Below, in pieces: positions 1-64,000 of a stretch of DNA of 64,000 nucleotides (position 1 is its first letter; the number at the start of each line of letters is the position of its first letter). The stretch comes from Dehalococcoidia bacterium (GTDB lineage: Bacteria; Chloroflexota; Dehalococcoidia; SM23-28-2; RBG-16-64-32), in NCBI GenBank assembly GCA_963665775.2, contig CAXXTF010000001.1, positions 512,001 to 576,000 of the forward strand, written 5' to 3'. The notes under the pieces are model-generated. The model was not told the origin of the DNA and made no database searches. It saw only the letters and a program-made list of their open reading frames with translations. The position numbers and the translations under genes are program-made.

Positions 1-1957
1 CGCTGGCACTGCCGTTATGGACTGGATGGCCCAGGAGCGGGAGCGCGGCATCACCATCACCGCTGCCGCTACTACCACACAGTGGCAGGACCACACGATC
101 AACATCGTGGACACCCCCGGCCATGTGGACTTCACGGTAGAAGTGGAACGAAGCCTACGCGTACTGGACGGAGGCGTCGTTGTCCTTGATGCGGTGGCCG
201 GTGTCCAGAGCCAGTCGGAGACCGTGTGGCGTCAGGCTGACCGCTATCACGTCCCCCGCATCTGTTTCGTGAACAAGATGGACCGGGTGGGGGCCGACTT
301 CAATAACACGGTCGATATGATCCGTGAGCGCCTGAACGCCCGACCCCTGCCTATCCAGATGCCTCTGGGTGGGGAGGACGCCTTTCGGGGAGTTGTCGAC
401 CTGGTGGAGCAGGAGGCTATCCTGTTCTCGGACGACCGCGACCAGCCGCCGCAGCGGCAGCCCATCCCGGACAGCTATCGGGAGGAGGCCCAGCACCGTC
501 GCGAACAGCTCCTGGAGGGGCTGGCCGAGGTGGATGACCAGATGCTAATCAGCTACGTCGAGCACCGCCAGGTCACGGCATCGGAGCTAAAGAAGGCGAT
601 CCGGCGGGAGACCATGGCCGGGGTGCTGACACCGGTCCTCTGTGGCTCGGCTCTCAGGGAGAAGGGGATTCAGCCGCTCCTGGATGCAGTAGTGGCCTAT
701 TTGCCCTCTCCGGCGGACCTTAAAGCCGTCACCGGCATTCACCCCGAGACGGGCGAGGCGCTGGAGCGATGGCCCTTGGAAAAGGAGCCCTTCTCCGCTC
801 TGGCCTTCAAGGTCGTATCCGACCCCTACGTGGGACGGTTAGTTTACTTCCGTGTCTACTCTGGGGTTGCGGAGCAGGGCGCTATGGTGAGCAACAGCGC
901 GCGCGACCAGCGTGAGAGGTTCGGGCGCATCATGCGGATGCATGCCAATCGCCGCGAAGATGTGGATGCGATATCCGCCGGCCAGATCGCCGCCACCGTA
1001 GGCCTCAAACACACGTTCACAGGCGATACCCTCTGCGATGTGGAGGAGCCCATCCTCCTGGAGGCGATCAAGTTTCCCGAGCCCGTTATCGCCGTGGCCA
1101 TCGAGCCCAAGACGAAGGACGACCAGGAGCGCATGTCCGAAACCCTCGCCCGTCTGTCGGAGGAGGATCCCACCTTCAAGGCGCACTACGACCGTGAGAC
1201 CGGCCAGACCGTCATCTCCGGCATGGGCGAGCTGCACCTGGAGATCATCGTAGACCGGATGCTGCGCGAGTTCAAAATGGAGGCTGATGTGGGTCGCCCA
1301 GAGGTGGCCTACAAGGAGACTATCACGGGTGCGGCTCAGGCAGAGGGTCGCTTCGTCCGCCAGTCAGGAGGCCGAGGCCAGTACGGCGTGGTCACCCTGG
1401 AGGTGGAACCGTTGCCACGGGGCGCCGGTATCCAGTTTGAGGACAAGGTCGTGGGCGGGTCCGTTCCCCGAGAGTACATCCCCGCCGTAAGGCAGGGGGT
1501 GCTAGAGGCCCTGGAGACGGGAGTGCTCGCCAACTATCCGGTGGTCGACGTCACGGTGGCCCTGGTCGATGGCCAGTACCATCCGGTGGACTCTTCGGAG
1601 TTGGCGTTCAAGATGGCCGGTTCCATGGCGGTGCAGGAAGCGATGAAGCGCGGCCGGCCCGTGATCCTGGAGCCGATAATGAAGATAGAGGCGGCCACTC
1701 CGGATCAGTTCTTCGGCGATGTGCTGGGCGATATCAGCTCCCGGCGCGGCCAGGTTATTGATGTAGACCAGCGCGGCCATCTACGGGTGATCGCGGCCCA
1801 TATCCCTCTGGCCCAGACCTTCGGTTACGCCACAGCCCTGCGCTCCCTCAGCCAGGGGCGCGCCAGCTACACTATGGAGTTCGATCACTACGAAGAGGTG
1901 CCCGTCTCCCTGGCCGAGCAGATCATGGGTCGGGTGCGAGGGGTCGTGCGGAGATAA
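1..1957 (+). CDS. fusA: Elongation factor G (5' end outside window)
   Basis: [34 protein letters not shown] and DSSELAF motifs; frame is open to the window edge. Confidence 0.98.
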
Positions 1958-1961
1958 CCCG

Positions 1962-2270
1962 ATGGCTCGTCAGAAGATTCGGATCAGACTCAAGGCGTTC
2001 GACCATCGTATTCTGGACCAGTCGGCGGTTCTCATCGTGGAGGCGGCGGAGCGGACGGGCGCCGCTGTGGCCGGGCCTGTGCCCTTGCCTACGGCGATCG
2101 AGAAGTTCTGCGTAATCCGCTCCCCGCACATAGACAAAGACTCACGGGAGCAGTTCGAGATCCGTACCCATAAGCGGCTCATCGATATCCTGGAACCAAC
2201 CTCCAAGACCGTGGACGCCCTCATGCGGCTGCAGCTCCCCTTCGGTGTAGACATCGAGATCAAGCTATGA
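1962..2270 (+). CDS. rpsJ: 30S ribosomal protein S10
   Basis: [35 protein letters not shown]. Confidence 0.98.
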
Positions 2271-2899
2271 GCATCGAAGGCATTCTCGGCCGCAAGCTAG
2301 GCATGACCCAGATCTTCGAGAAGGACGGCACCGCCGTGCCGGTGACGGCCATCGAGGCCGGGCCCTGCATCGTCGTTCAGGTCAAGACCCAGGAGCAGGA
2401 CGGCTACCAGGCCGTGCAACTGGGCTTCGGCAGCCGCAAGCGGGTGAACTCTCCCCAGAAGGGGCATATGAAGGGGCTGGGCCAGTTCCGCTACCTGCGC
2501 GAGTTCCGCGTGGACGATCTCCCGGCCTGGGAGGTGGGGAAGAAGGTGGGCTGCGAGATATTCCAAGCCGGCGACTACGTGCATGTGTCGGGCGCTTCCA
2601 AGGGTCGCGGCTTTGCCGGGGTAATGAAGCGCCACGGCTTCCATGGTGGCCCAAAGACCCACGGCCAGTCGGATCGAGCCCGGGCCCCGGGCTCCATCGG
2701 TGCGGGCACGGATCCGGGCCGCGTCATTAAGGGGATGAAGATGGCCGGCCACATGGGAACCGGCCAGGTCACAGTAAAGAACCTGAGGGTGATCGATTCC
2801 AACCCGGCCAGCGGCATCATCATGGTCAAGGGCCCCGTTCCGGGGAACGAGGGAGAGCTTGTCAGGATTAGAATAGCCAGGAAGGGGCAGCCGAAGTGA
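2267..2899 (+). CDS. rplC: 50S ribosomal protein L3
   Basis: [30 protein letters not shown]. Confidence 0.98.
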
Positions 2900-3678
2900 A
2901 GCTCTCTGTCCGTAACGCCGAGGGCAAGGAGGTTCGCAAGCTGGAGGTGGACGACAGCGTCTTCGGCATTGAGCCGAATATGGCGGTGCTCCATCAGGCC
3001 TTCGTGGCCCAACGGGCTAACCAACGCTCGGGCACGGCCCAAACCAAGTCCCGTGGCGAGGTTCGGGGCAGCACGCGCAAGATTCGGATGCAGAAGTACA
3101 CCGGTCGCGCCCGCGCCGGCAGCGCTCGCTCCCCCACGCGCGTGGGCGGCGGTGTGGCCTTCGGGCCCCGGCGCCGGGACTACAGCCAGGCCCTTCCCAA
3201 GAAGATGCGTCGCTTGGCGATACGCTCTGCCCTCTCCGGCAAGGTGGCCGACGAGCAGCTCGTGGTCGTCGACAAACTGTCCATGGAGTCGCCCAAGACC
3301 CGGGAGATGCTGCGGATACTCCGCAACGTGGGCATTGAACGCGCGGCCCTCATCGTGATCGGCCAAACGGACCGGATGGTGCTGGCCAGCATCCGCAACC
3401 TGGAGAAGACGAAGGTGTTGCCCGCCGCCTACCTCAACGTCGTCGACATGCTGACCCATCGCGACGTCTTGATGACGGAGGATGCGGTACGGGTGGCCGA
3501 GGAGCTCTGGGGTGAGAAGCGAGCCCCGGCCGCTCCCGTTGCCGAGAGCGCACCCAAGCGCCGACGCCCCGCCAAGGAGAAGGCACCGGCCGCCGAGGCA
3601 TCGGCCACGGAGGCACCGCCGGTGGCGAAGCCGCGGCGAAGGACCCGCAAGACAGCTGCCGATGGGGGGGAGGGCTAG
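2896..3678 (+). CDS. rplD: 50S ribosomal protein L4 with C-terminal low-complexity tail
   Basis: TKSRGEVRGS..K...QKYTGRARAGS.RSP..VGGGVAFGP. Confidence 0.97.
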   Translation: MKLSVRNAEGKEVRKLEVDDSVFGIEPNMAVLHQAFVAQRANQRSGTAQTKSRGEVRGSTRKIRMQKYTGRARAGSARSPTRVGGGVAFGPRRRDYSQALPKKMRRLAIRSALSGKVADEQLVVVDKLSMESPKTREMLRILRNVGIERAALIVIGQTDRMVLASIRNLEKTKVLPAAYLNVVDMLTHRDVLMTEDAVRVAEELWGEKRAPAAPVAESAPKRRRPAKEKAPAAEASATEAPPVAKPRRRTRKTAADGGEG

Positions 3679-3681
3679 ACT

Positions 3682-3981
3682 ATGGCCAAGGCGCCTCATC
3701 CCCTGGACGTGATCGTGCGGCCCCTCATCACGGAGAAGGCAACTCGCCTGGCAGGCGAGAACAAGTACGCTTTTGAGGTTCTCCCTCACGTCAACAAGGT
3801 GCAGATCAAGGAGGCAGTGGAGAAGGCGTTCGAGGTGCGGGTGGTGGACGTCAACACCATGGTCATGAAGGGCAAGGCCCGTCGAACCCGCGGCGGTCGG
3901 ATCAAGCACCGGCCGGATTGGAAGAAAGCGATGGTCACCCTCGTCCAGGGTGACAAGCTGGAGCTGTTTGAGGGAATATAG
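3682..3981 (+). CDS. rplW: 50S ribosomal protein L23
   Basis: [26 protein letters not shown]. Confidence 0.97.
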
Positions 3982-3982
3982 G

Positions 3983-4813
3983 ATGGCGATAAAGGTGTTC
4001 AAACCGACATCGCCCGGGCGGCGGGGCGCTACAGGCCCCAGCTTCGATGAGATTACCCGCTCCCGGCCCGAGAAGTCGCTGCTCAAACCGAAGAAGAGGA
4101 CCGGCGGCAGGAACAACCAGGGCCGCCTTACCGTGCGCCACCGGGGCGGCGGCGCCAAACGCCGGCTGCGGATCATCGACTTCAAGCGGGACAAGTACGG
4201 CGTGCCGGGGAGGGTGGCCACTATCGAGTACGATCCGAACCGCTCCGCCCGCATCGCCCTGATCCACTACGTCGATGGAGAGAAGCGATACATCATATGT
4301 CCCGTAGGGCTAAGCGTGAACGATAACGTCATGTCCGGGCCGGAGGCCGAGATCAAGCCGGGTAACGCCTTGCCTTTGAAGAACATCCCCTCCGGCACCA
4401 CGATCCATAACCTGGAGTTGCACAAGGGCAAGGGAGCGCAGATGGTCCGAGGCGCCGGCGTCTCCGCCCAACTGCTGGCCCGCGAAGAGAACTACGCCCT
4501 GGTCCGTCTCCCCTCTGGGGAAACGCGGCGCATCTTTGCTGAATGTATGGCCACGGTGGGTCAGGTGGGCAACCCGGAGCACAGCCAGATCAAGCTGGGC
4601 AAGGCCGGTCGCAACCGGCTCTTGGGCCGCCGCCCGCACGTGCGCGGCACCGCGATGAACCCTCGCGATCACCCGCATGGCGGCGGCGAGGGTCGCGCTC
4701 CTATCGGTATGCCAGGCCCCAAGACCCCCTGGGGCAAGCCGGCCCTGGGCTATCGCACACGGCGGCGCAAGGACACGAACAAGTACATCGTTCGCCGCCG
4801 GTACGAGGCGTAA
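3983..4813 (+). CDS. rplB: 50S ribosomal protein L2
   Basis: [45 protein letters not shown]; ATG at 3983. Confidence 0.98.
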
Positions 4814-4821
4814 GGGGAATC

Positions 4822-5112
4822 ATGTCTAGATCCACGAAGAAAGGCCCCTACGCCGACCCGAAGCTGCTGGCGAAGGTGCTGAAGGTACAGCAGTCCGGCG
4901 AGAAGTCGGTCATCCGCACCTGGTCCCGTCGCTCGACCATTCTGCCGGAGATGGTGAGTCTCACCATCGCGGTGCACGATGGCCGGCGCCACGTGCCGAT
5001 CTTCATCACGGAGAATATGGTGGGCCACAAGTTGGGCGAGTTTGCCCTGACGCGGACCTTCCGCGGACATAGCGGGCGCTCAGCGCAGGTGTCCCAGGTG
5101 AGGAGAAGGTAG
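4822..5112 (+). CDS. rpsS: 30S ribosomal protein S19
   Basis: [29 protein letters not shown]; ATG at 4822 after GGGGAA. Confidence 0.97.
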
Positions 5113-5119
5113 GCTAGCC

Positions 5120-5458
5120 GTGGAGGTCAGGTCCTTTAGCCGTAACGCTCCCATAGCGCCCAAGAAGGCGCGCCTCATCCTGAACCAGGTCCGTGGCAAG
5201 CGCCTGGATGAGGCGATGTCCGTACTGCGCTTCATGCCTACGCCGCACGCGCGGCTAGTGGCTAAGGTGGTGCGCTCGGCTGCCGCCAACGCGGAGAACA
5301 ACTATAGCATGCAGCCCCGCAACCTGCGGATCGCGCAGGCCTTTGTCGGCGACGGCCTCCGTTACCGTCGTCTGCTGCCGCGGGCCCGTGGCCGGGCCGA
5401 TACCATGCGGCGGCGGCGCAGCAACATTACGATCATCGTGCAGGAAGAGGAAGAGTAA
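5120..5458 (+). CDS. rplV: 50S ribosomal protein L22
   Basis: APKKARL...VRGK, SAAANAENN, PRARGRA. Confidence 0.96.
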   Translation: MEVRSFSRNAPIAPKKARLILNQVRGKRLDEAMSVLRFMPTPHARLVAKVVRSAAANAENNYSMQPRNLRIAQAFVGDGLRYRRLLPRARGRADTMRRRRSNITIIVQEEEE

Positions 5459-5459
5459 G

Positions 5460-6434
5460 ATGGGTCAGAAGGTTCACCCCCACGGCTTCCGCCTGGGCTA
5501 CATCTATGACTGGAGCAGCAAGTGGTTCGCCGATCGGAACTACACCGCCCTGCTCCACGAGGATCTCTCCATTCGGCGTACCATCAGCGACCTCTTTCCC
5601 GAGGCTGGCGTCTCGCGGGTGGAGATCGAGCGGAACGCCAATCAGGTCACGGTAGCCATTCACACGGCTCGTCCCGGCATCGTCATCGGCCGCGGCGGGT
5701 CGAGGGTGGACGAACTACGAAATAAGCTGGAGGCCGTTATCGGCCGCCGCGTTCGGGTGAACATCAACGAGATACGAATGCCAGAGATCGAGGCGCCGCT
5801 GGTGGCCAAGGCTGTGGCCGAGCAGATCGAGCGCCGGGTGTCCCATCGTCGGGCGATCAAGCAGGCGGCGGCCCGGGCGATGCAGCGGGGAGCGCAAGGG
5901 GTCAAGATCAGAGTCGCCGGCCGCCTGGGCGGCTCCGACATGTCCCGGAACGACCAGGAAAGGCAGGGCCGCGTCCCTTTGCACACGCTCAGGGCTGACA
6001 TAGATTACGGCACTGCCGAAGCCCGTACCAAGCTCGGTCGGATCGGCGTCAAGGCCTGGATCTACAAGGGCGACATTATATTCGAGCGCCAGACGCCCGC
6101 CCGTCCCGGCCAGTCCGAGGAGGGTGAGACCCCGGCCACCCAGGCGCCAGCCGAGAACGCAGCCCGTGAGACCCCGGCCACCCAGGCGCCAGCCGAGAAC
6201 GCAGCCCGTGAGACCCCGGCCGCCCAGGCGCCAGTAGAGGACGCGGCCAGTGAGGCGCCGGCCGCCCAGGCGCCAGTAGAGGACGCGGCCAGTGAGGCGC
6301 CGGCTGCCCAGGCGCCAGCAGAGGACGCAGACAGCGGAGCGCCAGCCACCCAGGCGCCAGCGGAGAACGCAGCCGGTGAGGCCCCGGCTCCGGCCGACAG
6401 CCCGCAGGGCGAGGACGCCGATGCTTCAGCCTAA
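5460..6434 (+). CDS. rpsC: 30S ribosomal protein S3 with repetitive acidic tail
   Basis: [38 protein letters not shown]; ATG at 5460. Confidence 0.97.
6126..6392 (+). repeat. 42-bp coding tandem repeat (about 6 diverged copies, [14 protein letters not shown]-type) in rpsC
   Basis: gagaccccggccacccaggcgccagccgagaacgcagcccgt and variants repeated in tandem. Confidence 0.9.
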
Positions 6435-6834
6435 GAGAACCAAGTACCGTAAGGCCCATCGGGGCCGCCGCCGCGGACGCGCCGCCACCGGCAACAACGT
6501 GGCCTTTGGCGACTTCGGCCTGCAGGCCTTGGGGGCCTGCTGGATGAGCGCCCGGCAGATCGAGGCGGGCCGCCGAGCTGTGACCCGCTACGTGCGTCGC
6601 GGCGGCAAGCTGTGGATTCGGGTCTTCCCTGATAAGCCCATCACCAAGAAGCCGCTGGAGGTCCGTCAGGGCTCCGGTAAAGGCCCGGTAGAGGGGTGGG
6701 TGGCCGTGGTTAAGCCCGGCCGCATCATCTACGAGATAGCCGGCGTGCAGGAGGAGACGGCGCGGGAGGCGATGCGTCTGGCTTCCCACAAACTGCCTAT
6801 CCCCACCCGCTTCGTCGGGCGCGAGGCGATGTAG
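6421..6834 (+). CDS. rplP: 50S ribosomal protein L16
   Basis: [30 protein letters not shown]. Confidence 0.97.
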
Positions 6835-6836
6835 TC

Positions 6837-7073
6837 ATGGCCAAGAAACTGAAGACCAAGACCGAGGAGATACGTAAGTTGTCCGAGGTCGATCTCGCCA
6901 AGGAGCTAGAGGAGGCGCACCGCCGCCTCTTCTCCGTGCGTTTGCAGACAAAGACACACCAGGTAACGAACCACCGGGAGCTACCGAGACTCCGGCGGCA
7001 GGTAGCCCGTCTGAAGACGATCAAGCACGAGCGTGAACTGGCCAGCGGTCGGTCTGTTCAGGGGGTATCCTGA
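6837..7073 (+). CDS. rpmC: 50S ribosomal protein L29
   Basis: Position in operon; LF.VRLQ...[10 protein letters not shown]. Confidence 0.93.
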
Positions 7074-7075
7074 CT

Positions 7076-7813
7076 ATGGCCGCCCGGGGGCAGTATGGCG
7101 GACGCAAGGTGCGCGAAGGTGTCGTCGTGAGCGATAAGATGCGGAAGACCGTGATAGTGGCCGTGGAAGCCAATATGCGCCACCGTCTGTACAAGAAGGT
7201 TGTCCGTCGCGTGCGGCGTTATATGGCTCATGATGAGTCCGACGGCTGCAGCCTGGGCGACCGCGTTCGCATCGTGGAGCAGCGACCCCTCTCCCGCCAC
7301 AAGCGCTGGCAGGTGATAGAGGTGCTGCGGCGCGCCGAACTGACGGAGTTGGCTGCGGAGTCGATCGATCTGGACCTGCTGGGCGAGGTGAAGGCGGAGG
7401 CGGAGGCGGCGGCCAGCGAGGAAGCGCCGGCGGCTGCGGTTGCGGAGGAGGCCGCCCCTGAGGTCGAGTCGGCAGCAGAGGAGGCAGCGACCGAGGCGGA
7501 GGCGGAGGCGCAGGCCAGCGAAGAAGCGCCGGCGGCCGCGGTTGCGGAGGAGGCCGCCCCTGAGGTCGAGTCGGCAGCAGAGGAGGCAGCGACCGAGGCG
7601 GAGGCGGAGGCGGCGGCCAGCGAGGAAGCGCCGGCGGCCGCGGTTGCGGAGGAGGCCGCCCCTGAGGTCGAGTCGGCAGCAGAGGAGGCAGCGACCGAGG
7701 CGGAGGCGGAGGCGCAGGCGGAGGCGCAGGCCAGCGAAGAAGCGCCGGCGGCTGCGGTTGCGGAGGAGGAGTCGCAGGAGGCGGAACCAGAGGGAGATGA
7801 GGAGCGACCGTGA
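7076..7813 (+). CDS. rpsQ: 30S ribosomal protein S17 with long acidic repeat tail
   Basis: [36 protein letters not shown]. Confidence 0.95.
7395..7770 (+). repeat. 102-bp coding tandem repeat (34 aa, about 3.5 near-identical copies) in rpsQ
   Basis: [34 protein letters not shown] units starting near 7412, 7514, 7616 and 7730. Confidence 0.92.
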
Positions 7814-8178
7814 TCCAGTCTAATTCTCGCCTTAAGATCGCGGACAACTCCGGCGCGCGCCAGATCATGTGCATAAAGGTGCTGGGAGGCTCCAAGCGGC
7901 GCTACGGCCGCGTGGGGGACCTCATCGTGGCCAGCGTCAAGCAGGCGACCCCCATGGGTGGCGTGAAGAAAGGAGAGGTGGTGCGGGCGGTGGTCGTGCG
8001 GGTAGCGCAGCCCTACCGCCGCCGCGACGGCTCCTATATCCGCTTCGATGAGAACGCCGCCGTCGTCCTTTCGGATTCCTTCAACCCGCGTGGCACTCGC
8101 ATCTTCGGTCCCGTGGCCCGGGAGCTGCGGGAGAAGAACTTCATGAAGATCGTCTCCCTGGCTCCGGAGGTAGTGTAG
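7810..8178 (+). CDS. rplN: 50S ribosomal protein L14
   Basis: [37 protein letters not shown]. Confidence 0.98.
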
Positions 8179-8180
8179 AT

Positions 8181-8495
8181 ATGCAGCGGGTCAGGCGTGA
8201 GGACACAGTGCTGGTGGTGAAGGGGAAGGATCGCGGTCGCAGCGGCAGCGTGCGGAAGGTGATACCGGACAAGAAGAAGGTCATTATCACCGGGATCAAC
8301 ATCGTGAAGCGCCACATGCGCCCTCGTGGTCCGCAGCAGCCGGGCGGCATCATAGAGCGCGAGGCCCCAATCGCCTGGGCCAACGTGGCTCTCATCTGCC
8401 AGGGCTGTAACAAGCCCGTGCGCGTCGGCTTCCGTGTCTTGCCTGACAGCCGCAAGGTTCGCTACTGTAAGAGATGTGATGCTAACTTTGATTAG
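8181..8495 (+). CDS. rplX: 50S ribosomal protein L24
   Basis: [25 protein letters not shown]. Confidence 0.96.
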
Positions 8496-8506
8496 GTGCC
8501 TGTAAG

Positions 8507-9055
8507 ATGATTCCGAGAATGAAGGAGAAATACCGCGACGAGGTGCTGCCCAGCCTCCTGAAGGAGTTCCAACACCGCAACGTCATGGAGGTGGCGCGTG
8601 TCCAGAAGGTGACGGTGAACATCGGCTTGGGCGAAGCGATCCAGAACGGCAAGGCGCTGGATGCTGCCTCCGCCGACATCGCGACGATCACCGGTCAGAG
8701 GCCGGTCAGCACCCGGGCCAAGAGGTCGATCGCCAACTTCAAGCTGCGGGAGGGCATGCCCATCGGCGCCATGACTACGCTGCACGGGGACCGCATGTGG
8801 GAGTTTCTGGACCGGATGATAAACGCCGCCCTGCCCCGCGTTCGCGATTTCCAGGGCGTCTCGCCCAACTCCTTCGACGGCCGGGGCAACTTCAGCCTGG
8901 GTATCCGTGAGCAGTTGATTTTTTCCGAGATCGAGTACGATTCGGTGGACCGGATACGCGGCCTGCAGGTCACCATCGGCACCACCGCCAGGACTGACGA
9001 GGAGGGCAAGCGGCTCCTGGAACTCTTGGGAATGCCCTTCGCCAGAAGCGGATGA
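8507..9055 (+). CDS. rplE: 50S ribosomal protein L5
   Basis: [40 protein letters not shown]. Confidence 0.98.
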
Positions 9056-9092
9056 TCCTAGAGATGATCCCGCACACAGATAAGGAGAGGTT

Positions 9093-9281
9093 GTGACCCG
9101 TAAGGCGCTCTATGAGAAGACCTTCCATAAGCAGCCGAAGTTTGCGGTTCGGCTGCATAGCCGCTGTCGCTTGTGTGGAAGGTCACGGGCCTATATGCGG
9201 AAGTTCGCCCTCTGTCGCATCTGTTTCCGCGGCCTGGCCCTGCTGGGTCACCTGCCTGGCGTCAAGAAGTCGAGCTGGTAA
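9093..9281 (+). CDS. rpsN: 30S ribosomal protein S14, zinc-binding type
   Basis: [31 protein letters not shown]. Confidence 0.95.
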
Positions 9282-9290
9282 GGGCGAGCC

Positions 9291-9686
9291 ATGAATACCG
9301 ATCCCATCGCTGATATGCTGACCCGGATCCGGAACGCCTTGCAGGCCCGGCACGATTACACGGATATGCCGGCCTCAAAGCTGAAGATCGCCCTGGCGCA
9401 GGTACTCAAGACGGAGGGGTACGTCCGGGGCTTCGAGGTGAAGAGTGAGGGGCACAGACGAGATATCCGCATCCATCTCGCATATCTCGCTAATCGGGAG
9501 CCTACCATCACGGGGCTGCAACGGGTGAGCAAGCCCGGCCTGCGCGTACACGCCCAGCGTCGTGAGATCCCCCGGGTGTACGGCGGTTTGGGCATCGCCA
9601 TTATGTCCACCGCGGAGGGCCTCCTCACCGGTAAGGAAGCCCGGCGCCGGGGTGTTGGCGGCGAGGTTCTCTGCTATGTGTGGTGA
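9291..9686 (+). CDS. rpsH: 30S ribosomal protein S8
   Basis: DPIADMLTRIRNA, RVSKPGLR, GGEVLCYVW. Confidence 0.98.
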   Translation: MNTDPIADMLTRIRNALQARHDYTDMPASKLKIALAQVLKTEGYVRGFEVKSEGHRRDIRIHLAYLANREPTITGLQRVSKPGLRVHAQRREIPRVYGGLGIAIMSTAEGLLTGKEARRRGVGGEVLCYVW

Positions 9687-9692
9687 TCTGAT

Positions 9693-10232
9693 ATGTCACG
9701 AATAGGAAGCATGCCCATATCGATTCCCAGCGGTGTGGATGTCCGTATTCAGGGCAGCAGCGTGACAGTGAAGGGACCCAGGGGGGAGCTGCATCGCGAT
9801 GTTGACCCTGACATGCGGCTTGCGGTCACGGATGGCCAGCTCCTGGTCTCCCGACCGTCGGAGCAGCAGCGCCATAGGGCCCAGCACGGGCTCACGCGGA
9901 CCCTCCTGGCCAACATGGTGATCGGCGTCAGCGAAGGGTATACCAAGGCCCTGGAGATGCAGGGCGTGGGCTATCGGGCCCAGATGCAGGGCAGCGACCT
10001 GGTGCTGGCGGTAGGCTACTCTCATCCCGTGCGGGTACCGCCGCCGCCAGGCATAGAGTTCGAGGTTGACGGCAACACTAGGCTGCTGGTGAAGGGGATA
10101 AGCAAGGAGCTGGTGGGGCAGGTGGCTGCCGACGTCCGTAAGGTGCGGCCGCCGGAGCCTTACAAAGGGAAGGGGATCCGCTACGTGGGCGAGTATGTGC
10201 GTCGCAAGGCGGGCAAGGCCGGTAAGGCATAG
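9693..10232 (+). CDS. rplF: 50S ribosomal protein L6
   Basis: MSRIG..PI, GYSHP, RPPEPYKGKGIRY. Confidence 0.98.
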   Translation: MSRIGSMPISIPSGVDVRIQGSSVTVKGPRGELHRDVDPDMRLAVTDGQLLVSRPSEQQRHRAQHGLTRTLLANMVIGVSEGYTKALEMQGVGYRAQMQGSDLVLAVGYSHPVRVPPPPGIEFEVDGNTRLLVKGISKELVGQVAADVRKVRPPEPYKGKGIRYVGEYVRRKAGKAGKA

Positions 10233-10245
10233 TGGATAGAGATCG

Positions 10246-10614
10246 ATGAACAAGACTAGAACCGTCAGAGCTGCGCGAAGACGACGTCACCTGCGCGTCC
10301 GCAAGAAGCTGACGGGGACGCCCGAGAGGCCGCGACTCGTCGTATTCCGGAGCGCGAACCACATCTACGCCCAGATTGTCGACGACAGCATCGGTCACAC
10401 CCTGGTCGCCGCCTGCGACCTGGAGGCTGAGCTACGTGCCTCCCGGAACGGTAAGAAGAAGACGGAGATGGCCGACCTGGTGGGCCAGGCTATCGCCGGA
10501 CGGGCCAAGGCGAAAGGGATCGGCACTGTGGTGTTCGACAGGGGCGGATTCCAGTATCACGGCCGCGTCAAGGCGTTGGCGGAGGCGGCCCGCAAGGTCG
10601 GCCTCAGTTTCTAG
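10246..10614 (+). CDS. rplR: 50S ribosomal protein L18
   Basis: [36 protein letters not shown]. Confidence 0.98.
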
Positions 10615-10628
10615 CGAGCGAGGGGATT

Positions 10629-11165
10629 ATGTCTAACCCGCGGAAATATATAGCCACGAAGGAACGCGTGGACCCCAGCCAACTGGAACTGAACGAGAAA
10701 GTGGTGTACATCAACCGCGTGGCCAAGGTGATGAAGGGTGGTCGCCGCTTCCACTTCACCGCCGTGGTGGTGGTAGGCGATATGGCCGGCCACGTGGGCG
10801 CCGCCATGGGCAAGGCGACCGAGGTGCCCGAGGCGATCCGCAAGGCCGGCGCCATCGCCCGCAAGCACATGATCGAGGCGCCCATGACGGGCTCTACCAT
10901 TCCTCACCCGCTGCTGCTCCGCTTCGGGGCGGCTAAGGTCATTTTGAAGCCGGCGCCCCCGGGTACCGGCCTCATCGCCGGCGGCGGTGTGCGCGCCGTG
11001 CTGGAGATGGCCGGGGTGAAGGACGCTGTGGCCAAATCCCTGGGCTCCAATAACCCGGCCAACGTGGTGAAGGCTACGATCCTCGGCCTCTCCAAGCTCC
11101 GTTCCCCGGAGGAGGCCCTGGCTCGTCGGCGGAACGTCTCACAGGAGGCGTCCCTTGGCTGGTAA
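10629..11165 (+). CDS. rpsE: 30S ribosomal protein S5
   Basis: [38 protein letters not shown]. Confidence 0.98.
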
Positions 11166-11346
11166 ACTACGTATTACCTGGAGGAAGAGCGATATTGGCT
11201 ACGCCGGCGACCAGAAGCGCACGATCCAGGCTCTGGGGCTGCGCCGGCTGGGACACACGGTAGAACATGAAGATATTCGCTCAATTCGTGGTATGGTCAC
11301 TAAGGTTCGTCACCTGGTGGAGGTAGTGGAGGTTCCCCAAACCTAA
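11155..11346 (+). CDS. rpmD: 50S ribosomal protein L30
   Basis: LRITW.KS.IG, ALGLRR, RGMV.KVRHLV. Confidence 0.95.
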
Positions 11347-11807
11347 TGTTAGCGCACGAACTCTCGCCTCCTCCAGGGTCAAGGCGTGCTCGGAAACGGG
11401 TAGGCCGCGGCAACGCCAGCGGCCATGGTACCTATTCCGGCCGTGGGCTGAAGGGTCAGAAGGCCCGTGCCGGGCGCACGCCCAAGCTGGGCTTCGAAGG
11501 GGGCCAGACTAAGCTCATCAAGAGGCTGCCGCGGCGGCGTGGCTTTACCAACCTGTTCCGCACGGAGTATTCGCCTGTTAACCTGAGCGACCTCCGCGTG
11601 TTCGAGGCCGGCACGGAGGTGACCCCAGAGCTCCTGAAGGAGCGGGGGATCCTGCGCAGCCTGCGCAAGCCGGTCAAGGTGCTGGCCGCGGGCGAGCTGA
11701 CCGGGCCCCTGACGGTGAAAGCCCATAAGTTCTCGCTCTCGGCCCGCGGGAAGATCGAGGCGATCGGCGGCTCGGTCGTGGAGCTAGGCGATGGCGACGG
11801 CGGCTAG
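11346..11807 (+). CDS. rplO: 50S ribosomal protein L15
   Basis: RVGRG..SGHG..SGRG.KGQKAR, GFEGGQT. Confidence 0.97.
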
Positions 11808-13158
11808 AGAGCAACAGCGCCCCCAGCTGCTTCAGGCAGCCATCAACGCGATGTTCCAGCGGGACATCCGGGAGAAGCTGCTGTTCACCTTCGCCATGCT
11901 GGTGATCTTCCGCTTCACGGCTAATCTGCCGGTGCCGGGGGTCAATACGGAGCAGCTGTCGCAGATCTTCGAGCAAAGCACCGTGCTGGGGTTCATGAAC
12001 ATCTTCAGCGGCGGTGCCCTCCAGAACATGAGCGTGGCCGCCATGGGCGTCTACCCCTACATCACATCCTCCATCGTCATGCAGTTGATGGTGCCCATCG
12101 TCCCCGCCCTCCAGGCCCTCTCCCGTGAGGGAGAGCAGGGCCGCCGCCAGATCCAGATATACACCCACTGGATGACGGTGCCCATGGCCCTGGTGCAGGG
12201 GTACGGCCAGCTCATCCTGATCCAGAGCCAGGGTGGGATCAGCGGTATCGAGCTGACTGGTGCCAACTCCCTGAATACGATTTCGATCCTCATCACGATG
12301 ACCGCCGGCACCATGTTCCTGGTCTGGCTGGGGGAGCTCATCAGCGAGCGGGGCATCGGCAACGGCATCTCGTTGATCATCTTCGCCGGTATCATCGGCG
12401 GGCTCCCCCAATTGATCGGCGGCCGCTTGTACACGGGCACCGGCGAGGGGGTCACGGCCACCATCGCTCTGGCGGTGCTCATGATCGGGCTGGTGTCCTA
12501 CATCGTTTTCTTCCAGGAGGGGCAGCGGCGCATCCCCGTGCAGTACTCGCGCAGCGTCTTCAGATCCGGCCGAATGTATCGCCAGTCGGGCCAGACGCAC
12601 ATCCCTCTGAAGGTGAACACGACGGGGATGATCCCGCTCATCTTTGCCTTCTCTATCATCATCTTTCCGGCGTACGTAGGCCAGATTCTGGCCCGCCCCG
12701 GCTCCAGCGGCTTCATCGCCAGCGTTGGGGATTGGGTACAGAGCGCCTTCGATCCGGCTAACCCCTGGTACTGGCTCTTCCTCTTCATAACGGTCGTAGT
12801 GTTCACCTTCTTCTACACCATGGTCGTCTTTCAGCAACAGAACCTGGCGGAGAACCTGCAGCGGCAGGGCGGCTTCGTCCCCGGCATCCGTCCCGGGCGG
12901 CCAACCCAGGAGTACATCAACCGGGTGCTCCTGCGAATCACCTGGGGAGGCGCCTTCTTCCTGGGGTCGGTGGCCATCGCCCCTTTCATCTTCTCTCAGG
13001 TGATCGGCGGCACCGGCGGGCTGAGCGCGCGAGGAGGCACCGCTGCCTTCGGCATCACCAGCGCCGGCATGATCATCGTCGTCGGCGTGGTGCTGGATAC
13101 GATGCGCCAGATCGAATCGCAGCTCCTGATGCGCCAGTACGAAGGCTTCATTCGGTAG
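11791..13158 (+). CDS. secY: Preprotein translocase subunit SecY
   Basis: [47 protein letters not shown]. Confidence 0.98.
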
Positions 13159-13174
13159 GGATGGAGACAGCCAG

Positions 13175-13831
13175 TTGTACTTGATCCTGCTGGGCTTGCC
13201 TGGGGCGGGCAAGGGAACTCAGGCTGCCCGCCTGACCGGGCCGATGGGGCTAGCGCACATCACGACCGGTGACCTTTTCCGGGAGAATATCCGGCGGGAG
13301 ACAGAGCTGGGCAAGAAGGCGCAGCCCTACGTGGAGAGTGGCCTGTTAGTGCCCGACGAGCTCACCATCGGCATGCTCCTGGAGCGCATCTCGCAACCGG
13401 ACTGCGCCCGCGGCTGCATGCTGGACGGCTTCCCGCGGAATCTGGAGCAGGCCCAGGCCCTGGACGGAGCGCTGGGCCGGTGGGAGAAGGCAATCGACAA
13501 AACCGCCTACATAAAGGTTTCCACGGACGAGCTGGTGCGGCGTCTGGGAGGGCGCTGGAACTGCCGCGGCTGTACTGAGGTCTATCACGAGAGCAGCCGT
13601 CCGCCCAAGGTGGCGGGGCTCTGCGACAACTGTGGGGGACAGCTGTACCAGCGCGGGGACGACCGGCCCGAGGTGGTCCGTACACGCCTGGAAGTGAACC
13701 TAACGCAGCTGGAGCCGCTCCTCCAGTATTACCGCCAGCAAGGGAAGCTCGTAGAGATTGACGGGGAACAGGAGATGGACGCCGTCGGCGAGCAGCTAAA
13801 GGCTGCGCTCTGCCCTGTGGAGGCGCGATAG
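13175..13831 (+). CDS. adk: Adenylate kinase with zinc lid
   Basis: GLPGAGKGTQA, LDGFPR, CxxC...CxxC lid. Confidence 0.97.
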   Translation: MYLILLGLPGAGKGTQAARLTGPMGLAHITTGDLFRENIRRETELGKKAQPYVESGLLVPDELTIGMLLERISQPDCARGCMLDGFPRNLEQAQALDGALGRWEKAIDKTAYIKVSTDELVRRLGGRWNCRGCTEVYHESSRPPKVAGLCDNCGGQLYQRGDDRPEVVRTRLEVNLTQLEPLLQYYRQQGKLVEIDGEQEMDAVGEQLKAALCPVEAR

Positions 13832-13837
13832 TCGCCT

Positions 13838-14587
13838 ATGCCCATCATCTTGAAATCTAGGGATGAGATAGCCATCATGAGAGAAGCCGGCCGTATCCTG
13901 GCTGAGACGTTGCAGATCCTGGTGGACCGGGTGCGCCCTGGCCTCGTGGTGAAGGAGTTGGATGCGATCGTGCGGGAGGAGTTCCGGAAGCGGGCCGTAG
14001 AGCCCACGTTCCTTGGCTACCAGGGCTATCCGGCCACCGTGTGCGTCTCCGTGAACGACGAGATCGTTCACGGCATCCCTGGCGATCGGGAGATCGGTAG
14101 TGGCGACCTGGTGAGCATAGATTTGGGCTGCACCTACAAGGGATTCGTCGCCGACTCGGCGCTGACGGTGGCTGTCGATGAGGTCTCCGCGGAGGCCCAG
14201 GGCCTTCTGGATACCACCCGAGAGGCGCTCTTCCGGGGGATCGCCGCCGCCCGCAGCGGGGCCCGTCTGGGCGAGATAGGGGCGGCTGTCCAGAGCTTTG
14301 CGGAGGGGCGGAACTACTCTGTGGTCCGGGAGTATGTGGGTCACGGCGTGGGCCGGCAGATGCACGAGGAGCCGCAGGTGCCGAACTACGGCAGCGCGGA
14401 CTCGGGCCCAGTGCTCCGGCCGGGGATGGTGCTGGCCATCGAGCCCATGGTGAACATGGGCGATTGGCGCACGAAGCGGGACTCCGACAACTGGACGGTG
14501 CGGACGCTGGACGGCAGCCTCTCCGCCCACTTCGAGCACACGATCGCCATCACTGACGGCGAGGCAGAGGTGCTCACAATACCGTAG
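13838..14587 (+). CDS. map: Methionine aminopeptidase type I
   Basis: [35 protein letters not shown]. Confidence 0.97.
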
Positions 14588-14643
14588 AATATCTTATTAG
14601 GGCGGAGCCAGCCGCTCAGGAGGTGATCGGCCGCAGGCAGCTT

Positions 14644-14862
14644 ATGGCTAAAAAGGAAGCGATAGAAGTAGAAGGGGTTGTGAAGGAGAATTTGCCCAAC
14701 GCCATGTTTCGTGTAGAATTAGCAAATGGGCATCGAGTTCTAGCTCATGCTTCCGGCAAGATTCGCATACACTTTATCCGTATCCTTCCCGGGGACCGAG
14801 TCCTGGTAGAGCTATCGCCGTATGACCTGGCCCGGGGTAGGATCACTTATCGTTTTAGGTAG
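14644..14862 (+). CDS. infA: Translation initiation factor IF-1
   Basis: [35 protein letters not shown]. Confidence 0.97.
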
Positions 14863-14870
14863 ACACAGTC

Positions 14871-14984
14871 ATGAAGGTACAGGCATCGGTAAAGCGGCGC
14901 TGCGAGAAGTGCAAGGTCGTGCGTCGCAAAGGCGTCGTTCGTATCATCTGCTCGAATCCCCGCCACAAGCAGAGGCAAGGGTAG
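14871..14984 (+). CDS. rpmJ: 50S ribosomal protein L36 (too short for the ORF track)
   Basis: Manual translation: [37 protein letters not shown]. Confidence 0.96.
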
Positions 14985-14993
14985 GAGGGTCCT

Positions 14994-15377
14994 ATGGCTC
15001 GTATCTCCGGCGTTGACATCCCTCGCGACAAGCGGCTTGAGGTGTCGCTCTACTACATATACGGCATTGGCCGGCCCAGCGCCCTCAAGATATGCGAGGG
15101 TGTGAACGTAGCGAAGGAGACGAAGGTGCGGGAGTTGACCGACGATGAAGTGTCCCGCATCCGTGAGTTTATCGATCGGAACTACTCAGTGGAGGGCGAG
15201 CTGCGCCGGCAGGTTCGCCAAGAGATCCAGCGACTCATCGAGATCAATAGCTATCGCGGCATCCGCCACCGGCGCGGATTGCCGGCGCGGGGTCAGCGTA
15301 CTCACACCAACGCCCGTACCAATCGGGGCCCGCGACGCGCCGTGGCCGGCCGGCGGCGGGCCGTATTGAAGAAGTAA
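14994..15377 (+). CDS. rpsM: 30S ribosomal protein S13
   Basis: [31 protein letters not shown]. Confidence 0.98.
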
Positions 15378-15389
15378 GGAAGAGTCTCT

Positions 15390-15779
15390 ATGGCAGAACG
15401 CAAACCCCGCACTCGTAGGCGCGAGAAGAAGAACGTCCCCGTGGGGCACGCCTATGTCCAGTCCACCTTCAACAATACTGTCATCACCCTGACCGATCCT
15501 CAGGGCGCTGTGCTGTCCTGGGCCTCCGCTGGCACGGCGGGCTTCAAAGGCTCCCGGAAAAGCACTCCTTACGCGGCTGGGCTGGCTGCCGAGTCGGCGG
15601 CCCGCAAGGCTATGGACCACGGTCTGCGTCAGGTGGACGTTCGGGTAAAAGGGCCTGGCAGCGGTCGGGAGGCTGCTATCCGCTCTCTACAGGCCGCTGG
15701 GTTGCAGGTTACAAGCATCCGGGATGTCACACCTATCCCCCACAACGGCTGCCGCCCGCCGAAGCGGCGCCGAGTATAG
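15390..15779 (+). CDS. rpsK: 30S ribosomal protein S11
   Basis: [37 protein letters not shown]. Confidence 0.98.
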
Positions 15780-15790
15780 AGGAGACGCAG

Positions 15791-16417
15791 ATGGCTCGGA
15801 ATACTGGTCCGGTCTGCCGCCTCTGTCGCCGCCTGGGCGATAAGCTGTTCTTGAAGGGGGATAAGTGCTTTACGCCCAAATGCTCCTTTGAGCGCCGGCC
15901 CTTCGCTCCAGGCCAGCGCCCTCTGCGCCGTCGCCGGGTCTCTGACCGAGGCCTGCAACTGCGTGAGAAGCAGAAGGCTCGCGCGGTCTACGGGGTGCTG
16001 GAACGTCAGTTCCGGCGCTACTATGAGGAGGCGGTGAGGCGCCACGGTGTCACCGCTGAAACGCTACTGCACACCCTGGAGCTGCGGTTGGACAGCGTCG
16101 TGTACCGTCTGGGCTTCGCTGATTCGCGGAGTCAGGCGCGGCAGGTGGCCCTGCACGGTCACATCGCCGTCAACGGTCGCAAGGCCGCCATCCCTTCTCA
16201 CGTCCTCAAGATCGGCGATGTGGTCACCTGGACGCAGCGTGGCAGCAACTCGGAGTACTTCAAGTTGGTGAAAGAGCAGGTGGGTGGCAAGACCGTTCCC
16301 GCCTGGCTCAGTTTGGACGTCGGAGAGATGAGCGGACGCGTACTGGCTTTGCCGGAGATGGATGAGATAGGCGCCCAGTTCAACCCGGCCACCATCGTAG
16401 AATACTACTCACGGTAG
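15791..16417 (+). CDS. rpsD: 30S ribosomal protein S4, zinc type
   Basis: GPVCRLCRR, QLREKQK, LELRLDSVVYRLGFA, IVEYYSR. Confidence 0.97.
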   Translation: MARNTGPVCRLCRRLGDKLFLKGDKCFTPKCSFERRPFAPGQRPLRRRRVSDRGLQLREKQKARAVYGVLERQFRRYYEEAVRRHGVTAETLLHTLELRLDSVVYRLGFADSRSQARQVALHGHIAVNGRKAAIPSHVLKIGDVVTWTQRGSNSEYFKLVKEQVGGKTVPAWLSLDVGEMSGRVLALPEMDEIGAQFNPATIVEYYSR

Positions 16418-16418
16418 G

Positions 16419-17750
16419 ATGCAGATGTTAGAACCTACGGTATACCAAGGGGTTGGGTCCTACCCGGCCGAGCAGCTTGAGCCACTGGCCGATCCGCAGA
16501 TCGAGATCGAGGAGTCGGCCGAAGACTACGTGCGCATAGTGGCGGCACCTTTGCCCCCGGGTTTCGGCATTACCATGGGGAACTCTCTCCGGCGGGCGCT
16601 TCTCAGCTCGCTTCCGGGCGCGGCCGTCACCTCAGTGCGGATCGACGATGTGCAGCATGAGTTCTCCACTATCCCCCATGTCAAAGAGGACAGCATAGAG
16701 TTCATTCTCAACGTGAAGGAGCTGCGTCTCCGTGCCCTGTCTGACCGGCCCGGAACCCTCATTCTGGACGTAAGCGGCCGCGAGGGCCCGATCACCGCCG
16801 CGGACATCCGGGTCCCGGAGAACTATGAGGTCGTGAATCCAGATCTCTACCTGGCTTCCCTGGACTCGACCGACAGCCGTCTGCACGTGGAGTTCAACGT
16901 TGAGATAGGGCAGGGCTATGCGCCCGCTGGCGATACGGATGGCCTGCCGATCGGCGTTATTCCGGTCGACGCCATCTTCTCGCCGGTGCGCAAGGTGACC
17001 TACAAGGTGCAGCACACCCGCGTCGGTCAGGCCACCAACTATGACAAGCTCACCATGGAGGTCTGGACTGACGGGACTATCTCTGGTGTGGGAAGCGTTA
17101 GCAAGAGCGCTGATATCCTGATGACACAGTTCGAACTCTTCTCGGCCATGGGACGGCCGGTACTGCCGGTGATGGAGCGCGGCCTCGGCGCTAGTATTGC
17201 TTTGCCGCCGGAGAAGTACAACATGTCCATCGAGGACCTAGATCTCTCCATGCGGGCCTACAACTGCCTTCGCCGCAGCGGCTTGATGACCATAGGGCAG
17301 GTGCTGGAGAAAAGCGAGGAGGAGTTGCTGACGCTGCGCAACTTTGGCCGCAAGTCTTACGACGAGCTCAGGGCCAGGCTGGACGAGCTAGAGCTTCTCC
17401 CCGCCGACCAGGGTGAACCGGAGCTGATGGAGGCCACGCCCCTGGACGAGGAGGAGACTCCCATCGCGGCTCGCCGCCCCGTGGAGACGGAAGCGGCACC
17501 CGTTATCGAGGAGGCACCAGCGGCGGCGCCCGTGGTGGAGCCGGAGCCTCCGGCCGAGCCCGAAGCGGCGGCCCAGCCCGCGGCGGCAGCCCCCGCCAAG
17601 AAGTCCGCCCGGAAGACGAAGGCGGCGAAGGCGGCGGAGGCTGCCCCCCCAGCCGGCGGCGAGGAGGGGGATGAGGAGATCCCGGACTGGAAGCGAAAGC
17701 TCCGGGAACTCACCGGCGAAGAGGCTGCCGCTGACGGGGAAGGAAGCTAG
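16419..17750 (+). CDS. rpoA: RNA polymerase alpha subunit with acidic C-terminal extension
   Basis: [45 protein letters not shown]. Confidence 0.97.
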
Positions 17751-17752
17751 TC

Positions 17753-18115
17753 TTGGCACATCGCATTAGCGGTCGCAAGCTGGGCCGCCCTACGGACCAC
17801 CGTCTGGCCATGTTCCGGAATCTGGTTACGGACCTATTGCGGCACGAAAGGATCATCACAACCGAGGCCAAGGCCAAGGAGATACGCGGTCTGGCGGAGA
17901 AGGTTATCACCCTGGGAAAGAGAGGCAGCCTTCATTCGCGGCGGCAGGCCCTGGGCTACGTCTACGATAAGAGGGTCGTGCAGAAGCTATTTGACGATCT
18001 GGCCATCCGCTATGCTGATCGCCCGGGCGGCTACAGCCGTATAGTAAAGCTGGGCCCCCGCCAGGGCGATGGAGCGCGCATGGCCCAGGTAGAGCTAATT
18101 CAGGAGGGGGCCTAG
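17753..18115 (+). CDS. rplQ: 50S ribosomal protein L17
   Basis: GRKLGR...[24 protein letters not shown]. Confidence 0.97.
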
Positions 18116-18152
18116 GTCCCAGAGCCGGCTGGCTTTCGGGCCCGGACCGGGA

Positions 18153-18947
18153 ATGCAGCGGGACGAGCCCGTTCGTCGGCTGGCCCTCCTCGTCGAGTAC
18201 GAGGGGACAGCCTACGGAGGCTCCCAGTACCAGAAGAACGCGCCGACGATACAGGACTCGCTGGAGCGGGCCCTGAGCAGTTTAACAGACGAACCTATAA
18301 GGATAGCCCTGGCCGGCCGTACCGACGCCGGTGTGCACGCCAGGGGGCAGGTAGCCTCCTTCGTGACCGCCAGCAGGCACTCGCCGGATACCTTTGCGCG
18401 GGGGCTCAACGCCCTCCTGCCGGAAGATGTCTCCGTCCGGGCGGCGGTGGAGACGGCGCTGACGTTCGATCCCCGTCGACAGGCGTCGAGCCGTTGGTAC
18501 CGCTACACCATCCGGACGGCGAGCCAGCGATCGGCTCTGCGCCGGCGTCTGGTCTGGCACCTGGGCCAGCCTCTGAACCTGGAGGCCATGATCAGGGCGG
18601 CAGGCTTCCTCTCAGGCCGGCACGACTTCGCGGCCTTCACCAGGCCCTCAGAGGCCAGGCGAAGGCGCACGGAGCGGGTGGTCATCTCCGCCCGCCTCGG
18701 ATGTGCGAAGGGGTTGACCGGCTTCGACATCGAGGCCAACGCATTCTTGCCGCAGATGGTGAGGCGTCTGGTGGGCGCTCTGGCAGAGGTAGGGCTGGGC
18801 AAACGCACAGCCTCCCAGTTCGAGGCGCTTCTGCGGGAAGCGCGGCCCGGTGCGGCCAGCGTTGCGGCACCGGCGCGGGGGCTATGCCTGATGAAGGTTC
18901 GTTACGAGAACGGGATGTTCGACGATGAAACAGACGAAGACATATAG
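18153..18947 (+). CDS. truA: tRNA pseudouridine(38-40) synthase
   Basis: AGRTDAGVHARGQV, GRHDFAAF, FLPQMVR, APARGL. Confidence 0.95.
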   Translation: MQRDEPVRRLALLVEYEGTAYGGSQYQKNAPTIQDSLERALSSLTDEPIRIALAGRTDAGVHARGQVASFVTASRHSPDTFARGLNALLPEDVSVRAAVETALTFDPRRQASSRWYRYTIRTASQRSALRRRLVWHLGQPLNLEAMIRAAGFLSGRHDFAAFTRPSEARRRRTERVVISARLGCAKGLTGFDIEANAFLPQMVRRLVGALAEVGLGKRTASQFEALLREARPGAASVAAPARGLCLMKVRYENGMFDDETDEDI

Positions 18948-19422
18948 CCTGAAGGCGAAAGAGATCGATAAGGGCTGGCACGTAATCGATGCCACGGGCC
19001 AGACCTTGGGCCGTCTGGCCAGCCGGGTGGCCGGTCTCCTCATGGGCAAGCACAAGCCCACGTATTCGCCGCACCTGGACATGGGCGATTTCGTGGTGGT
19101 GGTGAACGCGGAGAAGGTCAGGGTCACCGGCAAGAAGCTGACCGACAAGATATACTACCGCCACACCGGCTATATGGGAGGGATCAAGGAGACCGTTCTC
19201 AAGGACCTTCTGGCCCGTCGCCCGGGCCGCGTCTTTGAGCTTGCCGTGCGGGGGATGCTCCCCCGCAACCGGCTGAGCCGAGCGCTGTTGCGACACATGA
19301 AGGTCTACGCTGGGCCGGACCACCCGCACGAGGCCCAGGTCAACGCCTCCCGCAAGCGACAGGACCGGCGGGCCGGAGAGACGGCCGTCAAGGCCGCGCC
19401 TGAAACGGAGCAGTCGTCATGA
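18925..19422 (+). CDS. rplM: 50S ribosomal protein L13
   Basis: WHVIDA.GQTLGRLAS, GKHKP.Y.PH.D.GD, YYRHTGY. Confidence 0.97.
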   Translation: MKQTKTYSLKAKEIDKGWHVIDATGQTLGRLASRVAGLLMGKHKPTYSPHLDMGDFVVVVNAEKVRVTGKKLTDKIYYRHTGYMGGIKETVLKDLLARRPGRVFELAVRGMLPRNRLSRALLRHMKVYAGPDHPHEAQVNASRKRQDRRAGETAVKAAPETEQSS

Positions 19423-19847
19423 CTCAAGAGCAAACCAAAGATGCCCCGGTCCCTCAGACCGGGCAGTACTACTACGGCACCGGTAGGCGGAAGACGGCGG
19501 TGGCCCGGGTACGGCTGTACTCCGGCCAGGGTGCGATAATGGTCAACGGTAAGCCCTTCCTGGATCTGTTCACCCGTCCCCTGCACCGGAGCCGGATACA
19601 GGCGCCTCTACAGGAGGCTGGCCTAGCCGGTACCTTTAACGTACAGGCGAAGGTGGTGGGCGGCGGCATCAGCGCCTGGGCCGATGCCCTGACCCACGGC
19701 ATCGCCCGTGCCCTGGTAGCCTTTGACGAGCGGCACAGGCCTGCCCTGCGCCGGGCCGGCTTTCTGACCCGCGACCCGCGCGTGAAAGAGCGCAAGAAGT
19801 ACGGCCTGAAGCGGGCCCGCAAGGCGCCCCAGTACACCAAGCGCTAG
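19419..19847 (+). CDS. rpsI: 30S ribosomal protein S9
   Basis: GTGRRKTAVARV, LTRDPRVKERKKYGLKRARKAPQYTKR. Confidence 0.98.
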   Translation: MTQEQTKDAPVPQTGQYYYGTGRRKTAVARVRLYSGQGAIMVNGKPFLDLFTRPLHRSRIQAPLQEAGLAGTFNVQAKVVGGGISAWADALTHGIARALVAFDERHRPALRRAGFLTRDPRVKERKKYGLKRARKAPQYTKR

Positions 19848-19859
19848 CGGGCCTGTCGG

Positions 19860-20927
19860 CTAGCCCTGCTGGGCCAGCCAGGCCTTAAGGTTATCGATGG
19901 CCGTCGTGACGGACGGATCGACGCCGTTAAGCAGCGCCAGGTAGTAGCTCACGTAGTCCCCTAGCAGGACGGTCGATAGGATCTGAGCCAGGGCGCTCTG
20001 GCCCCCTCCCTCCACGACCAGCGTCTCTACGCCCGCCTTCTCCAGCATCCGCTGCGTGAACTCATACCGCAGCCTCACTCGAGGGTGTATGAGGTTGGAC
20101 TGCAGGAAGACAGCGGCGGTGCTGCTGGCGGTCGCCTGGGGCAGCTCGTAGCCGAGGATGGCGTTATGGTTCGCCTCCGGCAGCTCCTCGTAGAAGCTCC
20201 ACACCTTGCTGTTCTCGTTAAGCTGGGACTTCCAGCGGTGGGCCGCCGCTGTCAGAGGCCCGGCGCCGTAGATGACGGGCAGCTTGCCGTGCAGCCGCTG
20301 GGCGATCTGCTTGGCCTGGTTGCCGGCCGCTGGCACCTCCTCGCCGATCCGCTCCTGGCGCTCCTCCATCACGGCCAGGGCCTCCTCCACATCGCGCTCC
20401 AGGCCCGGCATCAGGCCGAGACTGTGGACGACGGTCAGCAGGGGCATGAAGCTCCAGCCCAGGGCCGCCCGCGGCTGTCCCCGGAACTCGTAAGTGAAGA
20501 CGGGCACGCCGTTGGCGCGGGCCGTGGCCAGGAGTTGGCCGCCGCCGGTCACCACGAGCTTCTTGGCCGGCTTCGTCAGGGCCTGGTCGAAGGCGGAGAG
20601 GGTCTCTTCCGTGTTTCCGCTGAAGCTGGAGGCGATGACCAGACTGCGTTCGTCCACGTATGGGGGGAGCTCATACTGGCGGGCGTTGAGCACCGGCATC
20701 GTGCCCTCCCGTTGCAGGAGGGCCCGCAGCATCTCCCCGCCGATGGCTGAGCTCCCCATTCCCAGCACCACGACGCGGTCGATCTGCGAGTAGTCTGGCG
20801 GCAGTGTCAGGGATCGGGCCGCTTCCCAGGCCTGTCGGCACTGCTGCGGCAGCCCCTTGATCGCCTCCCGCATCCCCTGCGGGTCCAGCTTCCTCTGCGC
20901 TTGGAAGTCGTCCAGGATCTCCGCCGT
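19860..20927 (-). CDS. Bifunctional phosphoglucose/phosphomannose isomerase (SIS fold); start codon uncertain
   Basis: GMGSSAIGG, SSFSGNTEET, RWKSQLNENSK, PEANHN; family-like N-terminus (AEILDD..LDP.GM) begins at an ACG overlapping the upstream stop. Confidence 0.88.
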   Translation of the reverse strand, partial: TAEILDDFQAQRKLDPQGMREAIKGLPQQCRQAWEAARSLTLPPDYSQIDRVVVLGMGSSAIGGEMLRALLQREGTMPVLNARQYELPPYVDERSLVIASSFSGNTEETLSAFDQALTKPAKKLVVTGGGQLLATARANGVPVFTYEFRGQPRAALGWSFMPLLTVVHSLGLMPGLERDVEEALAVMEERQERIGEEVPAAGNQAKQIAQRLHGKLPVIYGAGPLTAAAHRWKSQLNENSKVWSFYEELPEANHNAILGYELPQATASSTAAVFLQSNLIHPRVRLRYEFTQRMLEKAGVETLVVEGGGQSALAQILSTVLLGDYVSYYLALLNGVDPSVTTAIDNLKAWLAQQG

Positions 20928-22375
20928 TACACCCTCGCTATCTCGCGGCAGGCGGCCAGCACTGGTCGCACCTGCTCCTCTCGCCGCACTTCCGTGTAGA
21001 CGCGCATCAAGGGCTCCGTGCCGGACAGCCGAATGAGGGCCCAAGCCCCGTCCTCCAACAGAAACCGCAGCCCGTCCGTGCGGTCGTACCCGGTGACTTC
21101 GAGGCCGGCGATGCGCGTGGGCTCCAGCCCCTCGAGCCTCTCCTGAACCCGGGCGCGCTCGCCCTTCTCCATGACGGTGTCTATGCGGTCGTAGTAGTGG
21201 GCTCCCACCTTTTCGAACAGCTCCTCAATGAGCCCCTGGGGCTCCTTGCCGCGGCCGGCCATCAGCTCCAGCAGGTAGAGAGCGGAGAGGATGCCGTCCC
21301 GTTCCGGAAGGTGGCCGCGGAAGGCGAAACCGCCGGACTCCTCGCCGGCGATGAGGGCGTCGGTCTCCCGCATCTTGGGGCCGAGGTACTTGAAGCCGAC
21401 ACCCGTCTCGAAGACGGGAACGTCGTATAGCTCGCCCAGGCGGCTGACCATGCTGGTGGTGGTCACGGACTTGACGATGGGCCCCCGCAGGCCGCGCATC
21501 TCCAGTAGATGATAGGCCAGGAGGGCGAAGGTCTGGAGCTGGTTCACGAACCGCCCCTGGCCATCCACGACGCCGATGCGGTCGGCGTCGCCGTCGGTGA
21601 TCAGCCCGACCTGGGCGCCGTGACGGCGGACAGCACGACGGGTGGCGGCCAGATTGCGGGGGATGGGCTCCGGGTTGTGCATCCCCGGGAACAAAGGGTT
21701 GTGGGCAGCCCGAATCTCCCATACCTTTGTCTTCCCCCCGGACAGCAGCTCCCGCAGGTAGCCCGCGCCCGCGCCGTACATCGGATCGACCAGCACCCGC
21801 AGGTCGGCGGCGCGCAGCCCGTCGAGGTCGACCAGCTCCGAGAGGTGGGCGAGATATGCTGGTCGCGGGTCGAACATGCGCACGAGGTTCCGGCCTTGGG
21901 CGTCAGCCAGGGGAATTCGCGCCACGCCTTGAGAGAGGGCCTGCGGGATCAGAGCCTCGATGCGGTCGAGGACCGGGGGCGGCGCCGCGCCGGCGTACTC
22001 GGTGCGCACCTTGAAGCCGGAGTAGATGGCCGGGTTGTGGCTGGAGGTGATCACCACTGAGCCCGCCGCCTTCTGGGTGAGGATGGCGTATCCCACCACC
22101 GGGGTGGGGGCCGCCCGGTCGCACAGATAGACGGGGATGTCGTTGGCCGCCATCACCTCCGCCACGGCGGCGGCGAACTCCGGCGAGGCGAAGCGCGTGT
22201 CGTACCCCACCACGATGCCGGATGAGGCCAGGCCCGTCTCCCGGATGTAGAGGGCGGTCGCCTGGGCGCAGGTGCGCACGTTTTCGAATGTGAACTCGTC
22301 GCCGATGATGGCGCGCCAGCCGTCCGTGCCGAAGCGGATGGGGCTCTCGCTTAATCCGGCGGCGCGATCCATCAT
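20927..22375 (-). CDS. Phosphoglucomutase/phosphomannomutase family protein
   Basis: IRFGTDGWR, ITSSHNP, DGDADR, GEESGG, R.SGTEP. Confidence 0.95.
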   Translation of the reverse strand: MMDRAAGLSESPIRFGTDGWRAIIGDEFTFENVRTCAQATALYIRETGLASSGIVVGYDTRFASPEFAAAVAEVMAANDIPVYLCDRAAPTPVVGYAILTQKAAGSVVITSSHNPAIYSGFKVRTEYAGAAPPPVLDRIEALIPQALSQGVARIPLADAQGRNLVRMFDPRPAYLAHLSELVDLDGLRAADLRVLVDPMYGAGAGYLRELLSGGKTKVWEIRAAHNPLFPGMHNPEPIPRNLAATRRAVRRHGAQVGLITDGDADRIGVVDGQGRFVNQLQTFALLAYHLLEMRGLRGPIVKSVTTTSMVSRLGELYDVPVFETGVGFKYLGPKMRETDALIAGEESGGFAFRGHLPERDGILSALYLLELMAGRGKEPQGLIEELFEKVGAHYYDRIDTVMEKGERARVQERLEGLEPTRIAGLEVTGYDRTDGLRFLLEDGAWALIRLSGTEPLMRVYTEVRREEQVRPVLAACREIARV

Positions 22376-22379
22376 CGGC

Positions 22380-23075
22380 TTAAGCGAGAGCCAGCTCCGT
22401 CAGCTCCCGCTCCGCTTCCTTCAGGTCCTTGAAGCTGTCTATCGAACGCCAGTACGCCTTGCTCCTGTAACCGAACAGCTTGCCCTCGTCGGAGAGAAGG
22501 GGGAAGGCGGTGTCCTCGTGGTCGCCCTTCAGGGGCAGATGGCGGAAGAACTCCGGCGATAGCACGTAGACGCCGGCGTTTATCCAGTGCGGCAGCAGCG
22601 GCTTCTCCGCGAAGGCGACGATGCGGCCGCTGCGGTCCAGGCTGGCGATGCCGTAGGGGCTGCGCAGTGGCGTGAGCATGACGGTGGCGGCGGCCTTCTT
22701 GCGCTCGTGGTAGCCAAGCAGCGGGGATAGCGGCTGGTTGGTCAGGATGTCGCCGTTCAGGGCCACGACGGTCGTCTCCTCTGGCGGCACCGGACTGTAC
22801 CCCAGGCGCAGGGCGCCGCCCCGGCCCAGGGGCTCATCCTCCAGCGAGTAGTGGACTCGTAGCCCGAAGCGCGAGCCGTCGCCGAAGTGCTCCCGGACGA
22901 TCTCCGCCTTGTAGCCGCACAACAGGATGACATCGCTCACACCTTCGCGGCGCAGCCAGTTGATCGTGTGCTCCAGAATGGGGCGGCCGGCCACCGGGAT
23001 CATCGGCTTGGGCTGCTCGTCAGTGAGGGGCCGAAGCCGCTCCCCTTCGCCGCCAGCGATTACTAGTGCGTACAT
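22380..23075 (-). CDS. NDP-sugar pyrophosphorylase family nucleotidyltransferase
   Basis: IAGGEGERLRPLT...PKPM, EPLGRGGAL, NGD, INAGVY. Confidence 0.9.
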   Translation of the reverse strand: MYALVIAGGEGERLRPLTDEQPKPMIPVAGRPILEHTINWLRREGVSDVILLCGYKAEIVREHFGDGSRFGLRVHYSLEDEPLGRGGALRLGYSPVPPEETTVVALNGDILTNQPLSPLLGYHERKKAAATVMLTPLRSPYGIASLDRSGRIVAFAEKPLLPHWINAGVYVLSPEFFRHLPLKGDHEDTAFPLLSDEGKLFGYRSKAYWRSIDSFKDLKEAERELTELALA

Positions 23076-23112
23076 CGTCTTGGCTATCGACGCCTGCTCG
23101 CGGTTCGGCAGG

Positions 23113-24300
23113 CTACGCCCGCCGCGCTTCCTCGGCCAGCCGGCCCGCGGCCCAGCGCAGCTCCTCCGCCTTATCGGTGTCCTCCCAGGGAGCGTCTATA
23201 TCCAGCCGGCCGAAGTGTCCGTAGGAGGACGTGGGCCGGTAGATTGGCCGCCGCAGTCTTAGGTCGCGGATGATCGCCCTGGGGCTCAGATCAAAGTGCT
23301 GTTTGACTAGCTCCAGGATGCCGCCGTGGTCGGTCTTATGGGTGCCGAACGTCTCCACGGAGACGCCGACGGGTTGGGGATGGCCGATGGCGTAGGAGAG
23401 CTCTACCTCCACTCTGTCGGCCAGGCCGGCGGCCACCAGGTTCTTGGCCACCCAGCGGGCAGCGTAGGAGGCCGAGCGGTCCACCTTAGAGGGGTCCTTG
23501 CCGGAGTAGGAGCCGCCGCCGTGGCGACCCACCGCGCCGTACGTATCGACGATGTTCTTGCGGCCGGAGAGGCCGGTGTCCGCCGCCGGGCCGCCCAGGA
23601 TGAAGGAGCCGCTGCGGTTCACGTGGATGTCCGTCCGCTCGTCGATCCAGTGGCCCAGAACCGGCCTGATGACCTGCTCCACCAACTCGTCCCAGAGCCG
23701 TTTCCCGGCGACATCCGGGTCGTGCTGGGCGGCGATGACCACAGACTGAACCCGCTTGGGCACTCCGAAGGAATACTCCACCGTCACCTGGGACTTGCCA
23801 TCGGGCCGCAGGTAGGGGAGGATCTCCTCCTTGCGGCATTGAGCCAGTCGCTGGCAGAGGCGGTGGGACAGGCTGATAGGCAGAGGCATCATCTCCTCCG
23901 TCTCGTTGCAGGCGAAACCGATCATAATCCCCTGGTCGCCCGCCCCTTCGTCCTCACCGACCGCGGCGGCGATCTCCCTGGACTGCTCCTTGATGGAGAC
24001 GACGACGCCGCAGGAGTCGGCGCTGAAGCCGTACTCCGGCTTGGTGTAGCCCACGTCCCGGATCACCTCCCGGGCGATGGCCGTGTAGTCCACATGGTGA
24101 TGCGTGGATATCTCGCCCAGGATGGCGACGAGGCCGGTGGTGGTGGTCACCTCACAGGCCACGTGGGCCTCCGGGTCGTGCGCTATGATCTCGTCCAGGA
24201 TGGCGTCGGCGATCTGGTCGCACAGCTTGTCCGGGTGCCCTTCGGTGACCGATTCCGAGGTCATCAGTAGCGAGGGGCTGGACATGAAGGTCATCGTCAT
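23113..24300 (-). CDS. metK: S-adenosylmethionine synthetase
   Basis: SESVTEGHPDK, GAGDQG, RPDGKSQV, SGKDPSKVDRS. Confidence 0.97.
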   Translation of the reverse strand: MTMTFMSSPSLLMTSESVTEGHPDKLCDQIADAILDEIIAHDPEAHVACEVTTTTGLVAILGEISTHHHVDYTAIAREVIRDVGYTKPEYGFSADSCGVVVSIKEQSREIAAAVGEDEGAGDQGIMIGFACNETEEMMPLPISLSHRLCQRLAQCRKEEILPYLRPDGKSQVTVEYSFGVPKRVQSVVIAAQHDPDVAGKRLWDELVEQVIRPVLGHWIDERTDIHVNRSGSFILGGPAADTGLSGRKNIVDTYGAVGRHGGGSYSGKDPSKVDRSASYAARWVAKNLVAAGLADRVEVELSYAIGHPQPVGVSVETFGTHKTDHGGILELVKQHFDLSPRAIIRDLRLRRPIYRPTSSYGHFGRLDIDAPWEDTDKAEELRWAAGRLAEEARRA

Positions 24301-24315
24301 GGGCCTGCTCTCCTT

Positions 24316-25596
<1,281 letters not shown>

Positions 25597-25635
25597 TCAC
25601 TTCAGTGTTCAACTTAGCTCGCAGGCAGACCGAGG

Positions 25636-26559
25636 TCATCTTACTACCGTCTCCATCCCTTCGCGGCGGCCCCGCCAGCCGGCGATGAGCCGTCGGGTCA
25701 GGCTGGACACGCCCAGCGGCTCCCTGCGGATCAGGGGCGTCTCGTGCATGGTGCACTCCTGGCGGTAACCCAGACGCCGGTAGACCCGCACGGCCGGGCT
25801 GTTCTCCGCCTCCACCGTGAGGGTCACTAGAGGACATTCCGGGAGCAGAGCCTGGGTCACGGCGCCGGTGGCGATAGTGGCCAGACCGCGTCCCCGGAAG
25901 CGGGGATGCGTGAATACGTTGCCCACCACTGCCAGCCTCTCCGCCCGCGAGAGCACGTGGGTGCCCGCAATGGACGCCAGCGTACCGTCCTCCAAGACGC
26001 CGTAGTATACACCATCCTCGATGTGGCGCGGGCTGTAGGTTGTGGCGCCGCCCTCGGTCGAGTAAAGGCGGTTGATGCGGGCAATGTCGCTGCCTCGCAG
26101 CCTCACGGCCTCTCCGGTCGCTGGTGCGAACGAATCCAGGGCGACGGACATGCGCAGCATCGTCGCTCCTCGGGTGAGGATGAAGTACCGCTCCACCGCC
26201 GGGCGGTGCTCCGGTCGCAGGCTGCCGAAGGTGAAGCGGGGTCCCGGGTGCAGGCTTAGGACGGCGTGCAGCGCCTGCGGGTCGCCCAGGGTGAACAGGG
26301 CCGGGCCCAGCCCTCCACGGGAGTGCACGACCAGAGCTTGCCCTGAGCCTGTCGAAGGGGCGCGACCTCCCGGCCCCATTGCCGTGTACCAGTCGCTCAG
26401 CTCGAACAGGCCGGGCTCCAACTGGGCCAGGGCGTAGGCGGCGTAGGCGCGCTCCGGCGTCAGCAGGGCGCGGAGCTCATCGGGCTCCGTCAGCCGCTGC
26501 ACGGCGTAGGTGGAGCGGGTGGCCCGGCGGTCACGATGGATGGTGGTATCCACCATCAC
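25636..26559 (-). CDS. GNAT-family N-acetyltransferase
   Basis: GNVFTHPRFRGRGLA and N.PA..VY.RLGY acetyl-CoA motifs. Confidence 0.85.
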   Translation of the reverse strand: MMVDTTIHRDRRATRSTYAVQRLTEPDELRALLTPERAYAAYALAQLEPGLFELSDWYTAMGPGGRAPSTGSGQALVVHSRGGLGPALFTLGDPQALHAVLSLHPGPRFTFGSLRPEHRPAVERYFILTRGATMLRMSVALDSFAPATGEAVRLRGSDIARINRLYSTEGGATTYSPRHIEDGVYYGVLEDGTLASIAGTHVLSRAERLAVVGNVFTHPRFRGRGLATIATGAVTQALLPECPLVTLTVEAENSPAVRVYRRLGYRQECTMHETPLIRREPLGVSSLTRRLIAGWRGRREGMETVVR

Positions 26560-27437
26560 TCTTCTCCCACCTGTGCCCTGACGTAGCCGCCGATCAGGGG
26601 CTCTAGCCGCTCTTTGGTCCCCGCCGGCACCAGCTCCATAGGGGTCACCAGAGCGTTCCTAAGGGCGCTGGCGCAGGGGCATTCCCGGATCGAGGGGAGA
26701 TGCCCTAGGGCCAGGCGAACCGCTCGCTGCGATACCTCTACGTTCTTCTGAAGATTCTTCACTATCATCGCCGCCGTCACGGCGGCGTGCTCCTCGTGCC
26801 AGCAATCGTAGTCGGTGGCGGAGGCGAGGGTGGCGTAGCAGATCTCAGCCTCGCGGGCCAGCTTCGCCTCGGGCAAGGCTGTCATGCCGATAACGTCGGC
26901 CCCCCAGGTGCGGTAGAGGTGCGATTCGGTACGGGTGGAGAAGGAGGGCCCATCGATGACCACGTAGGTGCCGCCGTCGTGGACGGTGGCACCGGCCTCC
27001 CGCGCCGCGTCCGTCAGGGCATCGCTGAGGACGGGGCAGAACGGATTGGCAAAGGCGACGTGAGCCACCAGACCCTGGCCGAAGAAGGTGGAGGGCCGGC
27101 CCCGGGTGCGGTCGATGAGCTGATCCGGCGTAACCATATTCAGCGGCTCGATATCCTCTCGCAGGCTGCCCACGGCGCTGACCCCGATGATTCGCTCCAC
27201 GCCCAGGAGCTTGAGGGCATAGATGTTGGCCCGCGCCGGCAGCTCCGAGGGGAGGAGGCGATGGCCCACGCCATGTCGGGGCAGAAAGGCGATTCGCTGC
27301 CCGTCCAGCGTGCCGATGGCGATGGCGTCGCTGGGCGCCCCAAATGGCGTGTCCAGCCGCACCTCCTCCACGTCGCGGAGGCCCGGCATGCGGTAGAAGC
27401 CGCTGCCGCCGATGACGCCGACCCGTGCTTCAGGCAC
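26556..27437 (-). CDS. mtnP: 5'-methylthioadenosine phosphorylase
   Basis: GVIGGSG, TPFGAPSD, FLPRHG, GMTALPEAKLAREAEICY, TDYDCW. Confidence 0.95.
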   Translation of the reverse strand: MPEARVGVIGGSGFYRMPGLRDVEEVRLDTPFGAPSDAIAIGTLDGQRIAFLPRHGVGHRLLPSELPARANIYALKLLGVERIIGVSAVGSLREDIEPLNMVTPDQLIDRTRGRPSTFFGQGLVAHVAFANPFCPVLSDALTDAAREAGATVHDGGTYVVIDGPSFSTRTESHLYRTWGADVIGMTALPEAKLAREAEICYATLASATDYDCWHEEHAAVTAAMIVKNLQKNVEVSQRAVRLALGHLPSIRECPCASALRNALVTPMELVPAGTKERLEPLIGGYVRAQVGEE

Positions 27438-28503
27438 CGGGGTTCGCCCCCGCCCGGCACAGGGTCGATAGCGACTGTTCGTACGGCTCCCGCGCCGCGC
27501 CGTTCTCGGTGATGATGGCGGCGACGTAACGGTGGGGGGTCACATCGAAGGCTGGATTGGCCGCCGTGACGCCCGCCGGTGCCAGGTCGCTGCCTCTGAA
27601 GGAACTGACCTCTTGCCCGGATCGCTCCTCGATAGGTATCGATTCGCCGCTGGCCAGGGAGAAGTCGATGGTGCTGGTGGGCGCCGCCACGTAGAACGGC
27701 ACACCGTTCTCCCGGGCCAGCACGGCCAGGGCGTAGGTACCGATCTTGTTAGCCACATCGCCGTTGGCAGTGATGCGGTCGGCCCCCACAACGACAGCCC
27801 CAACCTGGCCTCGCAGTAGGAGAGAGCCGGCGGCGCTGTCCACGATGAGGGTGAAAGGGATACCATCCCGCGACAGCTCCCAGGCGGTCAGACGGGCGCC
27901 CTGGAGGAGCGGGCGGGTCTCCGTGGCGTAGACGTGACGCAGCTTTCCGGTCTCCCGAGCGGAACGCACCACGCCCAGGGCGGTTCCGTAGCCGCCGGTG
28001 GCCAGTGAGCCGGCGTTGCAGTGGGTGAGCAGGGTGACGCTTTGCGGCAGCAGCGTCGATCCGTGGTTTCCGATTCGACGGTTGGCCGCGATGTCCTCCT
28101 CGTGGATGCGGCGGGCCTCCTCCACGAGGGCCCGACGGGTCGCCTCAACGTCGGCGGCCCCTCCGGCTTTCGCCAGCAGTCGGTCCAGGGCCCAGGCCAG
28201 GTTCACGGCCGTGGGTCGAGTGGCGGCCAGGTCGGCGGCGGCCTCCTTAAGCCGGGGGAGGAAGCGGGTGGGTTCGTTCCCTGGGATGGAGAGCGCGGCC
28301 AGGGCGAGGCCGTAGGCGGCAGAGATGCCGATGAGGGGTGCGCCGCGCACCCGCAGCTCTCGGATCGCCTCAGCCACCTCCCGGTAGTCGTCCGTCTCCA
28401 GCCACGCCTCCTCTTGGGGGAGCCGAGTCTGATCTATGAAGCGGACCTTGCCTTCCGGCAGCCATTCGATGGGGAGGAGGGTGTCGGTCTTGACTCCGAG
28501 CAA
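27430..28503 (-). CDS. mtnA: Methylthioribose-1-phosphate isomerase (start uncertain)
   Basis: DQTRLP, VRGAPLIG, TRPTAVNL, THCNAGSLAT, ETRPLLQGARLTAWEL, NPAFDVTP. Confidence 0.96.
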   Translation of the reverse strand: MLGVKTDTLLPIEWLPEGKVRFIDQTRLPQEEAWLETDDYREVAEAIRELRVRGAPLIGISAAYGLALAALSIPGNEPTRFLPRLKEAAADLAATRPTAVNLAWALDRLLAKAGGAADVEATRRALVEEARRIHEEDIAANRRIGNHGSTLLPQSVTLLTHCNAGSLATGGYGTALGVVRSARETGKLRHVYATETRPLLQGARLTAWELSRDGIPFTLIVDSAAGSLLLRGQVGAVVVGADRITANGDVANKIGTYALAVLARENGVPFYVAAPTSTIDFSLASGESIPIEERSGQEVSSFRGSDLAPAGVTAANPAFDVTPHRYVAAIITENGAAREPYEQSLSTLCRAGANPGA

Positions 28504-28527
28504 AAAAAGACTCCTCCGGCGGAGGAG
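28502..28527 (-). terminator. Intrinsic terminator of the SAM riboswitch expression platform
   Basis: Minus strand CTCCTCC GCC GGAGGAG followed by TC and seven T. Confidence 0.8.
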
Positions 28528-28544
28528 AAGCGTTCAACCTACCA

Positions 28545-28699
28545 CTCTCATCTGTCCCCGATACCGCGGGGCCGGATTTGGCACCGTTGCTCGGGAGTGC
28601 CCCGGGGCGATCCGGTTCCGAACCTTGGCTCTATCCCGGACACTCCCGGCCGGTTGCCGGGCTTCGTTGGGCCGTTCCCTCCACCGCTCTGGATAAGAG
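28545..28699 (-). ncRNA. SAM-I (S-box) riboswitch with extended P3
   Basis: Minus strand CTCTTATCCAGAGCGGTGGAGGGA-ACGGCCC-AACGAAGCCCGGCAACC...GGTGCCAAATCC...AGATGAGAG, upstream of the mtnA/ahcY/metK operon. Confidence 0.95.
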
Positions 28700-28723
28700 T
28701 GTGCGCCCTATTCAGTTGAACCG

Positions 28724-28753
28724 ATGGTATCTTTCGGCGGCCACCACTGTCAA
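28724..28753 (-). promoter_or_regulatory. Sigma70-type promoter of the SAM operon
   Basis: TTGACA-N18-TACCAT, about 25 nt upstream of the aptamer. Confidence 0.65.
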
Positions 28754-28925
28754 GCCTACGGCGGCCCTGACGCTGCCCTCGGCAGGGAGGCGGAGATCAG
28801 GCGCCGCACGGGTAAAGCGCTTCGCTCCATCCCGGTAAGCGAGTAGAGTGTAGCGGGAAGGGTGGAGAACAGATGGCGTCGGCGATCGTCGGCGGTTCCT
28901 TGTCTCCGTCCTCTCTTCGCCTTAG

Positions 28926-30629
28926 CCCGAATCCACCGAAGGACACGGATGGACGGCGTGAGGACAGCGGAAGGGGGTGGGTGAGGGAGCTACAGGGGAG
29001 ATGGCCTGGGGTCTTGGGGTAGATGGGAGGCCGGCGGACGGTCTTCAGTCGCCGCACAGGGCCCCTAAGGCCCTATGCGGGAGTTGCGATGCGCGGGATG
29101 GCGAGAGGATACGCAGCAGGGGACTCTCGCGACCGGGGTGGCGCGAGATTGCGGGGACGTTGGGTCAGTTGCAGGCTGGCCGTCAGGCCGGGAATGGAAT
29201 GGCTTGCAGCCGGGCCAAGGCGCGACTGAACTGGGTTTCTCAAGGCCAGCGCCGGGGGAGATGCAAAGTGAGGCGGCGCGCCGAGCGGGTGATCCGTCCC
29301 ACGAGAGCGAAGACCCGCCGCCTGAGGGTCTTGGTGGTCACGATCTGCTGACCCAGGCCGATGCGGGCTGTCCAGCGGGCCAGGTTATGCGCCATCACCT
29401 GGACCGCCAGCCAGGCGCCGTTGGCGGCGAAGCGCCCCGACGGCATGTGGTTCAGCCCGACGCCGTACTTGAGGTCGCGTATGGCGTTCTCGACCTCGGC
29501 GTGGCGGCGATGATCGGCCTCCAGTTCCAGCGTCTCCCCATCGCGGTCGGTGATGAAGGCGTGATAGCTGTATCTGGCGAAGAGGGCGAGCTGGGAACCG
29601 GGCATCGGCTTCACCCGCCGGACAATGAGCCGCACCGGCGCGGCGTCCGGCTTGGTCTGGAACGGGGTGTAAGTCGTCTCGGCGACATCGGCGGCGCCGT
29701 CCATCCAGTAGGGAATGGGAGTCCAGTCCTCCTCTGGTATCGCCTCGATCAGGTCCCGCAGGCTGGCGCGCTGGCGGATGGTGATAGAGAAGCGGACATC
29801 CATTTCCCGGCAGGCGGCAACGACAGTGTGGGCGTAGAAGCCGCTGTCGGCCCGCACCGTGAGTTGTCCCCTGGCCCCGCCGTAGCGCACCCGCCCCACC
29901 GTCTCACGCAGGAAGTGGGCGGCGCCACGGGCGGTGTTGGCCCGGCCCTCGCGCAGCCGGGACATCAGCACCTCGCCGGTGCCGGCGGCAATGGCCAGCA
30001 GCGGGTGATAGCCGCGGGCGCCGGTATAGCCGTGGTGGCGCGCTCCCTCCTTGGCCAGTCCATAGGTTTCGCAGATGGTCGAGTCCAGGTCGATGGTCAG
30101 GGGCGAGTCGCCGGGTCCGGCCCCAGCGGCCCAGGCCCGGGCCAACAACTGGCGGCTCACGCGGTCGAGTTGACGGACATGCCCCCACCGGAAGCTGCGC
30201 AGGAAGGTCCCCAGGGTGGATGGCGCCTTGACCACGCAGCCTAGAACACCGACCGTCCCACCAGCGCGCAGCGCATCGGCGTCGTCGATGCAGTCGCCGC
30301 CTGCCAGCGCGGAAGCGACCAGCGTCAGCATCTTGTCCCCAGTGTTCGCCCGTCCCGGCGCTCCGCCGAGGTCAAGGTGATGGTCGACGAGTTCCCGCAG
30401 GCCCAGGTGCCGGGCTAGGGTGGCTGGCAGGAGCAGGCCGGCATTGGCCACCAGGCGATGGTCGTCAAAGAGGATGCGGATACGGTCGGGTTTGTTCTGT
30501 GGTAGCATCTATTGGGTGCTCCTTGTTTCCGGGCTGGTTTCTGTTCCAAAACCATTATCCCAGATTCAGAGGAGCACCCGATGGCTTCTTCAAGGACTGT
30601 CCCCAAGGCCGTCCTTCGGTGGATTCGGG
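28926..30629 (-). mobile_element. IS1380-family insertion sequence (1704 bp)
   Basis: 19-bp perfect terminal inverted repeats CCCGAATCCACCGAAGGAC (28926-28944 and 30611-30629); CTTAG target duplication at 28921-28925 and 30630-30634. Confidence 0.92.
29183..30508 (-). CDS. IS1380-family DDE transposase with a premature TGA at 29240-29242, 19 codons before the likely original stop
   Basis: GGDCIDD, APSTLGTFLRSF, IDLDSTI, GYHPLLA, VRADSGFY, VENAIRDLK, FAANGAW. Confidence 0.9.
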
Positions 30630-30655
30630 CTTAGAATCCTGAACAGAGTCACGAG

Positions 30656-31837
30656 ATGCCGGATCGCGCAAAGCTTAAGCAGAGGATCATCGCGGAAGTC
30701 GATCGCCGCCGCCAGGAGCTCATCGACCTCTCGCTCCGGCTGCACGCTAACCCGGAGATAGCCTTTCGGGAGGAGAAGGCCGCTGCCTGGCTCAGCGACT
30801 ACCTGGAGGCGGACGGCTTCACTGTGGAGCGGGGAATCTGCCAGATCGGTACCGCCTTTCGCGCCGTCTGCGGCTCCGGCGGCCCCCGCGTCGCTTTCCT
30901 GGCCGAGTACGATGCTCTCCCCGGCATGGGGCATGCCTGCGGCCACAACATCATCGGCACCGCGTCGACGGCCGCTGGGCTGGCCCTCAACTCCGTCGTC
31001 GGCGAGACCGGCGGCACGGTGCTGGTCATCGGCACCCCCGCCGAGGAGGCCGCCGGTGGGAAGGTGTACATGGCTGCCCGCGGCGCCTTCGCCGACCTTG
31101 ACTGCGCGATGCTGGCCCATCCCGGTAACCGCGACGTGGCTGTGAGCAGCGCCCTGGCCTGCCTAGAGCTGGAGATCGAGTTCCACGGCAAGGCCTCCCA
31201 CGCCGCTGCCCGCCCGGAGGCCGGCGTCAACGCCCTGGACGCCATGATCGCCGCCTTCGCCAACATCGGCTTGCTGCGGCAGCAGCTCCGCGACTCGGCC
31301 CGCGTCCACGGCATCATCACCGATGGCGGCCAGGCGGTGAACGTCATCCCCCACCACACGGCGGCCAGCCTCCTCATCCGGGCCGAGGACGACCAGTATC
31401 TGGACGAGGAGCTGAAATCCAAGGTATTGGCCTGCTTCCAGGGGGCTGCCGAGGCGACAGGCTGTCGGCTGGAGTACCGCTGGGGCGAGGAGTCTCGCTA
31501 TAAGGCGATGCGCACCAACCACGCCCTGGCCCAGGCCTACCGGTCGAACCTCGAGGCCCTGGGCCGTCCGGTCCTGGAGCCGGGCGAGCGCCGTGTCATG
31601 GGTTCGACGGACATGGGCAACGTCAGCGCCATCGTCCCCGCCATCCATCCGACGATCGCCGTGGCCCCGGCCGATATCCCCATCCACACCGAGGGGTTCC
31701 GCGAGATGGCGGCCAGCGAGGCCGGCCATGAAGGGCTCCTGGACTCGGCCAAGGCGCTGGCCATGACCGCCGTGGACGTGCTGACGGACTCCGGCCTCCG
31801 CCGCCGCATGCGGAAGGAGTTCGAGGGTGGCGAATGA
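30656..31837 (+). CDS. M20 family amidohydrolase
   Basis: LHANPE..F.E, AEYDALP, HACGHN, GTPAEE, GSTDMGNVS. Confidence 0.93.
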   Translation: MPDRAKLKQRIIAEVDRRRQELIDLSLRLHANPEIAFREEKAAAWLSDYLEADGFTVERGICQIGTAFRAVCGSGGPRVAFLAEYDALPGMGHACGHNIIGTASTAAGLALNSVVGETGGTVLVIGTPAEEAAGGKVYMAARGAFADLDCAMLAHPGNRDVAVSSALACLELEIEFHGKASHAAARPEAGVNALDAMIAAFANIGLLRQQLRDSARVHGIITDGGQAVNVIPHHTAASLLIRAEDDQYLDEELKSKVLACFQGAAEATGCRLEYRWGEESRYKAMRTNHALAQAYRSNLEALGRPVLEPGERRVMGSTDMGNVSAIVPAIHPTIAVAPADIPIHTEGFREMAASEAGHEGLLDSAKALAMTAVDVLTDSGLRRRMRKEFEGGE

Positions 31838-32892
31838 GCGCGGTGCAGGTTCAAGCCGATGAGCGATTGGATGGGGGCATGACTGCCGATAACCCACTCA
31901 TAGCCCTGGACGCCATGGGCGGCGACCACGCCCCCACAGAGATCGTGAAGGGCGCCGTAATGGCTGCCCGCGACCTGGGGGTGCGCGTGGCCCTGGTGGG
32001 CCGGCCGGAGTCCATAGCGGCCTGCCTGGCCCGGCAGGGGCCGAAGCCGGACACCATCACCGTCGTCCCCGCCCCGGAGGTCATCGAGATGGAGGAGCAC
32101 CCGGCCCAGGCGGCGCGGCAGAAGAAAGGCTCCTCCATCGTCGTCGGCCTGCGCCTGGTCAAGCAGGGGGAGGCCGACGCCTTCGTCTCCGCCGGCAACA
32201 CGGGGGCTATCATGGCCGGGGCGATCATGTACCTGGGCCGCATCAGGGGGATAGAGCGGCCGTCCCTGGTGGCCCTCATGCCCCTCGCCGGGAAGCTGGT
32301 CGTCCTCCTGGACGTGGGCGCCAACGCCGATTGCAAGCCGGCCTACCTGCTGCAGTTCGCCCAGATGGCCTCCGCTTACATGGAGCGGGTCTGGAAGGTG
32401 GAGCGGCCACGGGTGGCCCTCCTGAACATCGGCGAGGAGGAGGCGAAGGGCAACGCCCTGGCCCAGGAGGCGTACCCGCTCTTGGCCGCGAGCGGACTCA
32501 ACTTCATCGGCAACCTGGAGGGAGGGGAGATCACCGCCGGCGCCGCCGAAGTCATCGTCACCGACGGCTTCACCGGCAACGTTGTGGTCAAGACTATGGA
32601 GGGGATGGCGGAGTTCATCATGACCCAGTTGCGGGGCGCCATCAAGAGCCGGCCCTGGTATACTGTCGCGGGCGCCCTCCTGATGCCTGCCTTCAGCGGC
32701 GTGCGCAGGAAGATGGACTACCGGGAGTACGGTGCGGGGCCGCTGCTGGGGGTGAATGGGCTGGTGTTTATCGGCCACGGGCGGAGCGACGCCCGGGCCG
32801 TCTCCAGTGCTCTGCGGATAGCGCGGGAGGCTGCTCGGTCCGGGATGTTGGAGGCTATTCGGGAGATGGCCCCGGCGCGGGTGAGGGCGTAG
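31834..32892 (+). CDS. plsX: Phosphate acyltransferase (alternative start 31879)
   Basis: IALDAMGGDHAP, SAGNTGA, LDVGAN, NIGEE..KG, TDGFTGNV, GHGRS. Confidence 0.96.
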   Translation: MSAVQVQADERLDGGMTADNPLIALDAMGGDHAPTEIVKGAVMAARDLGVRVALVGRPESIAACLARQGPKPDTITVVPAPEVIEMEEHPAQAARQKKGSSIVVGLRLVKQGEADAFVSAGNTGAIMAGAIMYLGRIRGIERPSLVALMPLAGKLVVLLDVGANADCKPAYLLQFAQMASAYMERVWKVERPRVALLNIGEEEAKGNALAQEAYPLLAASGLNFIGNLEGGEITAGAAEVIVTDGFTGNVVVKTMEGMAEFIMTQLRGAIKSRPWYTVAGALLMPAFSGVRRKMDYREYGAGPLLGVNGLVFIGHGRSDARAVSSALRIAREAARSGMLEAIREMAPARVRA

Positions 32893-32957
32893 GCAGGCCT
32901 AGCCGACCTGCGCGACGAGCAGATGGCCAATCGCCTCCAGGCGTCCGAGAAGGGCCG

Positions 32958-33251
32958 CTACTGGCTGGGAGGGACGGGACCGCCGAAGCGCAGCCACAGC
33001 CGCAACGTCTGCTGGAGGTTACGTAGCCCTGTGTCTGACGGTAGACCGGAGAGGAGGCACTCCTCTATGTGGTGGTCCATGACAAGCAGTCCTACTTGGT
33101 CAAGCCCGCTGCGGACGGCCATTAGCTGCGTCAGGACGTCCTCGCACATGCGGCCCTCGGCCAGCATGCGGTGGATGCCCCGGATCTGCCCTTCGATACG
33201 GCGCAGGCGGGCCAGCATGGCATCGGCGTCCGTTTTTGGCTCTTCGGTCAT
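32958..33251 (-). CDS. csoR: CsoR/RcnR-family metal-sensing repressor
   Basis: RLRRIEGQIRGI.RM...R.C.DVL.Q..AV; H...C (x-C-H-C ligand pattern). Confidence 0.88.
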   Translation of the reverse strand: MTEEPKTDADAMLARLRRIEGQIRGIHRMLAEGRMCEDVLTQLMAVRSGLDQVGLLVMDHHIEECLLSGLPSDTGLRNLQQTLRLWLRFGGPVPPSQ

Positions 33252-33264
33252 TGTGAACTCCTGA

Positions 33265-33294
33265 TTGACATACCCCTATGGGGTATGCTATCAT
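33265..33294 (+). promoter_or_regulatory. Promoter toward trxA with a CsoR-type operator in its spacer
   Basis: TTGACA-N18-TATCAT overlapping the perfect inverted repeat CATACCCC-TAT-GGGGTATG (33269-33287). Confidence 0.82.
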
Positions 33295-33363
33295 CCCTTT
33301 AGCAAGTGAGTCAATAGCGGTCATCGTGACGTATAATGATCAGGTACTACCAAGGAGGAACGA

Positions 33364-33690
33364 ATGAGCAAACCCGAAGAGGTGACCGACGCCGATTTCG
33401 AGAGCGAGGTTCTCAAGAGCGACCTGCCCGTCCTCGTCGACTTCTGGGCGCCCTGGTGCGGCCCCTGCCGCATGGTGGCCCCCGTGGTTGAGGAGCTGGC
33501 CGGCGAGTACGATGGCAAGGTGAAGTTCGTAAAGCTGAACACCGACGATAACATTGAAACCGCCTCCCGCTACGGCATCCGCAGCATTCCCACGCTGCTC
33601 GTGTTCAAGGGGGGAGAGGCCGTGGACCAGGTGATTGGCTTCCGCCCCAAGAGCGATCTGAAGCGCACCCTGGATAAGTCTCTCTCTTAA
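33364..33690 (+). CDS. trxA: Thioredoxin
   Basis: [24 protein letters not shown]. Confidence 0.97.
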
Positions 33691-33701
33691 GACAGTCGAT
33701 A

Positions 33702-34631
33702 ATGAGCACCAGGGATTACGACATCGTCGTCATCGGCGGCGGGCCGGCAGGACTATCCTGCGGCCTGTACGCGGCACGAGGCCGGTACCGAACCGTCCTC
33801 CTGGAAAAGGGCGTCATCGGCGGCCAGATTGCTCTCACGGAGGCAGTGGAGAACTACCCCGGCATCTCCGCCGTCAACGGCTTCGACCTGGGCCAGGATA
33901 TGCACAAGCAGGCCGAGAGCCATGGCATGGAGACAGAGTATGTGGGGGTGGATGGCCTGGAGCGCCAGGAGAAGCAGTGGCTAGTCCGCACCCAAGCTGA
34001 TGACTTTCTGGCGAAGGCCGTAATCGTGACCAGTGGCGCCGACTACGACAAGCTGGGGATTCCCGGCGAAGAGCGTTTGACCGGCCGAGGGGTCTCCTAC
34101 TGCGCCACCTGCGACGCCGCCTTCTTCAAGGAACAAGAGGTCGCCGTCGTCGGTGGCGGCGACGCTGCTGTTGAGGAGGCGATGTTCGCCGCCCGCTTCG
34201 CTTCCAAGGTCACCCTGATACATCGCCGCGATGAGTTGAGGGCCGGCCGTATCCTGCAGGAGAGGGCCTTCGCCAACCCCAAGATGGAGTTTCTCTGGAG
34301 CACCATAGTCACCGAGGTCCAGGGTGACAACGAGGTCACCGCGCTCAGCCTCAACAACCGGGTCAGCGGTGAGGATAGCACCCTATCCGTCGCCGCCTTG
34401 TTCATCTTCATCGGCCAGCACCCCAATACCGACTTCCTGCAAGGGCTGGTGGCGATGGACAACGGCAAGCACGTACTGGTCGATGAATGGATGGCGACGG
34501 GGCTCGACGGCCTCTTCGCCGCCGGCGACATACGGCAGAACTCTGCCCGGCAGGTGGCCAGCTCTGTGGGGGACGGCGTGACCGCCGCTATCGCCGCCGA
34601 TCACTACATCAGCGACAACTTCCCCGACTAA
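33702..34631 (+). CDS. trxB: Thioredoxin reductase
   Basis: GGGPAG, ENYPG, GRGVSYCATCD, GGGDAA, HRRD, FAAGD. Confidence 0.96.
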   Translation: MSTRDYDIVVIGGGPAGLSCGLYAARGRYRTVLLEKGVIGGQIALTEAVENYPGISAVNGFDLGQDMHKQAESHGMETEYVGVDGLERQEKQWLVRTQADDFLAKAVIVTSGADYDKLGIPGEERLTGRGVSYCATCDAAFFKEQEVAVVGGGDAAVEEAMFAARFASKVTLIHRRDELRAGRILQERAFANPKMEFLWSTIVTEVQGDNEVTALSLNNRVSGEDSTLSVAALFIFIGQHPNTDFLQGLVAMDNGKHVLVDEWMATGLDGLFAAGDIRQNSARQVASSVGDGVTAAIAADHYISDNFPD

Positions 34632-34690
34632 GGAGCGGCGGTCCGCCCTGCCTTGACAGATCGCCGCCCACCTTCGACGCTATAGTTTGC

Positions 34691-34787
34691 GGGAGTGGAA
34701 AGGTCCCGGTGGGCCTCGCGGTCTTCAAAACCGTTGCGGGGCGGTGGACCCGTCCCGGGTGGGTTCGACTCCCATGCACTCCCGCCA
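34691..34787 (+). tRNA. selC: tRNA-Sec (anticodon UCA)
   Basis: GGGAGTG/CACTCCC-GCCA acceptor stem, anticodon loop CTTCAAA, long variable arm, GGGTTCGACTCCC T-arm. Confidence 0.92.
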
Positions 34788-35074
34788 AGTATTTCGTATC
34801 TAGAACAGGCTCGTCTCAACGATGAGGCGGGTTCTCCCAACTCCTCCTCTTGTAGACCTCAATGTTCGCCGCCCCCTGCATCGGAGCTAGCGGGCATCTC
34901 ATCTTCCTGGGCAGACGTCGGCTCGCTATGCGGGCTCTATCAGACTAGACATCGCTTTCTCCTAGCGCTATCCTGGCTAAGTTAGCTAGTACAGTAGAAC
35001 GGTCGCAACCGATCACCTTCCTGACGTGCGGAGGAGTTTCCTTCGCACGCCCCGAGCGACGAGGAGGTAAGCCC

Positions 35075-35605
35075 ATGAGTAAGGTCGCGTTCCTTCGGGA
35101 GCAGCTTCGCACCGCCCACGAGTTTCTGGAGGGCACGATGCAGGATGTGTCCGAGGAGCAGGCGCACTGGGCCCCTCCGGGTGCCGCTTCGCCGATTGCC
35201 GCGCACTATCTGCACGTCGTGGCGGGTGAGGACGGCCTCGTCACCGGGATGCTGAAGGGGGGAGCGCCCCTGTTCGCCTCCGCCTGGGCGGGCAAGGTGG
35301 GGGCGGATCCCCCGCCGCCTCAGATGGGCCCGGGATCACCCTGGGACGTTTGGGCGCGTCAGGTACGCGTTGACCTTCCGGCGGCCCGGCAGTACGCGGC
35401 GGCCGTCTACCAGGCCACGGACGACTATCTGGCCTCGCTAGACGACGCCGGTCTGGACCGCGAGCTAGACCTGTCGGAGATGGGGCTGGGCAAGCCGACG
35501 TTGGGCTAGATGGTAGCCGTGGCCGTGCTGGGCAACGTGAACATGCACTGTGGCGAGATCGCCTGCCTCAAGGGTCTCCAGGGGGCGAAGGGCTATCCCA
35601 TGTAG
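35075..35605 (+). pseudogene. DinB-like protein interrupted by an in-frame TAG at 35507-35509
   Basis: IAAHYLH..AGED in the first part; after TAG the frame continues MVAVAVLGNVNMHCGEIACLKGLQGAKGYPM*, carrying a DinB-like H.GEI motif. Confidence 0.72.
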
Positions 35606-35608
35606 GGA

Positions 35609-36577
35609 TCAGACGCGGAGGCGTTCCAGGAGGCCGTCCTCCGCGGAGAAGTCCCAAGGGCGGTCGTCCAGCCCTTCCGCGATATACCATCGATACGTTT
35701 CGGCCGTCCCGATAGCCATCGCTCTCGGCTGGAAATCCAGGTGAGCCTGCGCCTTCCTGGTGTCGTAAATAGCGCTGCTTCGCCACGGGTAGGCGGGGAA
35801 TGAGGACGGGGTGCCTCTATCGTCCAGCATTTCCGGTGGCACGAGGACCAAGCGCGGTTCGATCCCCACGATGCGTCCGAGGAAGGTCACATAATCGACG
35901 AGGGTGACGGCCTCCGGCCCGGCCAGCGTGTATGCCTGCCCCAGGGAGGAGCCCGTCTCGGGTGCGGAGGCGAAGGCCCGCGCCAGGTCGCTCACGTGAA
36001 CTAGGTGGATCACGGCGGAGCCATCGCCGGGCACCAGAATCGGGCGTTTCCGGAGAAGTCTGGCAAACAGGCTGAACTCTCGTTGGGGGTTGTAGTTGTT
36101 CGGGCCGTAGACCGTGCAGGGGCGCAAGATGGTGAATGGGAAGGCGCGGGCGCGCCAGCGCTCTCTCAGGTACTCCTCGCAGGCAAGCTTGTCCAGACCA
36201 TACTGAGAGGCCTGGGAGGTGTCCTTGGCCAGCGGCTGCTGTTCCGTAATAGGGAAGGTCTCCGAAGGGGCGTACACACCGACGGTGGAGCAGAAGACGT
36301 AGCGCCCCACATGTCCTGCCAGCGCTTCCACCGCTGCCGCCAGCGTAGACGTTGTGTAGGCGGAGAAGTCGAATGCGACGTCGAACTCCCGGCTCCTGAG
36401 GACCCTCTTGACGGCCGTTGGGTCGGCGCGGTCCGCATACAGGCGCTCGATATCCGGGGGTAGCGCTGCGGGAGCCTGACCGCGATTGAGGAGAGCGACC
36501 TGATGGCCGCGCCTCAACAGTTCGTATACGAGGTGGAGGCCGATGAACCGGGTTCCTCCCAGCACGAGGGCGCGCAT
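35609..36577 (-). CDS. NAD-dependent epimerase/dehydratase (extended SDR)
   Basis: LVLGGTRFIG, YGLDK (YxxxK), LRP..VYGP, VHVSDLA. Confidence 0.9.
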   Translation of the reverse strand: MRALVLGGTRFIGLHLVYELLRRGHQVALLNRGQAPAALPPDIERLYADRADPTAVKRVLRSREFDVAFDFSAYTTSTLAAAVEALAGHVGRYVFCSTVGVYAPSETFPITEQQPLAKDTSQASQYGLDKLACEEYLRERWRARAFPFTILRPCTVYGPNNYNPQREFSLFARLLRKRPILVPGDGSAVIHLVHVSDLARAFASAPETGSSLGQAYTLAGPEAVTLVDYVTFLGRIVGIEPRLVLVPPEMLDDRGTPSSFPAYPWRSSAIYDTRKAQAHLDFQPRAMAIGTAETYRWYIAEGLDDRPWDFSAEDGLLERLRV

Positions 36578-36719
36578 CCTATCTCGATGGCGAGGCGCAA
36601 GTCACTGCTCGCCCTTCGCCCTTCATCTGTTTGCCGCTTACGGCTCGCAAGGGTATCTCGGCCCTGAGCCGCCACAGCTCTCGACAGAAGCTGGTTGGGC
36701 TAGCTTCGGCGATCTGTCT

Positions 36720-36956
36720 CTATGACCCTTGGACCTGTCGCAGAGCGGCGACGACCTCTCCCTCTTTGATCTTGTGATCGCTGCCGAGGTAGTCGCTGCT
36801 TCTCCCCCCCACCAGGAGTGCGGAGTAGCGCCAGGCTGGCCCCAGACGCTTCCCGAGCATCTCCTTGATCTCGGCCGGGGATACGCCATCCTCGCCCACG
36901 TCGAGCTCCAGGTTGTTGACATGCCCACCCATGATCTGGACCGTTATCTTCGACAT
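36720..36956 (-). CDS. MoaD/ThiS-like ubiquitin-fold small protein with atypical C-terminus (QGS)
   Basis: 78 aa; IKEGEVVAAL..V.G C-terminal pattern; downstream of the AOR gene; Shine-Dalgarno GAGGAAGG. Confidence 0.55.
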   Translation of the reverse strand: MSKITVQIMGGHVNNLELDVGEDGVSPAEIKEMLGKRLGPAWRYSALLVGGRSSDYLGSDHKIKEGEVVAALRQVQGS

Positions 36957-37159
36957 CGCGCTGTTTCCTTCCTCAGGCTCTTCACCAGTGTCCGGTCCCC
37001 GAGTCCGTGGCGCCCAGGATCAGCCGGCGACGGCTATCTCCGGATAGAGGTCCGGGATCAGGTCCTCCAGGCCCTTGGTGACGCTGACTTTGTGCGCCAT
37101 GCCCTGGGGGTCATCGCTTGTGGCTGCCATTCGCCGGGGGATACAAATCATATTTACGG

Positions 37160-37199
37160 TAGATAGCTTTTGTATACACTTGCTTCGACATGCTGTCAA
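37160..37199 (-). promoter_or_regulatory. Promoter with shared operator motif upstream of the MoaD-like gene
   Basis: TTGACA-N17-TATACA; GTATACAAAAGCTATCTA. Confidence 0.65.
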
Positions 37200-37228
37200 G
37201 GCCTGGCGGCTTTTGTATGAGCGATCCC

Positions 37229-39202
37229 TTAGAGTCCCAGCCTGGTCACCGTTTCAGGAGTTGGCCGCCCATTCTTGGCCTCCCAGCCCATCTGACGGTA
37301 ATACTCCTCCACCATCTCCTTCAGATATGGGGCGATGGACTTGCCTGCGGCCGGACCCATCGAGGGGGGCTCCAGCAAGCGGGGCGAGACCTCAAGATCG
37401 TTCCTCTTGACGAAATCACGCTGCAGAGCGATCAGGCGCATGGTCGTGGCCGCCCGCTCACCCACATCGAGAGCCTCTTCGGTGTCGAGGTCGTCCCAGC
37501 CTACTGCCGCCCCTATCGCTTGGCTCACGGTGGCGGCAGGGGCTTGGGCAAACCAGCAGACGCCGGTGCAATCGTGCCAGAGCTTGCTCCGCTGGTTATG
37601 GTGCACCTCGCGCGCCTTGCCGGCGGCCTCTTCCGGCGTATCGATTACGCCTGGAGTCGTCTCGGAATACCCTGAGTCCGGCTGTGGCGCCACGAAGTCG
37701 GCCGCCGGAGCGTGCCACCCTGGCCCGGCCGGTGAAACGATCTGGCCCAGCAAGGTGCCCCAGAAGAACCGCAGATCGTGGATGTTTATTCCGGCACCTT
37801 TGACGTGAACGGAAATCTGCTCAATCTCCTGCTGGAGTTCGGGCCGGCCTTTCTTCTTGGACAGGTGGAAGGCGGCCTTGCCCAATCCAGATGCCAACCA
37901 GGATACGTCTGGCCGGGAGCCCGCAAGCTCGTGGCCCTCCCGCGAGACCATCTGGCCTAGCATCTCCATTACCGCCTCGTGGTTGCCCCAGGTCAGTTCC
38001 AGATCGCCGGTATCCTCCCTGGTGATGAGGCCTTTCTCGTACGCTTCGAACGCCATGGCGATCGTGCAGCCCACGGTGCTGCTTTCCAATCCCAGGGCGT
38101 CGTACAGATCCGTCAGGGCGAGAGCCACCCCTGGGTCCTGGACGCCGATCATCGCCGCCGCGCCCTCCGGACCCTGACTGCCGCCACTCAGGCTGACCGT
38201 TTGGCCGGCAAACGGTCCGTCCCCGATCTCGACGTCGTAGGCGCAGGGTATCTTGCAGTTGTAGCAGGGTTTGGGGGTGATCTGCCAGCGGTCGGCGATC
38301 TGGGAGTAGCGTTCGGCGAACACCTTCCCCCCCTCGGGGTCGGTGAGGTTCTTGTAAGCCACCACATACTGGTCACCTAGGGCAGAATAAAGCTCCTTCG
38401 CGTTCCTCCTGACCCGCGTGGCAGACCCTGGCTGTCGCCCTCCGTCCGCCAGCTCCTCCTCCCAGCGTGCCACCGCCTCCTGGAAGGCGCTGGGGTTCGC
38501 TATAGGCACCGCCTTCGTCCCCCGCACGGCGATCGCCTTCAGCCGTTTGCTGCCCATGATTGCGCCCGGGCTCCCTTTGCCGGCGCCGTGGTTACGATCG
38601 TTCTTGATCATGCCCCCGTGGATCATCGCCTCGCCACCGGGACCGATGCAGGCGACGCTGATCTTCTCGGGGTCTCCGCCTAGCTCCTCCTTGACCCGGC
38701 GCTCGGTCTCCCGAGTGTCGAGCCCCCAAAGGTGGTCCGCGTTCCGGATCTCCGCGCGGCCCTCGTCTATCACGAGCATGATGTGACGGTCGGATCGTCC
38801 CTCTATCACGATGCCATCATAGCCGGCGAACTTCAGGTAGGGACCCCAGAAGCCGTGGGAGTGCCCAACTCCGGCGGCGTAGGAAACCTCGAGGTTGATG
38901 CAAACGGTGGTGTAGTCGGAGGAACAGGGGGCATCGGTACCCGTGAGGGGGCCTGTCATTAAGATGAGCGGCGCCTCTTCATCCCACGCATCCATGGGGT
39001 ACATTTCGATCCCCTCCGCCTGCTGCTCTTCCCGCCGCACGTCGAACCGCCGCAGCGCCTTTCGCAGGTAGTACAGCCCCAGGCCGGTCCCGCCAACGAA
39101 CTTTCTCAGCGTCTCCTCATCGGGCAGGGGCTCCTCAGAGATGGAGTGGTCGGTGACGTTGACCGCCAGGATTTGCCCCATGTAACCGCCGGATATAGGC
39201 AT
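37229..39202 (-). CDS. aor: Aldehyde:ferredoxin oxidoreductase family (tungstopterin) enzyme
   Basis: GGYMGQIL.VN, GPLTGT, LKFAGYDGIVIEG, IGPGGE, GAIMGSKRLKAIAV, C.NC..PC, EYY..MGW. Confidence 0.92.
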   Translation of the reverse strand: MPISGGYMGQILAVNVTDHSISEEPLPDEETLRKFVGGTGLGLYYLRKALRRFDVRREEQQAEGIEMYPMDAWDEEAPLILMTGPLTGTDAPCSSDYTTVCINLEVSYAAGVGHSHGFWGPYLKFAGYDGIVIEGRSDRHIMLVIDEGRAEIRNADHLWGLDTRETERRVKEELGGDPEKISVACIGPGGEAMIHGGMIKNDRNHGAGKGSPGAIMGSKRLKAIAVRGTKAVPIANPSAFQEAVARWEEELADGGRQPGSATRVRRNAKELYSALGDQYVVAYKNLTDPEGGKVFAERYSQIADRWQITPKPCYNCKIPCAYDVEIGDGPFAGQTVSLSGGSQGPEGAAAMIGVQDPGVALALTDLYDALGLESSTVGCTIAMAFEAYEKGLITREDTGDLELTWGNHEAVMEMLGQMVSREGHELAGSRPDVSWLASGLGKAAFHLSKKKGRPELQQEIEQISVHVKGAGINIHDLRFFWGTLLGQIVSPAGPGWHAPAADFVAPQPDSGYSETTPGVIDTPEEAAGKAREVHHNQRSKLWHDCTGVCWFAQAPAATVSQAIGAAVGWDDLDTEEALDVGERAATTMRLIALQRDFVKRNDLEVSPRLLEPPSMGPAAGKSIAPYLKEMVEEYYRQMGWEAKNGRPTPETVTRLGL

Positions 39203-39382
39203 CTTCCACCCTTTCCCCTTCTCAATGGGAGGAAACTGGTCGGAGGCTTCGGGGTTGGTCTAGCGAACCCACAGGTTCAGAAAAACCGCCCCAAAGCCTC
39301 CGAATATCTCTTGCCCAAAGGAGCTTGATCTAACCTACCCCGGTCTCAGTGCGCACTCCCCCTTAGCGTAGAGGTCCAATTA

Positions 39383-40444
39383 TCAGAGTCCGAGACCCGG
39401 GGATTTTCCGGCCGGTTGGATCCCCATGGTGAAATCAGTCGGGGCTGTTGACCACTGACCGATCCCAGGGGCGAATTGCTGCGAGAAACCGCCCACTCTG
39501 AGCACGATGTACTTGAAAGCGTAATCGCCGACAACGGCTATCAACGCCACGATGGCCAGTAGTACCGTGGCATCCTCTATCAGATGCCAGGTTAGGCTCA
39601 TGGCCGAGACAACCAACGGAAGTCCGACCCCCCCTATAACAACGGCGACGATGAAAAGCGACCGCAGCGGCCCGATGATCGACTTCCAGGCAGATTCGCG
39701 CAGGAAATGGTCTCTATGGATGGTGAGGAGGTAGCTGGCCAGGGCGAAAGCGCCAGCCGCCAGCAGGATTGTCTCTAACTCATGCAGCGCCTCAAGGTTC
39801 AGGGCGCGGGTTGTGTCGTTATGAATGGGCGCATACAGGGCACCCAAGAACCCGGCTCCGCCCAACAGGCTGAAAATTGGGAATAGCAGAATCATCAGAG
39901 CCATGTTCCAGGCGCCGATAGCGGCAGACTCGCTGAGAAGGAAGCCATCATATACGACTAGAATGCCTAGCAACGCTACACACGTGATGAAGAGCGCCAG
40001 CTCCACGCCGGCCCCTGCTTCCCCGAACAGGCCGGCGATCGGCCAGAGGATGTAGAGGCCGCCGGCAACGGCGAATATATTAAGGGTTATTATCCCGCGG
40101 CTGATCCAGGAAGACCGCCACCGCGATACCGCACGCCAGCCACGAAGGGGATTCCCGAGGAACAGGACGTGGAAGAAACCCTTGCCGCCAACCCCGATAA
40201 TGTATCCGGCAATGAAGTACCAATCGCTAGAAGCACGCTCGAGAGCCAATGCTATCAATGCCGCCCCCGAGCCAACGCCGCCGAGGAAGAGGGCGATCAA
40301 CAGATACGTGCTGTTGCTTACCCAACCGCCTCTCCCCACTCCCCACTCCCTCTGTGGGGTGAAGGTGTCGCTCCACTCCTCCATCTCTAAGTCCGGCGGC
40401 TCCCACGCCATGGGATTGTCTATTACACGATCACCTTCTGCCAT
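39383..40444 (-). CDS. NrfD/PsrC/DmsC-like membrane anchor
   Basis: Many transmembrane segments; LFLGG, H...LGNP.R.W, SSWISRG. Confidence 0.8.
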   Translation of the reverse strand: MAEGDRVIDNPMAWEPPDLEMEEWSDTFTPQREWGVGRGGWVSNSTYLLIALFLGGVGSGAALIALALERASSDWYFIAGYIIGVGGKGFFHVLFLGNPLRGWRAVSRWRSSWISRGIITLNIFAVAGGLYILWPIAGLFGEAGAGVELALFITCVALLGILVVYDGFLLSESAAIGAWNMALMILLFPIFSLLGGAGFLGALYAPIHNDTTRALNLEALHELETILLAAGAFALASYLLTIHRDHFLRESAWKSIIGPLRSLFIVAVVIGGVGLPLVVSAMSLTWHLIEDATVLLAIVALIAVVGDYAFKYIVLRVGGFSQQFAPGIGQWSTAPTDFTMGIQPAGKSPGLGL

Positions 40445-40465
40445 GATTAGCGTCCCCCGCCTTAC

Positions 40466-41122
40466 TTACTGAGGCAGGTAGTATACGGAGGGATCGGTTC
40501 CGGCCTCAGGCCGGAGCTGGAAGCCACCGCGGGCGGCGATGAGCCGGTTCATCTCATCGTTGGGATCGTTCAAGTCTCCGAAGTACATCGCCTTCGCTAT
40601 ACACGTAATCACACAGGCAGGCGTCGCTTCTCGGTCAACCCCCGGCTTCAGGCCGTTCGCCTCGGCCTTCCTCAGCCGGTGCTCACAGAAGGTGCACTTG
40701 ACGACGGTGTTGATCTTCGAATTCCAGTCGATGCGAGCCTCGCCTCCCGCCTCTTCAAACGGCGTGAAGCCGTGGTCAGGGAAGTAAGCTTTCCGCTCCT
40801 TGAGGAAGTACCGGTTCTTGTAGGGGCAGGCCATCATGCAGTAGCGACAGCCGATGCACTTGTGCTCGTCGATCAAGACCAGGCCGCCCTCCTCAGTGTG
40901 AGAAGCGCCGGTCGGGCAGACCGTGACGCAGGGAGGGTTGGCGCAGTGGTTGCAGGCTACCGGCACGGGAACCCGCCGCGCGTTCGGATACTTCCCCTCC
41001 TCGTGCCAGAGGACGCGTCGCCAGTGGATCGCCGGCGGCGTCCCGTTCTCCGCCTTACAGGCGATCGCGCAGGCGTAGCAGCCGATGCATCGCTTGAGAT
41101 CGATCAGCATGCCGTATCTCAT
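40466..41122 (-). CDS. NrfC/DmsB-type 4x[4Fe-4S] electron-transfer subunit
   Basis: CIGCYACAIACK, CNHCANPPCVTVCP, CIGCRYCMMACP, KCTFC...PACVITC. Confidence 0.93.
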   Translation of the reverse strand: MRYGMLIDLKRCIGCYACAIACKAENGTPPAIHWRRVLWHEEGKYPNARRVPVPVACNHCANPPCVTVCPTGASHTEEGGLVLIDEHKCIGCRYCMMACPYKNRYFLKERKAYFPDHGFTPFEEAGGEARIDWNSKINTVVKCTFCEHRLRKAEANGLKPGVDREATPACVITCIAKAMYFGDLNDPNDEMNRLIAARGGFQLRPEAGTDPSVYYLPQ

Positions 41123-41161
41123 GACTATTTACCTCCACAAGACCAACGATGGTAAATACAA

Positions 41162-41199
41162 TACATAGCTTTTATATACCTATCCCAGGGCGCTGTCAA
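41162..41199 (-). promoter_or_regulatory. Promoter with shared operator motif upstream of the NrfC-NrfD-AOR operon
   Basis: TTGACA-N17-TATAAA; GTATATAAAAGCTATGTA. Confidence 0.7.
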
Positions 41200-41307
41200 T
41201 ATTTGGATCGAGAAATTTGCAGCTTTTTGTCCGGCTTTTCCGAATTCCGATAGTACATCTCCGACCCTGATATGCCAGCCCCCGAGTAGACCAATCTCCG
41301 CCGGGCG

Positions 41308-42582
41308 TCAATCGATGTGACGCACGCTGGGGATCATGATGGCGACGGCGCCGGCGGTGAAGATGCACAGGCTGCCAAAGATCATGAGCCCTGTCTGCGG
41401 ACCGACGCTCGCCGCCAGGAAGGCGGCGATCATCGCCCCTAGGGGTATGAGGCCCCGGTCCAGACTCATGAGGCTCATCATGCGGCCATGCATCTCTGGC
41501 GGCGCCGACTCCAGCAGGACGGTGTTATTTATGGACATGTATGAGGTCTGCATGAGACCGACAAAGGCGATGATGACGTAGGCAAGGGGGAGGAAGTGTA
41601 GATACGATACGGAGGCGAAGGCGATGAGGCTGATTCCGAACAGGATCACCCCCATGATCAGGAGTCGCCCCCGGTGCCGGAAGTGGCCCACCGTGGCTAC
41701 GGTCAGCGCCCCCATTAGGGCGCCGGCGCCGGTGGCGGCCATCAGGGAACCCATGCCCCAGCTGCCGATGTCATACACCTCCAGGGCGAATAGCGGGATA
41801 AAGATTGACGCGTAAGGTAGCCCGAAGAGGAACAGCGCCACAGCCAGGGAGATGGACCCAAGGGCGACGCGGTTGTCCCTAGCGTAGCGTAACCCCTCCG
41901 TTAGGCTTCCCCACATGGACTCGCGGACGCGTTCGGGCTGGCTATTACTGGGAACCCGGATCATGAACGTCATCAAAATGACCCAGGCGTAAAGTATGCC
42001 GTTAAGGAGGTACACGTTGCCCAGATTTATGGTGGCTATCAGTACGCCGGCAAGGGCAGTGCCGACGATACGCATGAGATTCATCGCCACGGTGTTCAGG
42101 GCGATGGCGTTCGTGAGGTTTCCCTTTCCCACGAGGCTGGGGATCATCGCCTGCCGTGCGGGCGCGTTGAAGGCCATAGAGGTGCCCATGCTGAAAGACA
42201 AAACGTACACGTGCCACGGCTGAACGAGGCCGGTGAAGATCAGAGCCGCCGTGGTCAGGTGTATCGAGGTGGTAGCGGTCTGGCAGACTAGAAGAATGCG
42301 GCGCCGGTCGAAGCGGTCAGCTATAACCCCGGCCAGGAGGCCGAAGGCGAGCATGGGTATCATGCGGGTGGCGCTCACCAACCCCAGGGCTACCGCGGAG
42401 CCGGTTAGCTCCAGTATCAACCAGGGCCGCGCTACCGCCTCCATCCACATGGACGCCGACGAGCCCAGTTGACCAAACCATAAGAGGCGGTAGTTGGGAT
42501 AGCTGAGGGCCTGAAACGTCTTGGCCTTCCAGGCTATCTGTGTCCGGGAAGCGGGTAATGCCTCCTCTGTCTCTTGCTCCAA
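41308..42582 (-). CDS. MFS transporter (MFS_3/EntS-like)
   Basis: FQAL..PNYRLLW.GQ, GVIADRFDRRR, about 12 transmembrane segments, GRMMS. Confidence 0.9.
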   Translation of the reverse strand: MEQETEEALPASRTQIAWKAKTFQALSYPNYRLLWFGQLGSSASMWMEAVARPWLILELTGSAVALGLVSATRMIPMLAFGLLAGVIADRFDRRRILLVCQTATTSIHLTTAALIFTGLVQPWHVYVLSFSMGTSMAFNAPARQAMIPSLVGKGNLTNAIALNTVAMNLMRIVGTALAGVLIATINLGNVYLLNGILYAWVILMTFMIRVPSNSQPERVRESMWGSLTEGLRYARDNRVALGSISLAVALFLFGLPYASIFIPLFALEVYDIGSWGMGSLMAATGAGALMGALTVATVGHFRHRGRLLIMGVILFGISLIAFASVSYLHFLPLAYVIIAFVGLMQTSYMSINNTVLLESAPPEMHGRMMSLMSLDRGLIPLGAMIAAFLAASVGPQTGLMIFGSLCIFTAGAVAIMIPSVRHID

Positions 42583-42893
42583 GCTCTATCCTCTACCCTT
42601 GCTAGCCTGGAAGATCGTGTGCAGACACTCGAATGGCGCCGCGTATACCAGTGTATCACCTTTACGCGAACTGGAACAATGCTTCGTGATCAGTTTGTGG
42701 CGGTCACCGCAGGCTCGGCAATCGACAGCGGGGCCAGGCATGGCTATGATCCGTTGTTGGCTGACTGTAGTGGTTCTCTATAGCGCGGTCAGACGGCCCG
42801 TATAGCGGCGGCCGGGCCTTGCTCCCTTGCTCATCGCCTTGTGGCTGGCCATAATTGGCTCAGCATCCCTTCTAACCTCCTGAAGGAGACCTC

Positions 42894-43661
42894 ATGAGCA
42901 AGTTCGCCGACCGTATCCGTCGCGTCAGCCGCCTGGAGACGTTACCCATGGGTTTCGGCGCTGGCGCCAGCCGCAAGCGCACGCCTTCCATGCTCTGTCT
43001 GCTTCGTCTCTCCGCCGATAAGATCGACGCGGCGGCCGAGGCCACGGCCAGGGGCGCCGACTCCGTCATCTTCGACAGCATAGATGGGGCCAAACTGAAG
43101 GAGCAGGCCCAGAAGGCGGACAGCCTGCTTCTGGGTGTGTGGATGGGCGCGGCGGAGCGCGACGGCGTCGCCGCCCAGCGCGAGGCGGGCGCGGATTTCG
43201 TGGTGCTGGAGCCGCAGTCGGCCTCGGCGGAGACGCTTCTGGAGGAGGGGATCGGCCTGGTGCTGGCCCTGGGCCAGGACATCTCGGACACCTCGCTGCG
43301 GCTGTTGGCTGACCTTCCCCTGGACGCTCTTCTCGTGCCCGCCCCGGTGGCGCCTCTGACCGTGGCCCGTCTGCTGGAGGTGCGGCGCATCGCCGTGCTC
43401 GCGCGCACCCCGCTCCTTATGGAGGTGGGGCAGGGGCTCGGTGCCTCACGGCTACAGGCCCTGCGCGACGCCGGGGTGGCCGGCGTCATCCTCGACGGCG
43501 AAGCGCTTGACCGCCTGCCCGATCTGCGGGCGGCGATAGATGCTCTCCCGGCCAGGGGCCGTCGCCGAGAGGAGCGCCCGGAAGCGGTGCTCCCAGCCCA
43601 CGGGGTGGTCGCCCCGGAAGAGGAGGAGGAGGGGGGGGAGGAAGAGGTCCCATTCCCCTAA
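42894..43661 (+). CDS. Hypothetical protein, possibly HpcH/HpaI aldolase-like TIM barrel
   Basis: Good Shine-Dalgarno (AAGGAG); alternating beta/alpha pattern (GADSVIFD, GADFVVL, GVAGVIL). Confidence 0.55.
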   Translation: MSKFADRIRRVSRLETLPMGFGAGASRKRTPSMLCLLRLSADKIDAAAEATARGADSVIFDSIDGAKLKEQAQKADSLLLGVWMGAAERDGVAAQREAGADFVVLEPQSASAETLLEEGIGLVLALGQDISDTSLRLLADLPLDALLVPAPVAPLTVARLLEVRRIAVLARTPLLMEVGQGLGASRLQALRDAGVAGVILDGEALDRLPDLRAAIDALPARGRRREERPEAVLPAHGVVAPEEEEEGGEEEVPFP

Positions 43662-43758
43662 GTTTTGGGGATGGTTCCTGGTGGAGTTAGCAACAGTGAG
43701 GCCGCTCCCAAAGGAGCGGCCTCACGTCGCGTGCGATCTGTGATTCGCAGTTCGGCTC

Positions 43759-43902
43759 TCAGTCCGCCGAGGGCAGCACCTTCGGCTGGATGAGACCCAT
43801 CGACTTGCCGCAGCAGTGAATGCCGCCGTCGCCGGCCTTTATGCACAACACCTCTGTACTACAGACCTCACACTGGAATCGCTTACCCAACTGGTTAGCC
43901 AC
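43759..43902 (-). CDS. Desulforedoxin-like FeCys4 small protein, copy 2 (not in ORF track)
   Basis: Manual translation MANQLGKRFQCEVCSTEVLCIKAGDGGIHCCGKSMGLIQPKVLPSAD*; Shine-Dalgarno GGAGG. Confidence 0.82.
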   Translation of the reverse strand: MANQLGKRFQCEVCSTEVLCIKAGDGGIHCCGKSMGLIQPKVLPSAD

Positions 43903-43920
43903 GGTCGACCTCCACCCTGC

Positions 43921-44040
43921 TTATTGCTTCTGCTGCATCGGTTGGTCGCAGCAGTGAATGCCGCCGTCACCGCCCTTGGTGACGATCATCTCGGAACCGC
44001 ACTTGTTGCATTGGTATCGCTTGCCTACCTGGTTGGCCAC
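43921..44040 (-). CDS. Desulforedoxin-like FeCys4 small protein, copy 1
   Basis: MANQVGKRYQCNKCGSEMIVTKGGDGGIHCCDQPMQQKQ*; CxxC-x15-CC. Confidence 0.82.
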   Translation of the reverse strand: MANQVGKRYQCNKCGSEMIVTKGGDGGIHCCDQPMQQKQ

Positions 44041-44154
44041 TACCCTCTGTCCTCCTACGGTTGCTACACGGCGTCCCGCCCCGGCGGGCCCCGCCCACGG
44101 CAATATAGCGCAGGATGCCCCCAGACGTCAACCGCCGCGCCCGCGGCCTGACCG

Positions 44155-45363
44155 TCATTCGCTGACGGTGATCTGCCCCCACATCTGGGTGGGATGAACG
44201 TCACAGCGGAAGACGAGGGTCGCCGGCGCGTCCAGAACGAAGGCGAACTCGCCTACCTCGCCGTTCCCCAGGAACGCGGTGGCGAAGTCGCCGGTATTCC
44301 AGTCGCCGTCGAGGCCGGCGATGCGGAGGTTGTGGAGCTGGGTCCCCGGATTGGTGAGGCGTATGGTCACGGACTCGCCTACCTTCATCGCGAAGTTGTT
44401 GAGGGTGAAGAAGTTGTCCTGAGAGTCCGTTTCGATGACGCCGTCCGTGGGCTCCACGAACTCCGATTGGACCTCCTGGGCGGTGGCCGGACGCTCCGGC
44501 TGCCCCGCGCCGCCGGCGGTGGCCGGAGCTACGGGGAGCTGGCCGCAGGGGGGGATTCCTTGCTCGCCTGTGAGCGGGTCCTGGGGCGACTGGGGCGGTA
44601 TGATCGGCCCGGCGAACACCTCCGTCCCCGTCTGGTGCTCCGTGGCCTTCGTCCCAAAGGCGCCTCTCTCTACCTCGATCTCGTTCGTCGCCTCCCGGAC
44701 CTCTACTATCTTCACCACCTCGTACGCATATAACCCTTCCACCCACTCGCCGCCAATTCGCAAGAGCATCTCTTCTTCCTCCGTTGACGCTTCCAGCTCG
44801 CTGACGTCGTTCAGGGTCAGCACCGTGACCGACTCGCTCGCTTGCTGAACGAGCTCCTTGTCCAGGCTGTCGAGGAGGTTCGCCTCCTCTATCGCCGCTT
44901 CCCACCCAATCTCGCTGACAGCGTTGGGGTCGGCTGGGGGATCAAAGCCGGGCATAGTGCCGGTAATGAGGGCGACCAGCTGGTCGATCTGGAAGTCGTT
45001 GAGGGGCCCCAACTGAGCCTGGGACCAGGGCGGCATCAGGGTGCCCACCCGTCCGCAGACGATGGTGTCGTGGATGCGGCTCTGCTTGGCGTTCACGTCA
45101 CCGATCGACACGGGCCGGTTCGCTTCGATGTTCAGAGGCACGCCCGGCAGCCTGACGCTCTCCAGGATCCCCTGCCCGGCCAGCCCGTGACAGGCCCGGC
45201 AGTTGAGGCCGAACAGCTCGCCGCCCCGCTCGGCGTTCACCTCCTGCTGGCGCAGCTCGGCGTCTTCCGCCCGCTGCGGGTCCCAGAGCCAGTAGAGCAG
45301 AGTGGCCAGCGCGAACAGCATCAACAGCCCCACCATCACATTTACCTGCTTGCTGGTATTCAT
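44155..45363 (-). CDS. Membrane-anchored cytochrome c fused to a C-terminal cupredoxin domain
   Basis: N-terminal transmembrane helix, CRACH, MPPW; C-terminal HN...CDVHPTQM type-1 copper ligands. Confidence 0.82.
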   Translation of the reverse strand: MNTSKQVNVMVGLLMLFALATLLYWLWDPQRAEDAELRQQEVNAERGGELFGLNCRACHGLAGQGILESVRLPGVPLNIEANRPVSIGDVNAKQSRIHDTIVCGRVGTLMPPWSQAQLGPLNDFQIDQLVALITGTMPGFDPPADPNAVSEIGWEAAIEEANLLDSLDKELVQQASESVTVLTLNDVSELEASTEEEEMLLRIGGEWVEGLYAYEVVKIVEVREATNEIEVERGAFGTKATEHQTGTEVFAGPIIPPQSPQDPLTGEQGIPPCGQLPVAPATAGGAGQPERPATAQEVQSEFVEPTDGVIETDSQDNFFTLNNFAMKVGESVTIRLTNPGTQLHNLRIAGLDGDWNTGDFATAFLGNGEVGEFAFVLDAPATLVFRCDVHPTQMWGQITVSE

Positions 45364-45396
45364 CGGGCGGGCGGGACCTCTGTCCTCATGCTTGCC

Positions 45397-46071
45397 TTAG
45401 GCCTCGGTTGCGCTTCCCGGCTCGTACGGGGCCGCCCGCCCGGGGTTCTCGGAGCTGCCGTTGATGGCGCTGCCCGGTCCCGTCTGAACGGTGATACTCC
45501 GGTCCTCCTCCACGGTCAGGGGGAACACGTCCATCGACCTCGGCGCCGGACCGAATACGATCACCCCGCCATCCTTCGTGTAAGTGGAGCCGTGGCAGGG
45601 GCAGCGGAACCACCCCTTGGTGTCCCCGAATGTGAAGCCCGGCTTCCAGGGGACGGTGCAGCCCAGGTGGGGGCACTTCGTCCACAGGGCCAGCAGGCCG
45701 CCGGGGGTCTCCTCGCCGCGGGGCGTTAGCCCGGCCTTGAGGTTCAGGAGCCAGAAGCGCCCCTCCGCTATTCGTCTCGGCTCGTCCCCCGCCTCGGGGA
45801 TGCGATCCGGGGTCACCGGGATCGGGCCGCCGAAGCCTTTCACGTTTCGCGGGTAGATGAAGTCAAAGGGCGAACCCAGGATACCCACTGTTGCCAGCAT
45901 CAAACCGCTCCAGAACCCGCCCAGGACGATCAGCCGCCGCGAAAACACGGGCCGCTTTTGCAGCGGCTTGGAGATGGGTGTGTCTACCGTCTGCGGCGTA
46001 GCAGCAGAGGGCGTCGCGGCGCCTTCGGCTACGCTTGCCGTTTGGTCCTGGGGCTCGCTCTCAGACTCCAA
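45397..46071 (-). CDS. Rieske 2Fe-2S subunit of the cytochrome bc complex
   Basis: SRR twin-arginine-like motif plus transmembrane helix; CPHLGC and CPCHGSTY; GPAPR. Confidence 0.92.
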   Translation of the reverse strand: MESESEPQDQTASVAEGAATPSAATPQTVDTPISKPLQKRPVFSRRLIVLGGFWSGLMLATVGILGSPFDFIYPRNVKGFGGPIPVTPDRIPEAGDEPRRIAEGRFWLLNLKAGLTPRGEETPGGLLALWTKCPHLGCTVPWKPGFTFGDTKGWFRCPCHGSTYTKDGGVIVFGPAPRSMDVFPLTVEEDRSITVQTGPGSAINGSSENPGRAAPYEPGSATEA

Positions 46072-46223
46072 CCTCAGATCACCTCGTTATAGCGGCGTTG
46101 ACGTTTCCCATGGTTCCGTCGGGGGACTCCCCCCTACCATAGGTAGCAGGGTGCATCCCGATACGGGGCGATCTTGGTCTCACCAAGACAGGCGGCCCCC
46201 GCGAAAGAATCTCAAGGATGGCA

Positions 46224-47201
46224 TTACCCCTCATCCACCTTAATCTCCGTGGGCCAGATCAAGGCCTGACCCTCACCCCGGAAGAAGCTGCCCACCATGG
46301 ACAGGGTCAAGTAGGAGAATATCACTGCCGTGAACATGATGATGAAGACGTCTCGCCTAGTGCGAACCCAGCCCAGCCGGAACAGCACGTATATGATCAG
46401 CACCGAGAAGAAAGCGATGGTGCTCAGCGGGATCACCTGCTCCGCAATCACGCTGGGCAGGTTGATGTGCATGTCATGCCAGAGGTGGAAACTCTTCCAT
46501 CTCCAGTCCAGGTTGTTGAAGGGGACGGAGATGTTGTCGAGGTCCTCGGGCCAGTCCAGATGGGCGTCGCCGGGACTGCCAGCGATCCGGGGCACTAGGA
46601 TGCTGAACTGCAGCCGCTTGGAGATGTCCTTCGTGTTGACGATCCCCAGGTGTTTGGCGCCCTCTTCGTCAGCGAGGCAGAAGACCGGGTGACCACCCTG
46701 CGGGCAGGCAGGGATCCAACGCGTCAGGTACTCCGTGTGGGTACGGTCCCCGGCGTCGAACACCACCAGGCCGAAGCTGACGACAACAGCATATACGATT
46801 GAGATCAGGGTGAGGCGGACGGAGTATTTCGTCCCAAACCAGACCCCCTGACCCTCTGGGCTCCGGTCGAGGTAGGGGATAGAGGCGAGGAAGACCAGAG
46901 CGATGGTGGGCAGGAGCACCCCCGCCCAGGCCTTGTCCATGTGCAGGAGTAGCTCCTGCAGGTTGAGGAAGTACCAGGGGGCCTTGGAAGGATTGGGTGT
47001 AACGTCGGGATTCGCTCGGTTCAACAACGGTGCGTTGATGAACACCGAGAGCATCACGAAAGTGAGCAGGAACAGGACAGCGGAGATAAACTCAATGAAG
47101 ACCAGATCCGGCCACACCATCACCTCTTCCTCCCGCTCCCGTTTGGGGCGCGGGCGGGCCGGCCGGGTGCGCTGGGCTGATCGCTGGGCCTCTACCGCCA
47201 T
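46224..47201 (-). CDS. Cytochrome b C-terminal part / subunit IV (PetD-like) with large insertion
   Basis: VWPDL, A.P..TPNPSKAPWYFL..QELL, PYLDRS. Confidence 0.85.
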   Translation of the reverse strand: MAVEAQRSAQRTRPARPRPKREREEEVMVWPDLVFIEFISAVLFLLTFVMLSVFINAPLLNRANPDVTPNPSKAPWYFLNLQELLLHMDKAWAGVLLPTIALVFLASIPYLDRSPEGQGVWFGTKYSVRLTLISIVYAVVVSFGLVVFDAGDRTHTEYLTRWIPACPQGGHPVFCLADEEGAKHLGIVNTKDISKRLQFSILVPRIAGSPGDAHLDWPEDLDNISVPFNNLDWRWKSFHLWHDMHINLPSVIAEQVIPLSTIAFFSVLIIYVLFRLGWVRTRRDVFIIMFTAVIFSYLTLSMVGSFFRGEGQALIWPTEIKVDEG

Positions 47202-47216
47202 ATAGAGAGGTCCCGC

Positions 47217-47996
47217 CTAAAGGGGCCTCGCTAGGCCGCCATCTCGGCGGACCCGCCAGAAGTGCACTCCCATCAAGACCGCCGCTATCAGCGGTAGGGC
47301 GAGGACGTGCAGCGTGTAGAAGCGGATGAGGGCGCTAGGGCCGATCTCGAAGCCGCCGAAGACCACCAACTGCGTCTCGTCCCCGAAGTAGGGAGCCGAG
47401 CCGCCGATGCCGTGGCCGACGGTGATCGCCCACAGCGCTAGCTGGTCCCAGGGCAGCAGGTAGCCGGTGAAGCTGAGGACGAGGGTGAGCACAAGGAGAA
47501 TCACCCCCACTATCCAGTTGAACTCCCGCGGCGCCTTGTAAGCCCCGGTGTAGAAGACGCGCATCATGTGCAGGAAGACAAGGATAACCATGGCGTGGGC
47601 GGTCCAGCGGTGCATATTGCGCATGAACAGTCCCCACCTTACGTTCGTCTCCAGGGCTGCTATGTCCTGGTAGGCCCGGTTCACGTCCGGGACGTAGTAG
47701 AACATGAGGAGGATGCCGGTCACAGTGAGGATCAGGAACATGAAGAACGTTAGGGTGCCCGCACAATACGTATGCGTGATCTTGACGTGCGTCCTGTGAA
47801 TGCGGGTGGGATGCAGGTGGAGGAAGACGTTGGTTGCCACTACCAGCATCTGATTTCGCGGGGTGTTGGGGTAGCCGGAGCGAAATACGGAGCGCCAGAT
47901 GTAGTTGTGGAACACGGCAGAGTAAACACGGTCCTGTAGGACCTGGATCTTTTCCTGGAGGTTGCGTGGTCTACGCGGCTCTTCGGTTGCCGACAT
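47217..47996 (-). CDS. Cytochrome b6-like N-terminal subunit (PetB/QcrB-like)
   Basis: TGILLMFYY.P, RNMHRW.AH......HM.RV, GAYK.PREFNW, FTGYLLPWDQ, RFY.LH. Confidence 0.93.
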   Translation of the reverse strand: MSATEEPRRPRNLQEKIQVLQDRVYSAVFHNYIWRSVFRSGYPNTPRNQMLVVATNVFLHLHPTRIHRTHVKITHTYCAGTLTFFMFLILTVTGILLMFYYVPDVNRAYQDIAALETNVRWGLFMRNMHRWTAHAMVILVFLHMMRVFYTGAYKAPREFNWIVGVILLVLTLVLSFTGYLLPWDQLALWAITVGHGIGGSAPYFGDETQLVVFGGFEIGPSALIRFYTLHVLALPLIAAVLMGVHFWRVRRDGGLARPL

Positions 47997-48006
47997 CTAG
48001 CCCCTC

Positions 48007-48129
48007 TTAGCGAGACCACCACGAGGCTAACAGGACGAGGATACCCAGCGAGCCGAGGATGGTGAACAAGACCGCCAGGAATTCGAACCCCTCTGGCACT
48101 TGTCGGAACAGTATGTCCAACGCCGGCAC
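48007..48129 (-). CDS. 40-aa single-helix membrane peptide, first gene of the bc operon (not in ORF track)
   Basis: MPALDILFRQVPEGFEFLAVLFTILGSLGILVLLASWWSR*; purine-rich ribosome-binding region; stop 10 nt before cytochrome b. Confidence 0.6.
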   Translation of the reverse strand: MPALDILFRQVPEGFEFLAVLFTILGSLGILVLLASWWSR

Positions 48130-48204
48130 GGTGCTTAGTCCCTTCCCCTTCCCGGTCGAAAAGAGAGCGCTACGGTCCCTATTGTGAAACCGGTAGCAAA
48201 TGGC

Positions 48205-48234
48205 ACTCTAGCATCAGGCCCCGATTACTGTCAA
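48205..48234 (-). promoter_or_regulatory. Promoter of the cytochrome bc operon
   Basis: TTGACA-N18-TAGAGT with extended -10 TGn. Confidence 0.6.
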
Positions 48235-48396
48235 GGGTATCTGTGCTATTTTAGGGCGTGTGTTACCAAAATGCCACGCCTGGCCGTTCGAGCCGCCTGC
48301 GGCACCGGCGGCGGCCGACTGTAGGGCCTCGATCTGGGCCTGGGCGTCAGCTATCTGCTCTTGCAGGGCGCTGACTTCCGGGTTCTGTTTGGCCAT
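48214..48396 (-). CDS. Short coiled-coil protein, possibly the truncated last gene of the phage-like module
   Basis: Strong Shine-Dalgarno AAGGAGG; heptad-like N-terminus; 3' end runs into the bc promoter. Confidence 0.5.
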   Translation of the reverse strand: MAKQNPEVSALQEQIADAQAQIEALQSAAAGAAGGSNGQAWHFGNTRPKIAQIPLTVIGA

Positions 48397-48489
48397 TATG
48401 GGTCCTCCTTCTCAGGGCGCTTCGCTCTCGTGCTAGATCGCCTCTGCTTCTCCCGCCAAGCGGTGTGTTGGGCCTAGGGAGTTGCCAAC

Positions 48490-48693
48490 CTAGGCACCAC
48501 TGCGGCTGCCGAAATAGAAGCCGATGACGTTGCTGAGGGCGGCGATCCAGCCGCCCACTACTATCTTCGTCAGGTCCGATGAGGCGTCATGGGCCAGCAG
48601 GAAGCCGACGATGGCTCCCGCCGCCAGCACCACCCCCAGCGACATCAGGGAGCGCACGCTCCCCCGCGGCAGTCCTAGAGGCTCCTCGTTCAT
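48490..48693 (-). CDS. Small two-helix membrane protein (holin-like)
   Basis: PLGLPRGSVRS, two hydrophobic segments, VIGFYFGS; ATGA overlap with the portal stop. Confidence 0.65.
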   Translation of the reverse strand: MNEEPLGLPRGSVRSLMSLGVVLAAGAIVGFLLAHDASSDLTKIVVGGWIAALSNVIGFYFGSRSGA

Positions 48694-50051
48694 TGCTCTC
48701 CTCCTTCACTGTCGATTCGGCTCTCCTCTTCCTGCCAGCGCTCCCACTCGACGTCCGGGTCGGCCACCCCCAGGAGGCTGGCTGCCGTCCGGCGGGAGTG
48801 GATGCCGGCCTCTACCAGCCGTGCCTCCTCCTCCACTAGTCGCGCCCGGTCCTGGGGTAGGATAGGGCCCCAGACCACCCGCGAACGGTAGGGCGCAAAG
48901 CTCTCGCCCGTCTCCTTTTCCAGGATGCGGAGGGTCATCTCGTTTCGACGCCGGAAAGCGGCGGCGCGGATGAGCCGCTTCCGATTCACCTTCTTCAGCA
49001 GGGGGTCCAGCTCCATCTGGAGAGCGACGCCGGACAGGGCTTGCCGGGTCTCCCCGAAGTCGCTGCGCGGCACCTCCGCCAGGTCGTGCAGGGTGCGCAG
49101 CACCAGATTGGCATAGTCCACGTGCAGGCCAACGCCGCCCCCCTGGAGCAGGTCCAGCAGGTAGGCCTTCGCCTTCTCCGGGACCTCCCAAACAGCTCCC
49201 GGCTGCACGGCGATGTCCTGGGCCTCCGTGATGTTCTCCAGCACCGCGATGGGGTTCCCCGATAGCTCCAGGATCAGGGAGAGCTGGGAGACAGCCCGGT
49301 TGAGCTCTCGTAGGGGCTCCTTAAGGGCCGCCAGGTCGGAAATCCCCCAGAATTGCTTCGGCTCCCGCAGGTTGGGGTAGATGACGAAGGGGATGAAGCC
49401 GTAGGGGTTGGCCCGCTCCTCCCACAGGGCGCCGTCCAGCCAGAGCTGAAAATCGGATTCGGTTCAGGCCTCCACGATGGCATGCTCGCTCTTGCGCGAG
49501 CGCGGCAGCGAGCCGAACAGCCTCTCCGCCTCCTCGTGGTCGAGGACGTAGCGAGAGGCGACCCGCCAGACGCGGGAGGGGTCGTCCCCCAGCCACCAGG
49601 CGTACAGCCCCTGCACGTCCGGAGCGGAAACCCGCACCCGTCGCTCAAGGGGGTCCCAGGTGACCTTATAGGCGGCGTCTCCCAGGATGGAGCAGTCGAT
49701 CTCATTGTCGAAATCGAGCTGATCGAGGCTGTTCGCCTCGTATACCTCCCGGATGGCCCGTTCGGCGCGGCGGGCGCTCTCCAGCGCCTCGGGGGAGGCC
49801 TCCTCCGGCTCCACGATGAAGGAGACGCTGGACATAAGGTAGGAGGCCGTCTTCTCGATGACGGTCTTGGCGTAGTTGAAGGTGAGGCGGCGTTCGCGGC
49901 GCCGCTGGGGCTCCAGCCACTGGCGGCCCTGATAGAACTCCAGGTTCTCCCGGTAGGCCCTGAAGCGGCCCAGGTCCAGCCGGACCAGCTGCTGGGGCAG
50001 GGGAAGGGCATCCCCCTGAGCGCTCGCTGCCTCGGCGAAGGTGCTGACCAT
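48690..50051 (-). pseudogene. Phage portal protein (SPP1 gp6-like) with one in-frame TGA at 49464-49466
   Basis: FY.G.QW, RLTFNYAK, LGDA..KV.WD, NPYGFIPFVIYPN, SG.AL...L.PL..K; both ORF halves share a frame. Confidence 0.8.
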
Positions 50052-50067
50052 AGTTATGCCTCCATGT

Positions 50068-50529
50068 CTATCGGGCGGCCTGCCTGGCGGCGGGCAGTCC
50101 TCCCGCTGCGATCTGATCGTTCTCCGCCGAGGTGGGGTGGCCGTTTCGCCGGCGCCCCGGGGGCCGATCCTCCTGGCTCGCCTCGAGCCTTGTCGAAAGG
50201 ATGCGGAAGACGGTGCGGCGGGACACGCCGAAGCGTCCCGCCAGATCGTCCACCGTGGCGCCCCCAAGCCTCAGCTCCAGGATCTTCCGGTCGCGGTCGG
50301 CGTTGATAAGGGCCCGCAGTCCGCCCGGCTCGTCGTAGCGGCAGCGGTTCAGGGGGCAGGTGAGGCAGGAGGGGTGGACTTCGCAGCCGTTGTCCTGGTA
50401 GCGGATGTACTCGGGGAGGGCGTCGGCGCGGACTCTTTTGCCGGTAGGCATTGGGCCGGTAGGCATTGGGCGGACGCTGATGCTGGCCGTTCGACTGTGC
50501 TTGGGGTAGGTCTCCGTCAGAGGGGACAT
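50068..50529 (-). CDS. Cys-rich (C-x5-C-x2-C-x4-C) plus HTH DNA-binding protein
   Basis: GCEVHPSCLTCPLNRC; DLAGRFGVSRRTVFRIL helix-turn-helix. Confidence 0.75.
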   Translation of the reverse strand: MSPLTETYPKHSRTASISVRPMPTGPMPTGKRVRADALPEYIRYQDNGCEVHPSCLTCPLNRCRYDEPGGLRALINADRDRKILELRLGGATVDDLAGRFGVSRRTVFRILSTRLEASQEDRPPGRRRNGHPTSAENDQIAAGGLPAARQAAR

Positions 50530-50544
50530 CGGCAGCGCTCCCTT

Positions 50545-52008
50545 CTAGATCCTGCCTTGAGCGGAGGCTGGGGGCTGCCGCGTCAGCCGCCCGCGGGCCA
50601 CCCGGGGTCGCGGCTCCAGATCGGCGGCCGCCGCCGCGGCGAGGGCGAGGCTCATGAGATAGTCGTCGTGGCCCTGCGACGGTTCCACGAAGAAGTTCAT
50701 GGTGCGGTTGGGGCGGTACACCAGGCGGGCCTGCTCCATCTCCCGCCAGAAACCGGCGAACTCCGCTGATCCGTCGGCAGCGTACATCTTCAGCCGGCCC
50801 CCGTTGACGGCGGCCAGCAGCCCGTACCCCAGCCGCGACTTGGATTCCGCCGTGAAGCGAAAGGGCTGAACCACCTGCGACCCCAGGGCCCTGGCTAGCA
50901 GGCGGGCCATGGTCTCGCCCAGGCCGGTGGCGTCCAAAACCAGCCGCCGCACCCGCCAGACCTCGCGCAGGAGGTCCACCAGCCGGGCGAGCAGCGAGTC
51001 GTGTAGCACCCCCACCTGGACCAGGTGCTCGACGACCTCCAGACGCGCCTCCGGGACCACGGCGTCCGAGGGCGAGGGCAGGACTCTGGCGATGGTGAGG
51101 ACGCTGGCGTCGCGCCCCCGTGTGGCGGACTCTTGGCCGGGCCCTTGGTGATCGGCGGCGAAGTCCTGACCGGCCAGGTCCAGCCCGGCGACATAAGTGT
51201 CTCCACCTCTGGGCGCGTACTGGCGGCCGTGGCTCCCTTGAAGCTGGGCCCGCTGTCCCGAGCTGAACAGACGGCCGCCGCCGGAGAGCGTCTTCAGGGC
51301 GTACTGGGTGAGGGAAAGGGGATGGTTTTCGCCCAGGCGGGCTCGCTCCGCCTCCACGTATCGGGCGTAGCTCGGGTTGAGGGCCGCCACCACCGTCCAG
51401 TCGGCCGAGAAGTGACGGCGCAGGCCGTCGCGGCGCTCCAACTCCAGGTTCGTCTGAACCGCCTGCTCCAGCAACGTCGAGTCGTCCCAGGGGGTGCCGT
51501 AATAGACGGTGGTGGCGCCGGTGGGAGCGGCCATGGGCCGGAACTCGCGGTCGAACTTCTCCCGGTCGACATCCTGGGCCTCGTCCACCTCCAGAAGGAG
51601 GCCCGCGGTATGGCCCATGACGCTGGCCGAGGGCTCGGCCGACAGGAAGAGCTGGCGGGCCCGGCCCAGGCGGATAGCGCTGCCGTGCTCGCGGGCGCCG
51701 ATGCTCTCCAGGCCGGCCTGGACGAGGCGGCTCCAGAGACGCCGCAGGCTGATCCGCCCCTGGGGCTCAAAGGAGGGGGCGCACTTGATGCCGTCCACGA
51801 CCTGCCGCGCGTGCTTGACCAGGAGGAGCAGCTCCATCTGGGCCGAGAGTTCGTTCTTGCCGGCCTGGCGGGCCATCACCACCGTGAACGTGAGGCCGCG
51901 ATGGCCCAGCACCGAGTCCACGATCGCCCGGCCCGCCTCGGTCTGGTATGGCCGCAGGCGCGGCAACCCGGGGATCGTGGACTCTACACCCTCGATTGCC
52001 GTCGCCAT
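50545..52008 (-). CDS. Terminase large subunit-like protein
   Basis: LRPYQ, Walker A ARQAGKNE, Walker B LLEVDEAQD, YYGTP, nuclease GLDLAG, LDATGLG, HDDYLMSLAL. Confidence 0.88.
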   Translation of the reverse strand: MATAIEGVESTIPGLPRLRPYQTEAGRAIVDSVLGHRGLTFTVVMARQAGKNELSAQMELLLLVKHARQVVDGIKCAPSFEPQGRISLRRLWSRLVQAGLESIGAREHGSAIRLGRARQLFLSAEPSASVMGHTAGLLLEVDEAQDVDREKFDREFRPMAAPTGATTVYYGTPWDDSTLLEQAVQTNLELERRDGLRRHFSADWTVVAALNPSYARYVEAERARLGENHPLSLTQYALKTLSGGGRLFSSGQRAQLQGSHGRQYAPRGGDTYVAGLDLAGQDFAADHQGPGQESATRGRDASVLTIARVLPSPSDAVVPEARLEVVEHLVQVGVLHDSLLARLVDLLREVWRVRRLVLDATGLGETMARLLARALGSQVVQPFRFTAESKSRLGYGLLAAVNGGRLKMYAADGSAEFAGFWREMEQARLVYRPNRTMNFFVEPSQGHDDYLMSLALAAAAAADLEPRPRVARGRLTRQPPASAQGRI

Positions 52009-52009
52009 G

Positions 52010-52243
52010 CTACTGCACCAGCTTCAGGATCAACTGAGCGATGACGGTGCCCGTCACCAGGAAGATGAGACCGTTGAGGCGGCCTTTCAGGTCGCCCACG
52101 TCTCGCTCCAGGACCTGCAGCCGCTGCTCCGCGGCCGCGCGGAAGGCGGCGGCGGAGCAGCGGGCGGCTGTAGCGCCGTCTCTACCGGCTGGGCGGCGGG
52201 TCGGCCGGAAGCGGGAGATAGCGCGGTGCAGGGCAGTGGGCAT
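52010..52243 (-). CDS. Small coiled-coil protein with C-terminal membrane helix, probably leaderless
   Basis: ATG lies 6 nt after the -10 box; EQRLQVLERDVGDLKGRLNG followed by a hydrophobic tail; stop abuts the TerL start. Confidence 0.65.
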   Translation of the reverse strand: MPTALHRAISRFRPTRRPAGRDGATAARCSAAAFRAAAEQRLQVLERDVGDLKGRLNGLIFLVTGTVIAQLILKLVQ

Positions 52244-52249
52244 GGTCAG

Positions 52250-52279
52250 AGAATAGAACGTTTGTTCTCCTAATGTCAA
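52250..52279 (-). promoter_or_regulatory. Sigma70 promoter with LexA (SOS) box between -35 and -10
   Basis: TTGACA-ttaggaGAACaaacGTTC-TATTCT; box AGAACGTTTGTTCT at 52255-52268. Confidence 0.85.
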
Positions 52280-52374
52280 GGGAGTTGTGTCAGAAGGCGA
52301 CGCTACGGGGGTCGGAAAGGGATGCCGCGACGCTCGGGGCGCACTCATGTTAGCCGGGCCGCCGTAGCATTCAT

Positions 52375-52698
52375 TCAGGTCGGCGGCAGGAGCTGGTCGC
52401 CCAGGCTGTTGAGGGTGGCCGCCAGGTTGTCGGCCAGGTCGTGCCGCGCCTTGGGGGAGAGCCGGTAGCGCGCCGCTACGGCCTTCACTAGCAGGTCCAT
52501 CCCGCGTACCAGAAGCTGCAGGTCCTCTGGCCGCTCCTCGACGGCGTGCTTCAGGCGCACCCGAAGCAGAGCGATCTCGTCGTCCAGCCCTTCGATATCC
52601 TGGGCATGGTTCAGCTCTACCTGCTCGGCCTCGGTCAGGGCCTGCCGGTAGAAGTTACGGGGCGAGGGGCGACGGCGGGCTCTAGCGGCGCCCGCCAC
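52375..52698 (-). CDS. Candidate terminase small subunit
   Basis: N.Y..AL, LDDEIALLR.RL helical pattern seen in TerS-like proteins; position upstream of TerL; GTG after GAGGTG. Confidence 0.55.
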   Translation of the reverse strand: MAGAARARRRPSPRNFYRQALTEAEQVELNHAQDIEGLDDEIALLRVRLKHAVEERPEDLQLLVRGMDLLVKAVAARYRLSPKARHDLADNLAATLNSLGDQLLPPT

Positions 52699-52882
52699 GG
52701 CGGCCACCTCGCTTCGTCCCGTCAGACGGCCGCCGCCGCGCTGGTGCCGCGTCCAGCACCGCCAGCAGCGCATCGGCGGCGTCGGGTGGTAGGGTCGCCG
52801 CCGCCCGGCTTACTCCCCACAGGAGACAGAGGGCGGCCAGCTCCCACTGCTGCCGTTCGATCGCTACGATTAGGGTGGTCAC
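52682..52882 (-). CDS. Hypothetical small protein
   Basis: GTG after GAGAGGAG; overlaps the next gene; ALCLL..V...A.TLPPDA. Confidence 0.55.
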   Translation of the reverse strand: MTTLIVAIERQQWELAALCLLWGVSRAAATLPPDAADALLAVLDAAPARRRPSDGTKRGGRRGGRR

Positions 52883-52907
52883 GGCTGCTCCTCTCCGGTC
52901 GCGGGCC

Positions 52908-53210
52908 TCAGCGGCTCGCAACGCGACGAAGGATAAGAAGGGATATGAAGGCCGTGCCCGCCAGGGGTATAGCACGGGCCAGCGTCCAGGACGCCCACGA
53001 TGACACGGAAGCGAGGGGAGGATCCGGTGGCGCAGCCGCCACGGATGCCAGGAAGAGAAGGCTCTCCATGATCGCGCCAAGGGAGAGCAGCGCCAGGGCC
53101 AGGGCGGCCACTCGGTGTGACGCCGCTTGCTCCCGGCGGGAGGTGAGACGGTGCAGGAAATAGGTCAGGTTAAGCGTTGCGCAGGCGACGATGGCTAGAT
53201 CCAGGCCCAT
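52908..53210 (-). CDS. Small three-helix membrane protein
   Basis: Three hydrophobic segments; first gene after the SOS promoter. Confidence 0.6.
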   Translation of the reverse strand: MGLDLAIVACATLNLTYFLHRLTSRREQAASHRVAALALALLSLGAIMESLLFLASVAAAPPDPPLASVSSWASWTLARAIPLAGTAFISLLILRRVASR

Positions 53211-53292
53211 AGCCGTAGCCCGCCAGGTGGTTAACAAGGGTACCTCCCATCATCGAAGCGGTTCCTGTGCTGAAAGGCATGAGACGATATCC

Positions 53293-53322
53293 AGAATAGA
53301 ACACGCGTTCTTATCCTGTCAA
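53293..53322 (-). promoter_or_regulatory. Sigma70 promoter with LexA (SOS) box between -35 and -10
   Basis: TTGACA-ggataaGAACgcgtGTTC-TATTCT; box AGAACACGCGTTCT at 53298-53311. Confidence 0.85.
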
Positions 53323-53373
53323 GGGGACGCTGTCAGATGGTGGTGCTGTCTCGCTCGGGCAGGACGGTGGGCT

Positions 53374-53715
53374 CTACCCTTCCGGCCCCAGAAGATGACC
53401 GCCCAGGCAGTGCAGGTGCAGATGGTGTACGGTCATGCCCGCGTCTGGCCCCACGTTGAAGGTCAGCCGGTATCCGCGTTCCGCGAGTCCTTCCTCCCGG
53501 GCGACCTGAGCGGCCGTAGTGAACATTCTGGACAGGAGACCCCCGTGCTCGCTGCCGATCTCCGCGGCCGAGACGATGTGCTCCCTGGGGATCACGATGA
53601 AGTGGACGGGCGCCCGCGGGTTAATGTCGCGGATGGCGAACACCAGATCGTCTTCGTACAGCTTATCGACCGGCGTCTTGCCCTGGGCCATGTTGCAGAA
53701 TAGGCAGTCGGCCAT
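53374..53715 (-). CDS. hinT: Histidine triad (HIT) nucleotide-binding protein
   Basis: DCLFC, RDINP.APVH...IP, HLHLH. Confidence 0.93.
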   Translation of the reverse strand: MADCLFCNMAQGKTPVDKLYEDDLVFAIRDINPRAPVHFIVIPREHIVSAAEIGSEHGGLLSRMFTTAAQVAREEGLAERGYRLTFNVGPDAGMTVHHLHLHCLGGHLLGPEG

Positions 53716-53825
53716 CGCCTCCTCCTCTCGTCTGGGCCGGAAGCGACGCTATTCTAGCCGATGGCTGGGGGGCTGGCCAGCCGTCGGCGTTCATGACGTA
53801 GATCTCGATGTTGCCGCCGCCTACG

Positions 53826-54611
53826 CTATCGTTCGGCGGTGCCGGGCGTCCCATATAAGCCGTCGCCGTTGATGTACGGCGCCTCGTCCGTGACGTGGTA
53901 ATGGTAGATGCCGTCCGGATACTCCGGCGTCGCGTGCGAGTGGCCGTGATACGCGTCTAGATCAACGTTCGTGATCGCGGCGCCGTTTTCCTGCGGGCCG
54001 TAGACGGCGAAGCCGTCGAGCAGGAAACCGACGAGCCCGTCCGCGCCTACCTGTTCGATCAGGCAGTCCGGCACGACGTGGTAGTGGTACTGCCCTCGCA
54101 TCTCCGGGTGGCCGCTGCACTGGTCGAACGAGTTGATCTCGTTGGTCAGCGGCTGGTCCGGCCCGGCGTACTGGTTGAACAGCGCGACGCCGTTGACGGC
54201 GATGCCGATGGGACCGAGCGGCGTCGCTTCATGGTCGGCGGCCGCCTGCGGGTCGCGCGGGATGCGGAGCACCAGCGTCTGCTCCGCGATCGTGTTAGGG
54301 TTTTGCTGGAACTGCGGGTTGTCGCCGTCGTAAGCCGCATAGCGCGAGTCGGACGGATCGAAGTACGGACTAACGTGCCCCGGCACGCCGTCCGAGCGCA
54401 GCACCACGAAGTCACCGTCGAAGCTGATGTCCACGTTGTCGCTGAAGCCGGCGAAAGGATCGGCTGATGCCGGTGCTGCTTCTGATGCCGTCGCGGTCGG
54501 CTCTACCGTGGTGGCCGCCGGTGTGGCCGAGCCGCTCGCACCGTCATCGTCGTCGGAGCAGGCGGCCAGGAGGAGGGCGGCGAGCGCCATGAGCGCTGTG
54601 AGCTTTCGCAT
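53826..54611 (-). CDS. YHYH-domain lipoprotein
   Basis: Lipobox LLAAC; GPIGIAVNGV, YHYH twice, DGFAVYG. Confidence 0.85.
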   Translation of the reverse strand: MRKLTALMALAALLLAACSDDDDGASGSATPAATTVEPTATASEAAPASADPFAGFSDNVDISFDGDFVVLRSDGVPGHVSPYFDPSDSRYAAYDGDNPQFQQNPNTIAEQTLVLRIPRDPQAAADHEATPLGPIGIAVNGVALFNQYAGPDQPLTNEINSFDQCSGHPEMRGQYHYHVVPDCLIEQVGADGLVGFLLDGFAVYGPQENGAAITNVDLDAYHGHSHATPEYPDGIYHYHVTDEAPYINGDGLYGTPGTAER

Positions 54612-54677
54612 AGGGCCGACCTTCCTTCGCAAAGGTGGCTAGTGCTACGCGTCGCCTATGCGGTTGTCAAGGCGGCG

Positions 54678-55814
54678 CTACAGGTCCAGCTTCTGGGCCA
54701 CCAGCTCCCGGTGGTAGTCGCCATCGCCCCACATCAGCTCCATCCACTTCTGGCGGCGGAAGTAGAGTTGGATCTTGTACTCCTTCGTGAAGCTGATCCC
54801 GCCGTGGAGCTGCTGGCCCTCGCGGACTACCCGTCGGGAGGCGTCGGAGACCCAGGCCTTGGCCATGGAGACCGCCATATCGGCGTCCGGTTCGTCCTCC
54901 TGGAGGGACCAGGCCGCCTTATAGGTGATGAAGCGGGAGCTGTCGACATCGATGATGGCGTCGGCCATCCGGTGCTGGAGGGCCTGGAAGGAGCCGATGG
55001 GCCGGCCGAACTGGACCCGCTCCTTGGTGTAGTTGACGGTGATGTCGAAGTCCATCTGGGAGAGGCCCACCAGGTAGGCACAGCTGGCGATGGTGGCCAC
55101 CTTCTTGGCCTTCTCGACGATGGGCCAGCCCTCGTCTGCCTGACCCAGGACGCTGGAGGCCGGCACCTTCACGTTAGCGAAGGTGACCTCGCATTGCTTG
55201 TCGTCGGCGATCGTCTTCAGCACCTCGATGCTGATCCCCGGCGACTTGGAGTCGACCAGGAAGAGGGTGATCCCCTCCTCCGGCGTCTTCCCCTGAGAAG
55301 TGCGGGCGGCGACCACCACGTAGTCGGTCACGTGGGCGTCCGGCACGAACAGCTTGGTGCCGTTGAGAACGTAGTCAGAGCCGTCCCCCTTCGCCTCCGT
55401 CTGCACGCCCTCGGCGTCCCATCTGGCGGAGGGCTCAGTCAAGGCCATGGTCAAGATCAGATCCCCGCTGGCGATCCGGGGCAGGAACTGCTCCTTTTGC
55501 GCCTGTGACCCGGCCTCCAGAATGGGGACGCCGCCCAGGACCACGGTGGAGATGTACGGGCCCGCCACCAGGGCCCGGCCGAACTCCTCCAGAAGCACTA
55601 CCAGCTCGCAGAGGTTCAGCCCCGCGCCGCCGTACTGCTCCGGGATGATGAGGCCCATCCAGCCCTGCTCGGCCATCTTGCGCCACAGCTCTGGCGAGTA
55701 GCCCTTCTCGTCCTCCTCCAGCTCGCGCACTAGCTGCTCCGGACACTCCTTCTCCAGGAAGTCCTGAGCGAAGCTCCTCAGCATCTCCTGCTGTTCGTCA
55801 AGGCCTAGATCCAT
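54678..55814 (-). CDS. Acyl-CoA dehydrogenase family protein
   Basis: GWMGL.IPEQYGG, ALTEP, LNGTK, RVQFGRPIGSFQA.QH, QLHGG. Confidence 0.93.
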   Translation of the reverse strand: MDLGLDEQQEMLRSFAQDFLEKECPEQLVRELEEDEKGYSPELWRKMAEQGWMGLIIPEQYGGAGLNLCELVVLLEEFGRALVAGPYISTVVLGGVPILEAGSQAQKEQFLPRIASGDLILTMALTEPSARWDAEGVQTEAKGDGSDYVLNGTKLFVPDAHVTDYVVVAARTSQGKTPEEGITLFLVDSKSPGISIEVLKTIADDKQCEVTFANVKVPASSVLGQADEGWPIVEKAKKVATIASCAYLVGLSQMDFDITVNYTKERVQFGRPIGSFQALQHRMADAIIDVDSSRFITYKAAWSLQEDEPDADMAVSMAKAWVSDASRRVVREGQQLHGGISFTKEYKIQLYFRRQKWMELMWGDGDYHRELVAQKLDL

Positions 55815-55938
55815 GCCGGCGAACCTCCTTCTGGCCTCGTCCTCACCGTAAGAAGCCTGCCTCCGCCAAAGCGGCCGAGACCCGAAACCGCGTTACAGAC
55901 CGGGTCCCGCGAGTCCCGCTCCCTGGCCCTGAGGCGAT

Positions 55939-56048
55939 GGCCACGATACTATGGCGCGCGCGTCAATTGCAAGCCAAAAACCGGGCCCCCGCCGGGCCTA
56001 GCGACGGCGCCATGCCCGTCCGAGGATCCTCTTCAGAAGGGCGGCGCG
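55939..56048. repeat. Direct repeat copy 1 (duplicated transglutaminase 3' end plus downstream intergenic region)
   Basis: About 110 bp closely similar to 56728-56838. Confidence 0.88.
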
Positions 56049-56724
56049 GACCGGTAAAGTCGGCACCTAGAATGATATCTGCAAATATGAAGCCATCGCG
56101 CTCAACCGTTTCCCCCGGCACGATCGGCAATGGTGAGTCAAACATCGGTCCATCGTAGGCGAAGCTATGGAACTCGCCGTTTTCTCCACAGGGATCAACG
56201 CCCTTGGGCAGATCATCGAGGAATTGATGACCAAAGGTGCGGCCGGCAAAGGTGCGAGCAAGCTGCTGAGGATCGACACAGGTGATGTGGGCTCGTAGCC
56301 CCGAATTAACCATTTCGCGCGCGAGTAGCGGGGTTTCCAGCCCCCAGAGCGGAAACATCGGCTTGAGTCCGGTAGGCGCCAGCTTCTCCTCTCGGTAGCG
56401 CCTGACATCTTCCAGATAAAGGTCGCCGAAGGCGATCGCTTTCACTCCGTTTGTGTGCGCTTCGTTGATCGCGGCCCCCATCGCCGCTTCGTACTCTTCA
56501 TTGCTGCAGGGACTCGGGATCGGGACTTTAAAGAGCGGAAGCCGCAGGGCCTCGGCTTGAGCTTCGAGGAGCACTTCGCGAACTCCGTGCATGGAAACGC
56601 GGTTGGCGGCTTGATTGATCGTCGTGAGCAGACCGACGACTTCGACAACGGGGTCTTGGCGCAATGCGTGGAGCGCCCATGCGCTGTCCTTGCCGCTACT
56701 CCATGACAGTAAGACTCTCATCAT
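55963..56724 (-). CDS. PP-loop ATP pyrophosphatase (Dph6/MJ0570-like)
   Basis: LSWSSGKDS, FGDLYLED, FPLW, DPCGENGEFHS. Confidence 0.9.
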   Translation of the reverse strand: MMRVLLSWSSGKDSAWALHALRQDPVVEVVGLLTTINQAANRVSMHGVREVLLEAQAEALRLPLFKVPIPSPCSNEEYEAAMGAAINEAHTNGVKAIAFGDLYLEDVRRYREEKLAPTGLKPMFPLWGLETPLLAREMVNSGLRAHITCVDPQQLARTFAGRTFGHQFLDDLPKGVDPCGENGEFHSFAYDGPMFDSPLPIVPGETVERDGFIFADIILGADFTGPRRPSEEDPRTGMAPSLGPAGARFLACN

Positions 56725-56727
56725 AGC

Positions 56728-56838
56728 GGCCAGGATACCATGGCGCGCGTCAATTGCAAGCCAAAAACCGGGCCGTCCCCGCCGGGCCTAGCGACGGCGC
56801 CATGCCCGTCCCAGGATCTTCTTCAGGAGGGCAGCGCG
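56728..56838. repeat. Direct repeat copy 2
   Basis: Matches 55939-56048. Confidence 0.88.
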
Positions 56839-59154
56839 CAGGTGGGGCCAGAGTCGGCTCAGCCGCTCGTCCTCCTCCCTGCTCGGCTCGCGGTTGCCGA
56901 AACGGGAGCGGTTGTAGGCGGCGGCCAGGGTCGGAATGTCCGGCACATCCCGCAGATCGCCTTTCAGGCGGGCGGCGAACTCGGTTGGCGTCTGGCCGGG
57001 CTGCGGCGGCCGGCCCGCCCAGGAGGCGAGACGCATCGTCTTATCCCAAAGCTGCTGCGGGTACGGCAGGCCCGACACCGACCGCTGCCAGCCCAGGGCC
57101 ACGCTGCCCGCCACGGCCGCTGCGAAGGCGACCGCCGCCACGACGATCCACGACGTGTAGCCGGGGCCGGAGCCTGACGGGCTGGCCTGCGGCAGGCTGC
57201 CGCCGCCGCCGGGCACCGCATCGAAGTCGAAAGGGAAAAGATCATCGAAGTCAGCAGGATCAAAGGGTTCGATATTCGTTGCCCCTGGCAGCGGCACGAT
57301 ATCGCCGCTCCTCGGCTCCGAGATCAGGGCCGCCGGGCGGTCCGGTGTGGGGTTGAACGGAATCCAGCCCTGACCCGGGAAGTACACCTCCGGCCAGGCG
57401 TAAGCATTCTGATCTAGCACCGCGTAGGCGCCCAAATCGCTGTCCAGGTCCGGCTGATCCACGATGAAGCCGACGGCCAGCCGCGCCGGTACCCCCACCG
57501 CGCGCAACATGACAACCATGGCCGAGGCGTGATAGTTGAAGTATCCCTGCCTGGACTCGAACAGGAAATAGTCGACAGCGTCCCTACCCGGTGGCGTGTC
57601 GGGGATGGTGTATGCCACCGTAAACTGGCGCAGGTACGACTCGATCGCCTTGGCGCGGTCGTAGGGGGTCGGCTCGTTCCCAGCCACATCCCCGGCCAGC
57701 TCCTGGACTCGCTGGGGCAGACTGTCCGGTAGCTGGAGGTAGAGATCGCGCACCCACTGCGGATACACCACCCCGGCTGTCTGAAGCTCCTCCGAAGACG
57801 TCGTCTGGACCAGCCCCACGAGCCGGTAGGACTCGCCCTCGGCCAGCCGCTCCTGGGGCCGGACGACCACGGCGTCCGGCAGCCTCAGGTACAGGTCGTC
57901 GCGCTGCCCGTTGATGACGAAAACGCCCGAGAGGCTACTCGCCGGCACGTCTATGCGTGCAGCCACGTCCGTCGATACCGGCACGCCGGTAGAGAAGAGC
58001 ACCGTCCCTACCACGCTCTTGGCCTCTACCGTCACCATCAAGGAGATGAGTCGCCCCTGCAGCGAGCCTTCCGCTAGCGCCTCCCGGAGCTGGGCTTCTA
58101 TGCCCGGAGGCAGCTCCACCTCCTGGCGTGGTCCCGCCTTCCAGCCGCCGGAGACGTACTCCTCGTAGGCAGCTCCCCGCAGCAAGATTGGGCCCCCCGG
58201 TGACGTGTCATCTACCGTCACCGTCAGAAGGTGCCGTTCACCCAGGTTGATGGAGCCCTGGAAGGGGAGGACGCTCGTGTAGTGGTGAGCCGGTACGATC
58301 GTCTTGGCCTGCAGCGGGCCCGCCAGCCGCACGAAGTGTACGCCTAGCCCCTCAAACCGCTGGATAAGAGCATCCATCGGTTTCGGTGTGGGGAACGGGC
58401 CTGACGGCGCGATCGCGGCCATTACCATGAGGAGGAGCACCGCCCAAACGCTGTAGTGAAGGAAGGAGAGGCTGATCAGAGGTGGGTATCTTACCCCCTC
58501 TGACCGCCAACGGCTGATGTGAGCCGTCAGGTTGGAGCGCATTACCAGCAGGAATCCGATCAGGACATAGAAAAAGATGGCGAAGGGCAGCGAGTCGCCC
58601 ACGAACACCATGTCGAGGAAGAGCGCTATGCCGCCCGGGATCAGTCCCAGCCAGGGGTTGTGCCAGCGAAAGATGCTCCAACCGAACAGGAACACCCCTA
58701 GCCAGGTGAGGCCGATCACCATGACGTTGGAGAGGAGCGGGTCGTTGCTGATGCCGCCGCTGAACGCCATCTGGAACCATGCCTGAAAACGGAAATAGAT
58801 GGCGTCCAACCGCTCCCCCGGGCTGCCGGGCCCTACCATCACCATCGTTTGCCAGAAGATCACGGTAGCGCCTGCTACCGCCGCCAGCGGCCAGGCCAGC
58901 AAAGCCGAAAGGGGTGAGCGGGCCAGCGTCATCGCTGCCAGCAGCGCCAGCACTCCCATCAGTGACAGCGCCGGCATGTCGCGGGACCAGCCGCCCGATT
59001 CTATCGATAGCGATACGCTCAGCACCGCCCCCAGGCACAAGCCCAGCGTAAGCCAGTCCTCCCAGTCCAGGAACGGGCCGGTTAGCCGTCTCAGGCCGGA
59101 CGATCCCGGCAACGCCGGCGTCGGCCGCGGTCGCCTCCACTGAAGCTCCGCCAC
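56788..59154 (-). CDS. Membrane transglutaminase-like protein (TgpA family)
   Basis: N-terminal transmembrane bundle; FLF....GYF..HASAMVVMLRAVGVPAR...GF, AYAWPEVYFPG.GW..F.PT. Confidence 0.88.
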   Translation of the reverse strand: MAELQWRRPRPTPALPGSSGLRRLTGPFLDWEDWLTLGLCLGAVLSVSLSIESGGWSRDMPALSLMGVLALLAAMTLARSPLSALLAWPLAAVAGATVIFWQTMVMVGPGSPGERLDAIYFRFQAWFQMAFSGGISNDPLLSNVMVIGLTWLGVFLFGWSIFRWHNPWLGLIPGGIALFLDMVFVGDSLPFAIFFYVLIGFLLVMRSNLTAHISRWRSEGVRYPPLISLSFLHYSVWAVLLLMVMAAIAPSGPFPTPKPMDALIQRFEGLGVHFVRLAGPLQAKTIVPAHHYTSVLPFQGSINLGERHLLTVTVDDTSPGGPILLRGAAYEEYVSGGWKAGPRQEVELPPGIEAQLREALAEGSLQGRLISLMVTVEAKSVVGTVLFSTGVPVSTDVAARIDVPASSLSGVFVINGQRDDLYLRLPDAVVVRPQERLAEGESYRLVGLVQTTSSEELQTAGVVYPQWVRDLYLQLPDSLPQRVQELAGDVAGNEPTPYDRAKAIESYLRQFTVAYTIPDTPPGRDAVDYFLFESRQGYFNYHASAMVVMLRAVGVPARLAVGFIVDQPDLDSDLGAYAVLDQNAYAWPEVYFPGQGWIPFNPTPDRPAALISEPRSGDIVPLPGATNIEPFDPADFDDLFPFDFDAVPGGGGSLPQASPSGSGPGYTSWIVVAAVAFAAAVAGSVALGWQRSVSGLPYPQQLWDKTMRLASWAGRPPQPGQTPTEFAARLKGDLRDVPDIPTLAAAYNRSRFGNREPSREEDERLSRLWPHLRAALLKKILGRAWRRR

Positions 59155-59156
59155 GG

Positions 59157-60440
59157 CTAACGCGCTCTCGTCTGCCGCGGCTCCTGCCGAAGCTCTCCCG
59201 CCGCCCCCGCTGGCCCCAGCGCCAGGGAAAGGTCATCCCCGCGCCGGACAAGATAGGTGAGGATGCCGCTGGCCATCAGGGTGCTGAAGGGGAGGAGAGA
59301 GCTTTCCCTGGCCCCGAAGCTGCCGGACTCCAGCAGCACCACGGCCGCTCGTGCTCCCTGCTGAACCAGCGACTGGAGGGCACGCACCCAGTCCTCATCC
59401 GCAGAAGCGGTGACCACGATGAGCGTACTGTGGCGCCTGAATCGCCTCTCTTCTTCCTCCAGGACCTGCGCCAGGGGCACAGTGCCCTTGGCCCTGGCCA
59501 GGGCCAGCGCCTCCAGGATTCGGTTGTACTGTTGGGCGCCGCGGGCCGGCTCCAGGTTCGCCTTCCCCTCTCCGTAGGCCAGCAACCCAAACATCCGGTT
59601 GGCCTGGAGAAAGTGATTGGCCAGTGAGGCCGCCACACGCACGGCGTACTCCTCGCTACTATCGTCCCCCTCGCCGAAATGGGCAGCCGCCTGGAGATCG
59701 AGCAGCACCCAGACGTTGCTGGTGGGGTCCATCTCGAACGTCTTGACCATTAGCCGATTAAGGCGCGCGGTGGAGCGCCAATGGATACGGTTATAACTGT
59801 CGCCGGGCTGGTACTCGCGGACGCTGGCCGCGTTCGGGGTCACGTAGTGGGTGCGACGTCGCTCCGGGCCCTCGCCCACGAGGTGGGCCGGCGGCGCCCA
59901 GAAGTAGGGCAGCTCCTCCGGTCGCGGCAGGACGAGGAGCTTCTGGCTCTCCCCATAGTCCCGGCTGAACCGGAACAGGCCGAACGGGTCGCCCGTCGTC
60001 ACTCGCACGGGGCCGAGTGAGAATACGCCGCGCCGGTTACAGGGCAGGCTCACCTTCCAGTTTCGCGCATCGTGGGCCGGCAGGGTGACAACTGTGCGAG
60101 AGGTCACGCCGGGCAGGTCCGTCTGCTCGGTCACCTCCAGCCACAGCTTAGTGAGGGGGCTGCGGCTGCTCACCCGGATCCGGCTCTCAGTCTCCTGCCC
60201 CACCTGTAGACGGTCGATGCCTCGTCTCGCGGCGGTCTCCAGCCCCCGCAGGTGGAGTCGGGCCCACAAGTAGCTCAGCGGCACCAGCCCGCCGATTACG
60301 TACGCCGCCCGGTAGAAGAGCCAGTGACCGCTCCCCACCGCCAGGCCTAACATCGTCCCGAAGGCGGCTAGGACGAGTAGCAGGTTCTGGTTGCGCTGTA
60401 TAAACCGTACGAGGCGTAATAATGCCCGTCTCACCCTCAC
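59157..60440 (-). CDS. DUF58 (VWA-like) protein
   Basis: RRG......GDPFGLF, VREYQPGD...RIHWRSTAR...LMVK.FE. Confidence 0.9.
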   Translation of the reverse strand: MRVRRALLRLVRFIQRNQNLLLVLAAFGTMLGLAVGSGHWLFYRAAYVIGGLVPLSYLWARLHLRGLETAARRGIDRLQVGQETESRIRVSSRSPLTKLWLEVTEQTDLPGVTSRTVVTLPAHDARNWKVSLPCNRRGVFSLGPVRVTTGDPFGLFRFSRDYGESQKLLVLPRPEELPYFWAPPAHLVGEGPERRRTHYVTPNAASVREYQPGDSYNRIHWRSTARLNRLMVKTFEMDPTSNVWVLLDLQAAAHFGEGDDSSEEYAVRVAASLANHFLQANRMFGLLAYGEGKANLEPARGAQQYNRILEALALARAKGTVPLAQVLEEEERRFRRHSTLIVVTASADEDWVRALQSLVQQGARAAVVLLESGSFGARESSLLPFSTLMASGILTYLVRRGDDLSLALGPAGAAGELRQEPRQTRAR

Positions 60441-60451
60441 CCTCGCCCTCC

Positions 60452-61402
60452 CTAACTGCTGCGGGCCCGCACTCCTGGTACCGGCAGCTGCTCCAAACAC
60501 TCCACCACCACCTGGGCTGTGGTAAGCCCCTTCACCCGCGCCTGGGCGTTGAGTATAATTCGGTGGCCCAGCGTGGCATAGGCCAGCGCCTTCACATCGT
60601 CCGGCAGCACGAAGTCGCGACCGTCCAGCAGCGCCCGCGCCTGCCCCAGGCGCTGCAGCGCCAGCGAGCCGCGGGGAGAGGCCCCCAGGTACACGGAATC
60701 GTGATTCCGGCTGCCAGCCATGAGGCCGACTATGTACTGCTGGATCAGCACGTCCACGTACACCTCTCGCACCGCTGCCTGGAGTGCCAACACCTCCTCG
60801 GGCCGGCAGACCTCCTCCAGCTCTCCCAGTGGATGATCGTACATCTGGCGGTTCATCATCGCTTCCTCGTCGTGGGCCGCCGGGTAACCCAACTCTAATC
60901 GGATGAGGAAACGGTCCAGTTGGGCCTCCGGTAGGGGGAACGTCCCCTCGTACTCGATCGGGTTCTGGGTGGCCATAACCAGGAATGGCTGCGCCATCCC
61001 GTAGGTCACCCCGTCCACCGTGACCTGCCGTTCCTCCATCGCCTCCAGGAGCGCCGATTGGGTCTTGGGGGTGGCCCGGTTGATCTCGTCCGTCAAAATC
61101 ACCTGGGCGAATAGAGGGCCGCGCCGGAACTGGAAATCCTCCGTCTTCTGGTTGTAGATGGAGACGCCCGTCACATCCGTGGGCAGAAGGTCCGGTGTGA
61201 ACTGGATGCGGCTGAAGGAGCAGCCGCTGGAGCGGGCCAAGCTGCGGGCCAGTATCGTCTTCCCCACGCCGGGTACGTCCTCAATGAGGAGATGGCCGCC
61301 GCACATCAGGGTCATTACGGCCATCTCCACCTGATCCCGCTTGCCGATGATGACCTGTTCGACGTTATCGACGATACGTAGGGCTATCGCGCGAGCATCC
61401 AT
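60452..61402 (-). CDS. moxR: MoxR-family AAA+ ATPase
   Basis: [53 protein letters not shown]. Confidence 0.95.
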
Positions 61403-61643
61403 CTTGGTAGCGACTCCTATCACCTAAACGACGAGGAGTGTCCACGGTTCCGTCTTTTTATCTCGATTCAGATTACCCGCTTAACGGTAAGGCTGGCAAT
61501 AGACAGATTAGCGATCGAGTGTCTCGGGGCCGCGGCCACTGTGATCGGAACCGTCGCCGCTAAACCCGCCGTCGATTGCTGTCGCTGTCCCTACGCGCTA
61601 TCATCCTTACGAGTAGCGAGGCGTTCCTAGATTGGAGGCGCTC

Positions 61644-61853
61644 TTGGCCGAGGTAACGATCAAGGTCAGGTTGAACGGTCCCTACCGGCTATCGGGTCCC
61701 TTCAAGCTAGTAGACGCCGAAGGCAACGAAATTAAGGTTGAGAGCGAGCGGGAATTCGTCGTCCTCTGTCGTTGCGGGCAATCGGCCACCAAGCCGTTCT
61801 GCGACGGCACCCACAAGAGGATCGGCTTTCAGGCCGAAGCGAACGCCGGCTAA
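61644..61853 (+). CDS. CDGSH iron-sulfur domain protein
   Basis: NGPY, LCRCGQS..KPFCDGTH; TTG start after GGAGG. Confidence 0.9.
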   Translation: MAEVTIKVRLNGPYRLSGPFKLVDAEGNEIKVESEREFVVLCRCGQSATKPFCDGTHKRIGFQAEANAG

Positions 61854-61955
61854 GCGTCCCACTGGAGCGGGCGACGCCATATCTGTGCGCCCTCCCAACA
61901 GCGAAAAAGAGAGTGGCCCCCGGCGCTGCTGCGTCGGGGGCCATCGCACCCTAAT

Positions 61956-62663
61956 CTAGCTTATGGGCCGGATGGCGCCGATGACCCGGCCCTGAACCTC
62001 CACGTTGCTGGCCTCCGTGTATATGGGCTCCATCGTCTCATTGGCCGGCTGCAGCCGAACCCGCTGGCCCTCCCGGAAGAGCTTCTTGAGAGTGGCCTCC
62101 TGCTCCCGCTTAAGCCAGGCCGCCACCATCTCGCCGTCGTTGGCCACCGCCGTGGCCTGCAGGAAGACGATATCGCCATCGTGCACCAGGGCGTCGATCA
62201 TGGAGTTCCCCTTGACGCGCAGGGCGTAGACCTGCTCCCGGTTGCCGAGCATCTCCGGGGAGACCTCAACGGTCTCCTCCTGATCGAAGCTCCCCCAGGT
62301 ATCAGCGGAAGGAACGGGGATCGGCTGCCCGGCGGCGATGGTGCCGATTATGGGGACTGGCACGACCCGCGGCCGCCGGCCGCCCGGTGGCAGCAGCTCA
62401 ATGGCGCGGGACACCTCGCGGTCACGGCGCATGTAGCCCAACCGCTCCAGGATGCGCAGGTTATAGTCGACCACGGACGTGGAACTGATATTGCAGGCTT
62501 CCTGAATCTGGCGGATACTGGGTGGGTAGTCGTGCTCGTCTATGAAATCGCGGACGTATTCAAGGATACGCTGCTGCTTCGCGGAAAGCTCCTTCATCTG
62601 CTCCTCCGTAGTTTGTGCGCCGCTCCCGTTGGGGCTCTCGTCCATCTGCTCCGCACCTGGCAC
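61956..62663 (-). CDS. lexA: SOS repressor LexA
   Basis: YPPSIR.I, SSTSVV, Ala-Gly cleavage site IAAGQP, catalytic GNSM and ATLKK. Confidence 0.95.
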   Translation of the reverse strand: MPGAEQMDESPNGSGAQTTEEQMKELSAKQQRILEYVRDFIDEHDYPPSIRQIQEACNISSTSVVDYNLRILERLGYMRRDREVSRAIELLPPGGRRPRVVPVPIIGTIAAGQPIPVPSADTWGSFDQEETVEVSPEMLGNREQVYALRVKGNSMIDALVHDGDIVFLQATAVANDGEMVAAWLKREQEATLKKLFREGQRVRLQPANETMEPIYTEASNVEVQGRVIGAIRPIS

Positions 62664-62680
62664 CGCGGCCGTGAGGGCGG

Positions 62681-62733
62681 CGAACCTTTGTTCGTCAGAA
62701 CACTAGTCTAGAGACCATCCGTTCGATTGTCAA
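62681..62733 (-). promoter_or_regulatory. lexA promoter with autoregulatory SOS boxes
   Basis: CGAACCTTTGTTCG (62681-62694); TTGACA-N17-TAGACT with degenerate GAAC-N4-GGTC in the spacer. Confidence 0.8.
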
Positions 62734-62789
62734 TGCCTTTTGACAACTGTACAATGCCGGAGCGTACATTTGGTCTAGAAGGGGTCAGT

Positions 62790-63524
62790 ATGGCGAGTGA
62801 GCAAGAAGACATCGCTCAAACTCCCGTGGACGGCGACGAGGGGCCGAAGCGCGCCCTGGTTATCTCCGCCCATCCGGACGACGCGGACATCGGTGCCGGT
62901 GGCACCGCCGCCCTCTGGTCGCGCGAAGGGTGGGAGTTCTATTACCTGATCTGCACTGACGGTTCCAAGGGCTCCGAGGACCCGGAGATGACCGCCGAAA
63001 AGCTGGTGCCCATGCGCCGGACTGAGCAGCGCGCCGCCGCCGCTGTCCTAGGCGTCAAGGAGGTCTTCTTCCTGGACAACGTGGACGGGGAGCTGACCTA
63101 TACCCCTGGGCTCATGCGTGACGTGGTGCGTCACATTCGCACGCTGAAGCCCTACGCGGTGTTCAGCCACGACCCGAACCAGATTGTGCGCAACATGTTC
63201 ATTAACCACCCCGACCACCGCTGCGCCGGCACAGTGGCCCTGGACGCGGTGTACCCCATAGCCCGCAACCGGCCCAGCTTCCCGGAACTCCTGGACGAGG
63301 GGCTCGAATCGTTCAGCGTTAAGGAGATCTACCTCTGGAGCGCCTCCGACACGAACTTCGACGTGGACATCAGCTCCGTCATCGACCAGAAGGTCCGGGC
63401 CCTCAAGGAGCACAAGAGCCAGTTTGCCGAGATCGAAGAGCGCATGGAACGGTGGCGGGCGAATTGGTCCGAGCCCGACGGCCGCTTTCTGGAACGCTTC
63501 CGCCGTATTCAGATCCCCTTCTAA
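62790..63524 (+). CDS. PIG-L/LmbE-family deacetylase
   Basis: AHPDD, TDG.KG, R..EQ.AA...LGV, HPDH. Confidence 0.9.
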   Translation: MASEQEDIAQTPVDGDEGPKRALVISAHPDDADIGAGGTAALWSREGWEFYYLICTDGSKGSEDPEMTAEKLVPMRRTEQRAAAAVLGVKEVFFLDNVDGELTYTPGLMRDVVRHIRTLKPYAVFSHDPNQIVRNMFINHPDHRCAGTVALDAVYPIARNRPSFPELLDEGLESFSVKEIYLWSASDTNFDVDISSVIDQKVRALKEHKSQFAEIEERMERWRANWSEPDGRFLERFRRIQIPF

Positions 63525-63527
63525 TCC

Positions 63528-64000
63528 ATGCACTTCGCCCGATTTCGGCACGGCCACCGCGAATCCTATGGCCTCCTGGAAGGCGACCATCTTCGTATTG
63601 TCCAGGGTGATCCCTTGGGCGAGCACCGGATATCGGAGGACTCTCTGCCCCTATCGGACGTTACCCTCCTGGCCCCTGTCCGACCGGGCAAGATCCTGGC
63701 CGTTGCCGTCAACTACCCCTCTCACGTCGCCAGCAGTCGGCCGCTCGTGAAGCAGGGCCAGCCCCTGGCCGTGCCCCAGCTATTCCTGAAACCGCCCTCC
63801 GCCGTCATCGGGCCGGAGGAAGCGATCATCCTGCCTGCCGATGCCGGGCCGGTAGACCTGGAGGGGGAGCTGGTAGCCGTCATCGGCCGCCGCTGCCGAA
63901 ACGTTCCGTCCGCAGAGGCGCTGGACTGCGTCTTCGGCTACACCTGCGGCAACGATGTCAGCGCTCGCCGCTGGCAGCGGAACGACATGCAGTGGTGGCG
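63528..64000 (+). CDS. Fumarylacetoacetate hydrolase family protein (3' end outside window)
   Basis: Manual translation: GKILAVAVNY..H, FLKPPSAVIG, EGELVAVIG, GYTCGNDVSAR. Confidence 0.88.
   Translation, partial: MHFARFRHGHRESYGLLEGDHLRIVQGDPLGEHRISEDSLPLSDVTLLAPVRPGKILAVAVNYPSHVASSRPLVKQGQPLAVPQLFLKPPSAVIGPEEAIILPADAGPVDLEGELVAVIGRRCRNVPSAEALDCVFGYTCGNDVSARRWQRNDMQWW

What the first reader, a model, noticed from the sequence alone, without database searches (positions are those of the whole stretch)
48214..53322. Integrase-less phage DNA-packaging module under host control: candidate GTA-like system
Seen: nine co-oriented genes (three-helix membrane protein, small ORF, TerS candidate, coiled-coil membrane protein, TerL, Cys-rich HTH protein, portal, holin-like protein, coiled-coil ORF) lie between housekeeping genes (HIT and the cytochrome bc operon). 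I found no integrase, att repeats, replication genes or phage repressor, and base composition looks host-like. Established: gene transfer agents (RcGTA, Dd1, VSH-1) are domesticated phage modules controlled by host regulators and often split over several loci. Inference: this is a vertically inherited, SOS-inducible packaging system of Dehalococcoidia, either with head genes elsewhere or decaying in this strain.
Basis: partly seen in the sequence, partly recalled or inferred. Interest (0 to 1): 0.88.

Follow-up and report, generated by a model that had tools for sequence, protein, structure and literature searches.

The report
Domesticated SOS-controlled phage particle cluster
This is the DNA-packaging half of an old phage-derived gene set for building DNA-filled capsids, which most relatives of this bacterium have inherited from their ancestors and appear to keep under DNA-damage control, although this particular strain has recently broken it.

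Summary
The nine co-oriented ORFs are real. They are a small terminase (TerS), a large terminase (TerL), a Cys4-HTH protein, an SPP1-type portal, small membrane proteins and a truncated scaffold gene. They are not a chance prophage scrap.

- **Distribution:** TerL, portal and a 295-aa HK97-type capsid protein occur, mostly once per genome, in 203, 182 and 172 of 301 sampled genomes of the class.
- **Descent:** gene trees follow host families. dN/dS is 0.04-0.32, the same range as the flanking housekeeping genes.
- **Missing modules:** I found no integrase, att repeat or replication gene beside the cassette.
- **Second locus:** the head and tail genes (capsid, adaptor, hub with a beta-propeller) lie 208 kb away in this genome. 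In other genomes they lie from next door to more than 1 Mb away.
- **Control:** two cassette promoters read TTGACA-N6-GAACN4GTTC-TATTCT, carrying the palindrome found in lexA's own promoter 9 kb away. The same composite promoter faces cluster genes in 38 of 59 genomes from 16 of 19 families.
- **Decay in this strain:** a portal TGG>TGA change (near-identical contigs of three other runs read TGG), a deletion in the scaffold gene and a 1-nt deletion in the capsid gene.

The best reading is a vertically inherited, LexA-controlled, GTA-like particle system, freshly pseudogenised here. Particle production and DNA transfer are untested. I found no published description.

The parts
53293..53322 (-). 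Promoter P1: -35 TTGACA (53322-53317), 6 nt, LexA-box palindrome GAACGCGTGTTC (53310-53299), -10-like TATTCT (53298-53293). It lies about 60 nt upstream of the first cassette gene.
   Evidence: Read directly from the sequence. The box is one of 4 exact matches in the window and one of only 20 in the 2.35-Mb genome. The same architecture stands upstream of orthologues.
52908..53237 (-). 109-aa protein with three hydrophobic segments. It is an order-level accessory gene of unknown role.
   Evidence: ORF. No family hit. tblastn found relatives at the same position in families f1 and f6, and weakly in f76.
52682..52888 (-). Small conserved ORF of about 55-68 aa, between the three-TM gene and TerS. 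It is the conserved part of the 132-aa ORF at 52682-53080.
   Evidence: Residues of about 65-119 of that ORF match relatives at the same position at 42-68% identity. No family hit.
52375..52773 (-). Small terminase (TerS). The conserved helical core is 52384-52668.
   Evidence: It lies upstream of TerL across the class. 3 of 24 family members hit PHROG small-terminase families: phrog_1889 6.4e-9, phrog_370 3.4e-6, phrog_509 6.5e-6. The modelled complex with TerL residues 1-265 scored 0.69 against a best control of 0.02.
52250..52279 (-). Promoter P2: TTGACA (52279-52274), 6 nt, LexA box GAACAAACGTTC (52267-52256), TATTCT (52255-52250). It ends 6 nt before the ATG at 52243.
   Evidence: Read directly from the sequence. 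The equivalent box sits upstream of the membrane-protein/TerL genes in relatives.
52010..52348 (-). Tail-anchored coiled-coil membrane protein. The likely true ORF is 52010-52243 (77 aa). Role unknown.
   Evidence: Homology to relatives begins at residue 33-36 of the long ORF. It is also found in families f11, f25, f26, f32, f54 and f76. The only PHROG hits are weak ones to families of unknown function.
50545..52008 (-). Large terminase (TerL): a packaging ATPase plus nuclease, intact in this strain.
   Evidence: Family and phage hits. Invariant in 56 sequences: Walker A R47-Q48-G50-K51, Walker B E140/D142-E143, Y170-G171-T172, and the nuclease aspartates D277, D359 and D449.
50068..50529 (-). 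Cys4 plus helix-turn-helix protein, with its conserved core from about residue 33. It is either a candidate regulator of the cluster or a DNA-recognition factor.
   Evidence: HTH_23 6e-6 and PHROG 'late transcriptional activator' 1.3e-4. It has three invariant and one nearly invariant Cys, and lies between TerL and portal across the class. Only generic HTH matches among solved structures.
48690..50051 (-). SPP1-type portal gene, broken by one in-frame TGA at 49464-49466.
   Evidence: The codon is TGG in 14 of 14 relatives' loci. Near-identical contigs of 3 of 4 laid runs also read TGG there.
48490..48693 (-). 67-aa protein with two hydrophobic segments. A holin-like role is a guess only.
   Evidence: ORF. 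No family hit. Relatives occur in 5 loci, all of family f1.
48214..48396 (-). Remnant of the scaffold gene. Only the first 26-43 residues are homologous to relatives' coiled-coil scaffolds of about 130-220 aa.
   Evidence: tblastn and ORF clustering. Contigs of runs X8, X9 and X12 carry 391-537 extra letters at about 48306-48314, while run X2 matches the window. The cytochrome bc promoter follows directly.
61956..62693 (-). lexA gene (61956-62663) with LexA boxes in its own promoter: GAACAAAGGTTC at 62693-62682, and a one-mismatch box between TTGACA and TAGACT.
   Evidence: PF01726 1.7e-18, ORF, promoter sequence.

Best explanation
The cassette is the packaging half of a phage-derived particle gene cluster of about 11 genes that was domesticated long ago.

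**Gene set**
- TerS, a tail-anchored membrane protein, TerL, a Cys4-HTH protein and the portal.
- Scaffold, an HK97-type capsid protein and two small structural proteins.
- An SU10-type adaptor and a hub-like tail protein with a six-bladed beta-propeller.

**History.** The cluster is inherited vertically in the class Dehalococcoidia. It has no integration, replication or lysogeny genes.

**Proposed mechanism (inferred)**
1. LexA sits on a box lying between the -35 and -10 elements of the operon promoters.
2. DNA damage removes LexA.
3. Capsids assemble on the portal.
4. TerS and TerL fill them with DNA by the headful.
5. Short-tailed particles are released and bind glycans on other cells through the propeller domain.

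Because the genes are scattered over the chromosome in many genomes, one particle cannot carry the whole system. It would therefore behave like a gene transfer agent.

**This strain.** The system has just been inactivated by a portal nonsense codon, a scaffold deletion and a capsid frameshift. TerS, TerL, the HTH protein, the adaptor and the hub protein are still intact.

**Shown:** gene identities, distribution, synteny, selection, promoter motifs and the lesions.
**Inferred:** LexA binding, particle production, random packaging and transfer.
For: **Identity**
- TerL, portal and HTH family hits.
- Capsid protein: phrog_212 3e-74 and PF05065 1.1e-8. Adaptor: PF24175 2.3e-7.
- Hub-like protein, AlphaFold model at pLDDT 76:
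  - Residues 36-332 form a six-bladed propeller (Z 23.5, rmsd 2.8, 255 residues aligned).
  - Foldseek hits include contractile-injection-system and Mu gp44 baseplate hubs at 4.6e-9 to 1.8e-7.
- TerS:
  - 3 of 24 family members hit PHROG small-terminase families.
  - The modelled TerS-TerL complex scored 0.69 against a best control of 0.02. That mark was reached by 58 of 80 solved complexes and 2 of 110 mismatched pairs. The runs agree in at least 64% of contacts and the partner's pLDDT is at least 50.
- TerL catalytic motifs are invariant in 56 sequences.

**Distribution**
- TerL in 37 of 41 genomes of the order.
- TerL 203, portal 182 and capsid 172 of 301 genomes of the class; 156, 140 and 134 of the 223 high-quality ones. 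Mostly one copy and mostly without stops.
- Carriers include genomes of about 0.8-1.0 Mb.

**Vertical descent**
- Synteny is conserved, often next to HIT.
- TerL and capsid trees of 42 genomes in 16 families each need 16 label changes (minimum 15, shuffled mean about 31.5, 0 of 200 shuffles as low).
- The two trees share 17 of 39 splits (shuffle mean 0.22). Mantel r is 0.54, with 0 of 999 permutations as high.

**Selection**
- dN/dS: TerL 0.06-0.32, capsid 0.04-0.25, portal 0.06-0.21, adaptor 0.07-0.25, hub 0.13-0.31, scaffold 0.20-0.53.
- dN and dS equal those of flanking HIT and acyl-CoA dehydrogenase in the same genome pairs.

**Not a current phage**
- The nearest cultured-phage capsid is at most 42% identical (294 records) and the nearest TerL at most 31% (4 records).
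- No integrase or att repeat adjoins the cassette.

**Scattered loci**
- TerL and the capsid gene are 208 kb apart here.
- In other single-contig chromosomes they are 48 kb to more than 1 Mb apart (coordinates).

**Host control**
- P1, P2 and the lexA promoter share the box.
- There are only 20 exact boxes in the genome.
- 60 of 107 exact boxes in 2.28 Mb of loci lie just upstream of cluster genes (this count includes some duplicate contigs).
- The composite promoter with at most one mismatch occurs in 38 of 59 genomes and 16 of 19 families. 55 such sites face cluster genes and 23 lie elsewhere in 1.03 Mb.

**Decay here:**
Against: - **No expression or particle evidence.** There are no RNA, particle or packaged-DNA data of any kind.
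- **Incomplete distribution.**
  - About a third of sampled class genomes lack each marker, including whole families: f28 0 of 17 and f30 0 of 7.
  - Deep tree nodes are weak. A single origin at the root of the class is therefore not shown, and old transfers between families are not excluded.
- **Patchy LexA boxes outside the order.**
  - By genome, exact boxes stand before packaging genes in 21 of 59 genomes and before head genes in 10 of 50.
  - The composite pattern is permissive, with 23 sites elsewhere.
  - With one mismatch allowed, the box is not enriched in the window as a whole: 19 found against 17.4 expected.
  - Exact boxes are not enriched genome-wide either: 20 found against 26.7 expected from base composition.
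  - LexA binding itself is inferred.
- **Capsid size may not fit a GTA.** The capsid's phage relatives have genomes of 43-58 kb. The head may hold more DNA than the roughly 11-kb cluster, so the classical criterion 'head too small for its own genes' may fail where the cluster is compact.
- **No tail tube, tape measure or endolysin found.** This rests on inspection of the loci, not on a dedicated search.
- **TerL outlasts the heads in some lineages.**
  - This holds for G007 and G019 and for genus g75.
  - TerL dN/dS between G007 and G019 is 0.20.
  - Part of the selection may therefore be unrelated to particles.
- **High GC.** The cassette sits at the 96th percentile of the genome.
Confidence: 0.6

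Rival explanations
1. It is a domesticated particle system selected for something other than gene transfer. Candidates are an SOS-triggered killer or bacteriocin-like particle in the manner of PBSX, altruistic lysis with DNA release, or defence against related phages. DNA packaging would then be incidental.
For: - SOS-type promoters are typical of defective killer prophages (recalled, not from a call).
- The hub protein carries a lectin- or sialidase-like propeller suited to binding other cells.
- TerL, TerS and the HTH protein persist where the portal and capsid have decayed. TerL dN/dS between two such genomes is 0.20.
- Extra solitary TerL copies exist in one genus.
Against: - TerS, TerL, portal, scaffold and capsid are all under purifying selection in most lineages. 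That points to filled heads rather than to tails alone.
- No toxin, sheath or tail-tube gene was seen in the cluster.
- The two readings are not exclusive, since PBSX also packages host DNA (recalled).
Confidence: 0.2
2. It is a very successful family of defective or satellite-like elements that still moves between Dehalococcoidia, for instance with a helper phage, and inserts at preferred sites. On this view its wide occurrence reflects spread rather than inheritance.
For: - Distribution is patchy at class and phylum level: 172 of 301 class genomes, and 22 of 355 genomes outside the class, carry the capsid gene.
- Four IMG/VR 'viral' contigs carry the cluster.
- Gene order differs in some contigs, for example L061.
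- Cassette GC is at the 96th percentile.
Against: - Gene trees follow host families almost perfectly and agree with each other, even where the two genes lie far apart.
- dS equals that of neighbouring housekeeping genes.
- The cluster is broken into loci 48 kb to more than 1 Mb apart, each of which is kept.
- Host genes have been inserted between its parts.
- There is no integrase or att repeat.
- The IMG/VR contigs hold only the same genes.
Confidence: 0.1
3. It is an ordinary cryptic prophage remnant, decaying neutrally and of no use to the host.
For: - In this strain three of the genes are broken.
- Several relatives have truncated or frameshifted portals: L018, L021, L025 and L026.
Against: - Orthologues persist across a whole class at 47-89% identity, with intact frames and dN/dS of 0.04-0.32.
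- Catalytic residues are invariant.
- Promoter architecture is conserved.
- Contigs of three other runs that otherwise match the window closely still have the intact portal codon. The damage here is therefore recent and local.
Confidence: 0.04
4. It is part of a complete, self-transmissible temperate phage whose other modules were simply missed.
For: - The Pfam capsid and Mu-F scans of this genome came back empty even though a capsid gene exists. Family scans can therefore miss genes.
Against: - Both loci are bounded by housekeeping genes. Locus 1 lies between HIT and cytochrome bc, and locus 2 between an aminotransferase and RuvB.
- The two loci lie 208 kb apart.
- In the smallest carrier genomes the whole cluster is about 9-10 kb.
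Confidence: 0.03

Closest known systems
RcGTA-type gene transfer agents of Alphaproteobacteria
   Same: - A phage-derived head, tail and packaging cluster without replication or integration genes.
- Inherited vertically over a large host clade and under purifying selection.
- Run by host regulators, with parts at separate loci.
- TerS is short and has no recognisable DNA-binding domain in this order. The review PMC11841831 says the same of known GTAs (passages seen).
   Different: - An independent origin, with no close sequence relationship. The capsid protein belongs to phrog_212 and the adaptor is SU10-type.
- No tail tube or tape measure was found.
- Control appears to be direct, through LexA boxes inside the promoters, not through CtrA, GafA or quorum sensing (the RcGTA details are recalled).
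- The host phylum is Chloroflexota.
- Function is untested.
VSH-1 of Brachyspira, Dd1 of Desulfovibrio, VTA of Methanococcus, BaGTA of Bartonella
   Same: - Independent domestications of tailed-phage modules.
- VSH-1 has a divided genome (title seen in the reference list) and is inducible by DNA-damaging agents (recalled).
   Different: Those were defined by observed particles and observed transfer. This one is defined only by sequence. No homology to their genes was tested here.
PBSX-like defective prophages of Bacillus
   Same: SOS-inducible, chromosomally fixed, non-replicating phage-like particles that package host DNA (recalled).
   Different: - PBSX is a contractile-tailed killer particle restricted to a few species.
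- This cluster has no sheath or tube genes and spans a whole class.
Tailed phages with the nearest structural genes: Clostridium phage vB_CtyS-FA70, the Pseudomonas Ab18 group, Streptomyces phage Rowa, Bacillus phage vB_BboS-125
   Same: The same capsid-protein family at 40-42% identity, and the same TerL family at 31% identity.
   Different: - Those are complete 43-58 kb phage genomes.
- Within Dehalococcoidia the cluster proteins are 47-89% identical to one another and lack every non-structural module.

Membership tests
Gene transfer agent (GTA / viriform) | Phage-derived head and packaging genes, without integration, replication or lysogeny modules | tested here: met
   Gene content of both loci. 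Flanks are housekeeping genes. No adjacent integrase and no att repeats.
Gene transfer agent (GTA / viriform) | Vertical inheritance with the host clade | tested here: met
   Met at family and order level. TerL and capsid trees each need 16 label changes against a minimum of 15. Synteny is conserved. dS equals that of flanking genes. Deeper nodes are unresolved.
Gene transfer agent (GTA / viriform) | Purifying selection on the structural and packaging genes | tested here: met
   dN/dS of 0.04-0.53 in 18 genome pairs. TerL motifs are invariant in 56 sequences.
Gene transfer agent (GTA / viriform) | Expression controlled by host regulators | tested here: inconclusive
   LexA-type boxes lie inside promoters P1 and P2 and in lexA's own promoter. 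The arrangement is conserved in 38 of 59 genomes. Neither binding nor induction has been measured.
Gene transfer agent (GTA / viriform) | A particle cannot carry all the genes that encode it | tested here: inconclusive
   Loci are 208 kb apart here and 48 kb to more than 1 Mb apart in several single-contig chromosomes. In other genomes the cluster is compact, at about 9-15 kb, and head capacity is unknown.
Gene transfer agent (GTA / viriform) | Particles are produced, package random host DNA and deliver it to recipient cells | not testable with these tools
   This needs induction, purification of particles, sequencing of DNase-protected DNA and transfer assays.
Gene transfer agent (GTA / viriform) | TerS without a sequence-specific DNA-binding domain | tested here: inconclusive
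   The window's TerS core is a 95-aa helical segment with no HTH hit. Members from other families have an extra basic N-terminal motif and do hit PHROG small-terminase families. The separate Cys4-HTH protein could supply DNA recognition.
Functional temperate prophage | Integrase and att sites at the borders | tested here: not met
Functional temperate prophage | A contiguous genome with replication, lysogeny and lysis modules | tested here: not met
   Two loci 208 kb apart, each bounded by housekeeping genes. No dedicated family scan was run for replication or lysis genes elsewhere in the genome.
Large terminase (TerL) | Walker A, Walker B and coupling motifs, plus RNase-H-like nuclease acidic residues | tested here: met
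   Invariant R47-Q48-G50-K51, E140/D142-E143, Y170-G171-T172, D277, D359 and D449. Terminase_6C 5.5e-4, which is below Pfam's cut-off. Phage terminases at 3e-36.
SPP1-type portal | Full-length match to the portal profile in one open frame | tested here: not met
   The two halves match profile positions 13-120 and 287-414, but the frame holds a TGA at 49464-49466. Orthologues are intact.

The most novel reading that the evidence does not exclude
Dehalococcoidia, together with some other Chloroflexota, carry a sixth, independently evolved gene transfer agent. It would be a short-tailed, glycan-binding particle whose genes are repressed directly by LexA. DNA damage would then turn part of the population into donors that export random chromosome fragments. 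This could be a main route of gene exchange in a class with small genomes and few other mobility systems. A further unexplained layer is that TerS, TerL and the HTH protein survive the loss of heads in some lineages, which suggests an additional cellular role for the terminase.
Probability: 0.4. Interest if true: 0.9.

Novelty: new member of a known kind. Interest (0 to 1): 0.82.

Why it matters
Only a handful of independent gene transfer agents are known, and none in Chloroflexota. My searches and the 2024 review (passages seen) turned up no such element.

A class-wide cluster under purifying selection and apparently wired to LexA would do three things:
- It would give a concrete, testable mechanism for gene exchange in Dehalococcoidia, which are abundant in subsurface, soil and marine habitats.
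- It would offer a second, unrelated model for asking why cells keep 'selfless viruses'.
- It would show that contigs of this kind in viral catalogues are host genes (4 IMG/VR contigs).

The strain-level polymorphism, with a broken portal and scaffold here and intact versions in near-identical contigs of other runs, catches the loss of such a system in the act.

Tried and rejected
- **Pfam capsid (PF05065) and Mu-F (PF04233) scans of the own genome** found nothing. That was a false negative for the capsid gene. It came to light only by clustering ORFs of relatives' loci and running tblastn back against the genome.
- **TGA as selenocysteine or read-through.** I considered this because a tRNA-Sec lies in the window. 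I rejected it because 14 of 14 relatives' loci, and contigs of 3 of 4 laid runs, have TGG.
- **RNA evidence.** No RNA holder was listed among the 23 listed runs, so nothing can be said about expression.
- **TerS family.** No Pfam family and no solved-structure match by sequence at E 0.01 or better. The Atlas gave only weak leads of 0.75-0.78 to DUF1804, T5 small terminase and DUF5681.
- **Hub protein.** No solved-structure match by sequence. VIA-align rows covered only the propeller, so the hub likeness rests on Foldseek alone.
- **HTH protein.** The model reached pLDDT 75.8 but gave no Foldseek match at E 0.001 or better. Profile hits were to generic HTH domains, with Mor/C-type activators only at E 0.15-0.76.
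- **LexA box with one mismatch over the whole window.** Not enriched: 19 found against 17.4 expected.
- **No exact box or composite promoter upstream of the remnant scaffold ORF.** Upstream of this genome's capsid gene there is only a degenerate copy.
- **recA.** No exact box lies near recA (C2:1286015).
- **Literature.** Searches found no description of this cluster.
  - The preprint 10.64898/2026.09.15.751708 (abstract and passages seen) concerns an unrelated filamentous element.
  - The paper on the Dehalococcoides LexA site that I recall was not among the 10 papers listed, so that point stays a recollection.
- **Extra solitary TerL copies** in genome G060 have no portal or capsid nearby. 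I did not pursue them.
- **Rows left out.**
  - The trees used the 42 genomes that had both TerL and capsid at 88% coverage or more without stops, out of 56 and 44 respectively.
  - I did not fetch loci from G272, so the trees, dN/dS values and promoter counts do not use it.
  - Many blanks in the per-genome table reflect short fetched stretches, not absence.
- **Unpublished genome G272.** It counts as one positive in each class tally. Without it they read 202, 171 and 181 of 300. No other claim rests on it.

Full report
**What is in the window.** Between the HIT gene (53374-53715) and the cytochrome b/Rieske operon (from 47996 downwards) lie nine ORFs on the minus strand. The flanks were confirmed by Pfam.

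Family searches identify four of them:
- A divergent large terminase at 50545-52008.
- A Cys-rich HTH protein at 50068-50529.
- An SPP1-type portal, whose N- and C-terminal halves fall in two ORFs of the same frame.
- Several small proteins with no family hit.

Translating 48690-50267 shows that the portal is a single gene with one in-frame TGA at 49464-49466.

The genome is 2.35 Mb in 2 contigs and 91% complete. Its 22 integrase-family matches all lie away from the cassette. No att-like repeats bracket the cassette. Cassette GC is 67.8%, at the 96th percentile of 5-kb windows.

**It is not a private prophage scrap.** TerL has one orthologue in most related genomes.

| Marker | Order sample | Class sample | Class, at least 90% complete | Identity |
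|---|---|---|---|---|
| TerL | 37 of 41 (19 of 19 at least 90% complete) | 203 of 301 | 156 of 223 | 48-75% |
| Portal | - | 182 of 301 | 140 of 223 | 47-75% |
| Capsid | - | 172 of 301 | 134 of 223 | 56-89% |

- The order sample spans six families, and TerL identity within it is 57-75%.
- Class-level carriers include genomes of about 0.8-1.0 Mb.
- A database search returned 2807 TerL relatives, all unnamed or called 'hypothetical protein' of Dehalococcoidia or Chloroflexi MAGs.
- In 16 loci of the order, TerL and the HTH gene are adjacent in all 16. A colinear full-length portal follows in 12, and HIT lies nearby in 10.
- The core order TerS, TerL, HTH, portal recurs in distant families.

**The missing head genes.** Clustering ORFs of relatives' loci revealed conserved genes downstream of the portal:
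- A coiled-coil scaffold.
- A 295-aa capsid protein (phrog_212 3e-74, PF05065 1.1e-8, SU10_MCP).
- Small structural ORFs.
- A 211-aa SU10-type adaptor (PF24175 2.3e-7).
- A protein of about 620-650 aa.

The AlphaFold model of that last protein (pLDDT 76) has two parts. Residues 36-332 form a six-bladed beta-propeller like fucose lectins and sialidases (Z 23.5). By Foldseek, another part resembles baseplate hub proteins of Mu and of contractile injection systems (4.6e-9 to 1.8e-7).

In this genome these genes are not next to the portal. They lie at G000:C1:353722-358736, 208 kb away, between a class-V aminotransferase and RuvB.

The capsid gene also occurs in 22 of 355 sampled genomes of other classes of the phylum. 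In single-contig chromosomes the capsid and TerL genes lie anywhere from adjacent to more than 1 Mb apart (coordinates).

**Vertical descent and selection.**
- Trees of TerL and of the capsid protein, for 42 genomes in 16 families, each need 16 changes of family label. The minimum is 15, shuffled labels need about 31.5, and 0 of 200 shuffles were as low.
- The two trees share 17 of 39 splits, against 0.22 under shuffling.
- dN/dS is 0.06-0.32 for TerL, 0.04-0.25 for the capsid, 0.06-0.21 for the portal, 0.07-0.25 for the adaptor, 0.13-0.31 for the hub protein and 0.20-0.53 for the scaffold.
- In the same genome pairs, the flanking HIT and acyl-CoA dehydrogenase genes show the same dN, dS and ratio.
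- TerL keeps its Walker A and B motifs, its coupling motif and its nuclease aspartates in all 56 sequences.
- Cultured phages are much more distant: capsid at most 42% identical and TerL at most 31%.
- The four IMG/VR contigs with TerL hold only this same cluster.

**Small terminase.** The 132-aa ORF upstream of TerL has no Pfam or solved-structure match by sequence. However, 3 of 24 members of its family hit PHROG small-terminase families at up to 6.4e-9.

A modelled complex of its core with TerL residues 1-265 scored 0.69 against a best control of 0.02. That mark was reached by 58 of 80 solved complexes and 2 of 110 mismatched pairs. The runs agree in at least 64% of contacts and the partner's pLDDT is at least 50. 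The interface joins the C-terminal helices of the small protein to TerL residues 14-115. This supports binding but does not show it.

**Host control.** Two promoters in the cassette have the same build:
- TTGACA, 6 nt, GAACGCGTGTTC, TATTCT upstream of the first gene.
- TTGACA, 6 nt, GAACAAACGTTC, TATTCT just before the likely true start of the membrane-protein/TerL operon.

The lexA gene lies 9 kb away at 61956-62663 and carries the same palindrome in its own promoter. GAACN4GTTC is the LexA site of Gram-positive bacteria and, as I recall, of Dehalococcoides. That point is recalled and was not retrieved.

| Measure | Result |
|---|---|
| Exact boxes in the whole genome | 20 |
| Exact boxes in 161 loci (2.28 Mb) | 107, of which 60 lie from -30 to 250 nt upstream of cluster genes (some contigs counted twice) |
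| Genomes with an exact box before packaging genes | 21 of 59, including 17 of 17 in the window's own order |
| Genomes with an exact box before head genes | 10 of 50 |
| Composite promoter, at most one mismatch in the box | 38 of 59 genomes, 16 of 19 families |
| Composite sites facing cluster genes versus elsewhere in 1.03 Mb | 55 versus 23 |

**Decay in this strain.**
- *Portal.* The TGA replaces a TGG that is present in 14 of 14 relatives' loci. Contigs of four runs were laid on the window. Three (X8, X9, X12, from three studies) read TGG, and one (X2) reads TGA like the window.
- *Scaffold.* The same three runs carry 391-537 extra letters inside the 60-aa 'coiled-coil ORF'. Only its first 26-43 residues match relatives' scaffolds. 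The window's strain therefore has a deletion in the scaffold gene.
- *Capsid.* The capsid gene at the second locus has a 1-nt deletion relative to three close relatives.
- *Still intact.* TerS, TerL, the HTH protein, the adaptor and the hub protein are whole.

**Reading.** The evidence fits a phage-derived particle system that has been fixed in the host lineage, kept by selection and wired to the SOS response. That matches a gene-transfer-agent-like element, or at least a domesticated defective prophage whose use involves filled heads.

What is not shown:
- LexA binding.
- Particle formation.
- What DNA is packaged.
- Transfer to other cells.

Points that do not fit neatly:
- Whole families lack the cluster.
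- Deep branches of the trees are unresolved.
- TerL survives under constraint in lineages that have lost the portal and capsid.
- No tail tube or lysis enzyme was seen.
- Head capacity may exceed the size of a compact cluster.

I found no published description. Supplementary files could not be read.

Noticed in passing
window 34691-34787: A tRNA-Sec gene (anticodon TCA) is the only tRNA in the window, so the organism probably makes selenoproteins.
   Followed up: partly
L038, L039, L040 (genome G060); also other genomes of genus g46: Genomes of one genus carry 2-5 TerL copies of about 50% identity to the query. Three of the extra copies in G060 stand alone, with no portal or capsid gene within 10 kb.
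   Followed up: partly
L018 (G007), L021 (G019), L029 (G094): In some lineages the portal is truncated and the capsid gene was not found or is only partial, yet TerL and the HTH protein stay intact. TerL dN/dS between G007 and G019 is 0.20. The terminase may have a second role, or the losses may be very recent.
   Followed up: partly
L026 (G005:C17) and G005:C17:52500-53153: The portal gene of this relative is in two pieces about 32 kb apart on one contig (residues 16-231 and 227-444). This looks like an insertion or rearrangement inside the gene.
   Followed up: no
L019 12547-14133: In several genomes of the order, two opposite-strand genes sit between the portal and the scaffold. One is a 271-aa Cys-rich protein and the other a 253-aa lipoprotein-like protein. 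These are host genes inserted into the cluster.
   Followed up: no
window 50440-50469: A perfect tandem duplication of 15 nt lies in the non-conserved N-terminal extension of the HTH ORF and encodes a repeated MPTGP.
   Followed up: no
window 44155-45363: The 402-aa protein at the end of the cytochrome bc operon has haem-binding-like CxxCH near its N-terminus but no Pfam hit at E 1e-5 or better.
   Followed up: no
L058-L061 (IMG/VR contigs): Contigs catalogued as viral hold only this host-inherited cluster. In L061 the order is scaffold, capsid, TerS, TerL, portal. L060 has no HTH gene between TerL and the portal.
   Followed up: partly
L057 10036-10875 (G000:C1): A 279-aa protein between the capsid and adaptor genes has Gly/His-rich repeats (TVDATH.GS.HH) and a C-terminal domain matching phrog_24062, a family of unknown function (3.2e-10). 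It may be a fibre or a head decoration.
   Followed up: no
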